From an uncultured Pseudomonadota bacterium (GTDB lineage Bacteria > Pseudomonadota > Alphaproteobacteria > Rs-D84 > CACZYB01), in NCBI GenBank assembly GCA_902785275.1, contig CACZYB010000003.1, positions 1 through 64,000 of the forward strand: a stretch of 64,000 nt of DNA, written 5' to 3'. The notes under the pieces are model-generated. The model searched no databases, had not been told where the DNA came from, and worked only from the letters and a program-made list of their open reading frames with translations. A program made the position numbers and the translations under genes. Each line of letters begins with the position of its first letter. Within the stretch, counting starts at the first letter, position 1. Shown here piece after piece: positions 1 to 64,000 of this stretch.

Positions 1-68
1 GCCAAGATTTCTGCTCTTGCAACTGATGGCACAAGTAACAATGCAGCTATGATAAATTTTTTCATCAT
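1..68 (-). CDS. 5' end of a secreted protein (partial, runs off the left edge)
   Basis: Manual translation from ATG at 68: MMKKFIIAALLLVPSVARAEIL..., a classical signal peptide with an A-x-A cleavage site. AAGGAG RBS upstream. Confidence 0.75.
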   Translation of the reverse strand, partial: MMKKFIIAALLLVPSVARAEIL

Positions 69-362
69 TTCTCTCTCCTTTTCTATAAAGAATTAAGGGT
101 TTTGCGGGAGGGTGGATAAAAGTCATGAAAATTCTCCACCCATACAAAAAAATCACCCTTTTTTGTATCTCGTTTTTTAAGAGGAATTTGTTGAAAAAAT
201 ATGTTGATTTTTCAATTATTTACTTGATTTTTTAGGAATATAGATAAATAATCAAAATAGTAAAGAAAAAAGGGTCCTTTTTTGTATATCACTCAAAATC
301 TTTAATAAATGGCTGTTTCTTGCGGGATACAGAATTTTTGCATTGCATTTTTATTTGCGGAT

Positions 363-395
363 AAAAAAACTCCCCTTGGAGAGTAGCGGGGAGTT
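363..395 (-). terminator. Intrinsic terminator after recA
   Basis: AACTCCCC/GGGGAGTT stem followed by a U-run on the minus strand. Confidence 0.75.
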
Positions 396-420
396 AGTAA
401 GATAAATAAAAACAAAAAAA

Positions 421-1482
421 CTATGAATTTGCATCAACTACGGGTACAGCATCATCGTCGGCACGACTTGGAGTTGTATCCAACATTTTTTCATTTATGA
501 TGCCGGATTTTTCCTTAATCTTTTTAATAAGTTCCTCGGCAATCTTTGGATTATCCTTTAACCATTGGCGAGCGTTTTCCTTACCCTGACCAATACGTTC
601 AGAATTATAAGAGAACCATGAACCAGACTTTTCAATAATGCCAGCCTGTACACCAAGTTCGATAATTTCACCTTCACGGGAAATACCGTAATTGTACATG
701 ATATCGAAATCAACAGTTTTGAATGGTGGGGCAACCTTGTTTTTCACAATTTTTACCCTTGTTTCATTACCGATAACATTTTCTTTATCCTTTATCGCAC
801 CAACACGGCGGATATCCATACGAACAGAAGAGTAGAATTTCAATGCATTACCACCGGTTGTTGTTTCTGGGTTTCCGAACATAACACCAATTTTCATACG
901 GATTTGGTTAATGAAAATTACAAGGGCATTTGACTTTGACACAGACGCAGTAAGCTTTCGTAAAGCCTGTGACATAAGGCGTGCCTGTAATCCCATGTGT
1001 TGATCACCCATTTCACCTTCTAATTCAGCCTTTGGAACAAGAGCAGCAACAGAATCTACAACCAAAACATCAATTGCACCAGAACGAACCAATGTATCAG
1101 CAATTTCCAAAGCTTGCTCACCAGAATCTGGCTGTGAAATGATAAGGTTATCAATATCAACGCCAATACGTTTTGCATAAGCAGGATCAAGAGCATGTTC
1201 AGCATCAACAAAGGCGCAAGTTCCACCAACCTTTTGTGCTTCGGCAACAACGTGCAATGTTAATGTTGTTTTACCAGAACTTTCAGGTCCATAAATTTCA
1301 ACGATACGACCACGTGGAAGACCACCAATTCCCAAGGCAATATCAAGACCAAGTGAACCTGTTGAAATGGATGGGATTTCAATTCCTTCCTGTTCACCAA
1401 GTTTCATTATTGATCCCTTTCCGAAAGATTTTTCGATTTGGGAAAGTGCAGCTTCAAGTGCCTTTTGCTTATTTTCTGACAT
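421..1482 (-). CDS. recA: Recombinase RecA
   Basis: GPESSGKTT Walker [15 protein letters not shown] RecA signature. Confidence 0.99.
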
Positions 1483-1510
1483 GATTAAATCCTTTCTTCT
1501 TATCTTTTAT

Positions 1511-1525
1511 GTTCTTAATATGTTC
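1511..1525. promoter_or_regulatory. Alphaproteobacterial LexA (SOS) box upstream of recA
   Basis: GTTC-TTAATAT-GTTC is a perfect GTTC-N7-GTTC direct repeat, ~30 bp upstream of the recA start. Confidence 0.9.
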
Positions 1526-1569
1526 TAACATAGATTCGTGAATATTGCAAGCCTTTTTTATAAATTTTT

Positions 1570-2223
1570 TTAGTATGAACGGATGAGCATTGCAATTTTT
1601 CCCTGAACACGTACGCGATCAGGAGCAAAAATCCTTGTTTCATAATTTGGATTTGCAGGTTTCAATGCAATAGAACCTTCTTTTTTATACAAGTATTTCA
1701 AAGTAACTTCTTCGTTATCGATCAAAGCAACAACGATTGTACCATTTGGTGCATCGGCAGCTTCTTCGATGATAACCCTATCACCACTATTGATACCGGC
1801 ATTTATCATAGAATCACCTTCTACCCTTAAGGCATAATAGTTTCCATTACCAAGCATTCCAGCAGGAATAGACATTGTTTCTGTTGTATTTGCAATGGCA
1901 GCGATAGGTGTACCAGCGGCAATCTTACCATAAAGAGGGATTGAAACCATTCTTAATGGACTTATTTCGGTAACCTCTATTATCTTTCTTTCCTTGTAAT
2001 TTTCAGGATATTTTATAATTTCAAGAGCACGAGCCCTGTTAGGAAGTCTTCTTATGAAACCACGTTCCTCAAGAGAACTAATCAAACGATGGATTCCAGA
2101 TTTAGATTTTAGGTGTACAAGTTCCTTCATTTCTTCAAAAGAAGGACATACCCCGTTCTTTTTTAAACTTTCATCAATCGCAATAAATAAATTCATTTGT
2201 TGTTGAGTTAACATCTTTTCCAC
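1570..2223 (-). CDS. lexA: SOS repressor LexA
   Basis: PSFEEMK..SKSGIHRL alpha-type wHTH, IAAG cleavage site, GDSM catalytic Ser and TLK catalytic Lys. GTG start. Confidence 0.98.
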   Translation of the reverse strand: MEKMLTQQQMNLFIAIDESLKKNGVCPSFEEMKELVHLKSKSGIHRLISSLEERGFIRRLPNRARALEIIKYPENYKERKIIEVTEISPLRMVSIPLYGKIAAGTPIAAIANTTETMSIPAGMLGNGNYYALRVEGDSMINAGINSGDRVIIEEAADAPNGTIVVALIDNEEVTLKYLYKKEGSIALKPANPNYETRIFAPDRVRVQGKIAMLIRSY

Positions 2224-2254
2224 TCCATTCTTTTTGGGTTAGAACTCGCTTCTT

Positions 2255-2269
2255 ATTCTACATTTGTTC
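2255..2269. promoter_or_regulatory. Degenerate LexA box upstream of lexA (autoregulation)
   Basis: ATTC-TACATTT-GTTC, one mismatch to GTTC-N7-GTTC, ~32 bp upstream of the lexA start. Confidence 0.7.
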
Positions 2270-2323
2270 TTGTTATTTGTCAAGTATTAAAATCACAGGT
2301 TGAAATTTATGTGAAAAAATGTA

Positions 2324-2707
2324 CTAAATTATTTTTTTTGATATTTTTTCAGATGGAGAAAAAGATAACTTGTTAAGCATATTGGAAAAGATTTGTTTTT
2401 GTTTTGGAGAAAGGCTATTCACAAATTTAAATGTTTCTATATATTTATCCAAGACATTTGAAGCAATTATTATGTGATTATTTGGGATGCCAGTAATAAA
2501 ATAATTCATTTCTGTTTGCAAGATATTTGAAATTAAGAACAAATCATCCATTGTAATTCTTGATTTTCCAGTCTCTATTGCCTCAATATCCTTTACCGAC
2601 ATGTTAAGTCGTTCCGCAAGGTCCCTTTTTTCAATATTTTTTTCAACCCTTACCTTTTTAATACGCCTGCCAACAGATACGTAAATATCTTCTTTTTTAT
2701 TTACCAT
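2324..2707 (-). CDS. XRE-family HTH transcriptional regulator
   Basis: VGRRIKKVR..LAERLNMS..IEAIETGKSRI HTH. Start moved from 2773 to the ATG at 2707, which has a GGAGG RBS. Confidence 0.88.
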   Translation of the reverse strand: MVNKKEDIYVSVGRRIKKVRVEKNIEKRDLAERLNMSVKDIEAIETGKSRITMDDLFLISNILQTEMNYFITGIPNNHIIIASNVLDKYIETFKFVNSLSPKQKQIFSNMLNKLSFSPSEKISKKII

Positions 2708-2720
2708 ATGTTTCCTCCAT

Positions 2721-2749
2721 TTGACTATTAAAAATAATAATGTTATAAT
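2721..2749 (+). promoter_or_regulatory. Sigma70 promoter for the XRE gene at 2831
   Basis: TTGACT-N17-TATAAT with an extended -10 TG. Confidence 0.8.
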
Positions 2750-2762
2750 TTCATATATATTC

Positions 2763-2792
2763 ATTATATACATATATTTTTATGTTTGTAAA
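2763..2792 (-). promoter_or_regulatory. Sigma70 promoter for the XRE gene at 2707
   Basis: Minus strand TTTACA-N18-TATAAT. Confidence 0.6.
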
Positions 2793-2817
2793 GGAAAAAT
2801 TACATATTTTTATATGT
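2770..2817. promoter_or_regulatory. Two 16-bp palindromic operators (2770-2785, 2802-2817)
   Basis: ACATATATTTTTATGT and ACATATTTTTATATGT, consensus ACATA-N6-TATGT, starts 32 bp apart. Confidence 0.6.
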
Positions 2818-2830
2818 TTTAGAGGGTTTT

Positions 2831-3289
2831 ATGGAAGAAAGATTAAAAAAAATAAGGGAAGATCTTAAAAAAACACAAAAAGAAATGTCTGCTTTTTTGG
2901 GATTGGGTGAAATTACATGGCAAAATTATGAACGTGGAATTTCTAAGCCAAAGCTTGCTACCATGGAAAAACTTGCATTACTTGGCTACAATATTGCATG
3001 GGTAACAACTGGACATGGAAATATGCTTGTTTCCTGTGTAAAGGAAGATAATAACTCTGATTTTACTAATACCGGAGCAAATGTAAACAAATCAAAAATA
3101 TTTAATCTTTTACTTAATCAATTAGAAGAAATCTATACAAAGGAAGAATTGGAACAAAAGCCACATAATTTTATTTCTATGAGAGCATTTGATTTGACAA
3201 TGAATATTGTTAATCTTGCAGACAGTGATGTAACTGCAGTAAATATGGTAAAACTTATGCTTATGGAAGAGAAAAATAAAAAGGATTAA
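2831..3289 (+). CDS. XRE-family (cI-like) HTH regulator with an unrecognised C-terminal domain
   Basis: ERLKKIRE..TQKEMS..TWQNYERGISKP..NIAWVTTGHGNM matches a cI-type HTH N-terminus. Confidence 0.88.
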   Translation: MEERLKKIREDLKKTQKEMSAFLGLGEITWQNYERGISKPKLATMEKLALLGYNIAWVTTGHGNMLVSCVKEDNNSDFTNTGANVNKSKIFNLLLNQLEEIYTKEELEQKPHNFISMRAFDLTMNIVNLADSDVTAVNMVKLMLMEEKNKKD

Positions 3290-3358
3290 GAATTTATTCT
3301 GATTGCTTTTTGGCTTTATTTTATGTAAAAAATACAAAAATTTTTAGAAAGGGAAAAA

Positions 3359-3817
3359 ATGGCTATATATTACATAGTATCCGGAGGTTTTGATCCAATA
3401 CACGAAGGACATATTGAAAATATTTTGGAAAGTAAAAATAATTCTGATGGGGTAATTGCTCTTGTTAATAGTGACGAATGGCTTTGTCGTAAAAAGGGTA
3501 AAAACTTTATGAATTTTCATACAAGAAGTACTGTAGTTGGAGCGATTAAAGGGGTTATTGATGTAATTGCTTTTGATGATAGTGATAACTCTGCATGCGA
3601 TGGCTTAAAAAAAGCACGCACAAAATATCCGAACGATACTTTGGTATTTGCAAAAGGGGGCGACAGAACCGCAGATAACATTCCTGAAATTCCTGTGTGC
3701 AAAGAGCTTGGAATTGAAATTAAGTATAATGTTGGGATGAAAATTTCGGGAAATCAAAAACCAAATTCATCATCGTGGATACTTAAAAACTGGGATGAAA
3801 GAAATAAAAAAAATTAG
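3359..3817 (+). CDS. Cytidylyltransferase (HIGH family, TagD/RfaE-II-like)
   Basis: SGGFDPIHEGH motif, KGGDR, SSS C-terminal motif. Confidence 0.88.
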   Translation: MAIYYIVSGGFDPIHEGHIENILESKNNSDGVIALVNSDEWLCRKKGKNFMNFHTRSTVVGAIKGVIDVIAFDDSDNSACDGLKKARTKYPNDTLVFAKGGDRTADNIPEIPVCKELGIEIKYNVGMKISGNQKPNSSSWILKNWDERNKKN

Positions 3818-3820
3818 TAT

Positions 3821-3844
3821 AAAAGGCTTTTGATGAGGCCTTTT
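3821..3844 (+). terminator. Intrinsic terminator
   Basis: AAAAGGC..GCCTTTT hairpin followed by a U-run. Confidence 0.65.
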
Positions 3845-3930
3845 ATTTTTACATATCAAAAGGTTTAATTTCTTATTATTATAATAACGATATTTATTTG
3901 TATAAACAAAGACTTAGGATTTTGTTCTTG

Positions 3931-3960
3931 TTGATTATTCCATTGTGAAATCGGTATAAT
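3931..3960 (+). promoter_or_regulatory. Sigma70 promoter of the glycan operon
   Basis: TTGATT-N18-TATAAT, 60 bp upstream of the first GT2. Confidence 0.55.
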
Positions 3961-4020
3961 CTTTGTTAATTAAAACGATAAAATTAACAAGATTTTACAT
4001 TTTAACTTTGGGAATAAAAA

Positions 4021-4998
4021 ATGAATGAAATTGCCGTATCTGTAATAGTACCAGTCTTTAATTCGGAGAGATATATTTGCGAATGCATCAATTCGTTACG
4101 ATCTCAAATTCTTTCAAGTATTGAAATAATAATTATTGATGATGGGTCAACAGACAGTTGTTCACGAATCTGTGACAACTTTGCAAAAAAGGATCCTCGC
4201 ATCATTGTTGTTCATCAAGAAAATAAAAAACAGGGGTTCGCAAGAAATGTTGGAATAAATCTTGCACGAGGCGAATATATTGCCTTTGTCGATAGTGATG
4301 ATTGGGTTGATCCTATGTTTCTTTTTGATATGTATCAAAAGGCGATAGAAATGGATGCGGATATTGTTATGTGTGATTATTGCAGGGCAAAATCCAATTC
4401 CGAAGTAAAGAAAATTAAAAAGTCACGAATCGATAAAATATTAAGAAATAACGAAGTTTTTAATTTGAAAAAACTTAAAAAACAGCCATCACGACATTTT
4501 GGTTTTGGAATGGCTGTTTGTTGGAATAAACTTTTTAAATCAAGCCTGGCTAAAAAATATCTTTATTTTCCAGAAGGATTATATTTTGAAGATTCCGCAC
4601 CAGTATTTCGAACCTTGGCCGTTGCAAATAGAATTATAGTCATTAATAAAAAGCTATATTTTTATCGTACATCAAATGCATTAAGTACCACTCATTCAAA
4701 TGATATAAAACGATTTGATTTATTTATGGTTCAAAAAATACTTCTTAACGATTTTGAAAAATTTGATTTTGGTAGGTTTAAAAAATTTTCTTTGAACTTT
4801 ATGATAAAAGATTTAATCAAACATTTTAAATCTATTGATAAATCTTTGAAGTATAAATTTTATATGGAAATGAAGAAAATTATTTCTATTTTCCAAAGAA
4901 AAAATTACCTAAAAGATATTGATTTATCTTACAGAATAAAGGCATTTATCGCCCTTAGACACTCATATTTTCTATTTAAGTTATTTTCCAGATTATAA
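4021..4998 (+). CDS. Glycosyltransferase family 2
   Basis: SVIVPVFN, IDDGSTD, ARNVG, FVDSDD and FED motifs. Confidence 0.95.
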   Translation: MNEIAVSVIVPVFNSERYICECINSLRSQILSSIEIIIIDDGSTDSCSRICDNFAKKDPRIIVVHQENKKQGFARNVGINLARGEYIAFVDSDDWVDPMFLFDMYQKAIEMDADIVMCDYCRAKSNSEVKKIKKSRIDKILRNNEVFNLKKLKKQPSRHFGFGMAVCWNKLFKSSLAKKYLYFPEGLYFEDSAPVFRTLAVANRIIVINKKLYFYRTSNALSTTHSNDIKRFDLFMVQKILLNDFEKFDFGRFKKFSLNFMIKDLIKHFKSIDKSLKYKFYMEMKKIISIFQRKNYLKDIDLSYRIKAFIALRHSYFLFKLFSRL

Positions 4999-5008
4999 GG
5001 GGTGATGA

Positions 5009-5863
5009 ATGAAACTATCTATTATTACAATTTGTCTTAACAATAAATATATTGAACGAACATGCAAAAGTATCTGTATGCAGAATTTTGATGATTTTGA
5101 ATGGATTGTTATTGATGGTAAATCTAACAAAGAAACAATTAAAAAAATTCAAAAATACAAAAGCCATATATCAAAGTTTATATCAGAGCCTGACTGTGGA
5201 ATCTATGATGCTATGAATAAAGGGATATTGTTGGCAACAGGTGAATATATATCCTTTATGAATGCCGGTGATTGCTTTTATAGTAATGATACCCTTTTTA
5301 ATATTTTTAGGAGAAATGATTACAGTTCGGATATACTTTACGGTGATGTTAATATAGTAAAAAATAAAAAGTCCATTATTGAAAAAAATCCGAAAAATAT
5401 TACAAAACAATTCCTTTTTTATGGGGTTATTAATCATCAAGCATGCCTTATAAAAAAAGAGTTATTTTTTATGTATGGGCTTTACAGTCTTGAATATAAA
5501 ACTGCATCGGATTATGAAAAATTACTTTTGTGGGAAAGAAATGGATGCACATTTAAATATCTTAATCAAACTATTGCCATACATTACAGAAACGGAATTT
5601 CTTCGAACAAGCGAATTGTGATAAAAGAACGAAAGTTAATACAAAATATTTACTTTTCCAGTAATGATAAAAAATCATTTGATGCGAAGTATAAAATAAA
5701 ATTTGGAGGATTAAATATCCTTTCGATAAAAGATATTTTTCCCAAAAAATATATCAAACTTTTCGGTTTAATTACGATTTTAAAAATAAAGAAAAATTTA
5801 ATTTACCTATTCGGACTCAACTTTTTACCAATACTTAAAATAAAGGAAAATATAAATGAGTAA
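5009..5863 (+). CDS. Glycosyltransferase family 2 (WcaE/WfgS-like, possible fucosyltransferase)
   Basis: [20 protein letters not shown] and HQA motifs; adjacent to gmd/fcl. Confidence 0.92.
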
Positions 5864-6929
5864 AATTGCTTTGATTACAGGAATAACCGGTCAAGACGGT
5901 TCTTATTTAACTGAATTTTTATTAGAAAAAGGATACGAAGTTCATGGAATAAAGCGAAGATGTTCTTCGTTCAATTCTTCAAGAATAGATCATATATACA
6001 ATAACCCAAAGGCAAAGGATAAATTCTTTTTACACTATGGCGATTTAACAGATAGCCTTAACTTAGTACGAATAATAAAAGAGGTAAAACCAGATGAAAT
6101 ATATAACCTTGGAGCGATGAGCCATGTAAAAGTTTCGTTCGAAAGTCCGGAATATACCGCCGATGCGGATGGTATTGGTACACTAAGGCTTTTGGAGGCA
6201 ATCCGTATTTTAGGTATGGAAAAAAATGTAAAGTTTTATCAGGCATCGACATCTGAACTTTTCGGACTTGTACGGGAAACACCACAATCGGAACTTACTC
6301 CATTTTATCCACGCTCGCCATATGGAGTGGCAAAACTTTACGCCTATTGGATTACGGTAAATTACCGTGAAAGTTATAATATGTTTGCATGTAACGGAAT
6401 TCTTTTTAACCATGAAAGCCCAAGACGTGGAGAAACTTTTATCACACGAAAAATCACACGTGCAGCATGCAGAATAAAGCTAGGAACACAAGAAAAGCTT
6501 TATGTCGGAAATATAGATTCAAAACGTGATTGGGGACATGCAAAAGACTATGTCGAAGGTATGTGGAAAATCTTACAACAAGAAAAAGCGGATGACTATA
6601 TCCTTGCAACGGGAGTTACAACAAGTGTTAGAAAATTTATTGAAATGACCTTTTCAAACGTTGGTATAGAAATTATTTGGCAGGGTAAAGGTATTGATGA
6701 AAAAGGTATCGATAAAAAGACAGGAAAAATTTTAATAGAAATTGATAAACAATATTTCCGTCCGGCAGAGGTAGACCTTCTTTTGGGAAATGCTGCTAAG
6801 GCAAACAAAATTCTTAACTGGAAACCGAAATATACCTTAGAGCAACTTTGCAAAGAAATGGTTGATGAGGATATGAAAGAAGCACAACGTGAAAAACTTC
6901 TTATCGATAACGGATATAAACCAAAGTAG
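5856..6929 (+). CDS. gmd: GDP-mannose 4,6-dehydratase
   Basis: [41 protein letters not shown]. Confidence 0.99.
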
Positions 6930-6938
6930 AGAGAAAAA

Positions 6939-8003
6939 ATGAAAAAAGATTCAAAAATTTATGTGGCCGGACATACCGGTTTGGTTGGTTCGGCTGTATT
7001 AAGGAAGCTTGAAAAACTTGGGTATACAAATATTTTAACAAGAACTTCATCCGAGCTTGATTTAACAAGACAAGAAGATGTGGAGAAATTTTTTGCCAAG
7101 GAAAAACCAGAATATGTAATTTTGTGTGCGGCAAAAGTGGGTGGTATTTTGGCGAATGCAACCTACCCTGCGGAATTTATTTATAAAAACCTCATGATTG
7201 GACTTAACGTTGTAAACAGTGCGTACAAGTTTAATGTTAAAAAACTTTTGAATTTGGGATCAAGCTGTATCTATCCCCAAAATGCACCTCAACCAATGAA
7301 AGAATGTTATCTTTTGGGTGGAAAGTTAGAGGAAACAAACGAAGCTTATGCGATTGCAAAAATCTCAATAATAGAGCTTTGTAAATTTTATAACATACAA
7401 TACAAGACGAATTTTATTTCTGTTATGCCAACGAATCAGTATGGCATCGGAGATAATTTCGATATGGAAACAGCTCATCTTCTTCCTATGATTTTACGAA
7501 GATTTTATTTGGCAAAGCTTTTATCAGAAAATGATTTTGAAAAAATAAAGTTGGATTTAAAAAAACGAAAGCTTGGCTTTGGTATTGATAAAAATATCGA
7601 TTTTTCATCAAACGAATCTATTGAAAATGCATTAAACAAAGTTGGGGCATACAGGGACAAAGTTATTCTTTGGGGGGATGGTTCGGTTTACCGTGAGCTT
7701 ATGTGTTCGGATGATTTGGCTGATGCGTGTGTCTTTCTTATGGAAAATAAAAATGCCAAAGATATTGGTGATTTTGTGAATATCACTGCAGGAAACGACA
7801 TAAAGCTTAAAGACCTTTTCGAAATGGTAAAGGAAACAGTTGGATTTAAAGGTCGTATTGAATATGACGCAACGAAACCGAATGGAACCTTTAGAAAGCT
7901 TATGGATGATAAGAAGATAAAGGAACTTGGGTGGAAACCAAAAATTGATATCAGAGATGGTATCAAAAAATTCTTTAAACAATATGAAAATGGAGATGCA
8001 TAG
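6939..8003 (+). CDS. fcl: GDP-L-fucose synthase (long form with internal insertion)
   Basis: GHTGLVGSA, AAKVGGI, LGSSCIYP, YAIAK; follows gmd. Confidence 0.97.
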   Translation: MKKDSKIYVAGHTGLVGSAVLRKLEKLGYTNILTRTSSELDLTRQEDVEKFFAKEKPEYVILCAAKVGGILANATYPAEFIYKNLMIGLNVVNSAYKFNVKKLLNLGSSCIYPQNAPQPMKECYLLGGKLEETNEAYAIAKISIIELCKFYNIQYKTNFISVMPTNQYGIGDNFDMETAHLLPMILRRFYLAKLLSENDFEKIKLDLKKRKLGFGIDKNIDFSSNESIENALNKVGAYRDKVILWGDGSVYRELMCSDDLADACVFLMENKNAKDIGDFVNITAGNDIKLKDLFEMVKETVGFKGRIEYDATKPNGTFRKLMDDKKIKELGWKPKIDIRDGIKKFFKQYENGDA

Positions 8004-9233
8004 ATGTTGGATTTTTTAATTATTGGTGGTGGAATTACCGGTGTAACCTTGCTTAGGCAACTTAGAAAAAAAGGCTTTAATACCATTGCCTTGGAGGCAA
8101 AAGAAAAAGCCGGTGGACTTTGCCGTACGGAAAATATTGATGGACATATTTTGGATATTGGTGGAGGACACTTTTTTCATACAAAATATAAGGATGTTTT
8201 TGATTTTGTGTTTGGACTTATCCCCGAATCTGAATTTAACTTTATACCACGAGTTTCAAAAATAAAGATAGGAGATAATACAATTGATTATCCATTGGAA
8301 TCGAATCTGTGGCAACTTCCTATAGAAAAGCAAATTCTTTACCTTATTTCGGTAATAAGGAATGGCGAATTGCTTAATCTTCCCGAACCAAAGAATTATG
8401 AGGAATGGATAAGGTGGAAGCTTGGGAACCTTATTTGTGATAACTATATGATACCGTATAACACAAAGCTTTGGGGGGTGAAGCCATCGGAAATGGATAT
8501 TGATTGGCTTTATAAAATACCGCGTGTTAATGTTACCGAAATTTTAAAATACTCGCTTGAAAGAAAGCAGGATAAATCAAAATTTCCGGCACATATAAGC
8601 TTTTACTATCCAAAGGTTGGTGGCTTTCAGCGAATCTTTGATGCGATTTATAATGGGGTTGAGGAATTTGTTTTACTTAATACAAAGGTTAAAAAAATTG
8701 AAAAAACTTCGGATGGATACTGGCTTATCAATAATGAATTTAAGGCAAAGTATGTTATAAACACGACACCATGGAATGACCTTTTTGATGCGCTTGGGAA
8801 ACCGGAAGATCTTAAATCTGACTTTGAAAAAATCAAATACAACCGTGTTGTAATTTCACTTTATGAAAAGGAGTATTCTCATAATTGGCATTGGCGATAT
8901 GTTCCAGATATGAAACGAAATTACCACAGAGAATTTTATATTCACAACTTTGCAAAAAGTTCAAAACCTAATGGTATGTATGTTGAAACAAATATAAAAA
9001 GATTTAATGGCGTAGAAGAAGTTTTGGATGCAACGAATCTTTATAACTATACGACCGATGCGGCGTATCCGATACCGGTTATTGGACATGCAAAGGCAAT
9101 ACAGAATATCTTGGCTTACTATAAAAAACTTGGGCTTTTTGGTGTGGGAAGATGGGGACAGCACGAATACCAAAATGCCGATGTTTCTATGTTTAACGCA
9201 CTTATGTTTGTGGAGGAAGAAAAATGGAATTAA
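8004..9233 (+). CDS. FAD-dependent oxidoreductase, UDP-galactopyranose mutase/HemY-like
   Basis: GGGITG FAD motif, GGLCRT, DIGGGH, AYP and GRWG..Y motifs. Confidence 0.8.
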   Translation: MLDFLIIGGGITGVTLLRQLRKKGFNTIALEAKEKAGGLCRTENIDGHILDIGGGHFFHTKYKDVFDFVFGLIPESEFNFIPRVSKIKIGDNTIDYPLESNLWQLPIEKQILYLISVIRNGELLNLPEPKNYEEWIRWKLGNLICDNYMIPYNTKLWGVKPSEMDIDWLYKIPRVNVTEILKYSLERKQDKSKFPAHISFYYPKVGGFQRIFDAIYNGVEEFVLLNTKVKKIEKTSDGYWLINNEFKAKYVINTTPWNDLFDALGKPEDLKSDFEKIKYNRVVISLYEKEYSHNWHWRYVPDMKRNYHREFYIHNFAKSSKPNGMYVETNIKRFNGVEEVLDATNLYNYTTDAAYPIPVIGHAKAIQNILAYYKKLGLFGVGRWGQHEYQNADVSMFNALMFVEEEKWN

Positions 9234-10183
9234 GTGGAATAATGGATGTAAAAATCGAAAAATCAAAGATATATTTCTTATCACCATACGGGCTTGGCGA
9301 CACAATGATTTTGTGTGGATTTAAATCGGAATTGGAAAAAAAGTATAACTGTAAAATACACTTTTTAATTAAAGCTTCACATAAAATTGTTATGGATATG
9401 TACAAGGTGAAAGATTACTCCTTTGTTGAAATGGATAAAGTGGATTTATTTCTTTTGGGTGATGCGACACCACAGCCGGAAAAGGGAAAAATCTTTGTCG
9501 CACATCCAGAGTATCACAAGGAGCTTTTATACCTTTTCAATGAGATAAACACATCAACCGGCGGTGCAAAAACTCAATTTATTGAGTGGTATAAAAAATT
9601 TCTTGGATTAAAGGAAAAAGTAAAATTTATGCTTCCGTTATGGTATCCAGAAATATCACCACATGCAAAAAAAATTATTCAAAAGATTGCACCGGTGGAA
9701 AAACTTAATATTCTTATACCAGAGGCAAATTCAATTAATATTCAAAATAGAGCCTTGTGGAAAAATATTATAAAGGCGAACAAGCAATTCAAATCTGTAA
9801 CCATAGTGAATAACAAGAAAAACAGAATAAAAGGTATCAAAAACCTAAAGCTTGATTTATACGATACGGTTGCGGTTATGCTTAATTGTCACAGTGTTTA
9901 TGCAATAAGAAGTGGGCTTTGCGATTTGGTAGCAAGTGATATTTCAAATATGACTGTGATGTACAGTAATCCTTACTTTAGAGATGTGTATACACTTAAA
10001 CCTCTAAATGAAAATATTGTTGAGTGGGTTGTGGAAAATGAAAAGAAATATGATAAAAAAATCAAACTAAAACTTTTTGGATTTCTTACTATTTTCAAAA
10101 TTATAAAGACAGATGAAAATTTGAAATTTTATCTTTTTGATATTCTTCCAATCCTTAAGATTCAAAAAAAGGAGCAAAAATGA
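9224..10183 (+). CDS. Putative glycosyltransferase (GT-B/GT9-like)
   Basis: GLGDT N-terminal and RSGLCDL C-terminal motifs resemble GT9; sits in the glycan operon. Confidence 0.55.
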   Translation: MELSGIMDVKIEKSKIYFLSPYGLGDTMILCGFKSELEKKYNCKIHFLIKASHKIVMDMYKVKDYSFVEMDKVDLFLLGDATPQPEKGKIFVAHPEYHKELLYLFNEINTSTGGAKTQFIEWYKKFLGLKEKVKFMLPLWYPEISPHAKKIIQKIAPVEKLNILIPEANSINIQNRALWKNIIKANKQFKSVTIVNNKKNRIKGIKNLKLDLYDTVAVMLNCHSVYAIRSGLCDLVASDISNMTVMYSNPYFRDVYTLKPLNENIVEWVVENEKKYDKKIKLKLFGFLTIFKIIKTDENLKFYLFDILPILKIQKKEQK

Positions 10184-11112
10184 TGCGACCTAAAATTTCG
10201 ATTATTACCGTAGTTTATAATATTATAAAAAATGGTCGAAAGGCGAGTTTTTTAAGAATGTTGGAAAGTGTAAAGGCTCAAGCTTATGGCAATATTGAAC
10301 ATATTATTATCGACGGGGATTCAGATGATGGAACAAAGGATTTTTTGAAAAGTCTTGGACTTAATTTTTTTTCTAAAAAAGACTCTGGCATTTATGATGC
10401 GATGAATAATGGGATAAAAAAAGCCAGTGGGAAATACATTACATTTCTTAATTCAGACGATTTTTATTTTAATGAAAATTCTATTAAGAAAAGTGTTATG
10501 AAACTGGAAATTACACAGGCAGACTTTTCATTTGGAAAAACAAAATATATTGATGAAAATGGAAAAACTGTAAACGGTATTTTTCAGGAAAATCCGGATA
10601 TAAGAAATATATTTTTGACTATGCCATACTCCCATCAATCTATGGTTATAAAGACTGATGTTTTAAAAAAATTTATGTTTGATACAAAATTTAAAATTGT
10701 TGCGGATTTTGACTTAACATTAAAACTTTTTTTGCATCACTATAACTTTGTATACATACCCGAATATATTGTTAATTTCCAGATTGGCGGTGCTTCGAGC
10801 AATATTGAAAATGTTCACAGAGAAACGGTTAAACTTTATAAAAGAACTTTGGAAAGTCTTGGTATAAATCTTAAAAATAATGAAATTTTTGATTTGGAAT
10901 ATAAAAAGCTAATCCCTGGAAATATTGCAAAAATTTTAAGCAAAAAATTTGGATTTAAGATTAATAAAAAACTGGAACGAAAGGATATATTTTACAAAAA
11001 ATTTGTTTTTTGTGGGATACCTTTATTCAAACTTATTAAGGCAGAAAATTTTTTTGATTTTTATATTTTTAACATAGTTAAGTTGTTTAGTGTAAGGTGG
11101 AAAATATGTTAA
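10180..11112 (+). CDS. Glycosyltransferase family 2 (WcaE/WfgS-like)
   Basis: IDGDSDDGT, DSGIYDAMNNG, LNSDD, HQS. Confidence 0.93.
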   Translation: MMRPKISIITVVYNIIKNGRKASFLRMLESVKAQAYGNIEHIIIDGDSDDGTKDFLKSLGLNFFSKKDSGIYDAMNNGIKKASGKYITFLNSDDFYFNENSIKKSVMKLEITQADFSFGKTKYIDENGKTVNGIFQENPDIRNIFLTMPYSHQSMVIKTDVLKKFMFDTKFKIVADFDLTLKLFLHHYNFVYIPEYIVNFQIGGASSNIENVHRETVKLYKRTLESLGINLKNNEIFDLEYKKLIPGNIAKILSKKFGFKINKKLERKDIFYKKFVFCGIPLFKLIKAENFFDFYIFNIVKLFSVRWKIC

Positions 11113-11990
11113 AATTTATTAAAAATTTAAGTGGTCATTCCGGATGTGAAATATCTCTTTGGACAAGGGAAAATGGAGAATATTTTGTAAGGAAAAAGTC
11201 GGCATCTATCACATATAACAGGCGACTTAAAAAACAATATATTAAGCAAAATAAATACAATCTTTGTATTGCAAAAACACCACAAATTTATGGATGTGGG
11301 ATTGAAGATGGGCTTTTCTTTTTCGATATGGAATACGTACCATGTATGACATTTTGTGAATATGTAAATTCGGTGAAAATAACCGAACTTGTCGACTTTA
11401 TAAAAATTTTATTTTCGAATCTTCCTGTGGAAAAATCGAATAAAAATCCCTTGGTTAATAAGATTTTTGAAAAGAAAATCAAGTCTGTTTACAATATAAT
11501 AGATAGTAAAAATCCGGTGTTAAAGCGGGCGTTTGAATTACTTATTTTCAATGACTGGGGTAATGTTGTACAAAGTCCATCGCATGGTGATTTGACATTA
11601 GAAAACATTTTAATTTCAACGAATCACAAAATTTATTTAATTGATTTTTTGGATACATTTTATTCGTCGTGGATGGTTGATTTGGCCAAGATTTTTCAGG
11701 ATTTAGAGGTTAAGTGGTCGTTTCGAAATATGAAGCCAGATACCAACAGGGATTTACGACTTTTGATTGCAAAAGAGACCTTAAATGAAATGATTTTGAG
11801 TCTTCCGAACGGAAAAAACATCTTATCACAAATATATAAAATTTTAGTTTTAAATCTTCTTAGGATTATACCTTACACAACAGATGAAAAGACGGAAAAA
11901 TTTCTTTTTAAGGCAATAGAAAATACTTTAAACATAATTGAAAAAATGGAGGCAAAAAATGAAAACACTTATCATTCCATGTGCTGGTAA
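11106..11990 (+). CDS. APH/choline-kinase-like phosphotransferase
   Basis: SGHSGC Gly loop, HGDLTLEN catalytic loop, LIDF. ATG at 11106 preferred over the GTG at 11097. Confidence 0.8.
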   Translation: MLKFIKNLSGHSGCEISLWTRENGEYFVRKKSASITYNRRLKKQYIKQNKYNLCIAKTPQIYGCGIEDGLFFFDMEYVPCMTFCEYVNSVKITELVDFIKILFSNLPVEKSNKNPLVNKIFEKKIKSVYNIIDSKNPVLKRAFELLIFNDWGNVVQSPSHGDLTLENILISTNHKIYLIDFLDTFYSSWMVDLAKIFQDLEVKWSFRNMKPDTNRDLRLLIAKETLNEMILSLPNGKNILSQIYKILVLNLLRIIPYTTDEKTEKFLFKAIENTLNIIEKMEAKNENTYHSMCW

Positions 11991-13017
11991 ATCATCCAGA
12001 TTTCCAAATATGAAACCAAAATGGATGCTTACACATCCAGATGGAAAGCTTATGATTCAAAAGGCTATGGAAGGAATAAATACTGATATATTCGACCGAA
12101 TTATAATTACAATTTTACAATATCATATTGAAAAATATGATGCGGAACTTATTTTAAAACAGGTGTTTGAAAATAATAAAAAAATTGAAATTTGTGTTTT
12201 GGAAAATCTAACCAAAAGTGCAAGCGAAACCGTATATCTTACCATACAAAAAATGAAAGTGAACGGTGCGTTTGTGGTAAAGGATTCAGATAACTTTGTC
12301 AGTGTTGAAATACCAAGGGAAAACAAAAACTTTATTGTTGGATTTGATATTCACAAACATCCAAAAACTTCAAATATTCCTGAAAAAAGTTTTTTGATTG
12401 TAAACGAACAAAATATCACTCAGGACATTATTGAAAAAAAGATTGTATCGCACATAATTTGTCTTGGAATTTATGGATTTGACGGTACAAAAGAATTCAA
12501 AAATACGTTTGAATATCTTTCAAAAAATGGTATAGAAAACGAACTTTTTATAAGCCATATTATATCCTATATAATATCTCAAAAAAAGATGGTGTTCGAA
12601 TATATTGAGGCAGATGACTATAATGACTGGGGTACACTTAACGAATGGATTATAGAGCAAAAAAAGTATAGGACTTATTTTATTGATGTGGATGGTGTGA
12701 TACTTAAAAATTCCGGCAAATATGGGAAAATTAACTGGTCGAATAATACCGAATCTATTGATGAAAATGTTAAACAAATAATAAATCTTCAAAATAATGG
12801 CGGACAGATAATTATCACAACTTCACGTGGGGAAGAGTACAGAAAACCTTTGGAAAAAATATTATCGAATCTGGGGATAAAGCCGTATTCGATACTTATG
12901 GGACTTCACCATTCAGCAAGAATTTTGATAAATGATTTTGCACCAACAAACCCATATCCATCGGGGGTGGCGATAAGCTTGCCAAGAAATAGCTTGATAA
13001 AAGATTACTTAAAATAG
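11959..13017 (+). CDS. Nucleotidyltransferase fused to a HAD phosphatase
   Basis: IIPCAGKSSRF..PKW and DWGT (NTP transferase); C-terminal FIDVDG, TTSR, INDF (HAD). Start at the ATG after a GGAGG RBS. Confidence 0.85.
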   Translation: MKTLIIPCAGKSSRFPNMKPKWMLTHPDGKLMIQKAMEGINTDIFDRIIITILQYHIEKYDAELILKQVFENNKKIEICVLENLTKSASETVYLTIQKMKVNGAFVVKDSDNFVSVEIPRENKNFIVGFDIHKHPKTSNIPEKSFLIVNEQNITQDIIEKKIVSHIICLGIYGFDGTKEFKNTFEYLSKNGIENELFISHIISYIISQKKMVFEYIEADDYNDWGTLNEWIIEQKKYRTYFIDVDGVILKNSGKYGKINWSNNTESIDENVKQIINLQNNGGQIIITTSRGEEYRKPLEKILSNLGIKPYSILMGLHHSARILINDFAPTNPYPSGVAISLPRNSLIKDYLK

Positions 13018-13026
13018 GATTTAAAA

Positions 13027-14064
13027 ATGATAAAGTCTTCGGAAATTTCAGTTGTTATTCAAGGGGAGATCTGCCCAGAAACAAAAAAGGTTATTAAGAG
13101 CGTAAAAAAATTTTTGCCAGATGCGGAAATAATTATTTCGACATGGAAAGGAAACAATATAAACGGACTTTTGTTTGATAAAGTTATTTTTAACAAAGAT
13201 ATTGGCGCGGTTGCATTCCGACTTAACGGACAAAAGCACAACCTTAACCGACAGATTGTTTCTACCTTTAACGGTGTTAAGGAGGCGAAAAGGAAATATG
13301 TACTTAAGCTTAGGTCAGATGTGGCATTGCTTAATAAAAACTTTTTAAAATACTTTGATAAATTTCCGTGCAGAGATTCAAAATACAAAATATTTGATAA
13401 AAGAATCATTATAACAAATGTTTACACAAGAAATTCTTCGCCCGAACTTAAATGTCTTTTTCATCCGTCAGATTGGGTTATGTTCGGACTTAAAAATGAT
13501 GTATATAAAATGTGGAACATACCGTTGGCGCCAGAACCAGAGACAAGCCAATGGTTTAAAACGCACAAAAAACCTGTGTATGACATATTTCCAGATTTTT
13601 TAACAAGGTATCATGCAGAGCAATATATTTGGACAAGTGTTTTGAAAAAAAATGGTGTGAACTTTAAGTTTAATAATTATTTAAGCTATTCAAAAAAACT
13701 TATCAAAATATCGGAGCGAAGTATTTTTAATAACTTTATCATTTTAGATTACAAGCCAAAGTTTTCATTTTTGAATTTGAAATATCCACGGACGATACAG
13801 GACAATACATTGATTTATTTTTATGATTTTATTTTAGCGTATAAAAAATACAGTAATGTTTGTTTTAGGATTCCGAAAACTTTGCAATTTAAAAATGACA
13901 AGAAGATTTTGAAAACTGTATCGAAAATCAAGAAACATTTTTCAAGAATTTCTGGGCCAATTTATTTTTTACTTAAAGTTATAAACGAAACGTTGGCGAC
14001 AATTTTTTATATTATAAAACTACCGTTGGATATTTTAATCGAATCGTTTAAAATACTTAAATAA
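13027..14064 (+). CDS. wavE: WavE-family LPS/glycan synthesis protein
   Basis: SVVIQG, IISTW, NLNRQIVST..G, KLRSD, FHPSDW and AEQY WavE motifs. Confidence 0.88.
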   Translation: MIKSSEISVVIQGEICPETKKVIKSVKKFLPDAEIIISTWKGNNINGLLFDKVIFNKDIGAVAFRLNGQKHNLNRQIVSTFNGVKEAKRKYVLKLRSDVALLNKNFLKYFDKFPCRDSKYKIFDKRIIITNVYTRNSSPELKCLFHPSDWVMFGLKNDVYKMWNIPLAPEPETSQWFKTHKKPVYDIFPDFLTRYHAEQYIWTSVLKKNGVNFKFNNYLSYSKKLIKISERSIFNNFIILDYKPKFSFLNLKYPRTIQDNTLIYFYDFILAYKKYSNVCFRIPKTLQFKNDKKILKTVSKIKKHFSRISGPIYFLLKVINETLATIFYIIKLPLDILIESFKILK

Positions 14065-14530
14065 AAAGAGTTATGATATAAAGACAAACTGCAGAAATAA
14101 GACCTGCCAAAACATCATCAAACATAACACCAAATGAGTTTTCAAGCTTTCTGTCCGCCCAGCCGATGAAAAGTGGTTTTGTTATATCAAAAAGACGGAA
14201 AAAGAAAAAGCCCAATAGGTACAAATACCAATATGAAAAATTTTCACTTAACATATTGGCGATAAGTAAAAAGCTTATTGTTTGGCCGGCTGTTTCATCA
14301 ATGACAATCAAGCTTGGATCGTGTTCGGTATAGCGAAGGACAACACGGCTTGACATCCAACCTATAATAAATGTTAGTAATGAAAAGGCAAGTATACCAA
14401 AACTTCCATAAAAATATGCGACTGGGATTATGAAAACAAAGCTTACAAATGAACCAAATGTTCCGGATGCAAATGGAGCAAAACCCACACCAAAAAGTGA
14501 AGCAAACATATAGGATAAAAATTTTTTCAT
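14057..14530 (-). CDS. pgpA: Phosphatidylglycerophosphatase A
   Basis: PFASGTFGS, DPSLIVIDE, FRLFDITKP, GVMFDDVLAG. Confidence 0.96.
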   Translation of the reverse strand: MKKFLSYMFASLFGVGFAPFASGTFGSFVSFVFIIPVAYFYGSFGILAFSLLTFIIGWMSSRVVLRYTEHDPSLIVIDETAGQTISFLLIANMLSENFSYWYLYLLGFFFFRLFDITKPLFIGWADRKLENSFGVMFDDVLAGLISAVCLYIITLFI

Positions 14531-14595
14531 ATCAAACCTCTTGTCTTTTATTTACCATTAAAAAAATGAGGGGAAGTTAAAAACTCCCCTGCTAC

Positions 14596-16239
14596 TTAAA
14601 TATTCTTTACTGTATTTAGGCGTGAAAGAACCCTTTCTTTGCCCATAACGTGCTGTATCTCACTTAAATCTGGGGATTGTGTTTTTCCAGTAATAAGGAT
14701 ACGGAAAACCTTTACCACAGAAGAAATATCTCCGTTGAATGCATCAGGATTTGCCTTATATTCCTTTCCATTCTTTGCAAAATTGAAATCATCGGCAAGC
14801 TTTTGCATTTTGGCAAACCATTCATCCTTTGTATCATTTTCGTTGAACATTGGGATATAGGTATCAACCAATTCGACATATTTCTTTACTGACTTAAGCT
14901 CGGCTTTCATTTCATCGGAAATTGCGAACTTATCATCAAAGAAATACTCAATTTCAGCAGAAACATCAGAATATTTTGCAATATCCTTTCGTGCATTTTT
15001 TGCACCAGTACGTTCAATTGATAAAATCGCCTTTACATAATCAGAATTTGCAGTCATAAGATTATGCAAGTTAGCATCATTCTTTTCTGCCCAATTATAA
15101 ACTGCATCGTAAACTTCTTCGGTAGTCATTTTTGCAATGATTTCCTTACTTATATTATTAAGTTTTACGAAATCGAACAAAGCACCACTTGGGGAAAGTT
15201 TGTTTAACGATACAGGAAAATCCTTGTATGATTTTGTTTGATTATTTCTTTTCCAATCTTCGAAATTAGAGTTTACCAAATTCAAAAGATACTCAATTAC
15301 TGCAACCCTTGGGTAACCAACTTTATCATAGAAACGAACATCTGCTTCTGGGTCGTGACGTTTACTTAATTTACGACGAGAATCCCCATCCATCTTTTGA
15401 ATAGGTGCAATGTGTGTATATTTAGGAGCCTTGAACCCCATTTCTTTGAAAAGTTGGATATGAAGTGGAAGTGATGAAATCCATTCATCACCACGAATAA
15501 CGTGAGTTGTTCCCATCAAATGATCATCGACAACGTGTGCAAAGTGGTATGTTGGAAGACCATCTGATTTCATAATAACAACATCCAAATCATTTTCTGG
15601 GAAATTAATTTTACCCTTTAAACCATCTTGAATAACAATCTTGTTGTTATAGCTTCCGTTACTTTTAAAACGGATAACAAATGGAATACCAGCATCAAGT
15701 TTTTCTTCTATCTTTTCAACAGGGTAATCACGGTATTTTGCCCAACGTCCATAATATCCTGGACGAGCACCGGATGCTTCTTGAGTCTTGCGAAGAGCTT
15801 CTAATTCTTCCTGTGTTGCGAAACAAGGGTAAGCCTTTCCTGTTTCAAGCATATGTTTTATGTATGCCTGATAAATTGTTTTTCTTTCGCTTTGACGATA
15901 TGGAGCATAGGCACCAATTTCGTTACCGTTTCTATCGAAACCTTCATCAATATTAAGGTCATAATCAGCAAGTGATGAGCAAATAACTTCTGTTGCACCC
16001 TCTACTTCACGCTTTGTATCTGTATCTTCGATACGAAGAAAGAAAACGCCACCTGATTGATGAGCAAGTCTTTCATTAATAAGAGCCGCATAAATTCCGC
16101 CGATATGCATAAAACCGGTTGGACTTGGTGCGACACGGGTAACCTTTGCTCCATCAGGCAAATTACGGCGTGGATATTTTGCTTCTATCTCATCAACAGT
16201 AGGAAGTGGATTTGGAAAAATTTTATCAATATAACTCAT
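14596..16239 (-). CDS. gltX: Glutamate--tRNA ligase (long form)
   Basis: RVAPSPTGFMHIG, RIEDTD, HVIRGDEW, KLSKR. Confidence 0.97.
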   Translation of the reverse strand: MSYIDKIFPNPLPTVDEIEAKYPRRNLPDGAKVTRVAPSPTGFMHIGGIYAALINERLAHQSGGVFFLRIEDTDTKREVEGATEVICSSLADYDLNIDEGFDRNGNEIGAYAPYRQSERKTIYQAYIKHMLETGKAYPCFATQEELEALRKTQEASGARPGYYGRWAKYRDYPVEKIEEKLDAGIPFVIRFKSNGSYNNKIVIQDGLKGKINFPENDLDVVIMKSDGLPTYHFAHVVDDHLMGTTHVIRGDEWISSLPLHIQLFKEMGFKAPKYTHIAPIQKMDGDSRRKLSKRHDPEADVRFYDKVGYPRVAVIEYLLNLVNSNFEDWKRNNQTKSYKDFPVSLNKLSPSGALFDFVKLNNISKEIIAKMTTEEVYDAVYNWAEKNDANLHNLMTANSDYVKAILSIERTGAKNARKDIAKYSDVSAEIEYFFDDKFAISDEMKAELKSVKKYVELVDTYIPMFNENDTKDEWFAKMQKLADDFNFAKNGKEYKANPDAFNGDISSVVKVFRILITGKTQSPDLSEIQHVMGKERVLSRLNTVKNI

Positions 16240-16323
16240 TTATAACCTCTAATATTTTTTTTGATTTTTAATAGGATAGATTTTAGTGCAATAATAGCTA
16301 AAATGCAATAAAATTCAATAAAT

Positions 16324-18150
16324 TTACTCTTCTTGCAAACTTAACCATTCATTTTCACGGATAGGAAGAATCGTTTCAATAACATCTAAACGTTTTGAAA
16401 GTTTTATCAACTCATCAGATGGAAGTTTTGATTGAAGTTTTTGAATAATTTCTGATTTTTCACGTTCTAAACTTTCGATATCTTCCTCTAACTTTTGTAA
16501 ATTCTTATATTTTGGCTTTGGTGGTTGAGGTGCTATAACCTCTGGTTTTATATCCTTTTTTGCCAAAGCTTTTTCATTTTTTACAGGTGTAGTATTTTGT
16601 GTTAAAAGAAGTTTTTTATAGTCTTCCATAGAACCATTAAACATTGAACAGGTATGATTATTAACAAGCCACAAATCATCCACAACCATATTTAAAAAGT
16701 TGAAATCGTGGGTGATTAAAAGCACTGCTCCATTATAATCATTTAACGCTTCGATAAGAGCATCTCTGGCCTGTATATCAAGGTGATTTGTTGGTTCATC
16801 CAATATTAAAATTGATGGTTTATCCAAAGAAATTTTTGTGAAAACAACCCTACTTTTTTCACCACCGGAAAGCTCTTTAATCTTTGTAATTGCAACATCA
16901 CCACTTATACCAAAGTTTCCCAAAATTGAACGAATCTCGGTTTCTGTTTTTTCTGGAAGAAGTGACTGTACATACTCGAACGGGGACATAGAAAGTGGAA
17001 GTTCTTCCATTTGGTGCTGGGTGAAAAATCCAATTTTAAGTTTTGGTTGTTTATAAAAACTTCCCTTTTGAAGTTTCAAATCACCGTAAATAAGCTTTGC
17101 AAGTGTGGATTTTCCGTTTCCATTTTTACCCAAAATACCAATTCTATCAGTAGGAGTAATGTTTATATTTAGCTTGTTTAGAACAGTTATATCCCCATAA
17201 CCAACACTTCCATTTTCGATTTTTACAAGTGGAGTTGGTAAGTCCGGAGATGTAGGAAATTCAAAGTGGCATGACCTGTCAAGTTGGGTTACAGAAATAT
17301 CCTGTAACTTTTCAAGCATTTTAAGACGGCTTTGCGCCTGTTTAGCCTTAGTTGCTTTATACCTGAACCTATCAACAAAGGATTGAAGATGAGCCTTTAC
17401 TTCAGATTGTTTTTTTGCAAGACGTTCTTCATTTTCATGCTTTAGTATATAGTTTTTATAAAAGTTATTATAATTTCCAGAATATAAAACAAGCTTTTTA
17501 CCTTCGAAATGAATAATGCCATCGCAAATGTTATTTAAAAGGTTTCGGTCGTGACTTATGATAAGCAATGTTTTTGAATATTTTTTCAAATAATTTTCAA
17601 GCCAGATTGATGCTTCTAAATCAAGATGGTTTGTTGGTTCATCAAGCAAAAGTATATCAGAGTAGCGGAAAAGCGCACCGGCCAATGCCAAACGCATACG
17701 CCAACCTCCAGAAAAATCAGAAACTTTTTTCTTTAAATCATCTTCGGAAAAGCCAAGACCAGATAAAATATGTGATATGCGAGCTTCGGCAGTATCAGAT
17801 TCAAGACGTTTAAGTTCGTCATATATTTCTGGAAGCTCCTCTGGATTACAAGATTTTAACTTTTCACGAAAGAATGTTAGTTCCTTATCCTTACTCAACA
17901 CAAAATCCATAACAGTTTTATCGATATCGTAAAATTCCTGCTCTACAAATGCGATTTTTTGGTTGGATGAAAATGTTATTTTGCCAGAGGTTGGCTCTAA
18001 CTCCTCCTTTAATACTTTGAACAAAGTGGACTTTCCGGATCCATTAACACCAACGATACCAATTTTTTGATTATCAGAAATATGCACAGAGGTATCCTCT
18101 AAAAGAGAACGGGATTTCATATAAACTGTTAAATTTTCAATATTTATCAT
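16324..18150 (-). CDS. ABC-F family ATPase (YheS-like)
   Basis: Two ABC domains (GVNGSGKST, GKNGNGKST; FSGGW, LSGGE; DEPTNHLD x2) and no TM segments. Start probably MINIENL at 18150. Confidence 0.95.
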   Translation of the reverse strand: MINIENLTVYMKSRSLLEDTSVHISDNQKIGIVGVNGSGKSTLFKVLKEELEPTSGKITFSSNQKIAFVEQEFYDIDKTVMDFVLSKDKELTFFREKLKSCNPEELPEIYDELKRLESDTAEARISHILSGLGFSEDDLKKKVSDFSGGWRMRLALAGALFRYSDILLLDEPTNHLDLEASIWLENYLKKYSKTLLIISHDRNLLNNICDGIIHFEGKKLVLYSGNYNNFYKNYILKHENEERLAKKQSEVKAHLQSFVDRFRYKATKAKQAQSRLKMLEKLQDISVTQLDRSCHFEFPTSPDLPTPLVKIENGSVGYGDITVLNKLNINITPTDRIGILGKNGNGKSTLAKLIYGDLKLQKGSFYKQPKLKIGFFTQHQMEELPLSMSPFEYVQSLLPEKTETEIRSILGNFGISGDVAITKIKELSGGEKSRVVFTKISLDKPSILILDEPTNHLDIQARDALIEALNDYNGAVLLITHDFNFLNMVVDDLWLVNNHTCSMFNGSMEDYKKLLLTQNTTPVKNEKALAKKDIKPEVIAPQPPKPKYKNLQKLEEDIESLEREKSEIIQKLQSKLPSDELIKLSKRLDVIETILPIRENEWLSLQEE

Positions 18151-18257
18151 AATGAGGGATTTTATGAAAAATTTCACTTTATTTCAAGAAAAAATATTTG
18201 CATTTATAAAATAGGTTATTTACAATTTTTCCATAAACTTTTTAATTGGAGAAATAA

Positions 18258-19046
18258 ATGAAAAAATTTTTAGTTGCTGTATCTTTGTTTTCTGTTGTTG
18301 CTTGCTCTCGTGAAAATGTTGCTGTGTTAGAAAAAGGTGTTAAGAATGAAAAAATTTCTGTTATTGAAAAATATTCAAATGTTAAACCGAATAAATGGAG
18401 CGAAGATATTTCTGGGGTTGTAAAAAAGCTTCCTACAACTGAAAAAGTTTTGGCACTTACACTTGATGCATGCGGTTCAAAAAATGATAGTTTGGATGAA
18501 GATTTGATTGAATTTTTAGGAAAAAATCAAATACCAGTAACTCTTTTTATAAACTATCGTTGGATACAAAAATATCCAGAAAAATTTGAAAAACTTTCAA
18601 AAAGCCCATGGATTGAAATAGAAAATCATGGATACAGTCACGTACCGGCATCACTTAATGGCAGATCTATTTATGGGATTAAGGGAACCTCCAATTCAAA
18701 AGAGCTTTTTGATGAAGTTGTAATCAATGCTGATTATATAGAAAATATTACCGGACGAAGACCAAAGTTTTATCGTTCCGGTACTGCATATTATGATGAG
18801 TATGCGGTAAAACAAATTTATGATATGGGATTTATTCCTGTTGGATTTAATATACTTGGTGATGCAGGAGCAACTTATTCTGCAGACCAGGTAAAAGCTG
18901 CACTTTTGAAATCAAAGGCCGGGGATATAATTATTGCGCATGCGAATCATCCTGAAAAGCAAACCGGAAAGGGATTAAAATCTGTACTTCCTTTGCTTAA
19001 GGCACAGGGCTATAGATTTGTAAAATTAGAAGACTATTTAAAATAA
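18258..19046 (+). CDS. Polysaccharide deacetylase lipoprotein (CE4/NodB fold)
   Basis: Lipobox VVAC; ALTLDAC, ENHGYSH and IIIAHANHP motifs. Confidence 0.88.
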   Translation: MKKFLVAVSLFSVVACSRENVAVLEKGVKNEKISVIEKYSNVKPNKWSEDISGVVKKLPTTEKVLALTLDACGSKNDSLDEDLIEFLGKNQIPVTLFINYRWIQKYPEKFEKLSKSPWIEIENHGYSHVPASLNGRSIYGIKGTSNSKELFDEVVINADYIENITGRRPKFYRSGTAYYDEYAVKQIYDMGFIPVGFNILGDAGATYSADQVKAALLKSKAGDIIIAHANHPEKQTGKGLKSVLPLLKAQGYRFVKLEDYLK

Positions 19047-19048
19047 TC

Positions 19049-21292
19049 TTACTTAAATCCTTTTTCAAAATTTGCCGAGATTGAATTTCTTGGACATTGG
19101 CCAGCTACTACATTATGGAAAATGTTTTTTACATCTTGTGCTGTATATTTTTTGAAACAAAAATCTAAACGGAAATTTGCAGGATGCAAATCTTTTAACT
19201 TATTCGCAATGCAATATGGAACCTTTTCAAATATATAATGACGGCAATTTTTGATAATTACATTATCGGTGCTTTTACAATTCTTACAATCGCCAAGGCA
19301 ATTATCAGAAATGAAAAGTGGAACATCTCCGTAAATTAAAATATCTGTTTTATCACCAAAATTTTTAAGGATTGTTTGCATATTTTCACAACTATCTTCT
19401 GGAGAAAGAGTTATTCTTTTTGCACCAAGACTTATTAAAAACTCGGATGAAAAATCATTTAGTGTATAAAGGTAATAATCACAAATCCAATCATTGATAC
19501 CAAATTCTTTCATCAAATAAATGCCACTGATATTTGATACAGAAAACTTTGTAAATCCATCATCAATCAAGCGTTTGATTTTTGATTTTAGATTTGGCAT
19601 AACATTGTTTCTGTTTACCACTGGTATAGATACTCTGATTTTTGAAATTAAAGCAGGTGTTTGAATTTTTGAAAAGTCAGCATTTATATCAACAATAACT
19701 TCGGAAATTTTTTCAAAATCCTTTTCATTAAAGTTTGAAATATAGTCTGTATCATCAATTTTTATAACAAAATTTGTTTCGTGATTTTTTACTAAATTAA
19801 CAGGAAATTCAACTGTTGGCAAAACATATTCTGGTTTTTGGGTAAGCTTTTCACAAAGCTCCCTTCTTATATCATTCAATAATGAAATTGGGGCAAAAAA
19901 TCCATCATTATTATATAAAAGATTTCCAAGGGTAAAATTATAATCACCTAGCTTTGAAAATGCGGTTACAACACCATCATGCATTTTTTCTGGATTGTTT
20001 GCCTTTTGAAACGAATCGTGACGGAGAACCGAAATGTTATTGGCTGTAACCTCTATTTTTTCGGAATTCATACTAAATGAAATATCCAAAGAATTTTTTT
20101 CAATATTTTTTGTAAGGACAGTTTCCTTAAACGGATATGATGATTTTGCAATTTGTGATGATGTGCAATAAACATTTGCTCCAATTTCAAAATCAGGTGC
20201 ATCGGTTGGCACGCAAAGTTCAACCTTGTCACCCTTTTCTGCTATAAAGCTTGGCTTTTCATGAACCCACATTTTATCAATCGCAAAACCATATGGGCGA
20301 TCGATACCTGTGATTTCTATTGCCAAACCATCATGCTTTTCAATATGGGATAAAGTTTTGAATGTAATAACATTCCTTTTTATACGTTCAATTTTTCCAA
20401 CAAAAAGTCCACGTGGGCCGGAAAAATCCCTATCTATTACATCCTTGTTTTTACCATTTATGTGCAATGTTGTATAAGGACGTGCAAAAATTCTTTTTAT
20501 ATTATCAAGGCAACCTTTTGTATCGCGACCATCAAGGATACGACGATAATAATCTGCAGTTGCGGCAACATAAAGTGGTGTCTTTTTTCGACCTTCTATT
20601 TTCAATGAAGCAACGCCGATATCACGAAGTTTTAAGATATATTCGTTAAGAGCTAAATCCTTCATAGCATATGGATGTGTTCCGTTATAAAGCTTTCGAC
20701 ATGGGTAAGTACATTTTCCACGATTAGCACTTTCACCCCTTTCGAATGAGGAGTAAAAGCAAAGGCCACTGTATGAATAACAAAGTGCACCATGGATGAA
20801 AACTTCAGTTTCTATACCACAATTTTTTGTAATATTTTCAATTTCAGAAAGGCTCAATTCACGGGCAAGAACCACACGTGAAAAACCAATATCTGCTAAA
20901 ATTTTTGCGCCTTCAAGATTGTGCACAGCCATTTGTGTACTGGCATGCATTTTTAATTTTGGAAAATATTTCTTTATAAGTGGAACAAGAGAAAAATCCT
21001 GTAAAATTATACCATCAACACCTGCAAACTCTGCACTTCCCAATTTTTCGATAAGTTCAGGAATTTCATGATTTTGAATAACTGTATTAATTGCAACATA
21101 AACTGATTTTTTAAGGTTGTGGGCAATGGATGTTATTTTTTCAAGTTCCGAAGATGAAAAATTCATTGCATCTGCACGTGCAGAAAAATTCTTTAATCCC
21201 AAATAAATTGCATCTGCACCATAAGTAAATGCAGAAATTCCACAATCAAAATTTCCGGCAGGTGAAAGCAATTCTACTTTTCTTTTTTCCAT
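19049..21292 (-). CDS. rlhA: U32 peptidase family with DUF3656, RlhA-like (23S rRNA ho5C2501 hydroxylation)
   Basis: ELLSPAG, HASTQ, FIHGALCYSYSGLC, NRGKCTYPCR, LKIEGR; long C-terminal extension. Confidence 0.82.
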   Translation of the reverse strand: MEKRKVELLSPAGNFDCGISAFTYGADAIYLGLKNFSARADAMNFSSSELEKITSIAHNLKKSVYVAINTVIQNHEIPELIEKLGSAEFAGVDGIILQDFSLVPLIKKYFPKLKMHASTQMAVHNLEGAKILADIGFSRVVLARELSLSEIENITKNCGIETEVFIHGALCYSYSGLCFYSSFERGESANRGKCTYPCRKLYNGTHPYAMKDLALNEYILKLRDIGVASLKIEGRKKTPLYVAATADYYRRILDGRDTKGCLDNIKRIFARPYTTLHINGKNKDVIDRDFSGPRGLFVGKIERIKRNVITFKTLSHIEKHDGLAIEITGIDRPYGFAIDKMWVHEKPSFIAEKGDKVELCVPTDAPDFEIGANVYCTSSQIAKSSYPFKETVLTKNIEKNSLDISFSMNSEKIEVTANNISVLRHDSFQKANNPEKMHDGVVTAFSKLGDYNFTLGNLLYNNDGFFAPISLLNDIRRELCEKLTQKPEYVLPTVEFPVNLVKNHETNFVIKIDDTDYISNFNEKDFEKISEVIVDINADFSKIQTPALISKIRVSIPVVNRNNVMPNLKSKIKRLIDDGFTKFSVSNISGIYLMKEFGINDWICDYYLYTLNDFSSEFLISLGAKRITLSPEDSCENMQTILKNFGDKTDILIYGDVPLFISDNCLGDCKNCKSTDNVIIKNCRHYIFEKVPYCIANKLKDLHPANFRLDFCFKKYTAQDVKNIFHNVVAGQCPRNSISANFEKGFK

Positions 21293-21300
21293 TTTTACCC

Positions 21301-22419
21301 CTATAATTTTAAAATAATTTTTCCAACACTTGGATAATCAATTTTGTCATCAAGTTCAAGATTTAAAAGTGCATCATAAATTTGTGTTTGTGAAAATTCG
21401 GGAAGTTCGCGAATAAGTGTATCTGTTGAAATAGGTGTAGAATTTAAAAGGGATAAAATTTTTCCCTGTAAATCACGCGAATCTAAATCCTCACAATCCT
21501 GTGGAAGATAGGAAAGTTTTTCTTCACAAATACCATTAAACAAATCATTTTTTACAAAACTTTCATGTGAAAGTCCATCAATAACAGAAGTTATATCAGT
21601 TGCATTTTCAACCAATATCGCACCATTTTTGATAAGCATATTTGTACCACCAGCCCTTGGATCACGTGGGAAATTTGGCACGACAAAAACTTCTCTGTTT
21701 TGTTCAAGTGCGAATCTTGCAGTTATCAAACTTCCGGATTTTAAGCTTGCCTCCATAATCAAGGTACCATAGGAAAGACCGGAAATAATTCTGTTACGTT
21801 TTGGAAATAAATTTGCCTGTGGTGATGTACCGATTGGCATTTCGGAAACTATAGCCCCCTCATCTATAATTCTGTGATAAAGTTTTGTATTAGATGTTGG
21901 ATAAATATTATCAACACCACCGGCAAGAACGGCAACAGTTTTTAACTTTGTATTATTTTGAGAATTTAACGCACCAATGTGTGCATATGTATCAATACCA
22001 ATTGCCATACCAGAAACAATAGTATATCCAATGGAGCAAAGTTCGTTTGATAAAGCTTCGGTCATTGACTTACTGTTGATTGAAGCATTTCTGGAACCAA
22101 CCATTGCGAATGTTTTTCCATTTAATGCATCAACGTTTCCAAGGACATATAAAACCGCAGGGAAATCAGGAATCTGAGAAAGCAAAAATGGATAATCCGA
22201 ATCGCAAGAAAACAAAATCTTTGCACCAATTTTTTCGGCATTTTCAATTTCTTTTTCGGCAATGGAAATATCTGGAACTTTGTATTTTGTTAATGAAGAC
22301 AAAAACTCAATCGCTTTGGTTGCATTTCCATATTTTCCAATAAGTTTATGGAAGGTAATTTGACCAATACCTTCCGTTCTTAACAACCTTAACCAATCAA
22401 GTTTTTCTTTGTCTGTCAT
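21301..22419 (-). CDS. dprA: DNA-processing protein DprA
   Basis: AMVGSRNAS, VSGMAIGID, FPKRNRIISG, SGSLITA. Confidence 0.97.
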   Translation of the reverse strand: MTDKEKLDWLRLLRTEGIGQITFHKLIGKYGNATKAIEFLSSLTKYKVPDISIAEKEIENAEKIGAKILFSCDSDYPFLLSQIPDFPAVLYVLGNVDALNGKTFAMVGSRNASINSKSMTEALSNELCSIGYTIVSGMAIGIDTYAHIGALNSQNNTKLKTVAVLAGGVDNIYPTSNTKLYHRIIDEGAIVSEMPIGTSPQANLFPKRNRIISGLSYGTLIMEASLKSGSLITARFALEQNREVFVVPNFPRDPRAGGTNMLIKNGAILVENATDITSVIDGLSHESFVKNDLFNGICEEKLSYLPQDCEDLDSRDLQGKILSLLNSTPISTDTLIRELPEFSQTQIYDALLNLELDDKIDYPSVGKIILKL

Positions 22420-23121
22420 TTATTTTTTCTTTTTGGAATCGTCCTTGCTTAACTTTATATTGCTTTCTGTACCTTTAATAAGACGAGCAATATTTGCATG
22501 GTGACGGAAGATTACGAACACTACTGCACCAATATAGAAATATACTAAATATGTTGATGCTTCACCACCGCCAAGGTTATTAAATTTATAAACATAGAAT
22601 GGTATAAGAAGTGCTGTTGTCAAAGCTGAAAGTGATGACTTTTTTGAAATAAATGCAACAGTCAACCATGTTGATAATGCGATTATTGGAAGAACTGGCA
22701 AACCGTAATATTTTTCTGAAAAAAGGAATAATGTACCGAATGCTGTTGCAACACCTTTACCACCTTTGAACTTTAGGTATACTGGATAACAATGTGCGAA
22801 AATTGTAATACCACAAACTGCCATTGTGATATATTCTTCATATAAACCGTATCCTACGAATGTTACAAATTTACCAAACAAAAGTATTGATACTCCATGA
22901 ACGGCAATCATTGCCAAATATGGCTTTAATGCATCAAATAAAAGTGTGGCAAAAGCAAGCAATTTTGAACCAGTTCTTAAAACATTTGTGGCACCTGTAC
23001 TTCCACTTCCTATTTTACGAACATCTTGCTTTAAAAATAGTTTTGTAAGGATAAGTCCGGTTGGAATAGCTCCAATTAAATATGCAACCAAAAATAAAAT
23101 AAATAGGTTTAAGTATAACAT
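22420..23121 (-). CDS. plsY: Glycerol-3-phosphate acyltransferase PlsY
   Basis: GSGSTGATNVLR, FKGGKGVAT, RHHANIARL. Confidence 0.97.
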   Translation of the reverse strand: MLYLNLFILFLVAYLIGAIPTGLILTKLFLKQDVRKIGSGSTGATNVLRTGSKLLAFATLLFDALKPYLAMIAVHGVSILLFGKFVTFVGYGLYEEYITMAVCGITIFAHCYPVYLKFKGGKGVATAFGTLFLFSEKYYGLPVLPIIALSTWLTVAFISKKSSLSALTTALLIPFYVYKFNNLGGGEASTYLVYFYIGAVVFVIFRHHANIARLIKGTESNIKLSKDDSKKKK

Positions 23122-23123
23122 TT

Positions 23124-24830
23124 TTACATCCTTTCAGGTATATTGATTTTAATAATATTTGCGAATTGTTCAAATACTGTTAATGTCATTTGTGATAACC
23201 TTAACCATGATTTTTTAAGGGAAATATTTTCCTCTGGTCCGATTTTACAGTTATGATAGAAATCGTTAAATATGGTTGCAAGTTCATAAATGTATTGAAC
23301 AAGTATGTGAACACCACGAGCTTCGAATGATTTTTCGATTGCTTCATCAAATTCACAAAGTTTCATTGCCAAAGCCTTATCACTTTTATTGGAAAGAATA
23401 ATTTCGGCATCCCTAAAATCTTCTTTTATATCACGAAGAAGAGATTTGATACGAACGGCTGTATATAAAATATATGGCCCTGTTTTACCTTCGAAACTAA
23501 CTGACTTTTCAAGGTTGAAAATATAGTCGGTTGTACGAGGATTGATTAAATCAGCAAACTTTATTGCGGAAACGCCAACATCACGTGCAATTTCATCTTT
23601 TTCGTTATCTGGCAAAGATTTTGTTTTTTCATTTTCATCAACTTTCTTTCGTGCAAAATTTATTGTAGAAGAAATAAGATCAATTAATGAAACATTATCA
23701 CCATTTCTTGTTTTAAGAGGTTTTCCATCTGGACCAAGAACGGAACCAAAGCTTAAATGTTCAAGTTCAGCATTTCCCTTTACCCCAGTAATTTCAGCAG
23801 CAGAAAATACCTGATGGAAATGAAGTGCTTGACGACTATCAACAACATACCAAATAATATCGGCATTTTTTCTTTTTACTCTGTCGTAAAGAGTTCCCAT
23901 ATCTGTCATACCGTACATAACAGCACCGTTACTTTTTAAAACAATAAATGGAGGAACAGGAGAATTGTTCATTGGATAGTCAGCTAAATCAACAACCTCT
24001 GCACCTTCGGACATTTTGGTAAAACCTTTTTTTCTAAACTCTGGTACAAGGAAATTTATATCATCATTTGCATCGGATTCACCAAGCCACAAATCAAAAT
24101 CAACGTTAAGTAATGATAAAGTCTTTTTTATATCATCAACGGAAGTTTTTCTGAAGCTATTCCATATTTCTCTGTTTTCTTTATCTCCATCTTGAAGTTT
24201 TTTTGTTTCTTCCTGGGCAGTTGCCATAAATGTTTCATCAACTTTGGAACGTTTGGATGCTTCTGGATAAATTGGATTAAGTTCATCAACAGTCAATGGA
24301 AGTTTTAAACCCCTTTCTTTGATAGAAGTAATAATCAATCCCATTGGTAAACCCCAATCGCCAAGATGAGCATCACCAATAACATTGTGACCAACAAATC
24401 TTGCAAGATTTTTTAATGCTTCACCAATAATACTTGGGCGAAGGTGTCCAACGTGAAGTGACTTTGCAACATTTGGACCACCGTAATCAACAATAATTTT
24501 TTTAGGATTATCTTGGATATGAGGAGCAAATGTTTCACGTGAAACAATTTCTGATACAAAATCATTTCCAACAACGATATTTATAAAACCTGGGCCATCA
24601 ATCGAAACGGTTAAATTTTTGTTATCGATTTTTTCGACAATTTCGGTTGCAATTTGGCGTGGATTTTTTTTCAATGCTTTTGCTAAACCCATCGCAATAT
24701 TTGATTGAAAATCGGATAAATCTGGACGATCAGAATTTTTTAAAATCTGCATCCCAGCGGGAATATCAATACCACAATCAGAAACTGCCTTAACCAAAAT
24801 TTCTTCGATTTTATTTTTTAATTTATTCAT
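23124..24830 (-). CDS. argS: Arginine--tRNA ligase
   Basis: PNVAKSLHVGHLR, HLGDWG, GPYILY. Confidence 0.98.
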   Translation of the reverse strand: MNKLKNKIEEILVKAVSDCGIDIPAGMQILKNSDRPDLSDFQSNIAMGLAKALKKNPRQIATEIVEKIDNKNLTVSIDGPGFINIVVGNDFVSEIVSRETFAPHIQDNPKKIIVDYGGPNVAKSLHVGHLRPSIIGEALKNLARFVGHNVIGDAHLGDWGLPMGLIITSIKERGLKLPLTVDELNPIYPEASKRSKVDETFMATAQEETKKLQDGDKENREIWNSFRKTSVDDIKKTLSLLNVDFDLWLGESDANDDINFLVPEFRKKGFTKMSEGAEVVDLADYPMNNSPVPPFIVLKSNGAVMYGMTDMGTLYDRVKRKNADIIWYVVDSRQALHFHQVFSAAEITGVKGNAELEHLSFGSVLGPDGKPLKTRNGDNVSLIDLISSTINFARKKVDENEKTKSLPDNEKDEIARDVGVSAIKFADLINPRTTDYIFNLEKSVSFEGKTGPYILYTAVRIKSLLRDIKEDFRDAEIILSNKSDKALAMKLCEFDEAIEKSFEARGVHILVQYIYELATIFNDFYHNCKIGPEENISLKKSWLRLSQMTLTVFEQFANIIKINIPERM

Positions 24831-24855
24831 CTTATAATACTTTCTTATCTACAAA

Positions 24856-25842
24856 TTAAATTAAACCAAGTGTTTTTTTCACATCATACAAAGTTTTTGA
24901 AGAAACTTCTCTGGCACGTTTTGCACCAGCATTCAAAATTTCATCAATCTTTGATTTATCCATCATAAGTTCGTTATACTTTTCACGATATGGACGAAGA
25001 TAATCATTTACTGTTTGTGCCAAAACTTTCTTTGCATCACCATAACCAATTCCTCCATCAAGGAAGTGTTGCATATAATCAGCATCCACATTGAACATCT
25101 TCATCAAACGATACAAAAGACAATCAGGTGACTTTTTATCAGTTGGGAGAAGACTGTCAGTTGGGATTTTCATAATACGTTTTTTTGTATCTTCCTCAGT
25201 TGTGAAAAGAGGAATTGTATTATTATAGGACTTACTCATCTTTCGACCATCCAACCCCAAAATAGAATCTTGATGTTCAATAAATTCAACAGGTAATGTC
25301 AAAACTTGTTTTTTATGAACTGAATTGAATGAATTTGCAATATCACGAGCAATTTCAATATGTTGTTTTTGATCCAAACCTACAGGAACTACATCTGACC
25401 TCATAACCAAAATATCCGAAGCCATAAGGATTGGGTATGTATATAAACCCATATTAACGTTATCATCATTGCCATCACGTTCCAATATTGCCTTGTATGC
25501 ATGGGCACGGTTCATTAACCCCTTTGGAGTGTAATTCATAATTATTGAAGTTAATTCAAAAACTTCTGGGATATCAGATTGACGATAGAAAACAGTTTTT
25601 TTTGTATCCAAACCAAATGCCAAAAATGTTGCGGCAACCTCGTATGTTTTATCCCTTAAGAAGTCAACATCCTTTACCCCATTTAATGCATGAATATTTG
25701 CAATAAAGATATAAGATTCAGCAGACGAATTATTTGCCATAGTAATTGCAGGCAAAATCGCACCGTAAAGATTACCGATATGAGGATCGCCGGTTGGCTT
25801 TACCCCAGTTAACACTTTTTTATTTTCCAAACTATTTTCCAT
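24856..25842 (-). CDS. trpS: Tryptophan--tRNA ligase
   Basis: HIGN, YPILMASD, VPVGLDQKQH, KMSKS. Confidence 0.98.
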   Translation of the reverse strand: MENSLENKKVLTGVKPTGDPHIGNLYGAILPAITMANNSSAESYIFIANIHALNGVKDVDFLRDKTYEVAATFLAFGLDTKKTVFYRQSDIPEVFELTSIIMNYTPKGLMNRAHAYKAILERDGNDDNVNMGLYTYPILMASDILVMRSDVVPVGLDQKQHIEIARDIANSFNSVHKKQVLTLPVEFIEHQDSILGLDGRKMSKSYNNTIPLFTTEEDTKKRIMKIPTDSLLPTDKKSPDCLLYRLMKMFNVDADYMQHFLDGGIGYGDAKKVLAQTVNDYLRPYREKYNELMMDKSKIDEILNAGAKRAREVSSKTLYDVKKTLGLI

Positions 25843-26016
25843 AATACACCTATATTAATATTTATTTTGTTGTCCTATGATTCTAATATATGTATGGGGA
25901 TTTGTAAAGTTAAGATTTTTTGCTAAGAAAATACTAAATTTTATCAAATAATTATTGACAAAAATAATTTTATAGTATAAATTTTAATCATATAAATTTT
26001 TAAAAGGGCTTTTAAA

Positions 26017-27321
26017 ATGAATAAATTTTTCGATAAATCAAAGATTTACAACTATGTAATAGCAGGTATTTTCTTGGTTACTGCTATGATATTTATTAAA
26101 AATATGTCTTCGTTTATTTGGAATTTTGATATAACAAACAGACGTCAACTTATTACCTTTTTGAAAAATATAGTTAATGGAAAGGCCTTTTTATCAGGAA
26201 AACAGTTATCCTTTTTAATTACATTTGTTGGCTCTGTATGCGTTGTAGTAAGTGGTAGTATGATTGCAATGCAGATAAAACTTTCAAAATCCAATGATAA
26301 CACTAAACCAGAAGAAAGTAAATCCGAGGAAGCGGAAAAAACTTTATCAAACAGTAATGAAAATGCGGTTACTTCTATTATCGCAAATGCAAAAACAGAA
26401 GAAAAAAATAAGGTCCTAGAAGAAGCTAAACCTGAAGAAGAAAAAGAAAATGAACGATTTGCAATGTATGGTAACGGTCAAAATCCAAATAATACTGTAA
26501 ATAAACCTAATGAAATTGCAATAGAACCAATAGAAAAAAATGAAAATCTTGAAAATTCAGAAATAGAAGAAGAAGAAAGAGCAAGACTTCAAGCTAAAAT
26601 CAAAGAAATTATGAAAAAGATGAAGGAAAAACAAGAAGCAGAAGAATCTTCATCTGAAAATATTGCTAAACCAGCGGAAAAAGTTGAAGAAAAACCTGTA
26701 AATTCAGAAAAACTTCTTTCAAAAGTTGAATTTTCAAAACCTTTGGATGCAGAAAAAGTTGAAAAAATCGATATGAACTTTAAAAACATATCCGAAGAAG
26801 AAAACAATGTGATGGAACAAATTGTTATCTCTGCTGGATTTAAGCTTTTAAGTGAAATAAGAATTGGTTCAACAGGTATTGATTACCTTGGTGTTGCAAA
26901 AGATAAAATTGCTATAATCCAACTTGATACAACAAATGGTAACTGGTTCGCATCAGAAGACAAAGTTGAAGGTAACCAGACACCTGTTTGGTTCAGTGAA
27001 GAAGGAAACAAAATTTCCCCAGTATTCCGTGCATTACAAGCAAAATCAGACATAGAAAGACTTCTTAAAGATCAGGTAAATCTACCGATTGAAACAATAG
27101 CATGTCTTACAAACAGTAGTGTTGTAAATTACTCTGAATTTGAAGAAAAATGGAATGAACTTGGCGTAAAAGTTGTAAAACTTAACGAATCAGAATATGA
27201 CGACTTTGGTGATGTAAAGACTATTTCAGATATATATCCAGCACAAAGTCAGGAAGAAATTTCTGAACCAGAAATGAATAAAGTTATTTCCATCCTTGAA
27301 AAGGCTGAAATTCCAGAATAA
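26017..27321 (+). CDS. Membrane-anchored protein with acidic linker and C-terminal NERD/PD-(D/E)XK-like domain
   Basis: Two N-terminal hydrophobic helices, E/N/K-rich linker, then IDYLGV..IAIIQLD..G.W ..W ..SPV pattern. Confidence 0.55.
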   Translation: MNKFFDKSKIYNYVIAGIFLVTAMIFIKNMSSFIWNFDITNRRQLITFLKNIVNGKAFLSGKQLSFLITFVGSVCVVVSGSMIAMQIKLSKSNDNTKPEESKSEEAEKTLSNSNENAVTSIIANAKTEEKNKVLEEAKPEEEKENERFAMYGNGQNPNNTVNKPNEIAIEPIEKNENLENSEIEEEERARLQAKIKEIMKKMKEKQEAEESSSENIAKPAEKVEEKPVNSEKLLSKVEFSKPLDAEKVEKIDMNFKNISEEENNVMEQIVISAGFKLLSEIRIGSTGIDYLGVAKDKIAIIQLDTTNGNWFASEDKVEGNQTPVWFSEEGNKISPVFRALQAKSDIERLLKDQVNLPIETIACLTNSSVVNYSEFEEKWNELGVKVVKLNESEYDDFGDVKTISDIYPAQSQEEISEPEMNKVISILEKAEIPE

Positions 27322-27409
27322 TTTTCTTATTAAAAGATAGGCTTTACTTTTTTAAAAAAATTTTATATAGTATTTCAATATTTTATTAAAAAACTGAAAA
27401 GGATATAAA

Positions 27410-27871
27410 ATGTTTAAAAAGAAAAAAGATATAAATTCTCTTGTAAGTGAATTAGTAGCTCTTTTAAATCAACACAATCTTTCTGAAATTGAATATGAAA
27501 GAAATGGTCAAAGAATAAAAATTTCAAATGCAAAAGGTGGTGCAATTATCGCCGGTGGTGTTATGCCTGCTGTTACTTCCGCTCCTGCTCAAACAACAAA
27601 TGGTGCAAATGCTTCTGCTAATGCTGCTCCTGATTACTCAAACGCATTCAAATCACCTATGGTTGGTGTTGTTTATATGAAACCAGAACCATCAGCAAAA
27701 GAATTTGTTGTTGAAGGTCAATCTGTTAAGAAAGGTGATACTCTTTGCCTTATCGAAGCAATGAAAACATTCAATCCTGTAAAGGCTCCTAAAGATGGAG
27801 TTATCAAAAAGATTCTTGTAAAAGATTCTGAAACTGTTGAATACGAACAACCTTTATTCGTTATTGAATAA
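27410..27871 (+). CDS. accB: Acetyl-CoA carboxylase biotin carboxyl carrier protein
   Basis: SPMVG, EAMKT biotinylation motif. Confidence 0.98.
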   Translation: MFKKKKDINSLVSELVALLNQHNLSEIEYERNGQRIKISNAKGGAIIAGGVMPAVTSAPAQTTNGANASANAAPDYSNAFKSPMVGVVYMKPEPSAKEFVVEGQSVKKGDTLCLIEAMKTFNPVKAPKDGVIKKILVKDSETVEYEQPLFVIE

Positions 27872-27883
27872 GCGAGGATAAAT

Positions 27884-29305
27884 ATGTTTAAAAAAATACT
27901 TATTGCAAATCGCGGTGAAATAGCTTTGCGTGTCATTCGTGCTTGTCGTGAAATGGGCATAAAGACCGTTGCTGTACACTCTACCGCTGATAATGATGCA
28001 ATGTATGTAAAAATGGCAGACGAATCCGTTTGTATTGGACCTGCTTCATCCGCTGAATCTTATCTTAAGATGTCTGCTATTATTTCTGCTGCTGTTGTTA
28101 CAAATGCAGATGCAGTACACCCTGGATATGGATTTTTATCAGAAAATGCAGAATTTGCAGAAATGTTAGAAGCTCATGGTATCGAATTTATTGGACCAAC
28201 TCCTGAGCATATTCGCCGTATGGGTGATAAGGTTGAGGCAAAACGTACTGCGATTGAACTTGGCATTCCTGTTGTTCCAGGAAGCAAGGGCGCTCTTAAT
28301 ACAATTACAGAAGCAATGAAAACTGCAAAAGAAATTGGTTACCCTGTTATTGTGAAGGCTGCATCCGGTGGTGGTGGTCGTGGTATGAAAATCGCCTTTA
28401 ATGAAGAAGAACTTAAGGCTCAGTTCCCTATTGCAAGAAGTGAGGCAAAGGTTGCTTTTGGTGATGACCGTGTTTATATGGAAAAATACCTTGTTAACCC
28501 AAAACATATTGAAATACAACTTATCGGCGATAAGTTTGGTAATGTTGTAACTTTGGGTGAACGTGATTGCTCTATGCAACGTAAGAATCAAAAGATTATA
28601 GAGGAAGCTCCTGCTTCTATCCTTACAAAAAAACAAAGTCAGGATATTCAAACTATTGTTAGAAAAGCAATGGAAAAATTAAAATATCGTGGTGCTGGTA
28701 CTATTGAATTCTTGTTCGAAAACGGAAAGTTCTATTTCATGGAAATGAATACAAGACTTCAGGTGGAACACCCTGTAACAGAACAAGTTTACGAAGTTGA
28801 TTTGGTAAGGGAGCAAATTCGTGTTGCAGAAGGTCAAAAACTTTCGTTTAAACAAGAAGATATATACCCACATTGTCACGCAATTGAATGCCGAATCAAT
28901 GCCGAAGATCCAGAAACATTCGTTCCATTCCCTGGTACTGTGAAATATTATCACGCTCCTGGTGGACTTGGTGTTCGTGTGGATAGCGGTCTTTATTCTG
29001 GATACAAGATTCCATCTTGTTATGATAGTATGATTGCGAAAGTTATTACTTTTGCTCCTACTCGTGATGGTGCGATTACAAAAATGTACTATGCTCTTTC
29101 AGAAATGATTGTTGATGGTGTTAAAACATCAATTCCTTTGCAACAAGAACTTTTGAAACAAAAAGAATTTGTTGATGGAACTTACCCTATACACTGGCTT
29201 CAGGACTATATTGCCGAAAAAACAAAGGCAAAAGAAGAAGTCGTTGAGGAAAAAGCTCCGGCAAAGAAGAAAAAATCTTTGGTTGGAAGAAAAAAGTCAA
29301 AATAA
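27884..29305 (+). CDS. accC: Biotin carboxylase
   Basis: IANRGEIA, HPGYGFLSEN, EMNTRLQVEH. Confidence 0.99.
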   Translation: MFKKILIANRGEIALRVIRACREMGIKTVAVHSTADNDAMYVKMADESVCIGPASSAESYLKMSAIISAAVVTNADAVHPGYGFLSENAEFAEMLEAHGIEFIGPTPEHIRRMGDKVEAKRTAIELGIPVVPGSKGALNTITEAMKTAKEIGYPVIVKAASGGGGRGMKIAFNEEELKAQFPIARSEAKVAFGDDRVYMEKYLVNPKHIEIQLIGDKFGNVVTLGERDCSMQRKNQKIIEEAPASILTKKQSQDIQTIVRKAMEKLKYRGAGTIEFLFENGKFYFMEMNTRLQVEHPVTEQVYEVDLVREQIRVAEGQKLSFKQEDIYPHCHAIECRINAEDPETFVPFPGTVKYYHAPGGLGVRVDSGLYSGYKIPSCYDSMIAKVITFAPTRDGAITKMYYALSEMIVDGVKTSIPLQQELLKQKEFVDGTYPIHWLQDYIAEKTKAKEEVVEEKAPAKKKKSLVGRKKSK

Positions 29306-29314
29306 AAAAAATTT

Positions 29315-29338
29315 TCCCCCGTCTTGGGGGATTTTTTT
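29315..29338 (+). terminator. Intrinsic terminator after accC
   Basis: TCCCCC-gtctt-GGGGGA followed by a T-run. Confidence 0.8.
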
Positions 29339-29463
29339 GACAATTTTTTTGAAATGAAAGAAAAATGTTGATTTTTCAAAAACTTCTGTTATACTTTTCC
29401 CAAGTTTTTAAGAACTTTTCATAAAATTTTTAGAAACAATTTACTCAAAAAGGGGGTGAAATT

Positions 29464-29670
29464 ATGGTTAAAGTTCTTGTACGTGATAACAATGTTGAAC
29501 AAGCTCTTCGCGTTCTTAAGAAAAAAGGACAAAAAGAAGGACTTCTTCGTGAAATCAAAGAAAGAAGATACTTTGAAACTGGTACTGCTGCTAAAAAACG
29601 TATGAAAAACGAAGCTGTACGTCGTGAAAGAAAAAGAATTTCAAAGGAAAGACAACTTCTTGGTTTCTAA
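29464..29670 (+). CDS. rpsU: 30S ribosomal protein S21
   Basis: VLVRDNNVEQALRVLKKK..EG, alphaproteobacterial S21 pattern. Confidence 0.97.
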   Translation: MVKVLVRDNNVEQALRVLKKKGQKEGLLREIKERRYFETGTAAKKRMKNEAVRRERKRISKERQLLGF

Positions 29671-29854
29671 GATTTATTTTTTTGAAATTGTCCCTCGATT
29701 TTTCGGGGGATTTTTTTATTTCTAAAAAAGCAAATAAAAATAAAATTTACAGATTATTATATTAAATGGTTTAAGTAAACGAGCCACATTTATCTTGATT
29801 TTTTGGGTAATAAAGACTATCTTTTATACATAAATAAAGAAAAGGTGTTTTGCA

Positions 29855-30859
29855 ATGTTTGATTATTTTAAAAAGAAATTCCATGCGCCAACAAGTTGTA
29901 GATTAGAGGCTTGCTCTTTGTGCCAGCTTAACTGTCGTACATGCCCTATGAGATTGAATAATTCTGGGAAAATTGGTAATGGATATTTGACAGCAAAAAA
30001 CTTTGAAAAATTTATAAATTTAAACCCTACTATCAAAGAAATTGAACTTTCCAATAATGGTGAAATTTTTCTTAACCCTGAATTAGTTGATATTATGCGT
30101 ATTGCATATGAAAAGCATGTGGATATTCATGCATATAACGGGGTAAACTTTAATAATGTAAAGGATGAAGTTATTGATGCATTGGTAAAATATGATTTCA
30201 GAATCATTCATTTTTCCATAGATGGAGCATCAAACGAATCGTATGGTAAATATCGTATAAATGGTAACTTTGACAGAGTTATTGAAAATATTAAAAAGCT
30301 TAATGAAACAAAGAAAAAATATGGTAAAGATTTTCCAATTATGAGATGGCAATATGTGATTTTACCATACAATTCAAGTATTGAAGAAATAAGAAAAGCT
30401 AAAGATATGGCGAAAGATTTGGGAATGGAAATTTACTTTAAAAAAGATTGGAGAAATTTTATTCCTAAAAATGTTAAGGAAGTTGAAAAAGAAACAAATC
30501 TTTTGTATGAAGAAGGAACATTGCTTTCTAATTGGGAAGAAAGATGGGTTCCATGTACCGAAGTTTTATTTAACCCACAAGTAAATTGGGATGGAAGATT
30601 TTTGGGTTGTTGTAACCTTATTGATGAAATTTATGATTTGAATGCATTTGAATTAAGTCTGGAAGAAATTTTGAATTCCAAAGAAATAAAGGATGTTGTA
30701 AAGTTAGTTATGGGTAAATACCATGGAAAGGAAAAGGCTAAAACTTCAAAGTGTTATACTTGTTGGTTTTATGCAGATCTTTGCAAAACAAAGAAATTCA
30801 TTACAAAAAAAGAATTCCTTTTGAATGAAAAAAGATACACAAGAAAAGATAATAAATAA
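29855..30859 (+). CDS. Radical SAM protein with SPASM/twitch domain
   Basis: CQLNCRTC, SIDG, C-terminal C..WDG..CC..CYTC. Confidence 0.92.
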   Translation: MFDYFKKKFHAPTSCRLEACSLCQLNCRTCPMRLNNSGKIGNGYLTAKNFEKFINLNPTIKEIELSNNGEIFLNPELVDIMRIAYEKHVDIHAYNGVNFNNVKDEVIDALVKYDFRIIHFSIDGASNESYGKYRINGNFDRVIENIKKLNETKKKYGKDFPIMRWQYVILPYNSSIEEIRKAKDMAKDLGMEIYFKKDWRNFIPKNVKEVEKETNLLYEEGTLLSNWEERWVPCTEVLFNPQVNWDGRFLGCCNLIDEIYDLNAFELSLEEILNSKEIKDVVKLVMGKYHGKEKAKTSKCYTCWFYADLCKTKKFITKKEFLLNEKRYTRKDNK

Positions 30860-30942
30860 AAACCTATCAAAACCCTAAACTCTTTTTATTTTCTTGAATG
30901 TATTCCAATTTTTTGGTATAATGTACACCCAGAGGAAATAAG

Positions 30943-31653
30943 ATGTTCACATTTTTAGATTTTGTTTTTGTTGTGGTTGTTCTTTTATCATCAGTTTTTG
31001 CATACAGTGGCGGATTGATTCAAGAATCTATCTCTGTTGTTGCATGGATTGGAACAGTATTTTTAACAAAAGTTCTTTTTCCGTTTGTGGAACCTAAATT
31101 TGCGGGCATTTTTGGTTCAAGCTCTATGTTTTCTGCTATGTCGGCATATATTTCTGTGTTTGTTGTTTTGATAATGGTGACATCATTTGTGAATAAAACT
31201 TTTGCCGTAAAAATTCATAAAACAAATTTGGGAAGTATTGATAAGTCTTTGGGATTTCTTTTTGGATTTTTCAGAGGTATTTTGATAATGGCAACAATCT
31301 ATGTCGTGATACTTTGGTTTATGCCAAACAAAAATAAACGCCCAGCATGGATTAGTGATGCAAAATCGAAACCAATACTTAAAGTATCATCAATGTTTAT
31401 ATCATCTCTTCTTCCATCAAGTGATAGCTTTTTAGAAATAAAATCTATTATCAATAGTGATATGTCCGGATCGGAAATTGAAACTTTTGAAAAGCTTAGC
31501 AAACCTGTTGTTGAGGGAAGCTTGGAATCTTCCGCTGAAAGTGGGTATCAACCTTCTGAAATAAGAGATTTGGAAAGACAGCTTCAACAACTTCAACAAA
31601 TGGAAGATATTTTCAATACAAAAGTCAAACATCTTAACATAAAAGATTTATGA
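30943..31653 (+). CDS. cvpA: CvpA family membrane protein
   Basis: D at N-terminus, G..E, IDKSLGFLFGFFRG signature. Confidence 0.9.
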   Translation: MFTFLDFVFVVVVLLSSVFAYSGGLIQESISVVAWIGTVFLTKVLFPFVEPKFAGIFGSSSMFSAMSAYISVFVVLIMVTSFVNKTFAVKIHKTNLGSIDKSLGFLFGFFRGILIMATIYVVILWFMPNKNKRPAWISDAKSKPILKVSSMFISSLLPSSDSFLEIKSIINSDMSGSEIETFEKLSKPVVEGSLESSAESGYQPSEIRDLERQLQQLQQMEDIFNTKVKHLNIKDL

Positions 31654-31726
31654 TAAATTTTATTTCCTATTTACTGATTAGTAAAATTTTGATATAATAA
31701 ATTAGTGTTAATATAAGGGTATCAAA

Positions 31727-33841
31727 ATGTCAAAACTTAAAATTTTACCAGGTAGAGCATATCCACTTGGCGCAACATATAATGGTAACGGAACAAACTT
31801 TGCTTTGTTTTCCAGGAATGCCGAAAAAGTCGAGCTTTGTCTTTTTGATTCAAAGGGTAAAACCGAAACCCATAGAATAGAGCTTGTCGAATATACCGAT
31901 GAAGTTTGGCATTGCTTTATAGAAGGGGTTAAGCCTGGTCAACTTTATGGATACAGGGTGTATGGGAAATATGCACCAGAAGAAGGTCACAGGTTTAATG
32001 GAAATAAGTTACTTTTAGACCCTTATGCAAAGGCTCTTTATGGAAAGATTGTTTGGTCAAGTGCCCTTTTCAGTTATCAAATACGAAACCCTCAAAAAGA
32101 TTTATCCTTTGATGACAGGGACAGTGCAAAATATATGCCAAAGTGTGTAGTAACTGATGATACATATAAATGGCAAAACGACAGAAAGCCAGAGATAAGA
32201 AGAAGTAATTCTATTATCTATGAAGTACACGTGAAAGGTGCGACAAAACTTAATCCAAAGGTTCCAGAAAAATATCGTGGAACATTTGAAGGATTGGCAA
32301 ATAAAAATGTTATAAATTATTTCAAAAACCTTGGGGTAACTGCGATTGAACTTTTGCCAACACAGGCTTTTTTCCTTGGGTCAATTCCAGAAAGAAAAGG
32401 ACTTTATAATTACTGGGGATATAATACCGCAAATTTCTTTACTCCGGAACCAGCATACCTTGCAACAAAAAACATAAACGAGTTTAAGACATTAGTTGAT
32501 ACATATCATGGTGCGGGATTGGAAATAATTATGGATGTTGTGTATAATCACACACCAGAAGGGAACCATCTTGGTCCAACATTTTCTTTCCGTGGTATTG
32601 ATAATGCTTATTATTACAGGTTAGTAAAGGATAATCCAAGATATTATGATGATACAACGGGATGCGGAAATACTTTGAACTTTGATAATACCAGAGTTGT
32701 ACAGATGGCGATGGATAGTTTAAGGTATTGGGCAACAGAGATGAAGGTTGACGGATTCAGATTTGATTTGGCTGTATCTCTTGGTCGAAATGATTATGGC
32801 TTCAGAACCGAATCTGATTTCTATGATGCTATGGCACAGGACCCTATTTTACAAAAGGTTAAAAGAATTGCTGAACCTTGGGATGTGGGACTGGGTGGAT
32901 ATCAGGTTGGAAATTTCCCAGCAGGATGGAGCGAATGGAACGGAAAGTTCAGAGATACTACACGCCGTTTTTGGCGTGGTGATGATGGGCAAATTGGAGA
33001 TATGGCAACAAGATTTACCGGATCATCCGAACTTTTCGATAAATTTGGAAGACGTCCTTGGTCCACAGTTAATTTTGTAACTGCTCATGATGGTTTTACA
33101 ATGAACGATTTGGTTTCTTATGACTATAAGCATAATGATGCAAATGGTGAAGAAAATCGTGATGGTGAAAACAACAATGAAAGCTATAATTACGGCGTTG
33201 AAGGAGAAACAACAAATTCAAAAATAAATGCTATAAGAAATAGGCAAATTAAAAACTTTTTTGCAACAATACTTCTTTCTCAGGGACTTCCTATGATACT
33301 TGGCGGAGATGAGATAAAGCGTACACAAAAGGGAAATAATAATGCCTATTGTCAAGATAACAAAATAAGCTGGATTAACTGGTCCTTATTTGAAAAAAAC
33401 AAGGAAATCTATGACTTTGTAAAAAAGGTTATTGATATAAGAAAAAAACATATTGTTTTCCGTAGATCAAAGTTTTTTAAAGGCCAAAGAATTCCTGGGA
33501 CAAGAAATAAGGATATTACATGGTTTACACCAGCCGGAAAAGAAATGACAATGGATGATTGGCATAATCCAAAAAATAAAACTTTGGTTTTCAAAATTTC
33601 AGGTGAAGCTGGTGATAACTTTCATCTTGATAAAGAAGGAAATGCAACACCGGATAAAAACTTCTTTGTTATTATGAATGCTGATACAAAAAAATATAGC
33701 TGTATCGTTCCTATGCCAAAACCTCCGTATAAAAACTGGCGTGTAATGTTCGATACATCAGAACATAATAAAGAAACAAAACTTAAGTCGACATCTATTG
33801 TTGTGAACCCAAGAACGTTCATACTTCTTATTGCAGAATAA
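31727..33841 (+). CDS. glgX: Glycogen debranching enzyme
   Basis: NYWGYN, DVVYNHT, VDGFRFDLA, IAEPWD, TAHDGF, GNNNAYCQDN. Confidence 0.98.
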   Translation: MSKLKILPGRAYPLGATYNGNGTNFALFSRNAEKVELCLFDSKGKTETHRIELVEYTDEVWHCFIEGVKPGQLYGYRVYGKYAPEEGHRFNGNKLLLDPYAKALYGKIVWSSALFSYQIRNPQKDLSFDDRDSAKYMPKCVVTDDTYKWQNDRKPEIRRSNSIIYEVHVKGATKLNPKVPEKYRGTFEGLANKNVINYFKNLGVTAIELLPTQAFFLGSIPERKGLYNYWGYNTANFFTPEPAYLATKNINEFKTLVDTYHGAGLEIIMDVVYNHTPEGNHLGPTFSFRGIDNAYYYRLVKDNPRYYDDTTGCGNTLNFDNTRVVQMAMDSLRYWATEMKVDGFRFDLAVSLGRNDYGFRTESDFYDAMAQDPILQKVKRIAEPWDVGLGGYQVGNFPAGWSEWNGKFRDTTRRFWRGDDGQIGDMATRFTGSSELFDKFGRRPWSTVNFVTAHDGFTMNDLVSYDYKHNDANGEENRDGENNNESYNYGVEGETTNSKINAIRNRQIKNFFATILLSQGLPMILGGDEIKRTQKGNNNAYCQDNKISWINWSLFEKNKEIYDFVKKVIDIRKKHIVFRRSKFFKGQRIPGTRNKDITWFTPAGKEMTMDDWHNPKNKTLVFKISGEAGDNFHLDKEGNATPDKNFFVIMNADTKKYSCIVPMPKPPYKNWRVMFDTSEHNKETKLKSTSIVVNPRTFILLIAE

Positions 33842-33951
33842 ATCAGCTACTTGAAACTTTGCTGTTTTATTCCTATATATACTCTTGCTTGACTTGTTAC
33901 TAAGTTTTTTGATAGAATTCCTATAAATAAAAAAACAAAAAGGATATTGTT

Positions 33952-36477
33952 ATGGTTGAAACCAAAGATAAAGCAACAGAAGACATTACTATTGTTTCAA
34001 AAGGTGATTTGAACGATAACGTGGAAAAAGAAAACGAATTGGAAGAAAAGGAATATTGTTTACTTCCTCTTCGCGATATTGTTATTTTTCCAAGTATGAT
34101 TGTTCCAATATTTATTGGTCGTGGAAAATCTATTGCCACAGTAGAAGAAGCAATGAAACGTGGAAAACAAATTATCCTTGTTACCCAAAGGGATGCTTTG
34201 GTAAATAACCCTAAACGTGAAGATTTGTTCGATATTGGTGTAAAGGCAAATATTATTCAGATGCTAAGACTTCAAGATAATACTGTAAAGTTGGTTATTG
34301 AAGCTACATCCAAGGTAAAAATTACAAGCTTTAATGTTTCAAAACCATATTGGGAAACAACCATTGATTATATTTCTGAAGATTTAAGCTTTGAGGATAA
34401 TAAAGATATTGAGATGCTTACAAAATCTGTGCGTAACAGTTTTTTAAGGTATATCAAATTCAGTAAAGATGTTACCGTTGAAAATGTTACCGGTTTGGAA
34501 ATGGTGACAAGCCCTGTTATTCTTCTTGATACTATCAGTATGAGTATGAATATGCGAATCGAAAAGAAACAGGAAATTTTAGAAGCTCCAAATATTACCG
34601 AAAAGTTAGAAAAACTTTACACTGCGATTGAAACAGAACTTGATTTTATGAAAGTAGACAGACGTATTCGTTCACGTGTAAAGCAATCTATTGATAAAAA
34701 CCAACGTGAATTTTATCTTTCCGAACAGATGAAAGCTATTCAAAAAGAACTTGGCGATGACGGGGAAGATTATGATGATTTGGAAAAGAAGATTGATAAA
34801 ATCGGCCTTTCGAAGGAAGCATATTTAAAAGCAAAAACAGAGATGAAAAAACTTAAAAATATGTCTCCTCAATCACCAGAATATTCAATTTTAAGGAATT
34901 ATTTGGAATGTCTTCTTTCACTTCCTTGGTCAAAAAAATCCGAGCTTGATAAATCAATAGATGAAGCAGAAAAGATTTTAGATGAAGAACACTATGCTCT
35001 TGAAAAAGTAAAGGAAAGAATTTTGGAGTTTTTGGCAGTACAAAAACGTGTTGGCTGTTCAAAAGGAACTATACTTTGCTTTATGGGCCCTCCGGGTGTT
35101 GGTAAGACATCACTTGGTCGTGCGATTGCAAAGGCTACTGGTCGTGTATTTGAAAAACTTTCTCTTGGCGGTGTTCATGATGAAGCAGAAATTAGAGGCC
35201 ACAGAAGAACATATATTGGTGCACAATGTGGTAAGATTTTATCCGTTATGAAAAAGGCTGGCGTTAACAATCCTCTTATTATGCTTGATGAAATTGATAA
35301 GATGGGAAATGATTATCGTGGCGACCCTGCAAGTGCGATGTTAGAAGTTTTGGATCCAGAACAAAATGTTGCGTTTAATGATCATTACTTGGATTTGGAT
35401 TATGATTTATCCAATGTGATGTTTATTGCTACTGCAAACAGCTATGATATACCTCGCCCTCTTCTTGATAGAATGGAAGTTATTGAACTTTCCGGTTATA
35501 CAGAAGATGAAAAACTTGAAATCGCGAAAAGACATATCATTCCAAAAACACTTGTTAAAAATGGATTGGATAAAAATGAAATTTCAATTTCTGATGGTGC
35601 AATAAAGGATATTATCAGATACTATACAAAAGAATCTGGTGTTCGTGGATTGGAACGTCAAATCGATAAGTTGATGAGAAAATCCGTACGAAAGATTGGT
35701 GAAAAAAATGCATCAGAAGAATCCCTTTTCGAACTTAAAGAGGAAACTTTGAAACCTCAGGATGATAAGAATATTAAAATTACACCTGAAAATCTTTCAA
35801 ACTTCCTTGGGATAAAAAGATTTGATTTCGGAAAGTCAGAAGAAGAAGACAGTATCGGAACCGTAACTGGACTTGCATGGACAGAAGTTGGTGGTGAACT
35901 TTTACAGATAGAATCGGCAGTTATGGCCGGTAAAGGTTTGGCTGTATTTACTGGAAAGCTTGGCGATGTAATGAAAGAATCTATTGAAACTGCAAAATCA
36001 TTCGTTCGTTCACATTCAGCACAGTTCGGTATTAATCCAAAGATTTGGGATAAAATCGATATTCATATTCACGTTCCAGAAGGTGCAACACCAAAGGATG
36101 GACCTTCGGCTGGTATTGCGATGATGACATCAATTCTTTCGACACTTACTGAAATTCCTGTACGAAAGGATGTTGCAATGACTGGGGAAATCACTCTTCG
36201 TGGACGTGTACTTCCAATTGGTGGATTAAAGGAAAAATTATTGGCTGCACTTCGCGGTGGAATAAAAACTGTGGCTATTCCTTTTGAAAATGTTAAGGAT
36301 TTAGAGGAAATCCCTGATGTTGTAAAGAAGGGATTAAAGATTATTCCTGTGAAAACTGCGGATGAAGTTTTGGAAATCGCCCTTTCGAAACCGGTTACTC
36401 CGATAAAAGAAGTTGGTGATTTTTTCGAAAACTTGCTTAAAACCCCAGTAAAATCTCAGGGTGAAATAGTTCAATAA
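33952..36477 (+). CDS. lon: Lon protease
   Basis: GPPGVGKTS, DEAEIRGHRRTYIGA, PKDGPSAG. Confidence 0.99.
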   Translation: MVETKDKATEDITIVSKGDLNDNVEKENELEEKEYCLLPLRDIVIFPSMIVPIFIGRGKSIATVEEAMKRGKQIILVTQRDALVNNPKREDLFDIGVKANIIQMLRLQDNTVKLVIEATSKVKITSFNVSKPYWETTIDYISEDLSFEDNKDIEMLTKSVRNSFLRYIKFSKDVTVENVTGLEMVTSPVILLDTISMSMNMRIEKKQEILEAPNITEKLEKLYTAIETELDFMKVDRRIRSRVKQSIDKNQREFYLSEQMKAIQKELGDDGEDYDDLEKKIDKIGLSKEAYLKAKTEMKKLKNMSPQSPEYSILRNYLECLLSLPWSKKSELDKSIDEAEKILDEEHYALEKVKERILEFLAVQKRVGCSKGTILCFMGPPGVGKTSLGRAIAKATGRVFEKLSLGGVHDEAEIRGHRRTYIGAQCGKILSVMKKAGVNNPLIMLDEIDKMGNDYRGDPASAMLEVLDPEQNVAFNDHYLDLDYDLSNVMFIATANSYDIPRPLLDRMEVIELSGYTEDEKLEIAKRHIIPKTLVKNGLDKNEISISDGAIKDIIRYYTKESGVRGLERQIDKLMRKSVRKIGEKNASEESLFELKEETLKPQDDKNIKITPENLSNFLGIKRFDFGKSEEEDSIGTVTGLAWTEVGGELLQIESAVMAGKGLAVFTGKLGDVMKESIETAKSFVRSHSAQFGINPKIWDKIDIHIHVPEGATPKDGPSAGIAMMTSILSTLTEIPVRKDVAMTGEITLRGRVLPIGGLKEKLLAALRGGIKTVAIPFENVKDLEEIPDVVKKGLKIIPVKTADEVLEIALSKPVTPIKEVGDFFENLLKTPVKSQGEIVQ

Positions 36478-36627
36478 AACTTTTATTTTATATAAAAAAA
36501 GTAAGGTCATATGTTTAATTAAGCGATTTTCGCATTGAATATATGACTTTATTTTTATTTTTTTTAAGAATTTTGAAAAAAGTGCTTGATTTAATTAAAA
36601 ATATGCTTATAATATGTGAAATATGTT

Positions 36628-36704
36628 GCGGGCGTAGCTCAGTTGGCTAGAGCGCAACCTTGCCAAGGTTGAGGTCGTGGGTTCGAGCCCCATTGCCCGC
36701 TCCA
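36628..36704 (+). tRNA. tRNA-Gly (GCC)
   Basis: GCGGGCG acceptor stem, anticodon arm CAACC-TTGCCAA-GGTTG, GTTCGAG T-loop, encoded CCA. Confidence 0.97.
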
Positions 36705-36730
36705 AAATTAAATTTGTTTTTTTTCATGTT

Positions 36731-36787
36731 CTCCCGTATGGGAGGTTTTCTTTTTCATTTGTTCCCAGCGTAAAAGCTGGGTTTTTT
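36731..36787 (+). terminator. Tandem terminators after tRNA-Gly
   Basis: CTCCC-gtat-GGGAG and CCCAGC-gtaaaa-GCTGGG hairpins, each followed by T-rich sequence. Confidence 0.75.
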
Positions 36788-36841
36788 ATTGGAAAAATAA
36801 GGGAAAATGAGCTTTGTAAACTGGAAAATTCACTATGACAA

Positions 36842-36968
36842 ATAAACGACCGTCTAGATGATATAGTCAAAGATTTTAGGAATTTTAACCCTAAAAGTCA
36901 ATAAAATTCTATGAAAGTCAACATATCCAATAATTGCATAATACTATATCAAATAGACGGTGGTTTAT
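36842..36968. repeat. 26-bp imperfect inverted repeats (36842-36867, 36943-36968) enclosing 75 bp; candidate invertible segment
   Basis: Left ATAAACGACCGTCTAGATGATATAGT vs reverse complement of right ATAAACCACCGTCTATTTGATATAGT, 23/26 identical. Confidence 0.88.
36873..36901 (-). promoter_or_regulatory. Sigma70 promoter inside the inverted repeats, pointing away from the downstream operon
   Basis: Minus strand TTGACT-TTTAGGGTTAAAATTCC(17)-TAAAAT. Confidence 0.65.
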
Positions 36969-37036
36969 GAATATTGAAAAATATGGAAAAATCTAGATTT
37001 GAAAAGAAATTTAACTCAAAAAAGGAGAGAAGCAAT

Positions 37037-37315
37037 ATGAATTTTAAAAAATTTTGGTTGGATGAAAAAGCTTACGTATTGATACAAAGTGATGCAGGAC
37101 AATATATAGTTGTAAAATCATCTGAAAGTTGGAAGAAAACTATAGTGGAAAAATTAACTGAATTAATCGAAAAAGGAGAAAAATTAAATTTAACAGAAAA
37201 CCAAAAACAATACATAGAGAAATATCCTTCTGATAAGAATGATTCTCAAACAACAGATAGTTTGGGAGCTGTTTTAATGCAATATTTAGAAGAAAACCCT
37301 AAAAAGGAGATCTAA
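37037..37315 (+). CDS. Hypothetical protein (92 aa)
   Basis: AAAGGAG RBS before the ATG at 37037 (ORF track starts at TTG 36974); stop is 3 bp before the next gene. Confidence 0.7.
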   Translation: MNFKKFWLDEKAYVLIQSDAGQYIVVKSSESWKKTIVEKLTELIEKGEKLNLTENQKQYIEKYPSDKNDSQTTDSLGAVLMQYLEENPKKEI

Positions 37316-37318
37316 AAA

Positions 37319-38323
37319 ATGAAAAAATTTATTTTATCAGCATTATTATTAGTAAGTATATCTTCAGTAGTAAATGCCCAATCTTATAATGATTATAAAA
37401 AACTTATGGAAAAGAATAATACATTTGATTCATTAACAGGAGTTTCTGTTAATGTTGGTTATGATGTATTTTCAGGTGGTATAGATTTCCAAACATCATA
37501 TTCTTTATATAATAAATTTAGTGTTAAATTAGGTTTAGATACAAAATCATTTGATAATAAAACAACATCATTTTATAGTACAAAGAAATTGGGTGAGGAT
37601 CTTTGGGGTGCAAAAGATGTAGAGGGGAATGGTATATATAGAGTACCACGTAATTATCCATATATCTACAAAGCTAAATTTGAACATGATGATTCAATAT
37701 CTTCTAATTCATATAAATTTGGAGTAGGGTATCAAATTAATAATTATATTGAATTAACAGGTGGATATTCATTTGGTGGAAAATATACAGAAAATTATCA
37801 TATACATGATCCAAGATCATTTTTTGAAGCATATGTTCCAAATAATACAGGTTATTCATTTTTCTTAGGGTATTCAGAAAAAGATGATTTATATTATCTA
37901 GTAACTGGTTCTGATAGAGGATCTGTTGTTAAATCAGCAAAATTTATGGTTGAAAGAGAAATGAAAGGACCATATTTGGGTGTAAATTTCAATATACCAT
38001 TTAATAATAGATTTTCATTTTATACTAATTTAGATGTGACTTTTATAGATAAACCAAAAGTATCATATGATATGGAATTTTTTGATGTAAATGTAAATTA
38101 TGTATTGCGTAGAAATGATGAAACTAACCCAGGTACATATACAGCAGTATATCGTGATAGTAATGGTAATACAGCATCTGAAAATAGAATTAGTATATAT
38201 GATGAAAGATCTCAAAAAACAATAAAAATGGCTATGCAACCTGTTTTGGAAGATTTTAAAGAAAAAATAGATATGGATACTGAAGTTATTTCTTTGAAAA
38301 TGGGTATTAAATATAATTTTTAA
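37319..38323 (+). CDS. Outer-membrane beta-barrel protein
   Basis: Signal peptide, alternating aromatic/Gly beta-strands (YKFGVGYQIN, GPYLGVNFNIPF), C-terminal LKMGIKYNF BAM beta-signal. Confidence 0.85.
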   Translation: MKKFILSALLLVSISSVVNAQSYNDYKKLMEKNNTFDSLTGVSVNVGYDVFSGGIDFQTSYSLYNKFSVKLGLDTKSFDNKTTSFYSTKKLGEDLWGAKDVEGNGIYRVPRNYPYIYKAKFEHDDSISSNSYKFGVGYQINNYIELTGGYSFGGKYTENYHIHDPRSFFEAYVPNNTGYSFFLGYSEKDDLYYLVTGSDRGSVVKSAKFMVEREMKGPYLGVNFNIPFNNRFSFYTNLDVTFIDKPKVSYDMEFFDVNVNYVLRRNDETNPGTYTAVYRDSNGNTASENRISIYDERSQKTIKMAMQPVLEDFKEKIDMDTEVISLKMGIKYNF

Positions 38324-38336
38324 ATATAATAAAACT

Positions 38337-38362
38337 AACTCCCCGTTATTTGGGGAGTTTTT
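38337..38362. terminator. Terminator between the convergent OMP and lolD genes
   Basis: AACTCCCC/GGGGAGTT stem with a T-run. Confidence 0.8.
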
Positions 38363-38380
38363 ATTTTTTTGATGCAAAAA

Positions 38381-39130
38381 TTACTTGAATGCGTCGAAAA
38401 TCTTTTTACCAATTGGGTGGGTGGTTAAAAACTCCCTATCGGATGGATTTTTGAAATCGTAAAGCTTTCCTTCTACAAGTGCAATCTGTCTATCCATTTG
38501 AACAGCCAAAGCAGGATTGTGAGTTGCAATAAATGCAGTCATACCTTGATTTCTAACAAGGTTTAGCAAGCTTTCGAAAACGGTTTCTGAATTATATGGG
38601 TCAAGATTTCCTGTTGGCTCATCCGCAAGAAGAAGTATTGGATTATTTGCCAAAGAGCGAGCAATCGCAACACGTTGCTGTTCACCACCTGAAAGTTCGG
38701 CTGGTTTATGATTTACACGTTCACCAAGACCAACCATTTCCAATTTTTTTGTAGCCTCAACCTTTGCTTGCTTTTTCGACATACCGTTAACAAGCATTGG
38801 TAACATCACATTTTCAAGGGCAGTAAAATCAGCAAAAAGATTATGTTGCTGGTAAACAAAGCCCATCTTTTGAAGGCGAATCTTTGTTTTTGCATTATCA
38901 CTTAATTTATTGCAATTTTTACCATCGATTATGATATCGCCACTGTCAACCTTATCAAGAAGACCCGCAGTATAAAGAAGTGTTGATTTACCACTTCCAC
39001 TTGGACCAATCAATGCAACTATTTCACCCTTTTTAACTTCTAAATCAACACCGTTTAATATGTTAAGTGTTGTTTTTCCCTGAGTAAAACTTTTATGAAT
39101 ATTGGATAAAGACAAAATAATTTCGGACAT
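38381..39130 (-). CDS. lolD: Lipoprotein-releasing ABC transporter ATPase
   Basis: [31 protein letters not shown]; coupled to lolC/E. Confidence 0.93.
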
Positions 39131-40392
39131 TATTCATACCTCAAAACATCAATTGGTTGCATCTTTGCGGCCTTTCTTGATGGGTAAATTGTTGCCAAGA
39201 ATGAAATAGTAAGTGACATTGCAACAACCCAAAATACTTCGGCATAATCAATTTTTGATGGAAGTTCGGAAAGGAAGTATACATCTTCTGGGAATAATTT
39301 AGTTCCGGTCAAAGCTTGGAATATCTGACGTACAACCTCAATATTCTCACTTATCAAAACACCAAGAAGAACACCACTTATTGTTCCAACAACACCAATA
39401 AAACTTCCACTTAGGAAAAAGATTTTCATAATATTCGCACGGGTTGCACCAACAGTCCTTAACACTGCGATATCGTGTGATTTATCCTTTACCAACATAA
39501 CAAGACTTGAAATAATATTAAATGATGCAACAAGGATTATAAGTGTCAAAATCAAAAACATAACGTTTCGTTCAACAGTTAGAGCAGATACAAATGAAGA
39601 GTTTTGTTTTTGCCATGAAATAGTTCTGTTCATTGGAGCAATCATTTTTGTAATGGTCTTACCAATTTTTTCCGCATCATCAGGACGTTCAATGAAAATT
39701 TCGATATAATTAACCACACCCTCCATATCAAGGAAGTTTTGAACATAATCGAGTGGCATATAAATAAAGTTTGTATCATAGGTTGACATACCTGTATTAA
39801 ACATTCCGCCAACTGTGTATTGCTGTATTCTTGGCACAGTACCAAATGCTGTAATATTACCCTTTGCAGTTGTAATAGTTATTTCATCGCCTTCAAAAAC
39901 GCCAAGTTTTCTGGCCAATGTTGTACCAATGAGTACTTCTCCATCCTTTAAATCCGATGGATTAATCCCCTTTAATCCATTATATAAAGGTGTTATTTTT
40001 GAAAGATCGGCATAGTCAATTCCGCGAAGCATAAGCCCCATAGAATTACCATTTGCAGAAACCATAACCTGTGATTCAATTATAGGAATAATTTTCATTT
40101 TTTCATTGTGAAGTGATGGTATATTACGTATGGATTTTGCAACTTCTTTGTAATCCTTTATATCCTCGCCAGCAAAATTTGAAACAACAGTTACATGACC
40201 GTTCATACCTAAAATTTTTGCCAACATATCATCACGAAAACCGTTCATTACTGACATAACAATAATAAGGGTTGCTACGCCTAATGATATACCTATAAGA
40301 GAAAGCCATGTTATAATAGAAATAAATCCATCTTTTCGTTTGGATTTAAGATATCTCCACGCAACCAAAAACTCGAATTTTTTAAAAGACAT
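39130..40392 (-). CDS. lolC: Lipoprotein-releasing ABC transporter permease LolC/E
   Basis: RYL, LIIVMSVMNGF, VKDK..DIAVLRT.GA, YFLSELP, LRYE terminus. Confidence 0.95.
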   Translation of the reverse strand: MSFKKFEFLVAWRYLKSKRKDGFISIITWLSLIGISLGVATLIIVMSVMNGFRDDMLAKILGMNGHVTVVSNFAGEDIKDYKEVAKSIRNIPSLHNEKMKIIPIIESQVMVSANGNSMGLMLRGIDYADLSKITPLYNGLKGINPSDLKDGEVLIGTTLARKLGVFEGDEITITTAKGNITAFGTVPRIQQYTVGGMFNTGMSTYDTNFIYMPLDYVQNFLDMEGVVNYIEIFIERPDDAEKIGKTITKMIAPMNRTISWQKQNSSFVSALTVERNVMFLILTLIILVASFNIISSLVMLVKDKSHDIAVLRTVGATRANIMKIFFLSGSFIGVVGTISGVLLGVLISENIEVVRQIFQALTGTKLFPEDVYFLSELPSKIDYAEVFWVVAMSLTISFLATIYPSRKAAKMQPIDVLRYE

Positions 40393-40401
40393 TGTGAAAA
40401 C

Positions 40402-41697
40402 CTATTTATTTTTTTCTTCAAATGGACGAACAATTTTTATAATTCTTGGGCTTAATAAAACAACCAATTCAGCATTAGGTGGAATGATTGTTTCCTTGCC
40501 TTCTACAAAATATTGTGTAGGAATACCAATTATAAGTATGTTATCGCCAAGACGACTTGGAACAGTGTATTTTGCGATATCACCATTTGATGTTCTTAGA
40601 ACAATAGTGTTATCGAGCTTTCCAACATATTTATCGTTTGGCAAGAATTGTGTTTGGTTCAAAATATTTAAATCTGTTTCTAGACGAAGTTCCCTTCCGC
40701 AACGACCAATATCAAAACGACCTTGCCATCTGTCTGGAACAATAAAGGTACCACTAGAAACAACAACTGTGTTTGCCTGTGGGTAAAGAAATTCATTTAA
40801 CGAATCACGATTAAAGTTTGATGAAACAACCAATGCACGACCAATAATACCCTTTTGTGAAAGTTTAATAGAGCCAGCATTAAATGCCTCTAAAATATTC
40901 ATCCATTTAATGTTTCCATCCAGATTTTTTGGGTAAACACGCAAAACATCAATATCATAAGCGATAAGATAGTTTTCAATAGAGAATTTATTTACAATAT
41001 TTCTTACCTTATCTTCGGTAACAATATCACCTTGGAAAATGATGATTTTATCTTCCCAATCGATAACGATATCATCAATATCGGCACCGCGAAGAGCATC
41101 TTCCATACCAAGTATTACATCGTTTGAAAGAGGAACGTGTAAATTCCACTTTGCATAACGTTTAAGTGTAATTCTTTTTATTCTGTTATCATAGTTATAA
41201 TAAACACCACCCAAAGATGTGATTAAATCAACAACTTGGGTCAAATTACCACTGATTTCCTTTTGTGATAAAACCTTATAGAAAGAATCAGTTGCATAAA
41301 CCTGGATACCGGTATTTTTAAGCAAAATTCTTAATACTTCATCAACAGATTTTTTTTCAAATGAAAGGTTATCCACCTTTAAATCAGGAAGAGGATCCCC
41401 CTTGTCCACACGTTCAAGCAAAAAATCACGACGATCAAATGGTTGGGATGAAATAAGTTGTTGTGTTTCCCAATCAACCTCACATCTTAATGGAGTTTCG
41501 ATATTAAACTTTTCAACATTTTCAAGTGTACGTGATGGTGTCTTATCAAACACAGGAACGTAATCATTTACCTGTACATCATAAGAAGTTGTTTCAATAT
41601 ATGGTTGTTGAACAGGAGTTTGAATAACGTTTGTATCATCAGAACAAGATGCAATAAACAAACAGGCTATGGTGTATATTATTTTATTTAACTTCAT
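40402..41697 (-). CDS. Secretin-like lipoprotein (compact, PilN/BfpB/TcpC class)
   Basis: Lipobox IASC; STN/N0-like LSFEKKSVDEVLRILL; N3-like IIFQGD..DKVRNIV; terminal ELVVLLSPRII secretin motif. Confidence 0.6.
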   Translation of the reverse strand: MKLNKIIYTIACLFIASCSDDTNVIQTPVQQPYIETTSYDVQVNDYVPVFDKTPSRTLENVEKFNIETPLRCEVDWETQQLISSQPFDRRDFLLERVDKGDPLPDLKVDNLSFEKKSVDEVLRILLKNTGIQVYATDSFYKVLSQKEISGNLTQVVDLITSLGGVYYNYDNRIKRITLKRYAKWNLHVPLSNDVILGMEDALRGADIDDIVIDWEDKIIIFQGDIVTEDKVRNIVNKFSIENYLIAYDIDVLRVYPKNLDGNIKWMNILEAFNAGSIKLSQKGIIGRALVVSSNFNRDSLNEFLYPQANTVVVSSGTFIVPDRWQGRFDIGRCGRELRLETDLNILNQTQFLPNDKYVGKLDNTIVLRTSNGDIAKYTVPSRLGDNILIIGIPTQYFVEGKETIIPPNAELVVLLSPRIIKIVRPFEEKNK

Positions 41698-41771
41698 TTT
41701 CGTTCCTATCTTACCCTGTTATTTTAATAAAAGTTTTTTATAAATGCTATAAAAAAATTTAAATAAATATT

Positions 41772-43154
41772 TTATGCATTATTTGTATCATTTTTTACTT
41801 CGTCTGGGATTACGACTTCGTTATTTTTTTCGTTTTTATATGTATTTATAATATCACGAAGTTCGTTTCGACCACCTTCGAAAATAGTTTGGATTTCATC
41901 ATCTGATTTTTGAGATAAAATCTTTTCACCTGTTTCAATAAGGTAGTCAATCACATCCAAAATAAAACCATAATTTTTATAATCTTCTACACTTGCAGAA
42001 TTTTTATATAAGGAAATTGCAGACATAATTTCCCTTGATTTTGATAAAAATTCTTGGATTTTCTTAAAGTTTTGAAGTAACCAATCAATATTTACTTCTT
42101 GATTACTTTGATTTTTAATGTTTTTACTTTTATTTTTAGAAGATTTTACTGATTTTTTTGTTTTTACAGAATCTTCGAAAACAACCACGTCCTCTTTTGA
42201 AGGAGATGGAGCAACAGGTAAGTTTTCCTTTGCTTTCTTTTCAGCAAGTTCAGCTTCAAGATTTTTCTTTCGTAATTCGATGTCACGAACCTTTTGTAAA
42301 ATACGTTCTTTTAATTGTTTACGATATTCGATATTTTCTGCTGAAAGGTTTTCTTCAGAAGCATCATCGTCGTCTTCGTCATACCCTTCATCTTCATCAG
42401 TACCACCTTTCACATCAGACTTATTTTCTGGTTCTTCATTTGTAGAAGCGTCCACTTCAACACTTTCAGAAGCTGGTTCAGCTGGAGCAGGAGCAATTTC
42501 TTTCTCTACATCTTCTTCCTCAACAACTTCAACTTCGGCAGGAACAGAATCTTTGGTATCAATTTCTGTTTTTTCTTCTGTATCAGAAGTTGAAGTTTGA
42601 GTATCTTCCTCAGGTTCCACTTCAACCTCTTCGACAGAGATTTCAGTATCTGTATTAGCTTCTGCTACATCTTCCTCTACCACATCATTTTTAACATCAG
42701 AATCGTCAGATACAGGCGCTATATCATTCTGTACAGGTTGAGATTCCGAGGTATTCTTTGATACATCGAACATAGAATTTAATTTTTCGAAAAGGCGTTC
42801 ACCTTCTATACCAAACTTTGAAAGATATGATTTATATTCAGGCATAGATTTTAAAAGCTCTGCAGATACCGGTTTTATCCCCTTTATTATTTGAAGAGCA
42901 GAAGTCCAGATTGACAATGCCTTTTCATACTCCATAACATTTTTGAATTTGGATAAATACTTTCCTTTGTATTCCGAAGGAAGTGAAGCGATATACATTT
43001 CCAAATTAAATTTCCAATTATTACCAAAATATTTAAAGGCAATTTCAGAAAAATTTCTTAATGTTTTTATATCACTATCAAAGTTATCCAAAGCATCAAA
43101 AACATCTTGGATTGAAACTTCGTCTTTGTTAAAAAGTTTTTTAAAAAAATTCAT
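41772..43154 (-). CDS. Hypothetical protein with a long acidic low-complexity linker
   Basis: Long ORF with host-like codon use; N-terminal domain shared with the neighbour 43170-43961. Confidence 0.8.
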   Translation of the reverse strand: MNFFKKLFNKDEVSIQDVFDALDNFDSDIKTLRNFSEIAFKYFGNNWKFNLEMYIASLPSEYKGKYLSKFKNVMEYEKALSIWTSALQIIKGIKPVSAELLKSMPEYKSYLSKFGIEGERLFEKLNSMFDVSKNTSESQPVQNDIAPVSDDSDVKNDVVEEDVAEANTDTEISVEEVEVEPEEDTQTSTSDTEEKTEIDTKDSVPAEVEVVEEEDVEKEIAPAPAEPASESVEVDASTNEEPENKSDVKGGTDEDEGYDEDDDDASEENLSAENIEYRKQLKERILQKVRDIELRKKNLEAELAEKKAKENLPVAPSPSKEDVVVFEDSVKTKKSVKSSKNKSKNIKNQSNQEVNIDWLLQNFKKIQEFLSKSREIMSAISLYKNSASVEDYKNYGFILDVIDYLIETGEKILSQKSDDEIQTIFEGGRNELRDIINTYKNEKNNEVVIPDEVKNDTNNA

Positions 43155-43169
43155 TTTCCCCCTTTTGGC

Positions 43170-43961
43170 CTATGCAATCAAAGCCTGAACTTTTTCAAAT
43201 AAATCTTGGCCACCCTTTCCAAACATACTTAAATATTTTTTATAATTTTCAAGGTTTGCAGAAATTTCCTCTTTTGATTTTTGTTTTGGATTTTTTACCA
43301 AAGAAGAACATTCTTGCCATACATTAAGTGCAGAATCAAAAATACATAAGTTTTCAAAACTCTTATTTAATGAATATTTGTCCTCTGAGCTTGCATCATT
43401 TGCAATAAGATTTTTAATTTCAATTTTCCAATTTGGGCCTAAATCTTTCACAACATCACTAGATTTAAATTTTTCCAAATCTTGTGGTGTTGCTTTGAAA
43501 TTGCGAATCAAATCGAATAAAACTTTTACATCTTCATTTTCAGATGGTGCAACCTCTACAACTGGTTCAGACTTTACTTCTGTAGAAGAAACTTCTACAG
43601 TCTGTTTCTGTTGTGGATGAGGCGATGTTGGTCTACTGAAATCAGTATATTCAAGGAAAAGTTCTTGGGTTTCAAAAACATCCTTTCCAAAAGGAAGAAG
43701 ATCTGCATCTATTTTATTTATAGGTGTTGTTCCATCCTTTAGGTTTTTAATATGCTGATAGAACTTTGATCCACCAGAAAGTTCCGGTAAAATACTTAAA
43801 ACATCATCTGGAAGAGAAAGAAAATCTTTGTTCAATGCTTCTATACCAGCATTTATAACATGAAGCTGATGAAAAATATTTAAATATTTTCTACCGATTG
43901 CAAGAGCACGTTCGTGAGCCTGGAATTCGGCAAAATTCAAATCTTTTTTATTTTCTGTCAT
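43170..43961 (-). CDS. Hypothetical protein sharing a domain with 41772-43154
   Basis: C-terminal G.NWK..AL..W..YK.YLS.FG..G..LFEK domain. Confidence 0.8.
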   Translation of the reverse strand: MTENKKDLNFAEFQAHERALAIGRKYLNIFHQLHVINAGIEALNKDFLSLPDDVLSILPELSGGSKFYQHIKNLKDGTTPINKIDADLLPFGKDVFETQELFLEYTDFSRPTSPHPQQKQTVEVSSTEVKSEPVVEVAPSENEDVKVLFDLIRNFKATPQDLEKFKSSDVVKDLGPNWKIEIKNLIANDASSEDKYSLNKSFENLCIFDSALNVWQECSSLVKNPKQKSKEEISANLENYKKYLSMFGKGGQDLFEKVQALIA

Positions 43962-44010
43962 ACTTAACTTAGGGATTTTTAATAAAACCCCTACCCCTCA
44001 GTTAAAAGTT

Positions 44011-45009
44011 TTAGTTCATTGATATAAGTATAACTCTTTGAAGTGAAGAAACATCTGATGGTGTTAATTCAATTTTTTCATCTGGATTATACATAACACC
44101 ATAGAATTTTCCGTCAATATCTTCTTTTACACTTATCAAACGAACTTCCATTTTATCTTCCATATCGGAAAGAACTTGAACAGCAATATCACCACTTCTT
44201 ACTGCTTGGTTTGAATCAACGAACAAGATAGAACGTGTTGGGATTATGTTACCAAGACGACGTGATGAAAGTTCAAGAGCATAAATGCTTTCAACTTTTT
44301 TATCTGACATTGGGTAAACGATATAATCTTTGTCGTTTTTATCAACAATCATATTTCCATTTTCCAAAGTCTTTGAGTATACAAGAACTTTGTTGAACTT
44401 TATAACACCAGATGGAGTGTAAACATTTTCTGTTGTTTTCAAGATATCACTCATCTTTGAAATAGAGTCGATTGGATTTGTATTTGCATTTATGAAACGG
44501 TCAAGACTTCCATCTTTCTTAAGTTCATAAATTTTTGTTAAAATTTCTTTTGTTGTCATACCAAGGGCACGAGCGATGCTGAAAAGTTCTTGTTCATAAA
44601 CTTCACGTTGACCAATTTCAATTCTGTGATAAACAGAAAGTGTAAGACCAGCAGCTTCAGCAACTTCAATTAATGTTAAATCTTTATTTGTACGAATAAA
44701 TCTTAGACCAGCACCGAAAATTTTAAGACCATTGTTTTGGTTAAGTTGAACACGACGTTCAATTTCTTTTTTCCATGCGTTAAGGATGATTTCGTCATCT
44801 TCCTCTTCTGAAATAAAAATATCTGTCATAGAACAGCCAAGGAAGTTTGCAACAATCATCATTTGCTCTTGGTCGATTTTTCTGTAACCTTTTTCAATTT
44901 TGGAAATCGCAGAAAGACTTACGCCAAGTTTATCAGCCAAATCTTGCATAGACTTTCCAGCCATTTTTCTTAGCACTCTTATTTTATTAGGGAAAATAAT
45001 TTCTTCCAT
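44011..45009 (-). CDS. Tandem XRE-HTH regulator with a degenerate S24-like C-terminal domain
   Basis: Two HTHs (SMQDLADKLGVSLSAISKIEKG; TLIEVAEAAGLTLSVYHRIEIG). Start at ATG 45009 after GGAG. Confidence 0.85.
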   Translation of the reverse strand: MEEIIFPNKIRVLRKMAGKSMQDLADKLGVSLSAISKIEKGYRKIDQEQMMIVANFLGCSMTDIFISEEEDDEIILNAWKKEIERRVQLNQNNGLKIFGAGLRFIRTNKDLTLIEVAEAAGLTLSVYHRIEIGQREVYEQELFSIARALGMTTKEILTKIYELKKDGSLDRFINANTNPIDSISKMSDILKTTENVYTPSGVIKFNKVLVYSKTLENGNMIVDKNDKDYIVYPMSDKKVESIYALELSSRRLGNIIPTRSILFVDSNQAVRSGDIAVQVLSDMEDKMEVRLISVKEDIDGKFYGVMYNPDEKIELTPSDVSSLQRVILISMN

Positions 45010-45248
45010 TTTTGTACTCCTTATATGATTTTTAGACTTTATAGACAATACTATATAAATGTTTTTTCCAAAATTCCACTATTTTTTTCATTTTTTCACA
45101 ATATTTTTTCAAAAGATGAAAAATCAATATGTTAAGCCATCTCTTTTAAAGTTAATTTCCGGAAAAATATTTTTTCAATAAAAATTTAGAGGATTAAGAA
45201 ATAGAATCAGTTTTTAGTGTTTTTCTTTTTAAAAAATCAAAGATTTGC

Positions 45249-45277
45249 TTGACATTTTGTTAAAATACATATATCAT
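45249..45277 (+). promoter_or_regulatory. Sigma70 promoter of rpmJ
   Basis: TTGACA-N17-TATCAT. Confidence 0.7.
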
Positions 45278-45308
45278 ACCGTTCATAATTTAGAAATGTG
45301 AGGTTAAA

Positions 45309-45431
45309 ATGAAAACTAAAAGTTCTTTGAAATCAGCTAAGAAACGTGGAAATGTTCAATTAATCCGTCGTGGTAAAAGAGTTTTTGCAATTGATAAAAA
45401 GAACCCTAGATTTAATGCTAGACAGGGTTAA
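45309..45431 (+). CDS. rpmJ: 50S ribosomal protein L36, Zn-free type B (missed by the ORF track)
   Basis: Manual translation [47 protein letters not shown]. Confidence 0.95.
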
Positions 45432-45465
45432 TTTTTTACGTTTATCTAAAATGATAGTTTAAAAT

Positions 45466-45490
45466 GGTGGCTTTCGGGCCACTTTTTTTT
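45466..45490 (+). terminator. Intrinsic terminator after rpmJ
   Basis: GTGGC..GCCAC hairpin with a TTCG-containing loop and a T-run. Confidence 0.8.
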
Positions 45491-45574
45491 ACTATTTGTG
45501 GGAGAAATCACCCTAAAAATACAAAAAAATACCTATTTAACATAGGTATTTGGAGTTTTTTAATATAGTCTGGA

Positions 45575-46753
45575 TTATTTTTTATCTTCAGTATTATCTG
45601 ATTTTTCAGAATCGGTTTTATCTGCCGAATCCTTAGCTGAACCTTCTACCCCAGCGGAAGATGCATTATCAGAGGAAGAAGTTACTTCTGTATCAGAAGA
45701 ATCGACAGCTTCGGTATTCTCATCTGCTTTTTCGTTTTCTTCAAACTCTTTCTTTGCATTCTTAAGTTCACGTTCCTTCTTGGATACGTTAAGTTCCTTT
45801 TCTTCAAGTTCAATCTTTTTTGACTTTGCATCAGTTACAGCATCAGCTCTGTTAAGAAGAATCTTTGCAAGTTTAGCAGAAGAATCCAAAACCTGTGTCT
45901 TTTTATCAGCAGCATTCTTCATCAATGCAGTATCATATTCTGTACAGTTAGAATCAATTTTTGTTTGCATTTCTGTATTTGTTGCGATACCACAATTTTG
46001 TACTATCTTTTTTGTTTCCTTTTTACAACTTTCAAGGCTTTTCTTTGAAAGATTCATTGCAATAGTTGTATCCTGAATAGAAACACTTTCAATAATACTT
46101 GTTTTACCGGCAAGTAATTCATCGTTTTTATCAATGATTTCTTCGGTTAAAAAATCCAAAATTTTACCATCTTTTAAACTTCCGTCATCAAGAGCACTTA
46201 AAATATATTCATAATATTTTGCGGTCCCTTTTAGCGAACCAGTTAATGGATTTTTTATTTTTACAGATGAATCACCGTCTTTAACACTATTTTCCTTTAT
46301 ACCATAGTTTTGGTAAAGATATATGTTATATACACTATCTTGTTTACTTTTATCCTTTATATTGTAAACACAATAGAATTTAGATGAAAGAGATGATAGA
46401 ATAGAAGGTTCGTTTAAAAACTTACATTCACCATTCAAAAGTGTTTCAAGATTATCAATCATACATTGTTCGGTTTTTGAAATTTCTTCGGTTTGATCGC
46501 CTTCTTTGGCATCATCTTTTGATTTAGAGCTTTTATCATCCTTTTTATCTTTCTTAGAAGAAGATTTTGTTTTTTTTGATGTCTTCTTTTTTTCCGAAGA
46601 TTTAGACTTTTCTTTTGCCTTTGAAACTAAGCCAGAAGCCGAGCTTGCGGAACGAACACTGTGTTTTTGCTTTTTCTTTTTTGCAGCGAAAGAAATACTT
46701 GAAAATTCAAGAAGCAAAACAAAACATAAAATTATTTTCAAAAACCTTTTCAT
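45575..46753 (-). CDS. Secreted Cys-containing protein with K/S-rich N-terminus
   Basis: Signal peptide (..SISFA), poly-K/S tract, paired Cys, coiled-coil and acidic tail. Confidence 0.8.
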   Translation of the reverse strand: MKRFLKIILCFVLLLEFSSISFAAKKKKQKHSVRSASSASGLVSKAKEKSKSSEKKKTSKKTKSSSKKDKKDDKSSKSKDDAKEGDQTEEISKTEQCMIDNLETLLNGECKFLNEPSILSSLSSKFYCVYNIKDKSKQDSVYNIYLYQNYGIKENSVKDGDSSVKIKNPLTGSLKGTAKYYEYILSALDDGSLKDGKILDFLTEEIIDKNDELLAGKTSIIESVSIQDTTIAMNLSKKSLESCKKETKKIVQNCGIATNTEMQTKIDSNCTEYDTALMKNAADKKTQVLDSSAKLAKILLNRADAVTDAKSKKIELEEKELNVSKKERELKNAKKEFEENEKADENTEAVDSSDTEVTSSSDNASSAGVEGSAKDSADKTDSEKSDNTEDKK

Positions 46754-46765
46754 TATAGGACACTC

Positions 46766-48094
46766 CTAAAATGCATTCTTTAATTCTTCATCTGTTGGAT
46801 AACCATCAATACCCCAACCCGCAGGTATAGGAAGAGTAAATTTATCAACAGTACATCCGATACCAATAGTTCTGAATAAACCGATAGAACCAGATTTACG
46901 GTTATCACCAATTTTTGTTTGTTCACCATTAGGGCCAATAAGGTAGCAAGATTCATGACATCCAGCAACCAAATCCTTGAAGTCACCACTCTTATCATCG
47001 CAACGAACAACATGGCCTGGATTAAACCACTTTTCCTGTGTTGTACCACACTTTGAAAGTATTGTACAAGAGTCTGCGGCATATTGAACTTGATACAAAC
47101 ATTTTCCCTTTGTAATAATTCCCATGGAAGAACGGCAAGATTGTGCAACTGCCTCTTTCTTTAATGCCTTATTTACAGCCTTTCTTAAATCCTTAAGAAC
47201 AACCGCTTTGTTTTCTTCACATTTTCCATAGTTGATAGATTGGCATTTTTTAAGATTTGCCTCAAGCTTTGCATGTTCCTTACAGAACCTATATTCCTCA
47301 CCACATTCTGTTTTCAAACAATTTTCATATTCAACAAAACAAGCATTAGTATCAAGTTGATTTAATTGTTTATATTGTTGTTCTTGATACATTTCTTGGT
47401 TCTTTTGAGCTTGAACAAGCAAACCTTGTGCAGCATCTGCTTTTTCCTTTAAAATAGAAGTATATGCAGCACAATCTGTTTCAATTAATGTATTATATTC
47501 TTGTTCTTTTTTTGAATGTTTATCACTTTCTTCTGGCAAAAAAGCTTTACATTCAGAATAAGCCTTCTTATAAAGTGGAAGACCTTCTGCAACCAAAGTT
47601 TTTGTATCAACCTTTTCCGATGCCATAGTTTTTGCCTTTCTCTCAATAGTGTTAATGTTGTTATAAACATTACCAACGGCATCACTTAAACCTGAGGTAT
47701 TAGAAACATACATCAAAGCTTCCATTTCTTTGTTTTGTTTATCAGCTTTGTTTTGGATTTTTTCAATATCTCTTAAAACCTTTTCAATACGACCAAGTTG
47801 AGTAGAACAACGACATCTTCCCCTGTCGTCATCACCATCTTGTTTACAAATTTTATCCATACAAGAGGTATATTTATCTTCACTAGGTTCTTCTTCTGTT
47901 TCAGATGATGTATTTGTTGTTTTTGACGAAGAAACTCTTACTGTTGCAGAAGCCAATTTACGGGCAGTACGTCCCTGACTTGTTGTACCACGTTTTGCAG
48001 AGCGAGCAGATCTTCTTGAATTAGCAGCATAAACAGAAAAATCAATTGTTCCAATAAAAATAAACGATATTAATAATAATAAAAATTTTTTCAT
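46766..48094 (-). CDS. Secreted Cys-rich protein
   Basis: Start MKKFLLLL at 48094 with a GGGAGA RBS; signal peptide, R/S-rich tract, many Cys. Confidence 0.8.
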   Translation of the reverse strand: MKKFLLLLISFIFIGTIDFSVYAANSRRSARSAKRGTTSQGRTARKLASATVRVSSSKTTNTSSETEEEPSEDKYTSCMDKICKQDGDDDRGRCRCSTQLGRIEKVLRDIEKIQNKADKQNKEMEALMYVSNTSGLSDAVGNVYNNINTIERKAKTMASEKVDTKTLVAEGLPLYKKAYSECKAFLPEESDKHSKKEQEYNTLIETDCAAYTSILKEKADAAQGLLVQAQKNQEMYQEQQYKQLNQLDTNACFVEYENCLKTECGEEYRFCKEHAKLEANLKKCQSINYGKCEENKAVVLKDLRKAVNKALKKEAVAQSCRSSMGIITKGKCLYQVQYAADSCTILSKCGTTQEKWFNPGHVVRCDDKSGDFKDLVAGCHESCYLIGPNGEQTKIGDNRKSGSIGLFRTIGIGCTVDKFTLPIPAGWGIDGYPTDEELKNAF

Positions 48095-48229
48095 AATATA
48101 AATTTTCTCCCTTATATGTGGATATTGTACCATAAAACAAAGGAAAAATCAAAAAAAATATTTATATTGAAATAAGTCAAATTTTACACTATATATAAAT
48201 TATAGCTAACAAAAGAAATGGAGGTCACC

Positions 48230-48526
48230 ATGGTAATACAAGTTATAGGTCAAAGCTTTGATGTAGGAGAAGCTCTCACAGAACGTGTGAAGTCTACTAT
48301 TGAAAAGAAAGTTTCAAAATATAATCAGGAGTTGATTGGTGCTAATGTCGTTTTTACACAGGCTCCTCATAAAAAAGTGAATGCTTCTGTTAAATTACAA
48401 CTTAAAGGCTTAGATTTGTTCGCAAAATCCGATGATGATGATGCTTATCTTGCTTTTAATTCAGCAATTACAGATGTTGAAACTCAACTTCTTAAAAATA
48501 TGGAAAAATTAAAATCTCATAAATAA
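48230..48526 (+). CDS. hpf: Ribosome hibernation promoting factor (short HPF/RaiA)
   Basis: IQVIG..DVGEAL..K..KY, D.Y.AF..A...E.QL pattern. Start after GGAGGT at 48230. Confidence 0.9.
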   Translation: MVIQVIGQSFDVGEALTERVKSTIEKKVSKYNQELIGANVVFTQAPHKKVNASVKLQLKGLDLFAKSDDDDAYLAFNSAITDVETQLLKNMEKLKSHK

Positions 48527-48538
48527 AAAGGTGATTAT

Positions 48539-49117
48539 ATGAAAAGTTTAAAAGGTACACAAACAGAGAAAAATTTACTTATTGCATTTGCCGGTGAATC
48601 ACAAGCAAGAAATAAATACACTTTCTTTGCATCACAAGCAAAAAAAGAAGGATATGTTCAAATTTCCAAGGTTTTTGAAGAAACTGCAAATCAAGAGAAA
48701 GAACATGCAGAAAGATTATTCAAATTCTTGGAAGGTGGACTTGTTCATCTTGAATGGGATTTTCCTGCTGGTGTAATTGGCGATACTGCCGAAAATTTGG
48801 TTGCAGCTGCAAATGGCGAAAAAGAAGAATATACAGAAATGTATCCAAGCTTTGCAAAAACTGCTCGTGAGGAAGGTTTCGAAGAAATTGCAAAAGTTAT
48901 GGGTGCGATAGCTGTTGCTGAAAAACATCACGAAGAAAGATATTTAACTCTTCTTCACGAACTTCAACAAGATGCAACATTCAAAAAATCTGAACGTATT
49001 ATTTGGGAATGTTTAAATTGTGGTTATCTTCACATTGGAACAGAACCACCTGAAAAATGCCCTGCTTGCGATCATGCAAAATCTTACTTTGCAAGAAAAC
49101 GTGAATGTTGGAAATAA
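48539..49117 (+). CDS. rbr: Rubrerythrin
   Basis: [26 protein letters not shown]-terminal CLNC..CPAC rubredoxin domain. Confidence 0.97.
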
Positions 49118-49197
49118 TAATACGAAAAAATCTTTTTCCCCATCGTTTGGTGGGGATTTTTTTGATTTTTATCCGAATTTTTGGGAAAAATAAAATT

Positions 49198-49274
49198 TGG
49201 TGTGTCCAAGAGGATTCAAACCTCTGACCTTTGGTTCCGGAAACCAACGCTCTATTCAGCTGAGCTATGGACAC
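49198..49274 (-). tRNA. tRNA-Arg (CCG)
   Basis: GTGTCCA acceptor stem, anticodon arm TTGGT-TTCCGGA-ACCAA, encoded CCA; variant D-loop and T-loop. Confidence 0.93.
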
Positions 49275-49374
49275 AAATTTTTTTCATTATATATCAATCT
49301 TTGTATTTTGCAAAAAAAATTTCCCTTTATTTTAAGAAAATTTGATGATATAATGACAAAAGGTAGGCAAAAAA

Positions 49375-50184
49375 ATGACAAATGCTAAAGTTATTGTTGT
49401 AGGTAATGAAAAAGGTGGAAGTGGAAAATCAACGCTATCCATACACCTTGCTGTATCTTATCTTTACTCTGGATATAAGGTTGCAACAATAGACCTTGAT
49501 GGACGTCAGGGTACTCTTACACACTATATCGAAAATAGGGTTAGATATGCCGAAGAAAATAAACTTGATTTACCTATGCCAGAGCATTTGGTTGTAACTC
49601 CTTCTCAATTTTCAAACAAGCGTAGTTCCGAAGAAGATGAAGAACAGCTTGATGAAGAAATAAAAGATTTAAAAAATGATTATGATATTATAATTATTGA
49701 TACACCGGGAACATTCAGCCATCTTTCTAATGCGGGACATAAAAATGCTGATATTTTGATAACTCCGGTTAATGATAGTTTGGTTGATATTGATGTTATT
49801 GCAAATATCGATCCTAATTCAAAGGAGATTATTTCCGAATCACAGTATACTCAGAATATCCGTGATATTCAAAAGAAACGTGCCGATTTGGGAAAGGATG
49901 AACTTTTTTGGATTGTTTTAAGAAACAGAATTTCTCATATCGATGCAAAAAATAAACGTGAAGTTGACTCAATCCTTAAAAAATTACAGGAAAAACTTGG
50001 CTTTACCTATATTTCCGGTATTGGTGAAAGAGTTGTTTACCGTGAAATGTTTTTAAAAGGATTGACTATTCTTGACCTTTTAAAGATTGATAAGGATGAA
50101 ATTTCTATTTCACATATTGCTGCAAAGAATGAACTTTTGACAGTACTTAACACTATAAATATCCCGCTTAAACAAGATATTTAA
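49375..50184 (+). CDS. mipZ: Division-plane positioning ATPase MipZ
   Basis: [45 protein letters not shown]. Confidence 0.93.
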
Positions 50185-50275
50185 TAAATTTTTATTTAAA
50201 AAACAAAGTTGCTTGGCTTGAAAATAATTTTAGGTCTGTAACTTTTTTTAATTTTAACAAACAAAGGAGATTAAT

Positions 50276-50638
50276 ATGTCAGGCCATATTGTAAAAACGG
50301 CAAAACAAATGGAAAGAAAAGCTCAAGCTTCTGCGGAATACAGAAATCAGGTATCTGTACGAAACATTATGGAAGGAAGAAAGCAAGAAGAAAAAGAACG
50401 AAGAGAAAATGCTTCTTTCTTTGTTTCTGAAATTGAAAGAATAAAAGCCCAATTAAACCGTCTTTCCCAAAGCGATAAGCTAGAAGATAAAATGAGAATT
50501 GGTTACTACAATAAAATGCTTGAAGAATGCACACAAAAAATGGAGAAAAAGTTTTCAAAAGAAGAAATTGAAAAAGCAAGAAAAAAATTTGCAAGTAGAC
50601 CAAATCCATTCTACTTTGGTGGTAACGATGGAAGATAA
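50276..50638 (+). CDS. Hypothetical charged helical protein
   Basis: AAGGAG RBS, host-like codon use. Confidence 0.7.
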   Translation: MSGHIVKTAKQMERKAQASAEYRNQVSVRNIMEGRKQEEKERRENASFFVSEIERIKAQLNRLSQSDKLEDKMRIGYYNKMLEECTQKMEKKFSKEEIEKARKKFASRPNPFYFGGNDGR

Positions 50639-50652
50639 TCAGAGAGGATAAA

Positions 50653-50841
50653 ATGACATCTAAATATTCAGATATTTATAAAAAGGAGTTTTTACAAGCA
50701 CTTGATGAAAAATGTAAGGAATGTACCGCTATTATGAACGGTGAAATTTTTCCAGAAGTATTTATGGGAAATGACTTTTATTCAAAAAGATTTAAATTTT
50801 TTAGTGAAATAAAAGAACAAGCGCTTAAAAAATCAAAATAA
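50653..50841 (+). CDS. Small hypothetical protein
   Basis: GAGGA RBS; followed by a terminator. Confidence 0.65.
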   Translation: MTSKYSDIYKKEFLQALDEKCKECTAIMNGEIFPEVFMGNDFYSKRFKFFSEIKEQALKKSK

Positions 50842-50872
50842 AAAAGACGGGTTTTGAGGCCCGCCTTTTTTT
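50841..50872. terminator. Bidirectional terminator
   Basis: A-run, CGGG/CCCG-centred hairpin and T-run between convergent genes. Confidence 0.7.
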
Positions 50873-50885
50873 ATAGAAGAAAAGA

Positions 50886-51353
50886 TTATTTTGTTTTTTC
50901 ATTCAACTTTGACGCAATAGAGTTTTGCATTTTTGTAGAATCACTTAAAAGCATTATCATTTTATTTTGATTAAAAACTATATCAAGGTCTGAACCTTTT
51001 CTTAAAATATTATAAATTGCAGTTATAAAATTAATATTGCCAGTATTCTTAGTAATTACCTTCTTTGAAAAAGAAAGAAGTATATTCTTTTCAAAATTTT
51101 CCATATCTGTATCTGGATTAATATAACTTTTTTGCTTGTTCATATATGCACAAATCAAGTAGTAAGCAATATAAAAATTATCATTATTTTTTCTGTTAAG
51201 CAATGATGATATTTCAATAATATCAAGTCTTGCCCTATCATCAAGTTTAAGTAAAGATGAAGATAATTTTGCAATATCATTTTCTGAAACTACATCTTTT
51301 TTACCAGAAACAGAATCAAAATCTCCATCCTTTAAAATAAAAGTATTTTCCAT
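50886..51353 (-). CDS. Hypothetical protein
   Basis: 155-aa ORF starting 17 bp downstream of the dehydrogenase. Confidence 0.7.
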   Translation of the reverse strand: MENTFILKDGDFDSVSGKKDVVSENDIAKLSSSLLKLDDRARLDIIEISSLLNRKNNDNFYIAYYLICAYMNKQKSYINPDTDMENFEKNILLSFSKKVITKNTGNINFITAIYNILRKGSDLDIVFNQNKMIMLLSDSTKMQNSIASKLNEKTK

Positions 51354-51370
51354 TTTTTATCCGATAAATC

Positions 51371-52399
51371 TTAGAATGTAATTTTCTTTCCTTTATTCAT
51401 AGCATCAACTATACCACAAAGGAGTGTTAATGAAGAAATTGCTTCTTTTTCAGAAATAAGGAATGGTTTTCCATCAAGCAATGTTTCTGCAATACTTTTA
51501 TAGTATGGTGTATGACCCTTTCCATAAACAGAATCAACATCATAAGAAACATCACAGAATTGTTCAACATCACCTTCAAATTTCCAATCAAGAATCTTAT
51601 TTAATGCAACACCACCAATTTTTACCAAACCTTTTTCACCGATTATAGTAATACTTCCTTCATAATTTTCATTATAAGTAAGTACGGAAAGGTTAAGGTT
51701 ACCAATTGTATTATTTTTCCATTCAATAATTGTTGAACCACAATCTTCGGTTTCAATCTTTCTTTCCCTTGTTTTACCAAGAGTATAGATTGATTTAAGT
51801 GGGCTTTTTGCAAACCAGTTCATTATATCAGTATAGTGAGAAGCCTGTGTAATAAAGGCACCACCATCAATTTTTTTAGAACCATGCCATGCAGGATTTT
51901 TATAATAATCATCGTCACGATACCAAAAAACATTAGATGTAATCATATAAATTTTACCAAATGCACCAGCATCTAATGCCTTTTTAACACATTGAATTGT
52001 TGGGTTAAAACGATTTTGGTGAATAAGGAAAACGTGTTTACCCTTCTTTTTTGCAAGATTTATAAGTTTTTTACCTTCGGATAGACAAAGTGTTAAAGGT
52101 TTTTCAACGATAACATTTATACCTGCCTTTAAAACCTTTCTTGCATTTTCATAGTGAAAGCCATTTGGTGTACAAACACTTACACAGTCAAGCTTTTCAA
52201 ACTTAAGCATATCATCAATATTTGTATAAGGAATGGCACCAGTTTTTTGTTGAGCCTTCTGTAAATTTGTTGGATTTATATCACAAACAGCAGCAATTTC
52301 CATAGTTTCGCTATTGTTTTTAATTGCATCGAAATGACAATCGGAAATTCGTCCACAACCAACAATTCCCATTCTTAGTTTTTGCATTTTAGCCTCCAT
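51371..52399 (-). CDS. Gfo/Idh/MocA oxidoreductase, WbpB/WlbA-like nucleotide-sugar 3-dehydrogenase
   Basis: VGCGRIS, TPNG.H, EKP, QNRFN, W.G...DGGA..QASHY.D. Confidence 0.85.
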   Translation of the reverse strand: MEAKMQKLRMGIVGCGRISDCHFDAIKNNSETMEIAAVCDINPTNLQKAQQKTGAIPYTNIDDMLKFEKLDCVSVCTPNGFHYENARKVLKAGINVIVEKPLTLCLSEGKKLINLAKKKGKHVFLIHQNRFNPTIQCVKKALDAGAFGKIYMITSNVFWYRDDDYYKNPAWHGSKKIDGGAFITQASHYTDIMNWFAKSPLKSIYTLGKTRERKIETEDCGSTIIEWKNNTIGNLNLSVLTYNENYEGSITIIGEKGLVKIGGVALNKILDWKFEGDVEQFCDVSYDVDSVYGKGHTPYYKSIAETLLDGKPFLISEKEAISSLTLLCGIVDAMNKGKKITF

Positions 52400-52500
52400 T
52401 GCTGCCGTATTATATCATATAAAATCTAAAAGTAAACGAAATTTTAAAGAACGAAAAAACCTCCCAATCGGGAGGCATTTTTCAAACTTTTAAAGCAAAA

Positions 52501-52743
52501 TTAAACATTAAGAGCTGTTCTGTAAAGTTCTGTTACTTCATCAAGTTCAGATCTATCTGCTTCGTCAAGCTTCTTAAGTCTTAAAACAACTCTCATAATT
52601 TTAGGATCATAACCAGTTGCTTTTGCTTCTGCATAAATTTCACGAATATCACTACGGATATTTGCCATTTCTTCTTCTAATCTTTCGATTCTATCCATAA
52701 AACTTGAAAGTTCATCTGCGCGGATTCCGTCTGTTTGTGCCAT
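52501..52743 (-). CDS. gapR: Nucleoid-associated protein GapR (DUF2312)
   Basis: L..F..RIERLEEE..DI.E.YAEAK..GYD.KIMR..LY..AL. Confidence 0.95.
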   Translation of the reverse strand: MAQTDGIRADELSSFMDRIERLEEEMANIRSDIREIYAEAKATGYDPKIMRVVLRLKKLDEADRSELDEVTELYRTALNV

Positions 52744-52881
52744 TTACATCTCCTTTTTTTGTAAAAGTTAATAAAAATAAGTTGTAAAACTTAAAATATA
52801 ATGTATTATATTATCCATAAAATTACTTAACTCAAGTAAAAAAATAAAAAAAATAACTAATAAACAAAAAAGGATATAAAA

Positions 52882-54333
52882 ATGGAATTAAAAAATCTTG
52901 ATAACAATTATAGATTTACAAAGATTGTTGCCACAATCGGACCTTCTACTGAAGAGTACGAAAATCTTAAGGCTGTTATAGAAGCAGGCGTTAACGTTTG
53001 CCGTCTTAACTTCTCTCATGGTACACATGAAGATCACAAAAAAAGATTTGATAACATTAAAAGAATCGAAAAAGAATTAGGTAGAAGAATTGGTATTCTT
53101 GCTGATATGCAAGGTCCAAAACTTCGTGTTGGTAAATTTAAGAACGAATTCGAAATTTTGGAAGATGGTCAAGAATTTTCATTTGATAACAGTGAAGAAC
53201 TTGGCGATAAAACACGTGTTCAACTTCCAAACGTTGCAATTCTTGACGCATTAAAAGTTGGTGATTATGTTCTTATCAACGATGGTAAAATCAAAGTTCA
53301 AGTTATTGAAAAAACTGCTGGCTCTGTTAAAACAAAAGTTATCGTTGGCGGTAAAATTTCTGATAGAAAAGGTTTCAACCTTCCAAATACAGTTGTAAAT
53401 CTTCCTGTTTTCACAGAAAAAGATTTGTCTGATTTGGAATTTGCTCTTTCACTTGGCGTTGATTGGATCGCTGCATCATTCGTTCAAACACCTGATGATG
53501 TTCGTTATGCAAAGAAAATCATCAATGGTCGTGCATCATTGGTATGTAAGATTGAAAAACCTACTGCTGCTATTGATTACCTTGAAGAAATCGTTGATTT
53601 AGCTGATGGTATCATGGTTGCTCGTGGTGACTTGGGTGTTGAAGTTGAACCACAAATGGTTCCAATGCTTCAAAAGAGAATGATTAAACTTTGCCGTGAA
53701 AAGAGAAAACCAGTTATCGTTGCAACACATATGTTGGAATCAATGATCGATAACACATTCCCAACACGTGCCGAAGCATCTGACGTTGCAAACGCAGTTT
53801 ACGAATGCACAGATTGTGTTATGCTTTCTGCTGAAACAGCTCAAGGTAAATACCCAACAGACGCTGTAAAGATGATGTCTTCTATCATCAGACAAGTAGA
53901 AGCTGATCCTGAATACAGAAACTATATCTCAACATACACAAAAGATTTAAAAGAAAATACTTTGGGTGATGTTATGACTTCTGTTGCTGCTGATATCACA
54001 AACAAAACAGATGCAAAAGCTGTATTCGCTTACACAACATCTGGTACAACTGCTATCAACCTTTCAAAGCATAAACCACATGCTCCTATTATCGCTGTTA
54101 CAACAGAAGATAAAGTTGCAGGTCGTTTGACACTTTGCTGGGGTGTAACACCAAAAGTTGTTGAATCAACAGATTCAGACAAGATTGATGACCTTTCAAG
54201 AACTGTTGCAAAAGATCTTAAACTTGCAAAAGAAGGTGATGAACTTGTTCTTACATTTGGTAAAGGTACTGCTACTGCAAAATCTATCTTTACAGAAGGT
54301 GCAACAACTCTTGTAAGTGTTATCAAAGCATAA
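52882..54333 (+). CDS. pyk: Pyruvate kinase
   Basis: TKIVATIGP, RLNFSHG, KIEK, MVARGDLGVE, PTRAE. Confidence 0.99.
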   Translation: MELKNLDNNYRFTKIVATIGPSTEEYENLKAVIEAGVNVCRLNFSHGTHEDHKKRFDNIKRIEKELGRRIGILADMQGPKLRVGKFKNEFEILEDGQEFSFDNSEELGDKTRVQLPNVAILDALKVGDYVLINDGKIKVQVIEKTAGSVKTKVIVGGKISDRKGFNLPNTVVNLPVFTEKDLSDLEFALSLGVDWIAASFVQTPDDVRYAKKIINGRASLVCKIEKPTAAIDYLEEIVDLADGIMVARGDLGVEVEPQMVPMLQKRMIKLCREKRKPVIVATHMLESMIDNTFPTRAEASDVANAVYECTDCVMLSAETAQGKYPTDAVKMMSSIIRQVEADPEYRNYISTYTKDLKENTLGDVMTSVAADITNKTDAKAVFAYTTSGTTAINLSKHKPHAPIIAVTTEDKVAGRLTLCWGVTPKVVESTDSDKIDDLSRTVAKDLKLAKEGDELVLTFGKGTATAKSIFTEGATTLVSVIKA

Positions 54334-54354
54334 TATTTGATAGAGTAAAAAATG

Positions 54355-54386
54355 TCCCCTTTGATTTTTTCAAGGGGGATTTTTTT
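54355..54386 (+). terminator. Intrinsic terminator after pyk
   Basis: TCCCCTTTGA/TCAAGGGGGA stem with a T-run. Confidence 0.8.
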
Positions 54387-54593
54387 ATGCCTGTTTCTTA
54401 TCATTAAGTATTTTTCAAAGGATATTTTCCCCTATCGGTGTATGAATTATTTGATTGGTAAATGGTAATATTATTATTGTGTGGGTTGTAATAGGATAAG
54501 TAGTTTTGGTAAATAAAGTTTAAAGTATCTGGTTTATATTAGATAAAAAAATCCCCGCCGAAACGGGGAGAGGTAAATTTATGAAAAATATCT

Positions 54594-56555
54594 TTAGTTA
54601 AATACTTTCCAATTCAATTTTTTAACTTCGCCTTCCTGCATAAGGATTGAACCACCACCAGCAGGGTTACCAAGATAACACGCACCAGTCATAACTTCAC
54701 GGTTTGCGTCAGCAGAAAGCTTGCTTGTTATCAAAGTAGTTGCACCGGTAAGTAAAGTTTGTGTTCCAGTTGACATCACATTTTGTAATGCAGTAGAACT
54801 TTGTTCCTTTAGCTCCTCAACTTCTTTTTTCTTCTTATTCAAAGAATCTTGGTTAGTCTTATATGCAGACAATGTTTTGTTATATTTATCTTGCTCTTCT
54901 GTTGTAATTAATTCATTCAACGCTCTGGAAGCAGCCATTGCATCTTTTGCATTGCCTTTAATATTAGCAATATCTTGTTGTATTCGACTAACACCATTTT
55001 TATCGCCATCAGTCAACTTTATATATTTATTATAAGATTTATCAAATCTACACTTTGACTCATCCTTAGCGCAAAGGTAACCAGTTCTGCCATTTTCAGT
55101 AAATTCATGACATCTAGAGTTAGCATTGCAACCTTTATTCTCATTACAAAACTTTGTATATGCAGATGCTTCATCTGTAACAGAACCTTCTCTATAATAT
55201 AAAGCAGAACCTCCTAATTCGCCTGACGAACAGAATTCCGAACCACCACCACTAGATAAGTTTTGATTCATAATTGACTGTAACATATTAGCCTTAGCTG
55301 TTCCAGCATAAATAGACATGAATTGATTATCAGCTTGTTCTTGTTCAGCTTTTCTCTTCAATTCATCAAGGTTACCTTTTGTCCTGATAAGTTCAGAAAG
55401 TTTTTCTGCTTTCTTTATATCGTTTGATTTTTCGATAAGGACAAGACATGTCTTTCCACCTTCAAATTTAAAGCTGGAATCAGAACATAGTGTAACATTA
55501 CTAATACCAACAGGTTGTTTGTCATATGTTGGACGTGATGAACTATTAAATGTTCCACCACATTTATCATTATCAACCCCCTTCTTTAAGCAATACTTTG
55601 CATTGTTATCATCGCTTCCGATATAACCGCCGGTGCAATTTTCATCCTTGCCTATACCTGAACCCTTTTCACCATAATCATAAGTCGCACAGACATATTT
55701 TTCAGTTAAGTCAGTTCCGTTAAATTCGTACCAAGCATCGGTTTTATAAGCGCCTGCACGTTTTGCTTCACGTGATGCCTTTACCGCCTGGAATGCCTGT
55801 ACACCGGTATTCAAAAGACCAGTTCCAAGTTGGATACCAGATTGGATAAGTGCAATTTTATCCTCTGCCTTCATTTCAGGTTTGAATTCCAAATCTTGTT
55901 GGCTTAGACCAAAGTTTGCATAGGTACATGTAAATGTTGTACCAACTGATACAGACTTTGGTGTGGATAACTTTGAATGTTTACCATCAGCAGATCTTGC
56001 GAAATAGTAAATATCAAGTTTACATGTTTCGCCAGAAACTTTACCACCTGCTTCTTTACAACTTTCAGAGAAAGATTCTTTAATCTTTGCAATAACCTTT
56101 TGTTTTGCAACGGTACGAACAGTTTCGGATGATGCAGATTTAAGGTAAGTTTGGCAATTTGTATTTCCAGCATAGAATGTTTCGATATTTGATGTTCTGA
56201 AACATTTTTCGTATGCGATATCGCCAGCACATTGTGCACTTATGCAACTTAACAAATTTGATTGTAAATTTGAGATTTCGGTTGCTTCATCCACTGTGGA
56301 AGAAGAAGAGCTGGATGATGAAGTGGAAGATGAAGTACCACGACGCGATGTGGAGGTATTTGATGCGCGTTCTTCGGAAACCTCATCAAAAGAAACAGCA
56401 TCTGCTACTTTTTTGGATTTCTTTTTTGATGAACTTTTTTTCTTTGATGAACTCTTCTTTTTTGCCTTTTTGGCGAATGTGTAATCATTTGGGAAAACAA
56501 GTGCCCCAGCCAAAATCAAGCTTAAAATAGCGAGAAAACTACTCCTACTCTTCAT
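54594..56555 (-). CDS. Large secreted Cys-rich protein with K/S-rich N-terminus
   Basis: Signal peptide, KKAKKKSSSKKK tract, poly-Ser, many Cys. Start after GGAGG at 56555. Confidence 0.8.
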   Translation of the reverse strand: MKSRSSFLAILSLILAGALVFPNDYTFAKKAKKKSSSKKKSSSKKKSKKVADAVSFDEVSEERASNTSTSRRGTSSSTSSSSSSSSTVDEATEISNLQSNLLSCISAQCAGDIAYEKCFRTSNIETFYAGNTNCQTYLKSASSETVRTVAKQKVIAKIKESFSESCKEAGGKVSGETCKLDIYYFARSADGKHSKLSTPKSVSVGTTFTCTYANFGLSQQDLEFKPEMKAEDKIALIQSGIQLGTGLLNTGVQAFQAVKASREAKRAGAYKTDAWYEFNGTDLTEKYVCATYDYGEKGSGIGKDENCTGGYIGSDDNNAKYCLKKGVDNDKCGGTFNSSSRPTYDKQPVGISNVTLCSDSSFKFEGGKTCLVLIEKSNDIKKAEKLSELIRTKGNLDELKRKAEQEQADNQFMSIYAGTAKANMLQSIMNQNLSSGGGSEFCSSGELGGSALYYREGSVTDEASAYTKFCNENKGCNANSRCHEFTENGRTGYLCAKDESKCRFDKSYNKYIKLTDGDKNGVSRIQQDIANIKGNAKDAMAASRALNELITTEEQDKYNKTLSAYKTNQDSLNKKKKEVEELKEQSSTALQNVMSTGTQTLLTGATTLITSKLSADANREVMTGACYLGNPAGGGSILMQEGEVKKLNWKVFN

Positions 56556-56689
56556 AATATCCTCCATAACTTACTTCAAGTTTAGCACTTTTTTCAAGAA
56601 TATTCAAGTGTTTTTATTGATTTTTTTATGGAGTAAAGAGGGTGTGAATTGTGATAATTTACCCCTTTTTATGAACTGGATATTAATAT

Positions 56690-56721
56690 AAAAAAATCCC
56701 CCAATGTTATTTTGGAGGATT
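56690..56721 (-). terminator. Terminator after fabZ
   Basis: AATCCCCCAA/TTGGAGGATT imperfect stem with a U-run on the minus strand. Confidence 0.6.
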
Positions 56722-56741
56722 AATTGGTATAAAAAGAAAAA

Positions 56742-57197
56742 TTATATGCTTTTCTTTCCTGTCTTCATAGCGCTTAGCATTGCAGAAACACAAAGTTTAT
56801 CATCAACGTAAACTTCGGCTTGCCATTTTTCGAATGGGCCACGTTCAGCAACCTTTTCAACATGGATGTGAAGTTGATCGCCTGGAATTACCCTGTTTTT
56901 AAACTTTGCATTATCAATACCTGTAAGAAGTACGATTTGCCCCTTTGATTCCTCAGAATCTCCGGTTGAACCAACCAAAACAGCAGTTTGGCACATTGCT
57001 TCTAACATTAAAACACCAGGCATTGTTGGAGTTGTTGGGAAATGTCCGTTAAAAAATTCCTCATTTACAGTAACATTTTTTATTCCTGTACCTGATTTTC
57101 CTGGGGTAATATCGATAACCCTATCAACCATTAAAAATGGGTAACGATGAGGAAGAATTTTTTTTATCTCATCAATATACATTATTTTATTTTCCAT
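56742..57197 (-). CDS. fabZ: 3-hydroxyacyl-ACP dehydratase
   Basis: LPHRYPFLMVDR, FFNGHFP..P.MPGVL.LEAM.Q. Start MENK at 57197 after GAGG. Confidence 0.97.
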   Translation of the reverse strand: MENKIMYIDEIKKILPHRYPFLMVDRVIDITPGKSGTGIKNVTVNEEFFNGHFPTTPTMPGVLMLEAMCQTAVLVGSTGDSEESKGQIVLLTGIDNAKFKNRVIPGDQLHIHVEKVAERGPFEKWQAEVYVDDKLCVSAMLSAMKTGKKSI

Positions 57198-57288
57198 AAT
57201 CACCTCTTTTTTGAATATGAAGTATAATTTATTCCTTGTCGAAATAAAACGCAAGTTATTTTTACAGGATTATATACCTTTTTAAATT

Positions 57289-58353
57289 TTACTTGGCACT
57301 TTTCTTTTTAAGCATACGGCGAAGAAGCGCAGTTTGCTTTAGAAAATCCCCAACTGGCATTGCTGGATAACCACTTACTTTTGAACCAGCAGGAAGGTTT
57401 TGTATAACACCACCGCGGGCTCCTATTTCAACACCATCACCAATAGTTAGGTGGCCAGAGATACCAGCACCAGCACCAACTAAAACCCAATTACCGATAG
57501 TTGTGGAACCTGCGACACCGCACATACCAGCGAAAATACAGTTTTGACCAGTTTTTACATTGTGTCCTATTTGAACGAGGTTATCAATCTTTGTACCTTT
57601 GCCAATAACTGTATCACCAATCGCACCACGGTCAATCGCACTATTGATACCTACGTCAACATTGTCTTCAAGTACGACACGTCCTAGTTGTGGTACCCAG
57701 ATGTGGCCAAATCTGCCACTGTGCCAACCGAATCCATTACCACCTATAACACTTTGTTCACCGATATTTACATTGTTGCCAAGGATGGCGTGGCTTACTA
57801 CGGCATTTTCCTTTATGGTACAATTATCGCCAAGTATTACACCAGTTTTGATTTTTGCACCGGACCCGATATAGCAATTTTCACCTATTTCGACACCCTC
57901 TTCTATCACTGCAAATGGACCAATGTGAACGGAATCACGATTTTTGAACTTTACAGATGGAGCAACAAAAGCCATATCAGAGATACCGTTTTTCTTTGTA
58001 TTTTTATCCTCATAAAACTTATAAGTTAGATTTATAAATGCAAGCTTTGGATCATCTGTGATTGCGGGGATTATACCAGCGGGAAGGAAAGGTAAATCCT
58101 TTTCAGAAATAAAGCAAGCACAAGCAGTAATGTACTTTAATTTTTCCTTGTATTCTGCAGATTTATCAAGTGCAGAACTTACGGCATTACCCAGGGATAA
58201 GAAAATCATACTTTCCTTATCTGACTTTTCAAGAGATCCGAGATTTTTAATTTCAACGGATGCAAACTTTTCATCAATTTTTGCACCGGTAATTTTTGCA
58301 ACTTCGCCAAGGGTTATTGATTTTGTAACGTTATAAAATCTTTCCATTTCCAT
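57289..58353 (-). CDS. lpxD: UDP-3-O-acylglucosamine N-acyltransferase
   Basis: Hexapeptide repeats, GFG, PQLGRV, IDRGA..DT, KIDNLVQIGHN. Confidence 0.96.
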   Translation of the reverse strand: MEMERFYNVTKSITLGEVAKITGAKIDEKFASVEIKNLGSLEKSDKESMIFLSLGNAVSSALDKSAEYKEKLKYITACACFISEKDLPFLPAGIIPAITDDPKLAFINLTYKFYEDKNTKKNGISDMAFVAPSVKFKNRDSVHIGPFAVIEEGVEIGENCYIGSGAKIKTGVILGDNCTIKENAVVSHAILGNNVNIGEQSVIGGNGFGWHSGRFGHIWVPQLGRVVLEDNVDVGINSAIDRGAIGDTVIGKGTKIDNLVQIGHNVKTGQNCIFAGMCGVAGSTTIGNWVLVGAGAGISGHLTIGDGVEIGARGGVIQNLPAGSKVSGYPAMPVGDFLKQTALLRRMLKKKSAK

Positions 58354-58473
58354 AGTGGAGCTCCTTTAACTTTTAAATTATCATAGGCTAATTATAATAA
58401 AAAATAGGCCTTTTTACAAGACCTATTTTTCCATTGAATCAAATTCATTTAAATTTTACTTATACCCCCTATT

Positions 58474-59355
58474 CTATGGACAAGCTTCAAGTGTAAGCGC
58501 AATATTAAGAACTGTTTCGTTAACGTCTTCCTCTATAATATCGCCGTTTTTGTTTTTGTATCTGTAAATCAAAGGTTTTCTGTAAAATTCGCTATCACTA
58601 TTATATACACGATAGAAATTGTTTATATTTTTTCTTATGAAAGGTTTGTTGTTACAGATGCAATTTTCCTTTGATTTCAAGATTGCCTTTATAACATTAC
58701 TATCATCAAAAGATTGTTCGATATCTTCTTCGGAAACAAGGATACATCTGTCCTGTGCCAAAAGGTAATCTTTATCTTTTTTCAAGATATCGTTGATTTC
58801 GTAACTATCGTAATCTTTGTTTTTCAATTCTTCGGTAAGGTTTGAACTACAACACATTGAGGAAATACTCAAAAGGTTTTTATAGTTTTCCATAATGACT
58901 TTTGTACCTTGAGATTCATAATTCTTTCCTTCATCCAAAGCTTCACTATCACTTTGTGCCAAATAGTCCATAAAAGATTTTATTTCACCTTCTGATAAAT
59001 CATGGAAGGCCTTTGAGTAATCATTTACAGGCTTTATTAATACAATCTTTTTTTCAACCTTTTTTGTATTGGTTTTATTTTGTTGATAAACAGGGGTGCT
59101 TGCATTAATTGATTTTTGCAAAGAATTCTTTAATGTTGAATTTTTTTCATTCTTTATTTCAAAATGTTTTATTTCAGACGGTCCAACACCTTCTGTGTAA
59201 ATAATATAGCTTTCACCCTTTACATTTCCATTTCCGATGATTTCTATATCTTCTGGTTCTTCTTCCAAAATTTCGACCTCCTTATTATATGTGGTACAAG
59301 AAAATAATGCCACAACAGATAAGGACAACATTAAATATTTAAAGTTCTTTAGCAT
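58474..59355 (-). CDS. Hypothetical lipoprotein with a Cys-containing C-terminal domain
   Basis: Lipobox LFSC; MCC, CIC and terminal CP. Confidence 0.75.
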   Translation of the reverse strand: MLKNFKYLMLSLSVVALFSCTTYNKEVEILEEEPEDIEIIGNGNVKGESYIIYTEGVGPSEIKHFEIKNEKNSTLKNSLQKSINASTPVYQQNKTNTKKVEKKIVLIKPVNDYSKAFHDLSEGEIKSFMDYLAQSDSEALDEGKNYESQGTKVIMENYKNLLSISSMCCSSNLTEELKNKDYDSYEINDILKKDKDYLLAQDRCILVSEEDIEQSFDDSNVIKAILKSKENCICNNKPFIRKNINNFYRVYNSDSEFYRKPLIYRYKNKNGDIIEEDVNETVLNIALTLEACP

Positions 59356-59424
59356 AGTAAAATCCCCCTAACTTTTAGTTATTATACCAAAAAATTAAGG
59401 GGGACTCAAGAAAATAATGGAATA

Positions 59425-59961
59425 TTATTTTGTTTTTAATTCAATCTCTTTTATTTCGTTATTCAATGCTTTGATGATATCATCTGTAATATCCAAATTA
59501 TCACTGATAGCAACGGCAGTTTGTGAATTAACGATTAAATCAAAACCTTTTTCTTTACCAACAGTTTTGATAATTCTGTCGAGATAATCTTTTTGAAGAG
59601 TTTTCAAAGCTTCGATAAATCCTTTTTCAACAGCAGCAACCTTTTGTTCTGTTGATTTATCGTATTTCAAAACTTCACCTTGGAAAGATTGAAGTTCTTT
59701 TATGAATGCTTCTTTATCCATAACGGCTTGTTTTGCTTTAAGTTCACTTTCTTTCTTTTCGAAATCTTTACGTTTTGAATTTACTTCTTTTTGGATAGCT
59801 TCAAGTTTTGCATCTTTTTGTTTATTCAAAGATATCATAACCTTTGCTTCCTTATTGATTTTAACAACATCAGCAATACCAACATTCATACCATCCTTTG
59901 CATTTGCAGAAGATACAAAAAGCATTGTTGATAAAATTGAAGCGAGTAATATTTTTTTCAT
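59425..59961 (-). CDS. skp: OmpH/Skp periplasmic chaperone
   Basis: Signal peptide, VGIAD, coiled-coil, GFDLIV..DITDDII; directly after bamA. Confidence 0.92.
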   Translation of the reverse strand: MKKILLASILSTMLFVSSANAKDGMNVGIADVVKINKEAKVMISLNKQKDAKLEAIQKEVNSKRKDFEKKESELKAKQAVMDKEAFIKELQSFQGEVLKYDKSTEQKVAAVEKGFIEALKTLQKDYLDRIIKTVGKEKGFDLIVNSQTAVAISDNLDITDDIIKALNNEIKEIELKTK

Positions 59962-60028
59962 TTTTTTCTCCTTATTTATTTTAAAACTTTTTTAATTATA
60001 TTCCTTTTTATTTAATAATCAATAGGTA

Positions 60029-62296
60029 TTAAAATCCTGTACCAATTGAAAAACGGAAATGTTGACGTTTATCATATTCTTCGTAATGGATTGGATATGC
60101 CCACGATACATTGATTGCGCCAATAGGTGAATTCCATGAAATTCCGTATCCAGCCGAAGTTCTGACTTTATCACTGTATAAAACATTACTGTAATCACTT
60201 AGGATTGGACGGCCAAGCTTTCCCCAATCATAGAATATATATCCTGAAATTTTGTATTTTTTAGGAATACCAATTGGGAAATTGAATTGGAATGTTCCGT
60301 TTGCTTCCCAGTTTCCACCATATGCATAGTTAGAGTTGGTTGCACTTCGAGCACCAATACCACCATATTCGAATCCACGAAGATTATCTCCGCCAAGAAG
60401 ATATCTATCACTTCGAGATAAAGTTGAGCCATTTAAAGAATGAATCTTTCCGGCATATACAGAAATTCCAAACTGCCAAACGTTATCCCAGAAAGAAAAA
60501 GTTTGTTTTGCGGAAATATCATTCTTAATAAAGTACTTATCTCCACCAAAACCAGCGTAATCAGTAGAGTAAGAAACCACGTATCCCTGTCTGGTATCAT
60601 TAACGAAATCGATTGTTTGGTTACGATAGGTAAGTGTTTGACCAAGTTTGAAAACATCGTAATCGCCGACACCTTCCAAAAGCTGGGATGAAAGACTGTC
60701 GGAAATGTTGGTCATTTTTTCATTTTTACCAGAAAATCTGAACCTATGGGAAAGATTATCATTATAATTCCAACCAAGTTTAAATGCCAATCCAATAGTA
60801 TCAATATCATAACCATAAGTAGAAGAATATTTATACTGGCTGTAGTAAGCATCCACACCACCCATAAGATCTTTATCAAACAAGTATGGTTCGACAAAGG
60901 AAAGACTGAAATTATTTTGTGTTCCTGAAAATGTTGAGGTAAAGCCTAAGGTTTGCCCCTTTCCCATAAAGTTATTTTCCTTTATTCCGAATTCGATAAA
61001 TCCCTTATTAAGACTTGACCAACCGGCACCCAAAGAAAGCTCCCCTGTGGAACGCTCTGCAACATTAACATCAACATTTACCTTATCCGGTGTTCCAAAA
61101 ACAGGTTTTGGTGTAATTTTTACAGTTTCAAAGAATCCTGTTTCATAAAGTTTTTGTTCCGATGATTTTATTCGTGCGGAATTATAAATATCTTGTTCAT
61201 CGAAATTAAGATTTTTTCGAATAACCCTTTCATAAGTACGGGTGTTATTTTTAACATCAATCTTATTTATAAAAGCCCGTTTTGAATTTTTTATTTTGAA
61301 AACTATATCAACAATTCCGGTTTCTGGATTTGTCTTTTTTTCAATATCGACATCAATAAATGCGAATCCGTTTTCACCCATCTTTTTTGCGATATCTACA
61401 ATACTTTTATTTGCAAGGTTGTCATCATAAAATTTTCCGGTTTTAAGAAGTATTTTTTCATTCAAAATCGAAGTATCAAGATCCGGAATTTCGGATGAAA
61501 TGGAAATATCACCAACCTTATATCTTTTGCCTTCAGATAGATTGAATGTAACATAGAAATCGTTTTCAGATAAATCCATTTTTGCAGTTTGGGATACAAC
61601 CTTAAAATCCAAAAATCCATGAAGAGTATAGTAATTACGCAAAAGTTCCGAATCGTATAGAAGCCTATCTTCATCATAGGTATCATACATTTCAAGAAGC
61701 TTCCACCAGGAATATTCTTTACTTAAAATAACTTCTATTAATTCCTTTGATGAAAAATTCTCGTTTCCATTGAATTGGATATCTTTTATATATGCTTTTT
61801 TACCTTCTGTAATTTCAAAAACGACATCGTACTGATTATTATCACGTTCAATAATTTTTGCATCGACAACAGCCTTGAAATTACCAAGTCGTTTATAAAG
61901 ATTTTTTATTGTTTCAACATCAGCCTTTATTTGAGCAGGATTGTAAATAGCATGTGGACGAGTTTTTACATCCTTTTTCACATCATCAAGTTTTAAATCA
62001 GAATTTCCTTCAAATGAAACGGCACCAACAGTTGGATTTTCGGAAACGGTGATTTCCAATGTACCATCATCTTTTGCATTAACTTTTATATTATTGAAGT
62101 AACCTGTATTATAAAGTTTTGAAACAATAGCATTTAATTTTTTATCGGTTAGTTCTTCATCTTCCTTTACATTAATAACATTTTTTACCATATCTGGATG
62201 AAGTCTTTTTAAACCAATAACGTTAATATCCTTAACCGCAGAATTTGCAGTCAAAGGAAATATTAAACAAGAAAGAAATGCATAAAATTTTTTCAT
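60029..62296 (-). CDS. bamA: Outer-membrane protein assembly factor BamA
   Basis: POTRA repeats, LRGF motif, W.SPIG, C-terminal FSIGTGF. Confidence 0.98.
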   Translation of the reverse strand: MKKFYAFLSCLIFPLTANSAVKDINVIGLKRLHPDMVKNVINVKEDEELTDKKLNAIVSKLYNTGYFNNIKVNAKDDGTLEITVSENPTVGAVSFEGNSDLKLDDVKKDVKTRPHAIYNPAQIKADVETIKNLYKRLGNFKAVVDAKIIERDNNQYDVVFEITEGKKAYIKDIQFNGNENFSSKELIEVILSKEYSWWKLLEMYDTYDEDRLLYDSELLRNYYTLHGFLDFKVVSQTAKMDLSENDFYVTFNLSEGKRYKVGDISISSEIPDLDTSILNEKILLKTGKFYDDNLANKSIVDIAKKMGENGFAFIDVDIEKKTNPETGIVDIVFKIKNSKRAFINKIDVKNNTRTYERVIRKNLNFDEQDIYNSARIKSSEQKLYETGFFETVKITPKPVFGTPDKVNVDVNVAERSTGELSLGAGWSSLNKGFIEFGIKENNFMGKGQTLGFTSTFSGTQNNFSLSFVEPYLFDKDLMGGVDAYYSQYKYSSTYGYDIDTIGLAFKLGWNYNDNLSHRFRFSGKNEKMTNISDSLSSQLLEGVGDYDVFKLGQTLTYRNQTIDFVNDTRQGYVVSYSTDYAGFGGDKYFIKNDISAKQTFSFWDNVWQFGISVYAGKIHSLNGSTLSRSDRYLLGGDNLRGFEYGGIGARSATNSNYAYGGNWEANGTFQFNFPIGIPKKYKISGYIFYDWGKLGRPILSDYSNVLYSDKVRTSAGYGISWNSPIGAINVSWAYPIHYEEYDKRQHFRFSIGTGF

Positions 62297-63378
62297 TATT
62301 TTATAATCCTTAAAATATCATTAAAATTGGAAAGGAGTAATAAGAAAATTATAAATAAGAATCCCAAAAAGAAAATTACTTGTTTTACTTTTTCAGGAAG
62401 CTCCCTTCTTATAATACCTTCTATCATATATATGAATAAGTAACCACCATCTAAAACTGGAATTGGGAAAAGATTGAAAAGACCAAGACTAATAGAAATA
62501 AATGCCATTAAATACAAAAATGCATAAAGACCAGCCGATAGAGCATCACCACTTACCTTTGCAATAGAAATCATTCCGCCAAGTTCCTTTGATGAACGGG
62601 AACCAACAATCATTTCGCCAAGAGATTTTAATGTATCGGAAACAATATTTGAAACGGAATTATATGCTTCAGATACTGCTTCAATAAAACCTACCTTACG
62701 ATAATTTTCAAAGCGAGATGCATAACTTACACCCAAAAAGAATGTATCATTTTTCTTTTCTGGGATTACAGAAATTGATAAATCCTTATCATTACGTTTT
62801 ACCTTTACAATAATTTTTTTACCATTTGATTCTTTTATAAGCTGGGATATCTTTCGTGCATTTTTAACACTTTCCCCATTAATGGAAAGAATAATATCAC
62901 CAGATTTTATTCCAGAAGTGTAGGCAGGAGAATCTTTTATAACATCCATAACAACAGAATTATTATTTGAAACACCTATAAAGAAATATAATCCAAAAAA
63001 TACCAAGAAACCAAAAATGAAATTAAAAAATGGACCTGCAAAAACAATTGATGCCTTTTGATAACGTTTTTTAAATTCAAAACTTTCTGCCTTATCCTTT
63101 GCACTTAGTTTTTTTATTTTCTTTGCTTTTGTTTCAGTTGATTCAGGGGTATCAGACTGGCCAAGCATTTTAACATATCCGCCAAGTGGGATGGCTGAAA
63201 CTTTCCATACTGTATTATGTTTATCAGTCCATGAAAAAAGTGATGGTCCAAAACCAATAGAAAAAGATTCAACCCTTACACCATTTATTCGTGCAAATAA
63301 AAAGTGACCAAATTCATGAACAAAAACAATTACTGGAAGTAATATTATAAAAGCAACAATCCCTGTTAAAATTCCCAT
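62296..63378 (-). CDS. rseP: RIP metalloprotease RseP
   Basis: HEFGH, PLGGYVKM, PDZ domain, NLFPIPVLDGG. Confidence 0.98.
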   Translation of the reverse strand: MGILTGIVAFIILLPVIVFVHEFGHFLFARINGVRVESFSIGFGPSLFSWTDKHNTVWKVSAIPLGGYVKMLGQSDTPESTETKAKKIKKLSAKDKAESFEFKKRYQKASIVFAGPFFNFIFGFLVFFGLYFFIGVSNNNSVVMDVIKDSPAYTSGIKSGDIILSINGESVKNARKISQLIKESNGKKIIVKVKRNDKDLSISVIPEKKNDTFFLGVSYASRFENYRKVGFIEAVSEAYNSVSNIVSDTLKSLGEMIVGSRSSKELGGMISIAKVSGDALSAGLYAFLYLMAFISISLGLFNLFPIPVLDGGYLFIYMIEGIIRRELPEKVKQVIFFLGFLFIIFLLLLSNFNDILRIIK

Positions 63379-63446
63379 TTTTATTTTCCCTAAATTAAAA
63401 CTTATACAATGTTACACAATTTTATATTCAGAATCAACAGAATTAT

Positions 63447-64000
63447 CTATTTTACAACTCTGGCAAAGGTTAGAACAAAAACCTTTTTCACACCATTTTG
63501 TTTTAAAACTTTTGCACATTCGTTTACAGTAGCACCGGTTGTAAAAACATCATCAATAAGCAAAATATTTTTACCTTTTATTTCACTGTTATTTTTTATA
63601 ACGAACACACCGGACACATTTTTCTTTCGTTCCTGTGAGGAAAGATGACCTTGGGATTGCGTAGATTTTGAACGAAGAAGTGTTGTATACAAAACAGGCT
63701 TTGAATAAATCTTTGAAAGGTGGGTACAAATAAGACTTGCCTGATTATACTTTCTTTTCAACATACGGGTAAGATGTATTGGAACAGGTATAATATAATC
63801 ACTTTGTTTTGCCAATTCCGTACCACATCGTGCCATAAGATTTGCAATAGATTTTGCATATTGTGTTTTATCACCATGTTTTAGGGGAAGAATAAGTTTC
63901 TTTGAAAAATCATCATAACGAACAGCCGCACAAGCTTTATCAAACTTAAATGATTTCTTTAAACATTTTGGGCAAAGAAGAGCTTTGTTCGAATCTTTTA
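63447..64000 (-). CDS. comF: ComF family phosphoribosyltransferase-like competence protein (5' end off the right edge)
   Basis: Frame stays open to the window edge (..LLCPKC..LKHGD..); PVPIH..R...R.YNQA, LLIDDVFTTGAT. Confidence 0.93.
   Translation of the reverse strand, partial: KDSNKALLCPKCLKKSFKFDKACAAVRYDDFSKKLILPLKHGDKTQYAKSIANLMARCGTELAKQSDYIIPVPIHLTRMLKRKYNQASLICTHLSKIYSKPVLYTTLLRSKSTQSQGHLSSQERKKNVSGVFVIKNNSEIKGKNILLIDDVFTTGATVNECAKVLKQNGVKKVFVLTFARVVK

Follow-up and report, generated by a model that had tools for sequence, protein, structure and literature searches.

Introduction

Phase variation by master serine invertases is best known from gut Bacteroides, where it shapes capsule diversity, phage resistance, and interactions with the immune system. 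The invertible regions of Bacteroides fragilis are about 170–230 bp long, compared with 127 bp for the switch described here. The Hin/hix, Gin/gix, and Cin/cix systems use the same class of small serine invertase and resemble our locus in their inverted half-sites, short core, non-palindromic central dinucleotide, and inverted pair of sites. In those systems, however, the segment measures ~1–3 kb and contains both the invertase gene and an enhancer bound by Fis, whereas the segment studied here spans ~111 bp and holds only a promoter, with the candidate invertase genes outside it or on another contig and no enhancer identified. The hix site is also shorter (26 bp) than the sites described below (~36 bp). 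Short invertible promoters that turn surface structures ON and OFF likewise occur in fimS (FimB/FimE) and in the RecV system of Clostridioides difficile, but these depend on tyrosine recombinases, while serine recombinases neighbour the elements of the present family. The closest described system is that of Mpi (Ssr2) in B. fragilis, reported to invert 13 regions, polysaccharide promoters making up seven of them (PMC4747536), and deletion of mpi is described as locking all promoters (PMC10403206).

Here, we describe a 127-bp element in the window, the whole 64-kb stretch of DNA that we analysed. This element is probably an inverton, an invertible promoter of the Mpi type, that was captured in the OFF state and is under control in trans. 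As in B. fragilis, a serine recombinase of family NF009949 occurs together with several short promoter segments that carry related repeats and lie upstream of surface operons. The two systems differ in host (here an uncultured alphaproteobacterium of the gut whose genome is ~1 Mb, rather than a member of Bacteroidota), in the number of invertase paralogs (two or three here, one in B. fragilis), and in the placement of two switches directly beside an invertase gene. The repeat core presumably resembles that of the B. fragilis Mpi repeat.

Results

The strongest inverted repeat of the window outlines a pair of candidate serine-recombinase sites. Its arms (36842-36867 and 36943-36968, 26 nt each, 75 nt apart) are complementary at 23/26 positions (88%), just as the initial annotation had reported, and the pair ranks first among inverted repeats of at least 20 nt lying within 400 nt of each other. 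When at least 23/26 matches are required at a spacing of 20–300 nt, this pair is the only one in the real window, and none appears in 20 windows simulated with a first-order Markov model. The arms form the inner part of two longer sites of ~36 bp, in each of which two 16-bp half-sites flank a 4-bp spacer (Table 1). The left outer half-site agrees with the family half-site at 13/16 positions; its counterpart on the right is degenerate, and one flanking position distinguishes the two spacers (GACC vs. CACC). This one-base difference and the degenerate half-site are what might be expected of a relic, that is, a descendant of an Mpi-type inverton that no longer flips here and leaves the operon silent or expressed from some other signal. 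We consider a locked switch of this kind decidedly unlikely. The element retains its promoter, its central dinucleotide, and the inner half-site on either side in intact form, and the degenerate right outer flank is kept in another genome (G010:C11), which suggests that it is functional.

Table 1. Coordinates of the candidate switch, its surroundings, and Mpi-like genes elsewhere in the genome (G000). Positions without a contig name refer to the window.
Feature	Position	Strand	Details
tRNA-Gly(GCC)	36628..36704	plus	ARAGORN; Rfam tRNA 64.9 bits; left neighbour of switch
Two intrinsic terminators	36730-36745 and 36764-36781	plus	shield switch from tRNA read-through
Left recombination site (candidate)	36832..36867		outer half-site 36832-36847, spacer GACC 36848-36851, inner half-site 36852-36867
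Left site central dinucleotide AC	36849-36850		inferred crossover
Invertible segment (predicted)	36851..36960		~111 bp from one inferred crossover point to the other; carries promoter; whole element 127 bp
Sigma-70-type promoter TTGACT-17-TAAAAT	36901..36873	minus	10/12 consensus positions; reads leftwards through left site
Right recombination site (candidate)	36943..36978		inner half-site 36943-36958, spacer GGTG 36959-36962, outer half-site 36963-36978
Right site central dinucleotide GT	36960-36961
92-aa protein gene	37037..37315	plus	first of operon; strong AAGGAG ribosome-binding site
334-aa secreted protein gene	37319..38323	plus	signal peptide; C-terminal ...KYNF
Bidirectional terminator	38337..38359		closes operon
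Mpi-like serine recombinase	G000:C1:86762-87361		NF009949 276.4 bits (cut-off 272); adjoins sister element; catalytic motifs intact
Mpi-like serine recombinase	C5:5679-6266		NF009949 266.6 bits (below 272 cut-off); adjoins sister element; catalytic motifs intact
Third Mpi-like gene	C1:218114-218704		NF009949 205 bits

The promoter carried between the repeats is directed away from the operon, which is thus OFF in the assembled state. Promoter-like matches are frequent in such AT-rich DNA (16 in the real sequence against 14.8 ± 4.0 in shuffles), and a single match is not significant; the minus-strand promoter takes its weight from being kept across the family rather than from the match alone. 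All nine family elements that could be aligned retain a -35 TTG, a 17-nt spacer, and a -10 of the form TAnnnT, while the letters of the -10 vary (TAAAAT, TAAGAT, TATATT, TATAAT, TATTAT, and TAATAT). That the geometry is conserved while the letters change points to selection for promoter function. From the tRNA to the ATG at 37037, the plus strand offers a single promoter-like site, which is weak (9/12 matches, 36835-36862). Six terminators were found in the region where 0.6 would be expected, among them the two downstream of the tRNA, and within 36400-37400 the tRNA alone passed an Rfam gathering score. The initial annotation had described the arrangement in the same terms (a near-consensus minus-strand promoter inside the repeats, no good plus-strand promoter for the operon, two terminators insulating it from tRNA read-through, and hence capture in the OFF state), and each of these points held up.

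The operon downstream encodes a 92-aa protein, which has no signal peptide and no match in Pfam or NCBIfam, and a 334-aa protein that is probably an outer-membrane beta-barrel. The latter gave a sub-threshold match to DUF2490 (22.4 bits), and the clusters closest to it by Atlas features are OmpA_like (score 0.95). Sequence searches left the protein an orphan: none of the 13 other genomes of the genus matches the locus at E <= 1e-10, a word-index search returned one cluster (93% identical), and a full HMMER search returned three matches, the only strong one being a fragment of the same protein. Homologues were too few for an alignment, and a single-sequence AlphaFold model was unusable (pLDDT 29.7).

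The element belongs to a small family of promoter-bearing segments found within one genus. Searching the 1.05-Mb genome for further copies of the repeat, as the initial annotation had suggested, revealed four such elements with nine sites, all four upstream of surface-related or secreted-protein operons. The other three elements lie at G000:C1:~86540-86690, C5:~5415-5610, and C12:~10795-10935. What follows them is a gene for an EptA/B-like phosphoethanolamine transferase, an operon with a DUF4422 glycosyltransferase, and a group of genes for secreted proteins with signal peptides. By DNA search, the family is present in 7/13 other genomes of the genus and in 0/27 genomes outside it. Core-to-core spacing is 122 nt in 7/10 family elements. 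The central dinucleotide is AA, AC, or GA and is identical in both arms in 11/11 elements, a count that includes the sequence-identical elements of G009 and G013 and a match that is partly expected for any inverted repeat; the same dinucleotide in both arms is exactly what a 2-bp crossover requires. A pattern search, which misses the C1 and C5 elements with their deviating arms, recovered seven elements in 5/14 genomes, with no match to the backwards control pattern. A two-arm pattern had no match in metagenome contigs. A 16-mer scan of the genome contigs returned 112 stretches, nearly all of them chance matches and four of them already-known family members. One decayed member of the family is known (L019/L159), with a mutated left core and a diverged internal segment, and its existence is in keeping with the relic reading discussed above.

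Short length, 26-nt terminal inverted repeats, an internal promoter, and presence in more than one copy are also attributes of miniature transposable elements such as the Correia elements of Neisseria, in which case the outward promoter would be there by chance. This origin is largely refuted and we give it hardly any credence. The initial annotation had named many copies, target duplications, and a transposase as the marks of a MITE, whereas we found only four copies in 1.05 Mb, each adjacent to a gene for an invertase or preceding a surface operon, no target-site duplication in the flanks examined, and no associated transposase; the arms, moreover, show the architecture of recombinase sites.

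Candidate invertases are encoded elsewhere in the genome. The initial annotation had predicted a recombinase acting in trans and had found none in the window; the serine and tyrosine recombinase matches of the genome do all lie outside it, and they include three small Mpi-like serine invertase genes, two of which adjoin sister elements (Table 1; scores are for NF009949, the NCBIfam "master DNA invertase Mpi family"). The two element-adjacent recombinases are mutually 84% identical, and the best solved relative is the Gin invertase (E = 6.7e-13). Around the third gene, no notable inverted repeat was seen within ~2 kb. Five genes for tyrosine recombinases (PF00589) are also present in the genome, none of them in the window or beside a family element. 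The association of invertase and element recurs in relatives, where seven of 30 Mpi-like loci have a family element directly upstream and one has a remnant outer half-site only; of the genus's seven invertase-adjacent switches, five have their promoter directed at the invertase.

The gene at C5:4805-5371 specifies a catalytically dead Mpi paralog with a preserved helix-turn-helix. Together with the two-half-site architecture of the sites, this paralog would suit a scheme in which the ~36-bp palindromic sites are paired operators, bound by the dead paralog or by Mpi itself, that act on a fixed promoter by looping and with no inversion. We judge such regulation very improbable, since a fixed promoter aimed at tRNA terminators would regulate nothing, since catalytically intact invertases adjoin the sister elements, and since flanks are found on opposite ends of the promoter in different loci (below).

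Comparisons among loci and assemblies are consistent with recombination at the predicted sites. Flanks shared between loci join opposite ends of the promoter segment, in comparisons that are between different loci or species rather than inside one population. The recombinase-side flank lies on the -10 end in G000:C1 and on the -35 end in G010:C11 and G000:C5, and the cargo-side flank starting GGTGGTTTATGAATATTGAAAA lies on the -35 end in the window and on the -10 end in G010:C11. Assemblies also break at the sites: in run X1, a Logan contig of 11,775 nt terminates exactly at 36849, and a 1,124-nt metagenome contig (L172) begins exactly at 36954. In these two independent assemblies, the break falls on the last base that the parental and inverted junctions share. 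Breaks at exactly the predicted branch bases in two data sets speak against a locked relic, while the orientation itself, readable in two strains (the window and a relative in run X3), is OFF in both, as a relic would have it. Among the 21 runs listed, the Logan contigs of four (X1, X2, X3, and X5) were compared, with no X1 contig over 36707-36848, and in none was the locus inverted or a joint with a change of strand seen; minor variants are lost from contigs, so this does not demonstrate absence of the flipped form.

The breaks at 36849 and 36954 could also have another cause, namely co-existing strains that are structurally different at the sites. Taken further, the sites might serve mainly to swap downstream genes, with the breaks reflecting strain variation and not flipping, and some gene replacement is indeed seen. 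Unrelated sequence stands in place of the 92-aa gene, the first after the switch, in two other strains (L172 and the X3 contig), despite 90–95% identity of the 334-aa protein in both, and G009 and G013 share the same switch and leader sequence and then carry different cargo genes. Yet the replaced stretch starts well downstream of the right site and not at it, and the inverted orientation of the sites and their non-palindromic central dinucleotide favour inversion, as is established for serine invertases. We therefore regard cassette exchange as a highly improbable account of the locus and retain an invertible promoter as the preferred one.

Two further candidates for evidence of inversion were set aside. 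The orthologous pair L012 (G011) and L019 (G001) has homologous flanks with an A-type half-site at opposite ends; it was dropped as a clean flip on account of the decay of L019 noted above, the internal segments aligning neither way (scores 23 vs. 25). Contig starts near the Mpi genes of relatives were rejected as additional breaks, as several fall at the gene's 3′ end and may stem from the repeated gene itself.

Discussion

The features of the locus can be assembled into a simple switching model. Each ~36-bp site would be occupied by an Mpi-family serine invertase in dimeric form, the enzyme being supplied from outside the window by the two element-adjacent genes and possibly by the third Mpi-like gene (Table 1). 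By the known mechanism of serine invertases, synapsis of the inverted pair, whose predicted sites share the central dinucleotide AC/GT, would be followed by cutting of both strands at that dinucleotide and, once the subunits have rotated, by religation, so flipping the ~111-bp segment. As read from the orientation of the assembled sequence, the promoter fires leftwards via the left site toward the tRNA-Gly terminators with the operon OFF; the minus-strand transcript of this state is predicted to begin near 36866. Mirrored coordinates would place the -35 near 36909-36914 and the -10 near 36932-36937 after inversion, and in the ON state a plus-strand transcript beginning near 36944 would cross the right site and a ~93-nt leader, cover the 92-aa gene and the 334-aa gene, and stop at the terminator at 38337. 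The four switches together probably constitute a small invertase-controlled surface-variation regulon.

The switch is another example of already known Mpi-type inversion, now in an uncultured alphaproteobacterium. It would indicate that even strongly reduced (~1 Mb) animal-gut genomes invest in stochastic surface variation and that the spread of the Mpi family, together with its sites, extends past Bacteroidota. With four switches, two or three invertases, clearly delimited sites, and a natural dead paralog, the genome could be a convenient model for site choice by a trans-acting invertase and for the inversion of very short segments. For annotation, the 334-aa orphan and the other three operons would best be treated as phase-variable, and contig breaks would be expected at the sites.

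A more elaborate version of this model, which we put forward as speculative and rather unlikely, is that the genus runs a self-wired minimal inversion circuit in which the dead paralog locks or biases the shared sites and orphan switches are slaved in trans. Invertase-adjacent switches would then alternate between transcription of the invertase and of a surface operon, and the dead paralog, made only with one switch ON, would bind the shared sites. Were this true, the ~111-bp spacing would imply enhancer-independent synapsis in a ~110-bp loop, with a sharp bend in the DNA as an aid; the switch showed neither an identifiable enhancer nor a site for a bending protein. To our knowledge, a strictly conserved spacing of ~111 bp would make this the most compact serine-invertase switch.

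A point against the invertible-promoter reading is that a serine invertase would have to form a synapse with inferred crossover points only ~111 bp apart, a very short distance for such an enzyme.

Architecture and Genomic Distribution of the Element

The 127-bp window element is probably an Mpi-type invertible promoter captured OFF (its promoter facing away from the operon of 92-aa and 334-aa genes), served in trans by invertases on other contigs and the orphan among the four switches of a surface-variation regulon. This reading upholds the initial annotation, which had proposed an invertible promoter in the OFF state, and draws on a four-copy family, Mpi genes elsewhere in the genome, the promoter's direction, and flanks swapped between loci. 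The claimed inverted repeat was recovered at the same coordinates, with 26-nt arms complementary at 23/26 positions across a 75-nt gap; it ranks first among inverted repeats of the 64-kb window and is the only one matching at 23/26 or better with a spacing of 20–300 nt (0/20 first-order Markov simulations contained one). Both terminators said to separate the tRNA from the operon are present, and the minus-strand TTGACT-17-TAAAAT promoter does aim at them. In DNA this AT-rich, promoter-like matches occur no more often than by chance (16 real vs. 14.8 ± 4.0 shuffled), so the promoter claim rests on family conservation, its geometry being kept in 9/9 aligned elements. The strong single-strand fold of the element (z = −5.7) simply mirrors the inverted repeat, and Rfam returned no RNA family besides tRNA at the locus.

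Features of the window locus, the sister switches and related recombinase genes (G000, the window's own assembly; C3, the window's contig)
Feature	Location	Strand	Remarks
tRNA-Gly(GCC)	C3 36628-36704		137 nt before element
Two terminators	C3 36730-36745; 36764-36781		Between tRNA-Gly(GCC) and element
Left outer half-site	C3 36832-36847
Window element	C3 36842-36968		Upstream of 92-aa and 334-aa genes
Inverted repeat arms	C3 36842-36867; 36943-36968
Promoter	C3 36901..36873	−	Inside window element
92-aa ORF	C3 37037-37315	+	AAGGAG ribosome-binding site
334-aa ORF	C3 37319-38323	+	AAGGAG ribosome-binding site
Terminator	C3 38337-38359		Downstream of 334-aa ORF
Second copy	C1:~86550-86682 (region 84918-87361; L010:4919-7362)		EptA/B-type phosphoethanolamine transferase gene (PF00884 + PF08019) on one side, 199-aa serine recombinase gene on the other
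Third copy	C5:~5423-5600 (region 4805-6266; L009)		Glycosyltransferase operon on one side, 195-aa serine recombinase gene on the other
Large serine recombinase	C5:6634-8175		513 aa; after third-copy region
Fourth copy	C12:~10801-10925 (region 8183-10925; L011)		Upstream of three genes (273, 247, 321 aa) without family, two with signal peptides
Third Mpi-like gene	C1:218114-218704
L144 Mpi gene	G011:C2:169543-170136
L148 Mpi-like gene	G006:C2:36443-37027
tRNA-Arg(CCG)	C3 49198-49274
Second-ranked inverted repeat	C3 49954-50080

In the G000 assembly (1.05 Mb, 18 contigs, 95.7% complete), a similarity search found three further copies, and a motif census placed nine sites at exactly four loci. 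Judged by DNA similarity, 7/13 further genus members contain the family; the figure for genomes of other genera in the same family and order is 0/27. The symmetric two-arm pattern identified 7 elements in 5/14 genus genomes, against zero for a reversed-pattern control. A MITE, a miniature transposable element dispersed in many copies with target duplications, is contradicted by copy number (four loci only in G000), the lack of target duplication, genomic context and site architecture.

The sister switches differ in state and surroundings. The C1 promoter is now aimed at the 199-aa Mpi-family invertase gene, so that a flip would trade invertase expression for lipid A/LOS modification. Of the three sites in the C5 region, one has AA at its centre; the other two are palindromic, lie in tandem and have TT. 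The glycosyltransferase operon there encodes a DUF4422 protein and includes a Glf-like gene. At its head, as the first gene driven by the switch, stands the gene for a 188-aa Mpi paralog in which the catalytic arginines are lost and the helix-turn-helix is kept. The C12 switch is OFF, carries a TTGCTT-17-TATAAT promoter with an extended −10 TG, and adjoins an apparent rRNA region.

Mpi-Like Recombinases

Mpi-family genes lie on other contigs of G000, in line with the earlier suggestion of a recombinase acting in trans from outside the window: none of the genome's recombinase matches (4 serine and 5 tyrosine) falls within the window, and 0/5 tyrosine recombinases lie beside a family element. 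The two element-adjoining recombinases, on C1 and C5, share 84% identity, score 276.4 and 266.6 bits on NF009949 (NCBIfam “master DNA invertase Mpi family serine-type recombinase”; curated cut-off 272), and have the Gin invertase as their closest relative with a solved structure. A third, more distant gene on C1 (205 bits) carries a fixed TTGACT-16-TATAAT promoter of its own, lacks any inverted repeat in the surrounding ~2 kb, and may be a constitutively expressed invertase. NF009949 matches occur in 12/13 other genus genomes, 9/11 genomes from another genus in the order, and two of 14 control genomes (Bacteroides thetaiotaomicron and C. glutamicum, one of them above the cut-off).

In relatives, the more distant Mpi-like genes are preceded by other repeats; L148, for example, has a 16-nt repeat pair whose core is related to that of the window element. 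At L144 only an outer half-site and flank remain beside the Mpi gene, which appears from this remnant to have lost its switch.

The closest known system is Mpi of Bacteroides fragilis, a serine recombinase described as inverting 13 regions, 7 of them capsular polysaccharide promoters (PMC4747536), all promoters being reported as locked upon mpi deletion (PMC10403206). The class itself is already known, since invertons are widely reported, over 75% of PhaseFinder-predicted ones being below 300 bases (PMC11602134). Full-text literature searches yielded studies of Bacteroidales and E. coli and general surveys only, and no such system in this lineage; survey supplements might list loci of this type.

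Anatomy of the Probable Switch

Nine elements, each oriented by its promoter before alignment, share one layout. Site A, with a nearly invariant inner half-site, is followed by about 50 partially conserved nucleotides, the −35 (TTGACT in 8 elements, TTGCTT in 1), a 17-nt spacer, a −10 that reads TAnnnT throughout with varying letters, about 8 nt, and site B, through which the promoter exits in 9/9. Outer half-sites are also present, most clearly on C5, with its adjacent complete palindromic sites; the left outer half at the window element agrees with the family half-site at 13/16 positions. Each predicted site therefore consists of two half-sites of about 16 bp around a 4-bp spacer. The spacer sequence varies (CAAC, CACC, GACC, GAAC, GGAG), and the central dinucleotide (AA in 4 elements, AC in 6, GA in 1) is the same in both arms of 11/11 elements. 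Serine recombinases make a 2-bp staggered cut that needs matching overlaps. The dinucleotide match fits such a cut and is modest evidence for it, as the arms were identified by being repeats and the G009 and G013 elements are identical. Core starts lie 122 nt apart in 7/10 elements, which places the inferred crossover points about 111 bp apart. The window copy is possibly a locked relic, one decayed family member being known (L019/L159), although its own inner half-sites, central dinucleotides and promoter are intact.

Evidence for Inversion

Comparisons between loci suggest that the segment flips. The recombinase-side flank, homologous over at least 40 nt between G000:C1 and the start of a contig from another genus genome (G010:C11), joins the −10 end in G000:C1 and the −35 end in G010:C11 and G000:C5. 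The window's cargo-side flank has 22 nt in common with G010:C11 and meets the −10 end there (ON) and the −35 end in the window (OFF). Of seven elements that immediately precede an Mpi gene, five have the promoter facing the invertase, one (C5) has it facing away, and one is decayed (L159). A fixed promoter with operator sites leaves unexplained both these swapped flanks and a promoter aimed at tRNA terminators.

Assembly breaks are consistent with an invertible segment. One break comes from run X1, probably the source sample, with 92% of the sampled words: an 11,775-nt Logan contig (depth 22.6) comes in from past 38400 and stops exactly at 36849; 36848 is the first base at which the parental left junction and an inversion-formed junction differ (G vs. 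C). Independently, the 1,124-nt metagenome contig L172 begins exactly at 36954, the last base that the right junction has in common in its parental and inverted forms. At both positions an assembly graph would have to branch if both orientations were present; co-existing strains structurally different at the sites would produce the same breaks. No flipped form of the window locus was reported among the Logan contigs of the four runs compared, which are contigs and not raw reads, and the relative in run X3 is OFF, as in the window.

Putatively Controlled Genes and Cargo Exchange

The 334-aa protein is likely an outer-membrane beta-barrel, as predicted from its typical signal peptide, a C-terminus with alternating hydrophobic residues and a KYNF end, a DUF2490 match of 22.4 bits (below the 29.8 threshold), and language-model neighbours in OmpA_like (PF16961) clusters (score 0.95, with only ~155 shared features). 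It has orthologues in 0/13 genus genomes; sequence search found a single 93%-identical cluster, a search of 1.84 billion representatives gave no genuine relative, and a single-sequence structure model failed at a pLDDT of 29.7. The 92-aa protein has no family match.

Sequence comparison shows different cargo behind a conserved switch. In L172 and the X3 strain, compared with window positions 36980-37314, an unrelated stretch of ~309 nt stands in place of the first gene (92 aa), while the putative outer-membrane protein is still 90–95% identical (95% in L172). In the G013 and G009 pair (L013, G013:C3; L014, G009:C4), the switch and a ~75-nt leader are identical and are followed by unrelated genes.

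Ranking second among the window's inverted repeats is one with 30-nt arms, 73% complementary and 67 nt apart, with TTGAC motifs in both; it lies ~700 nt from tRNA-Arg(CCG).
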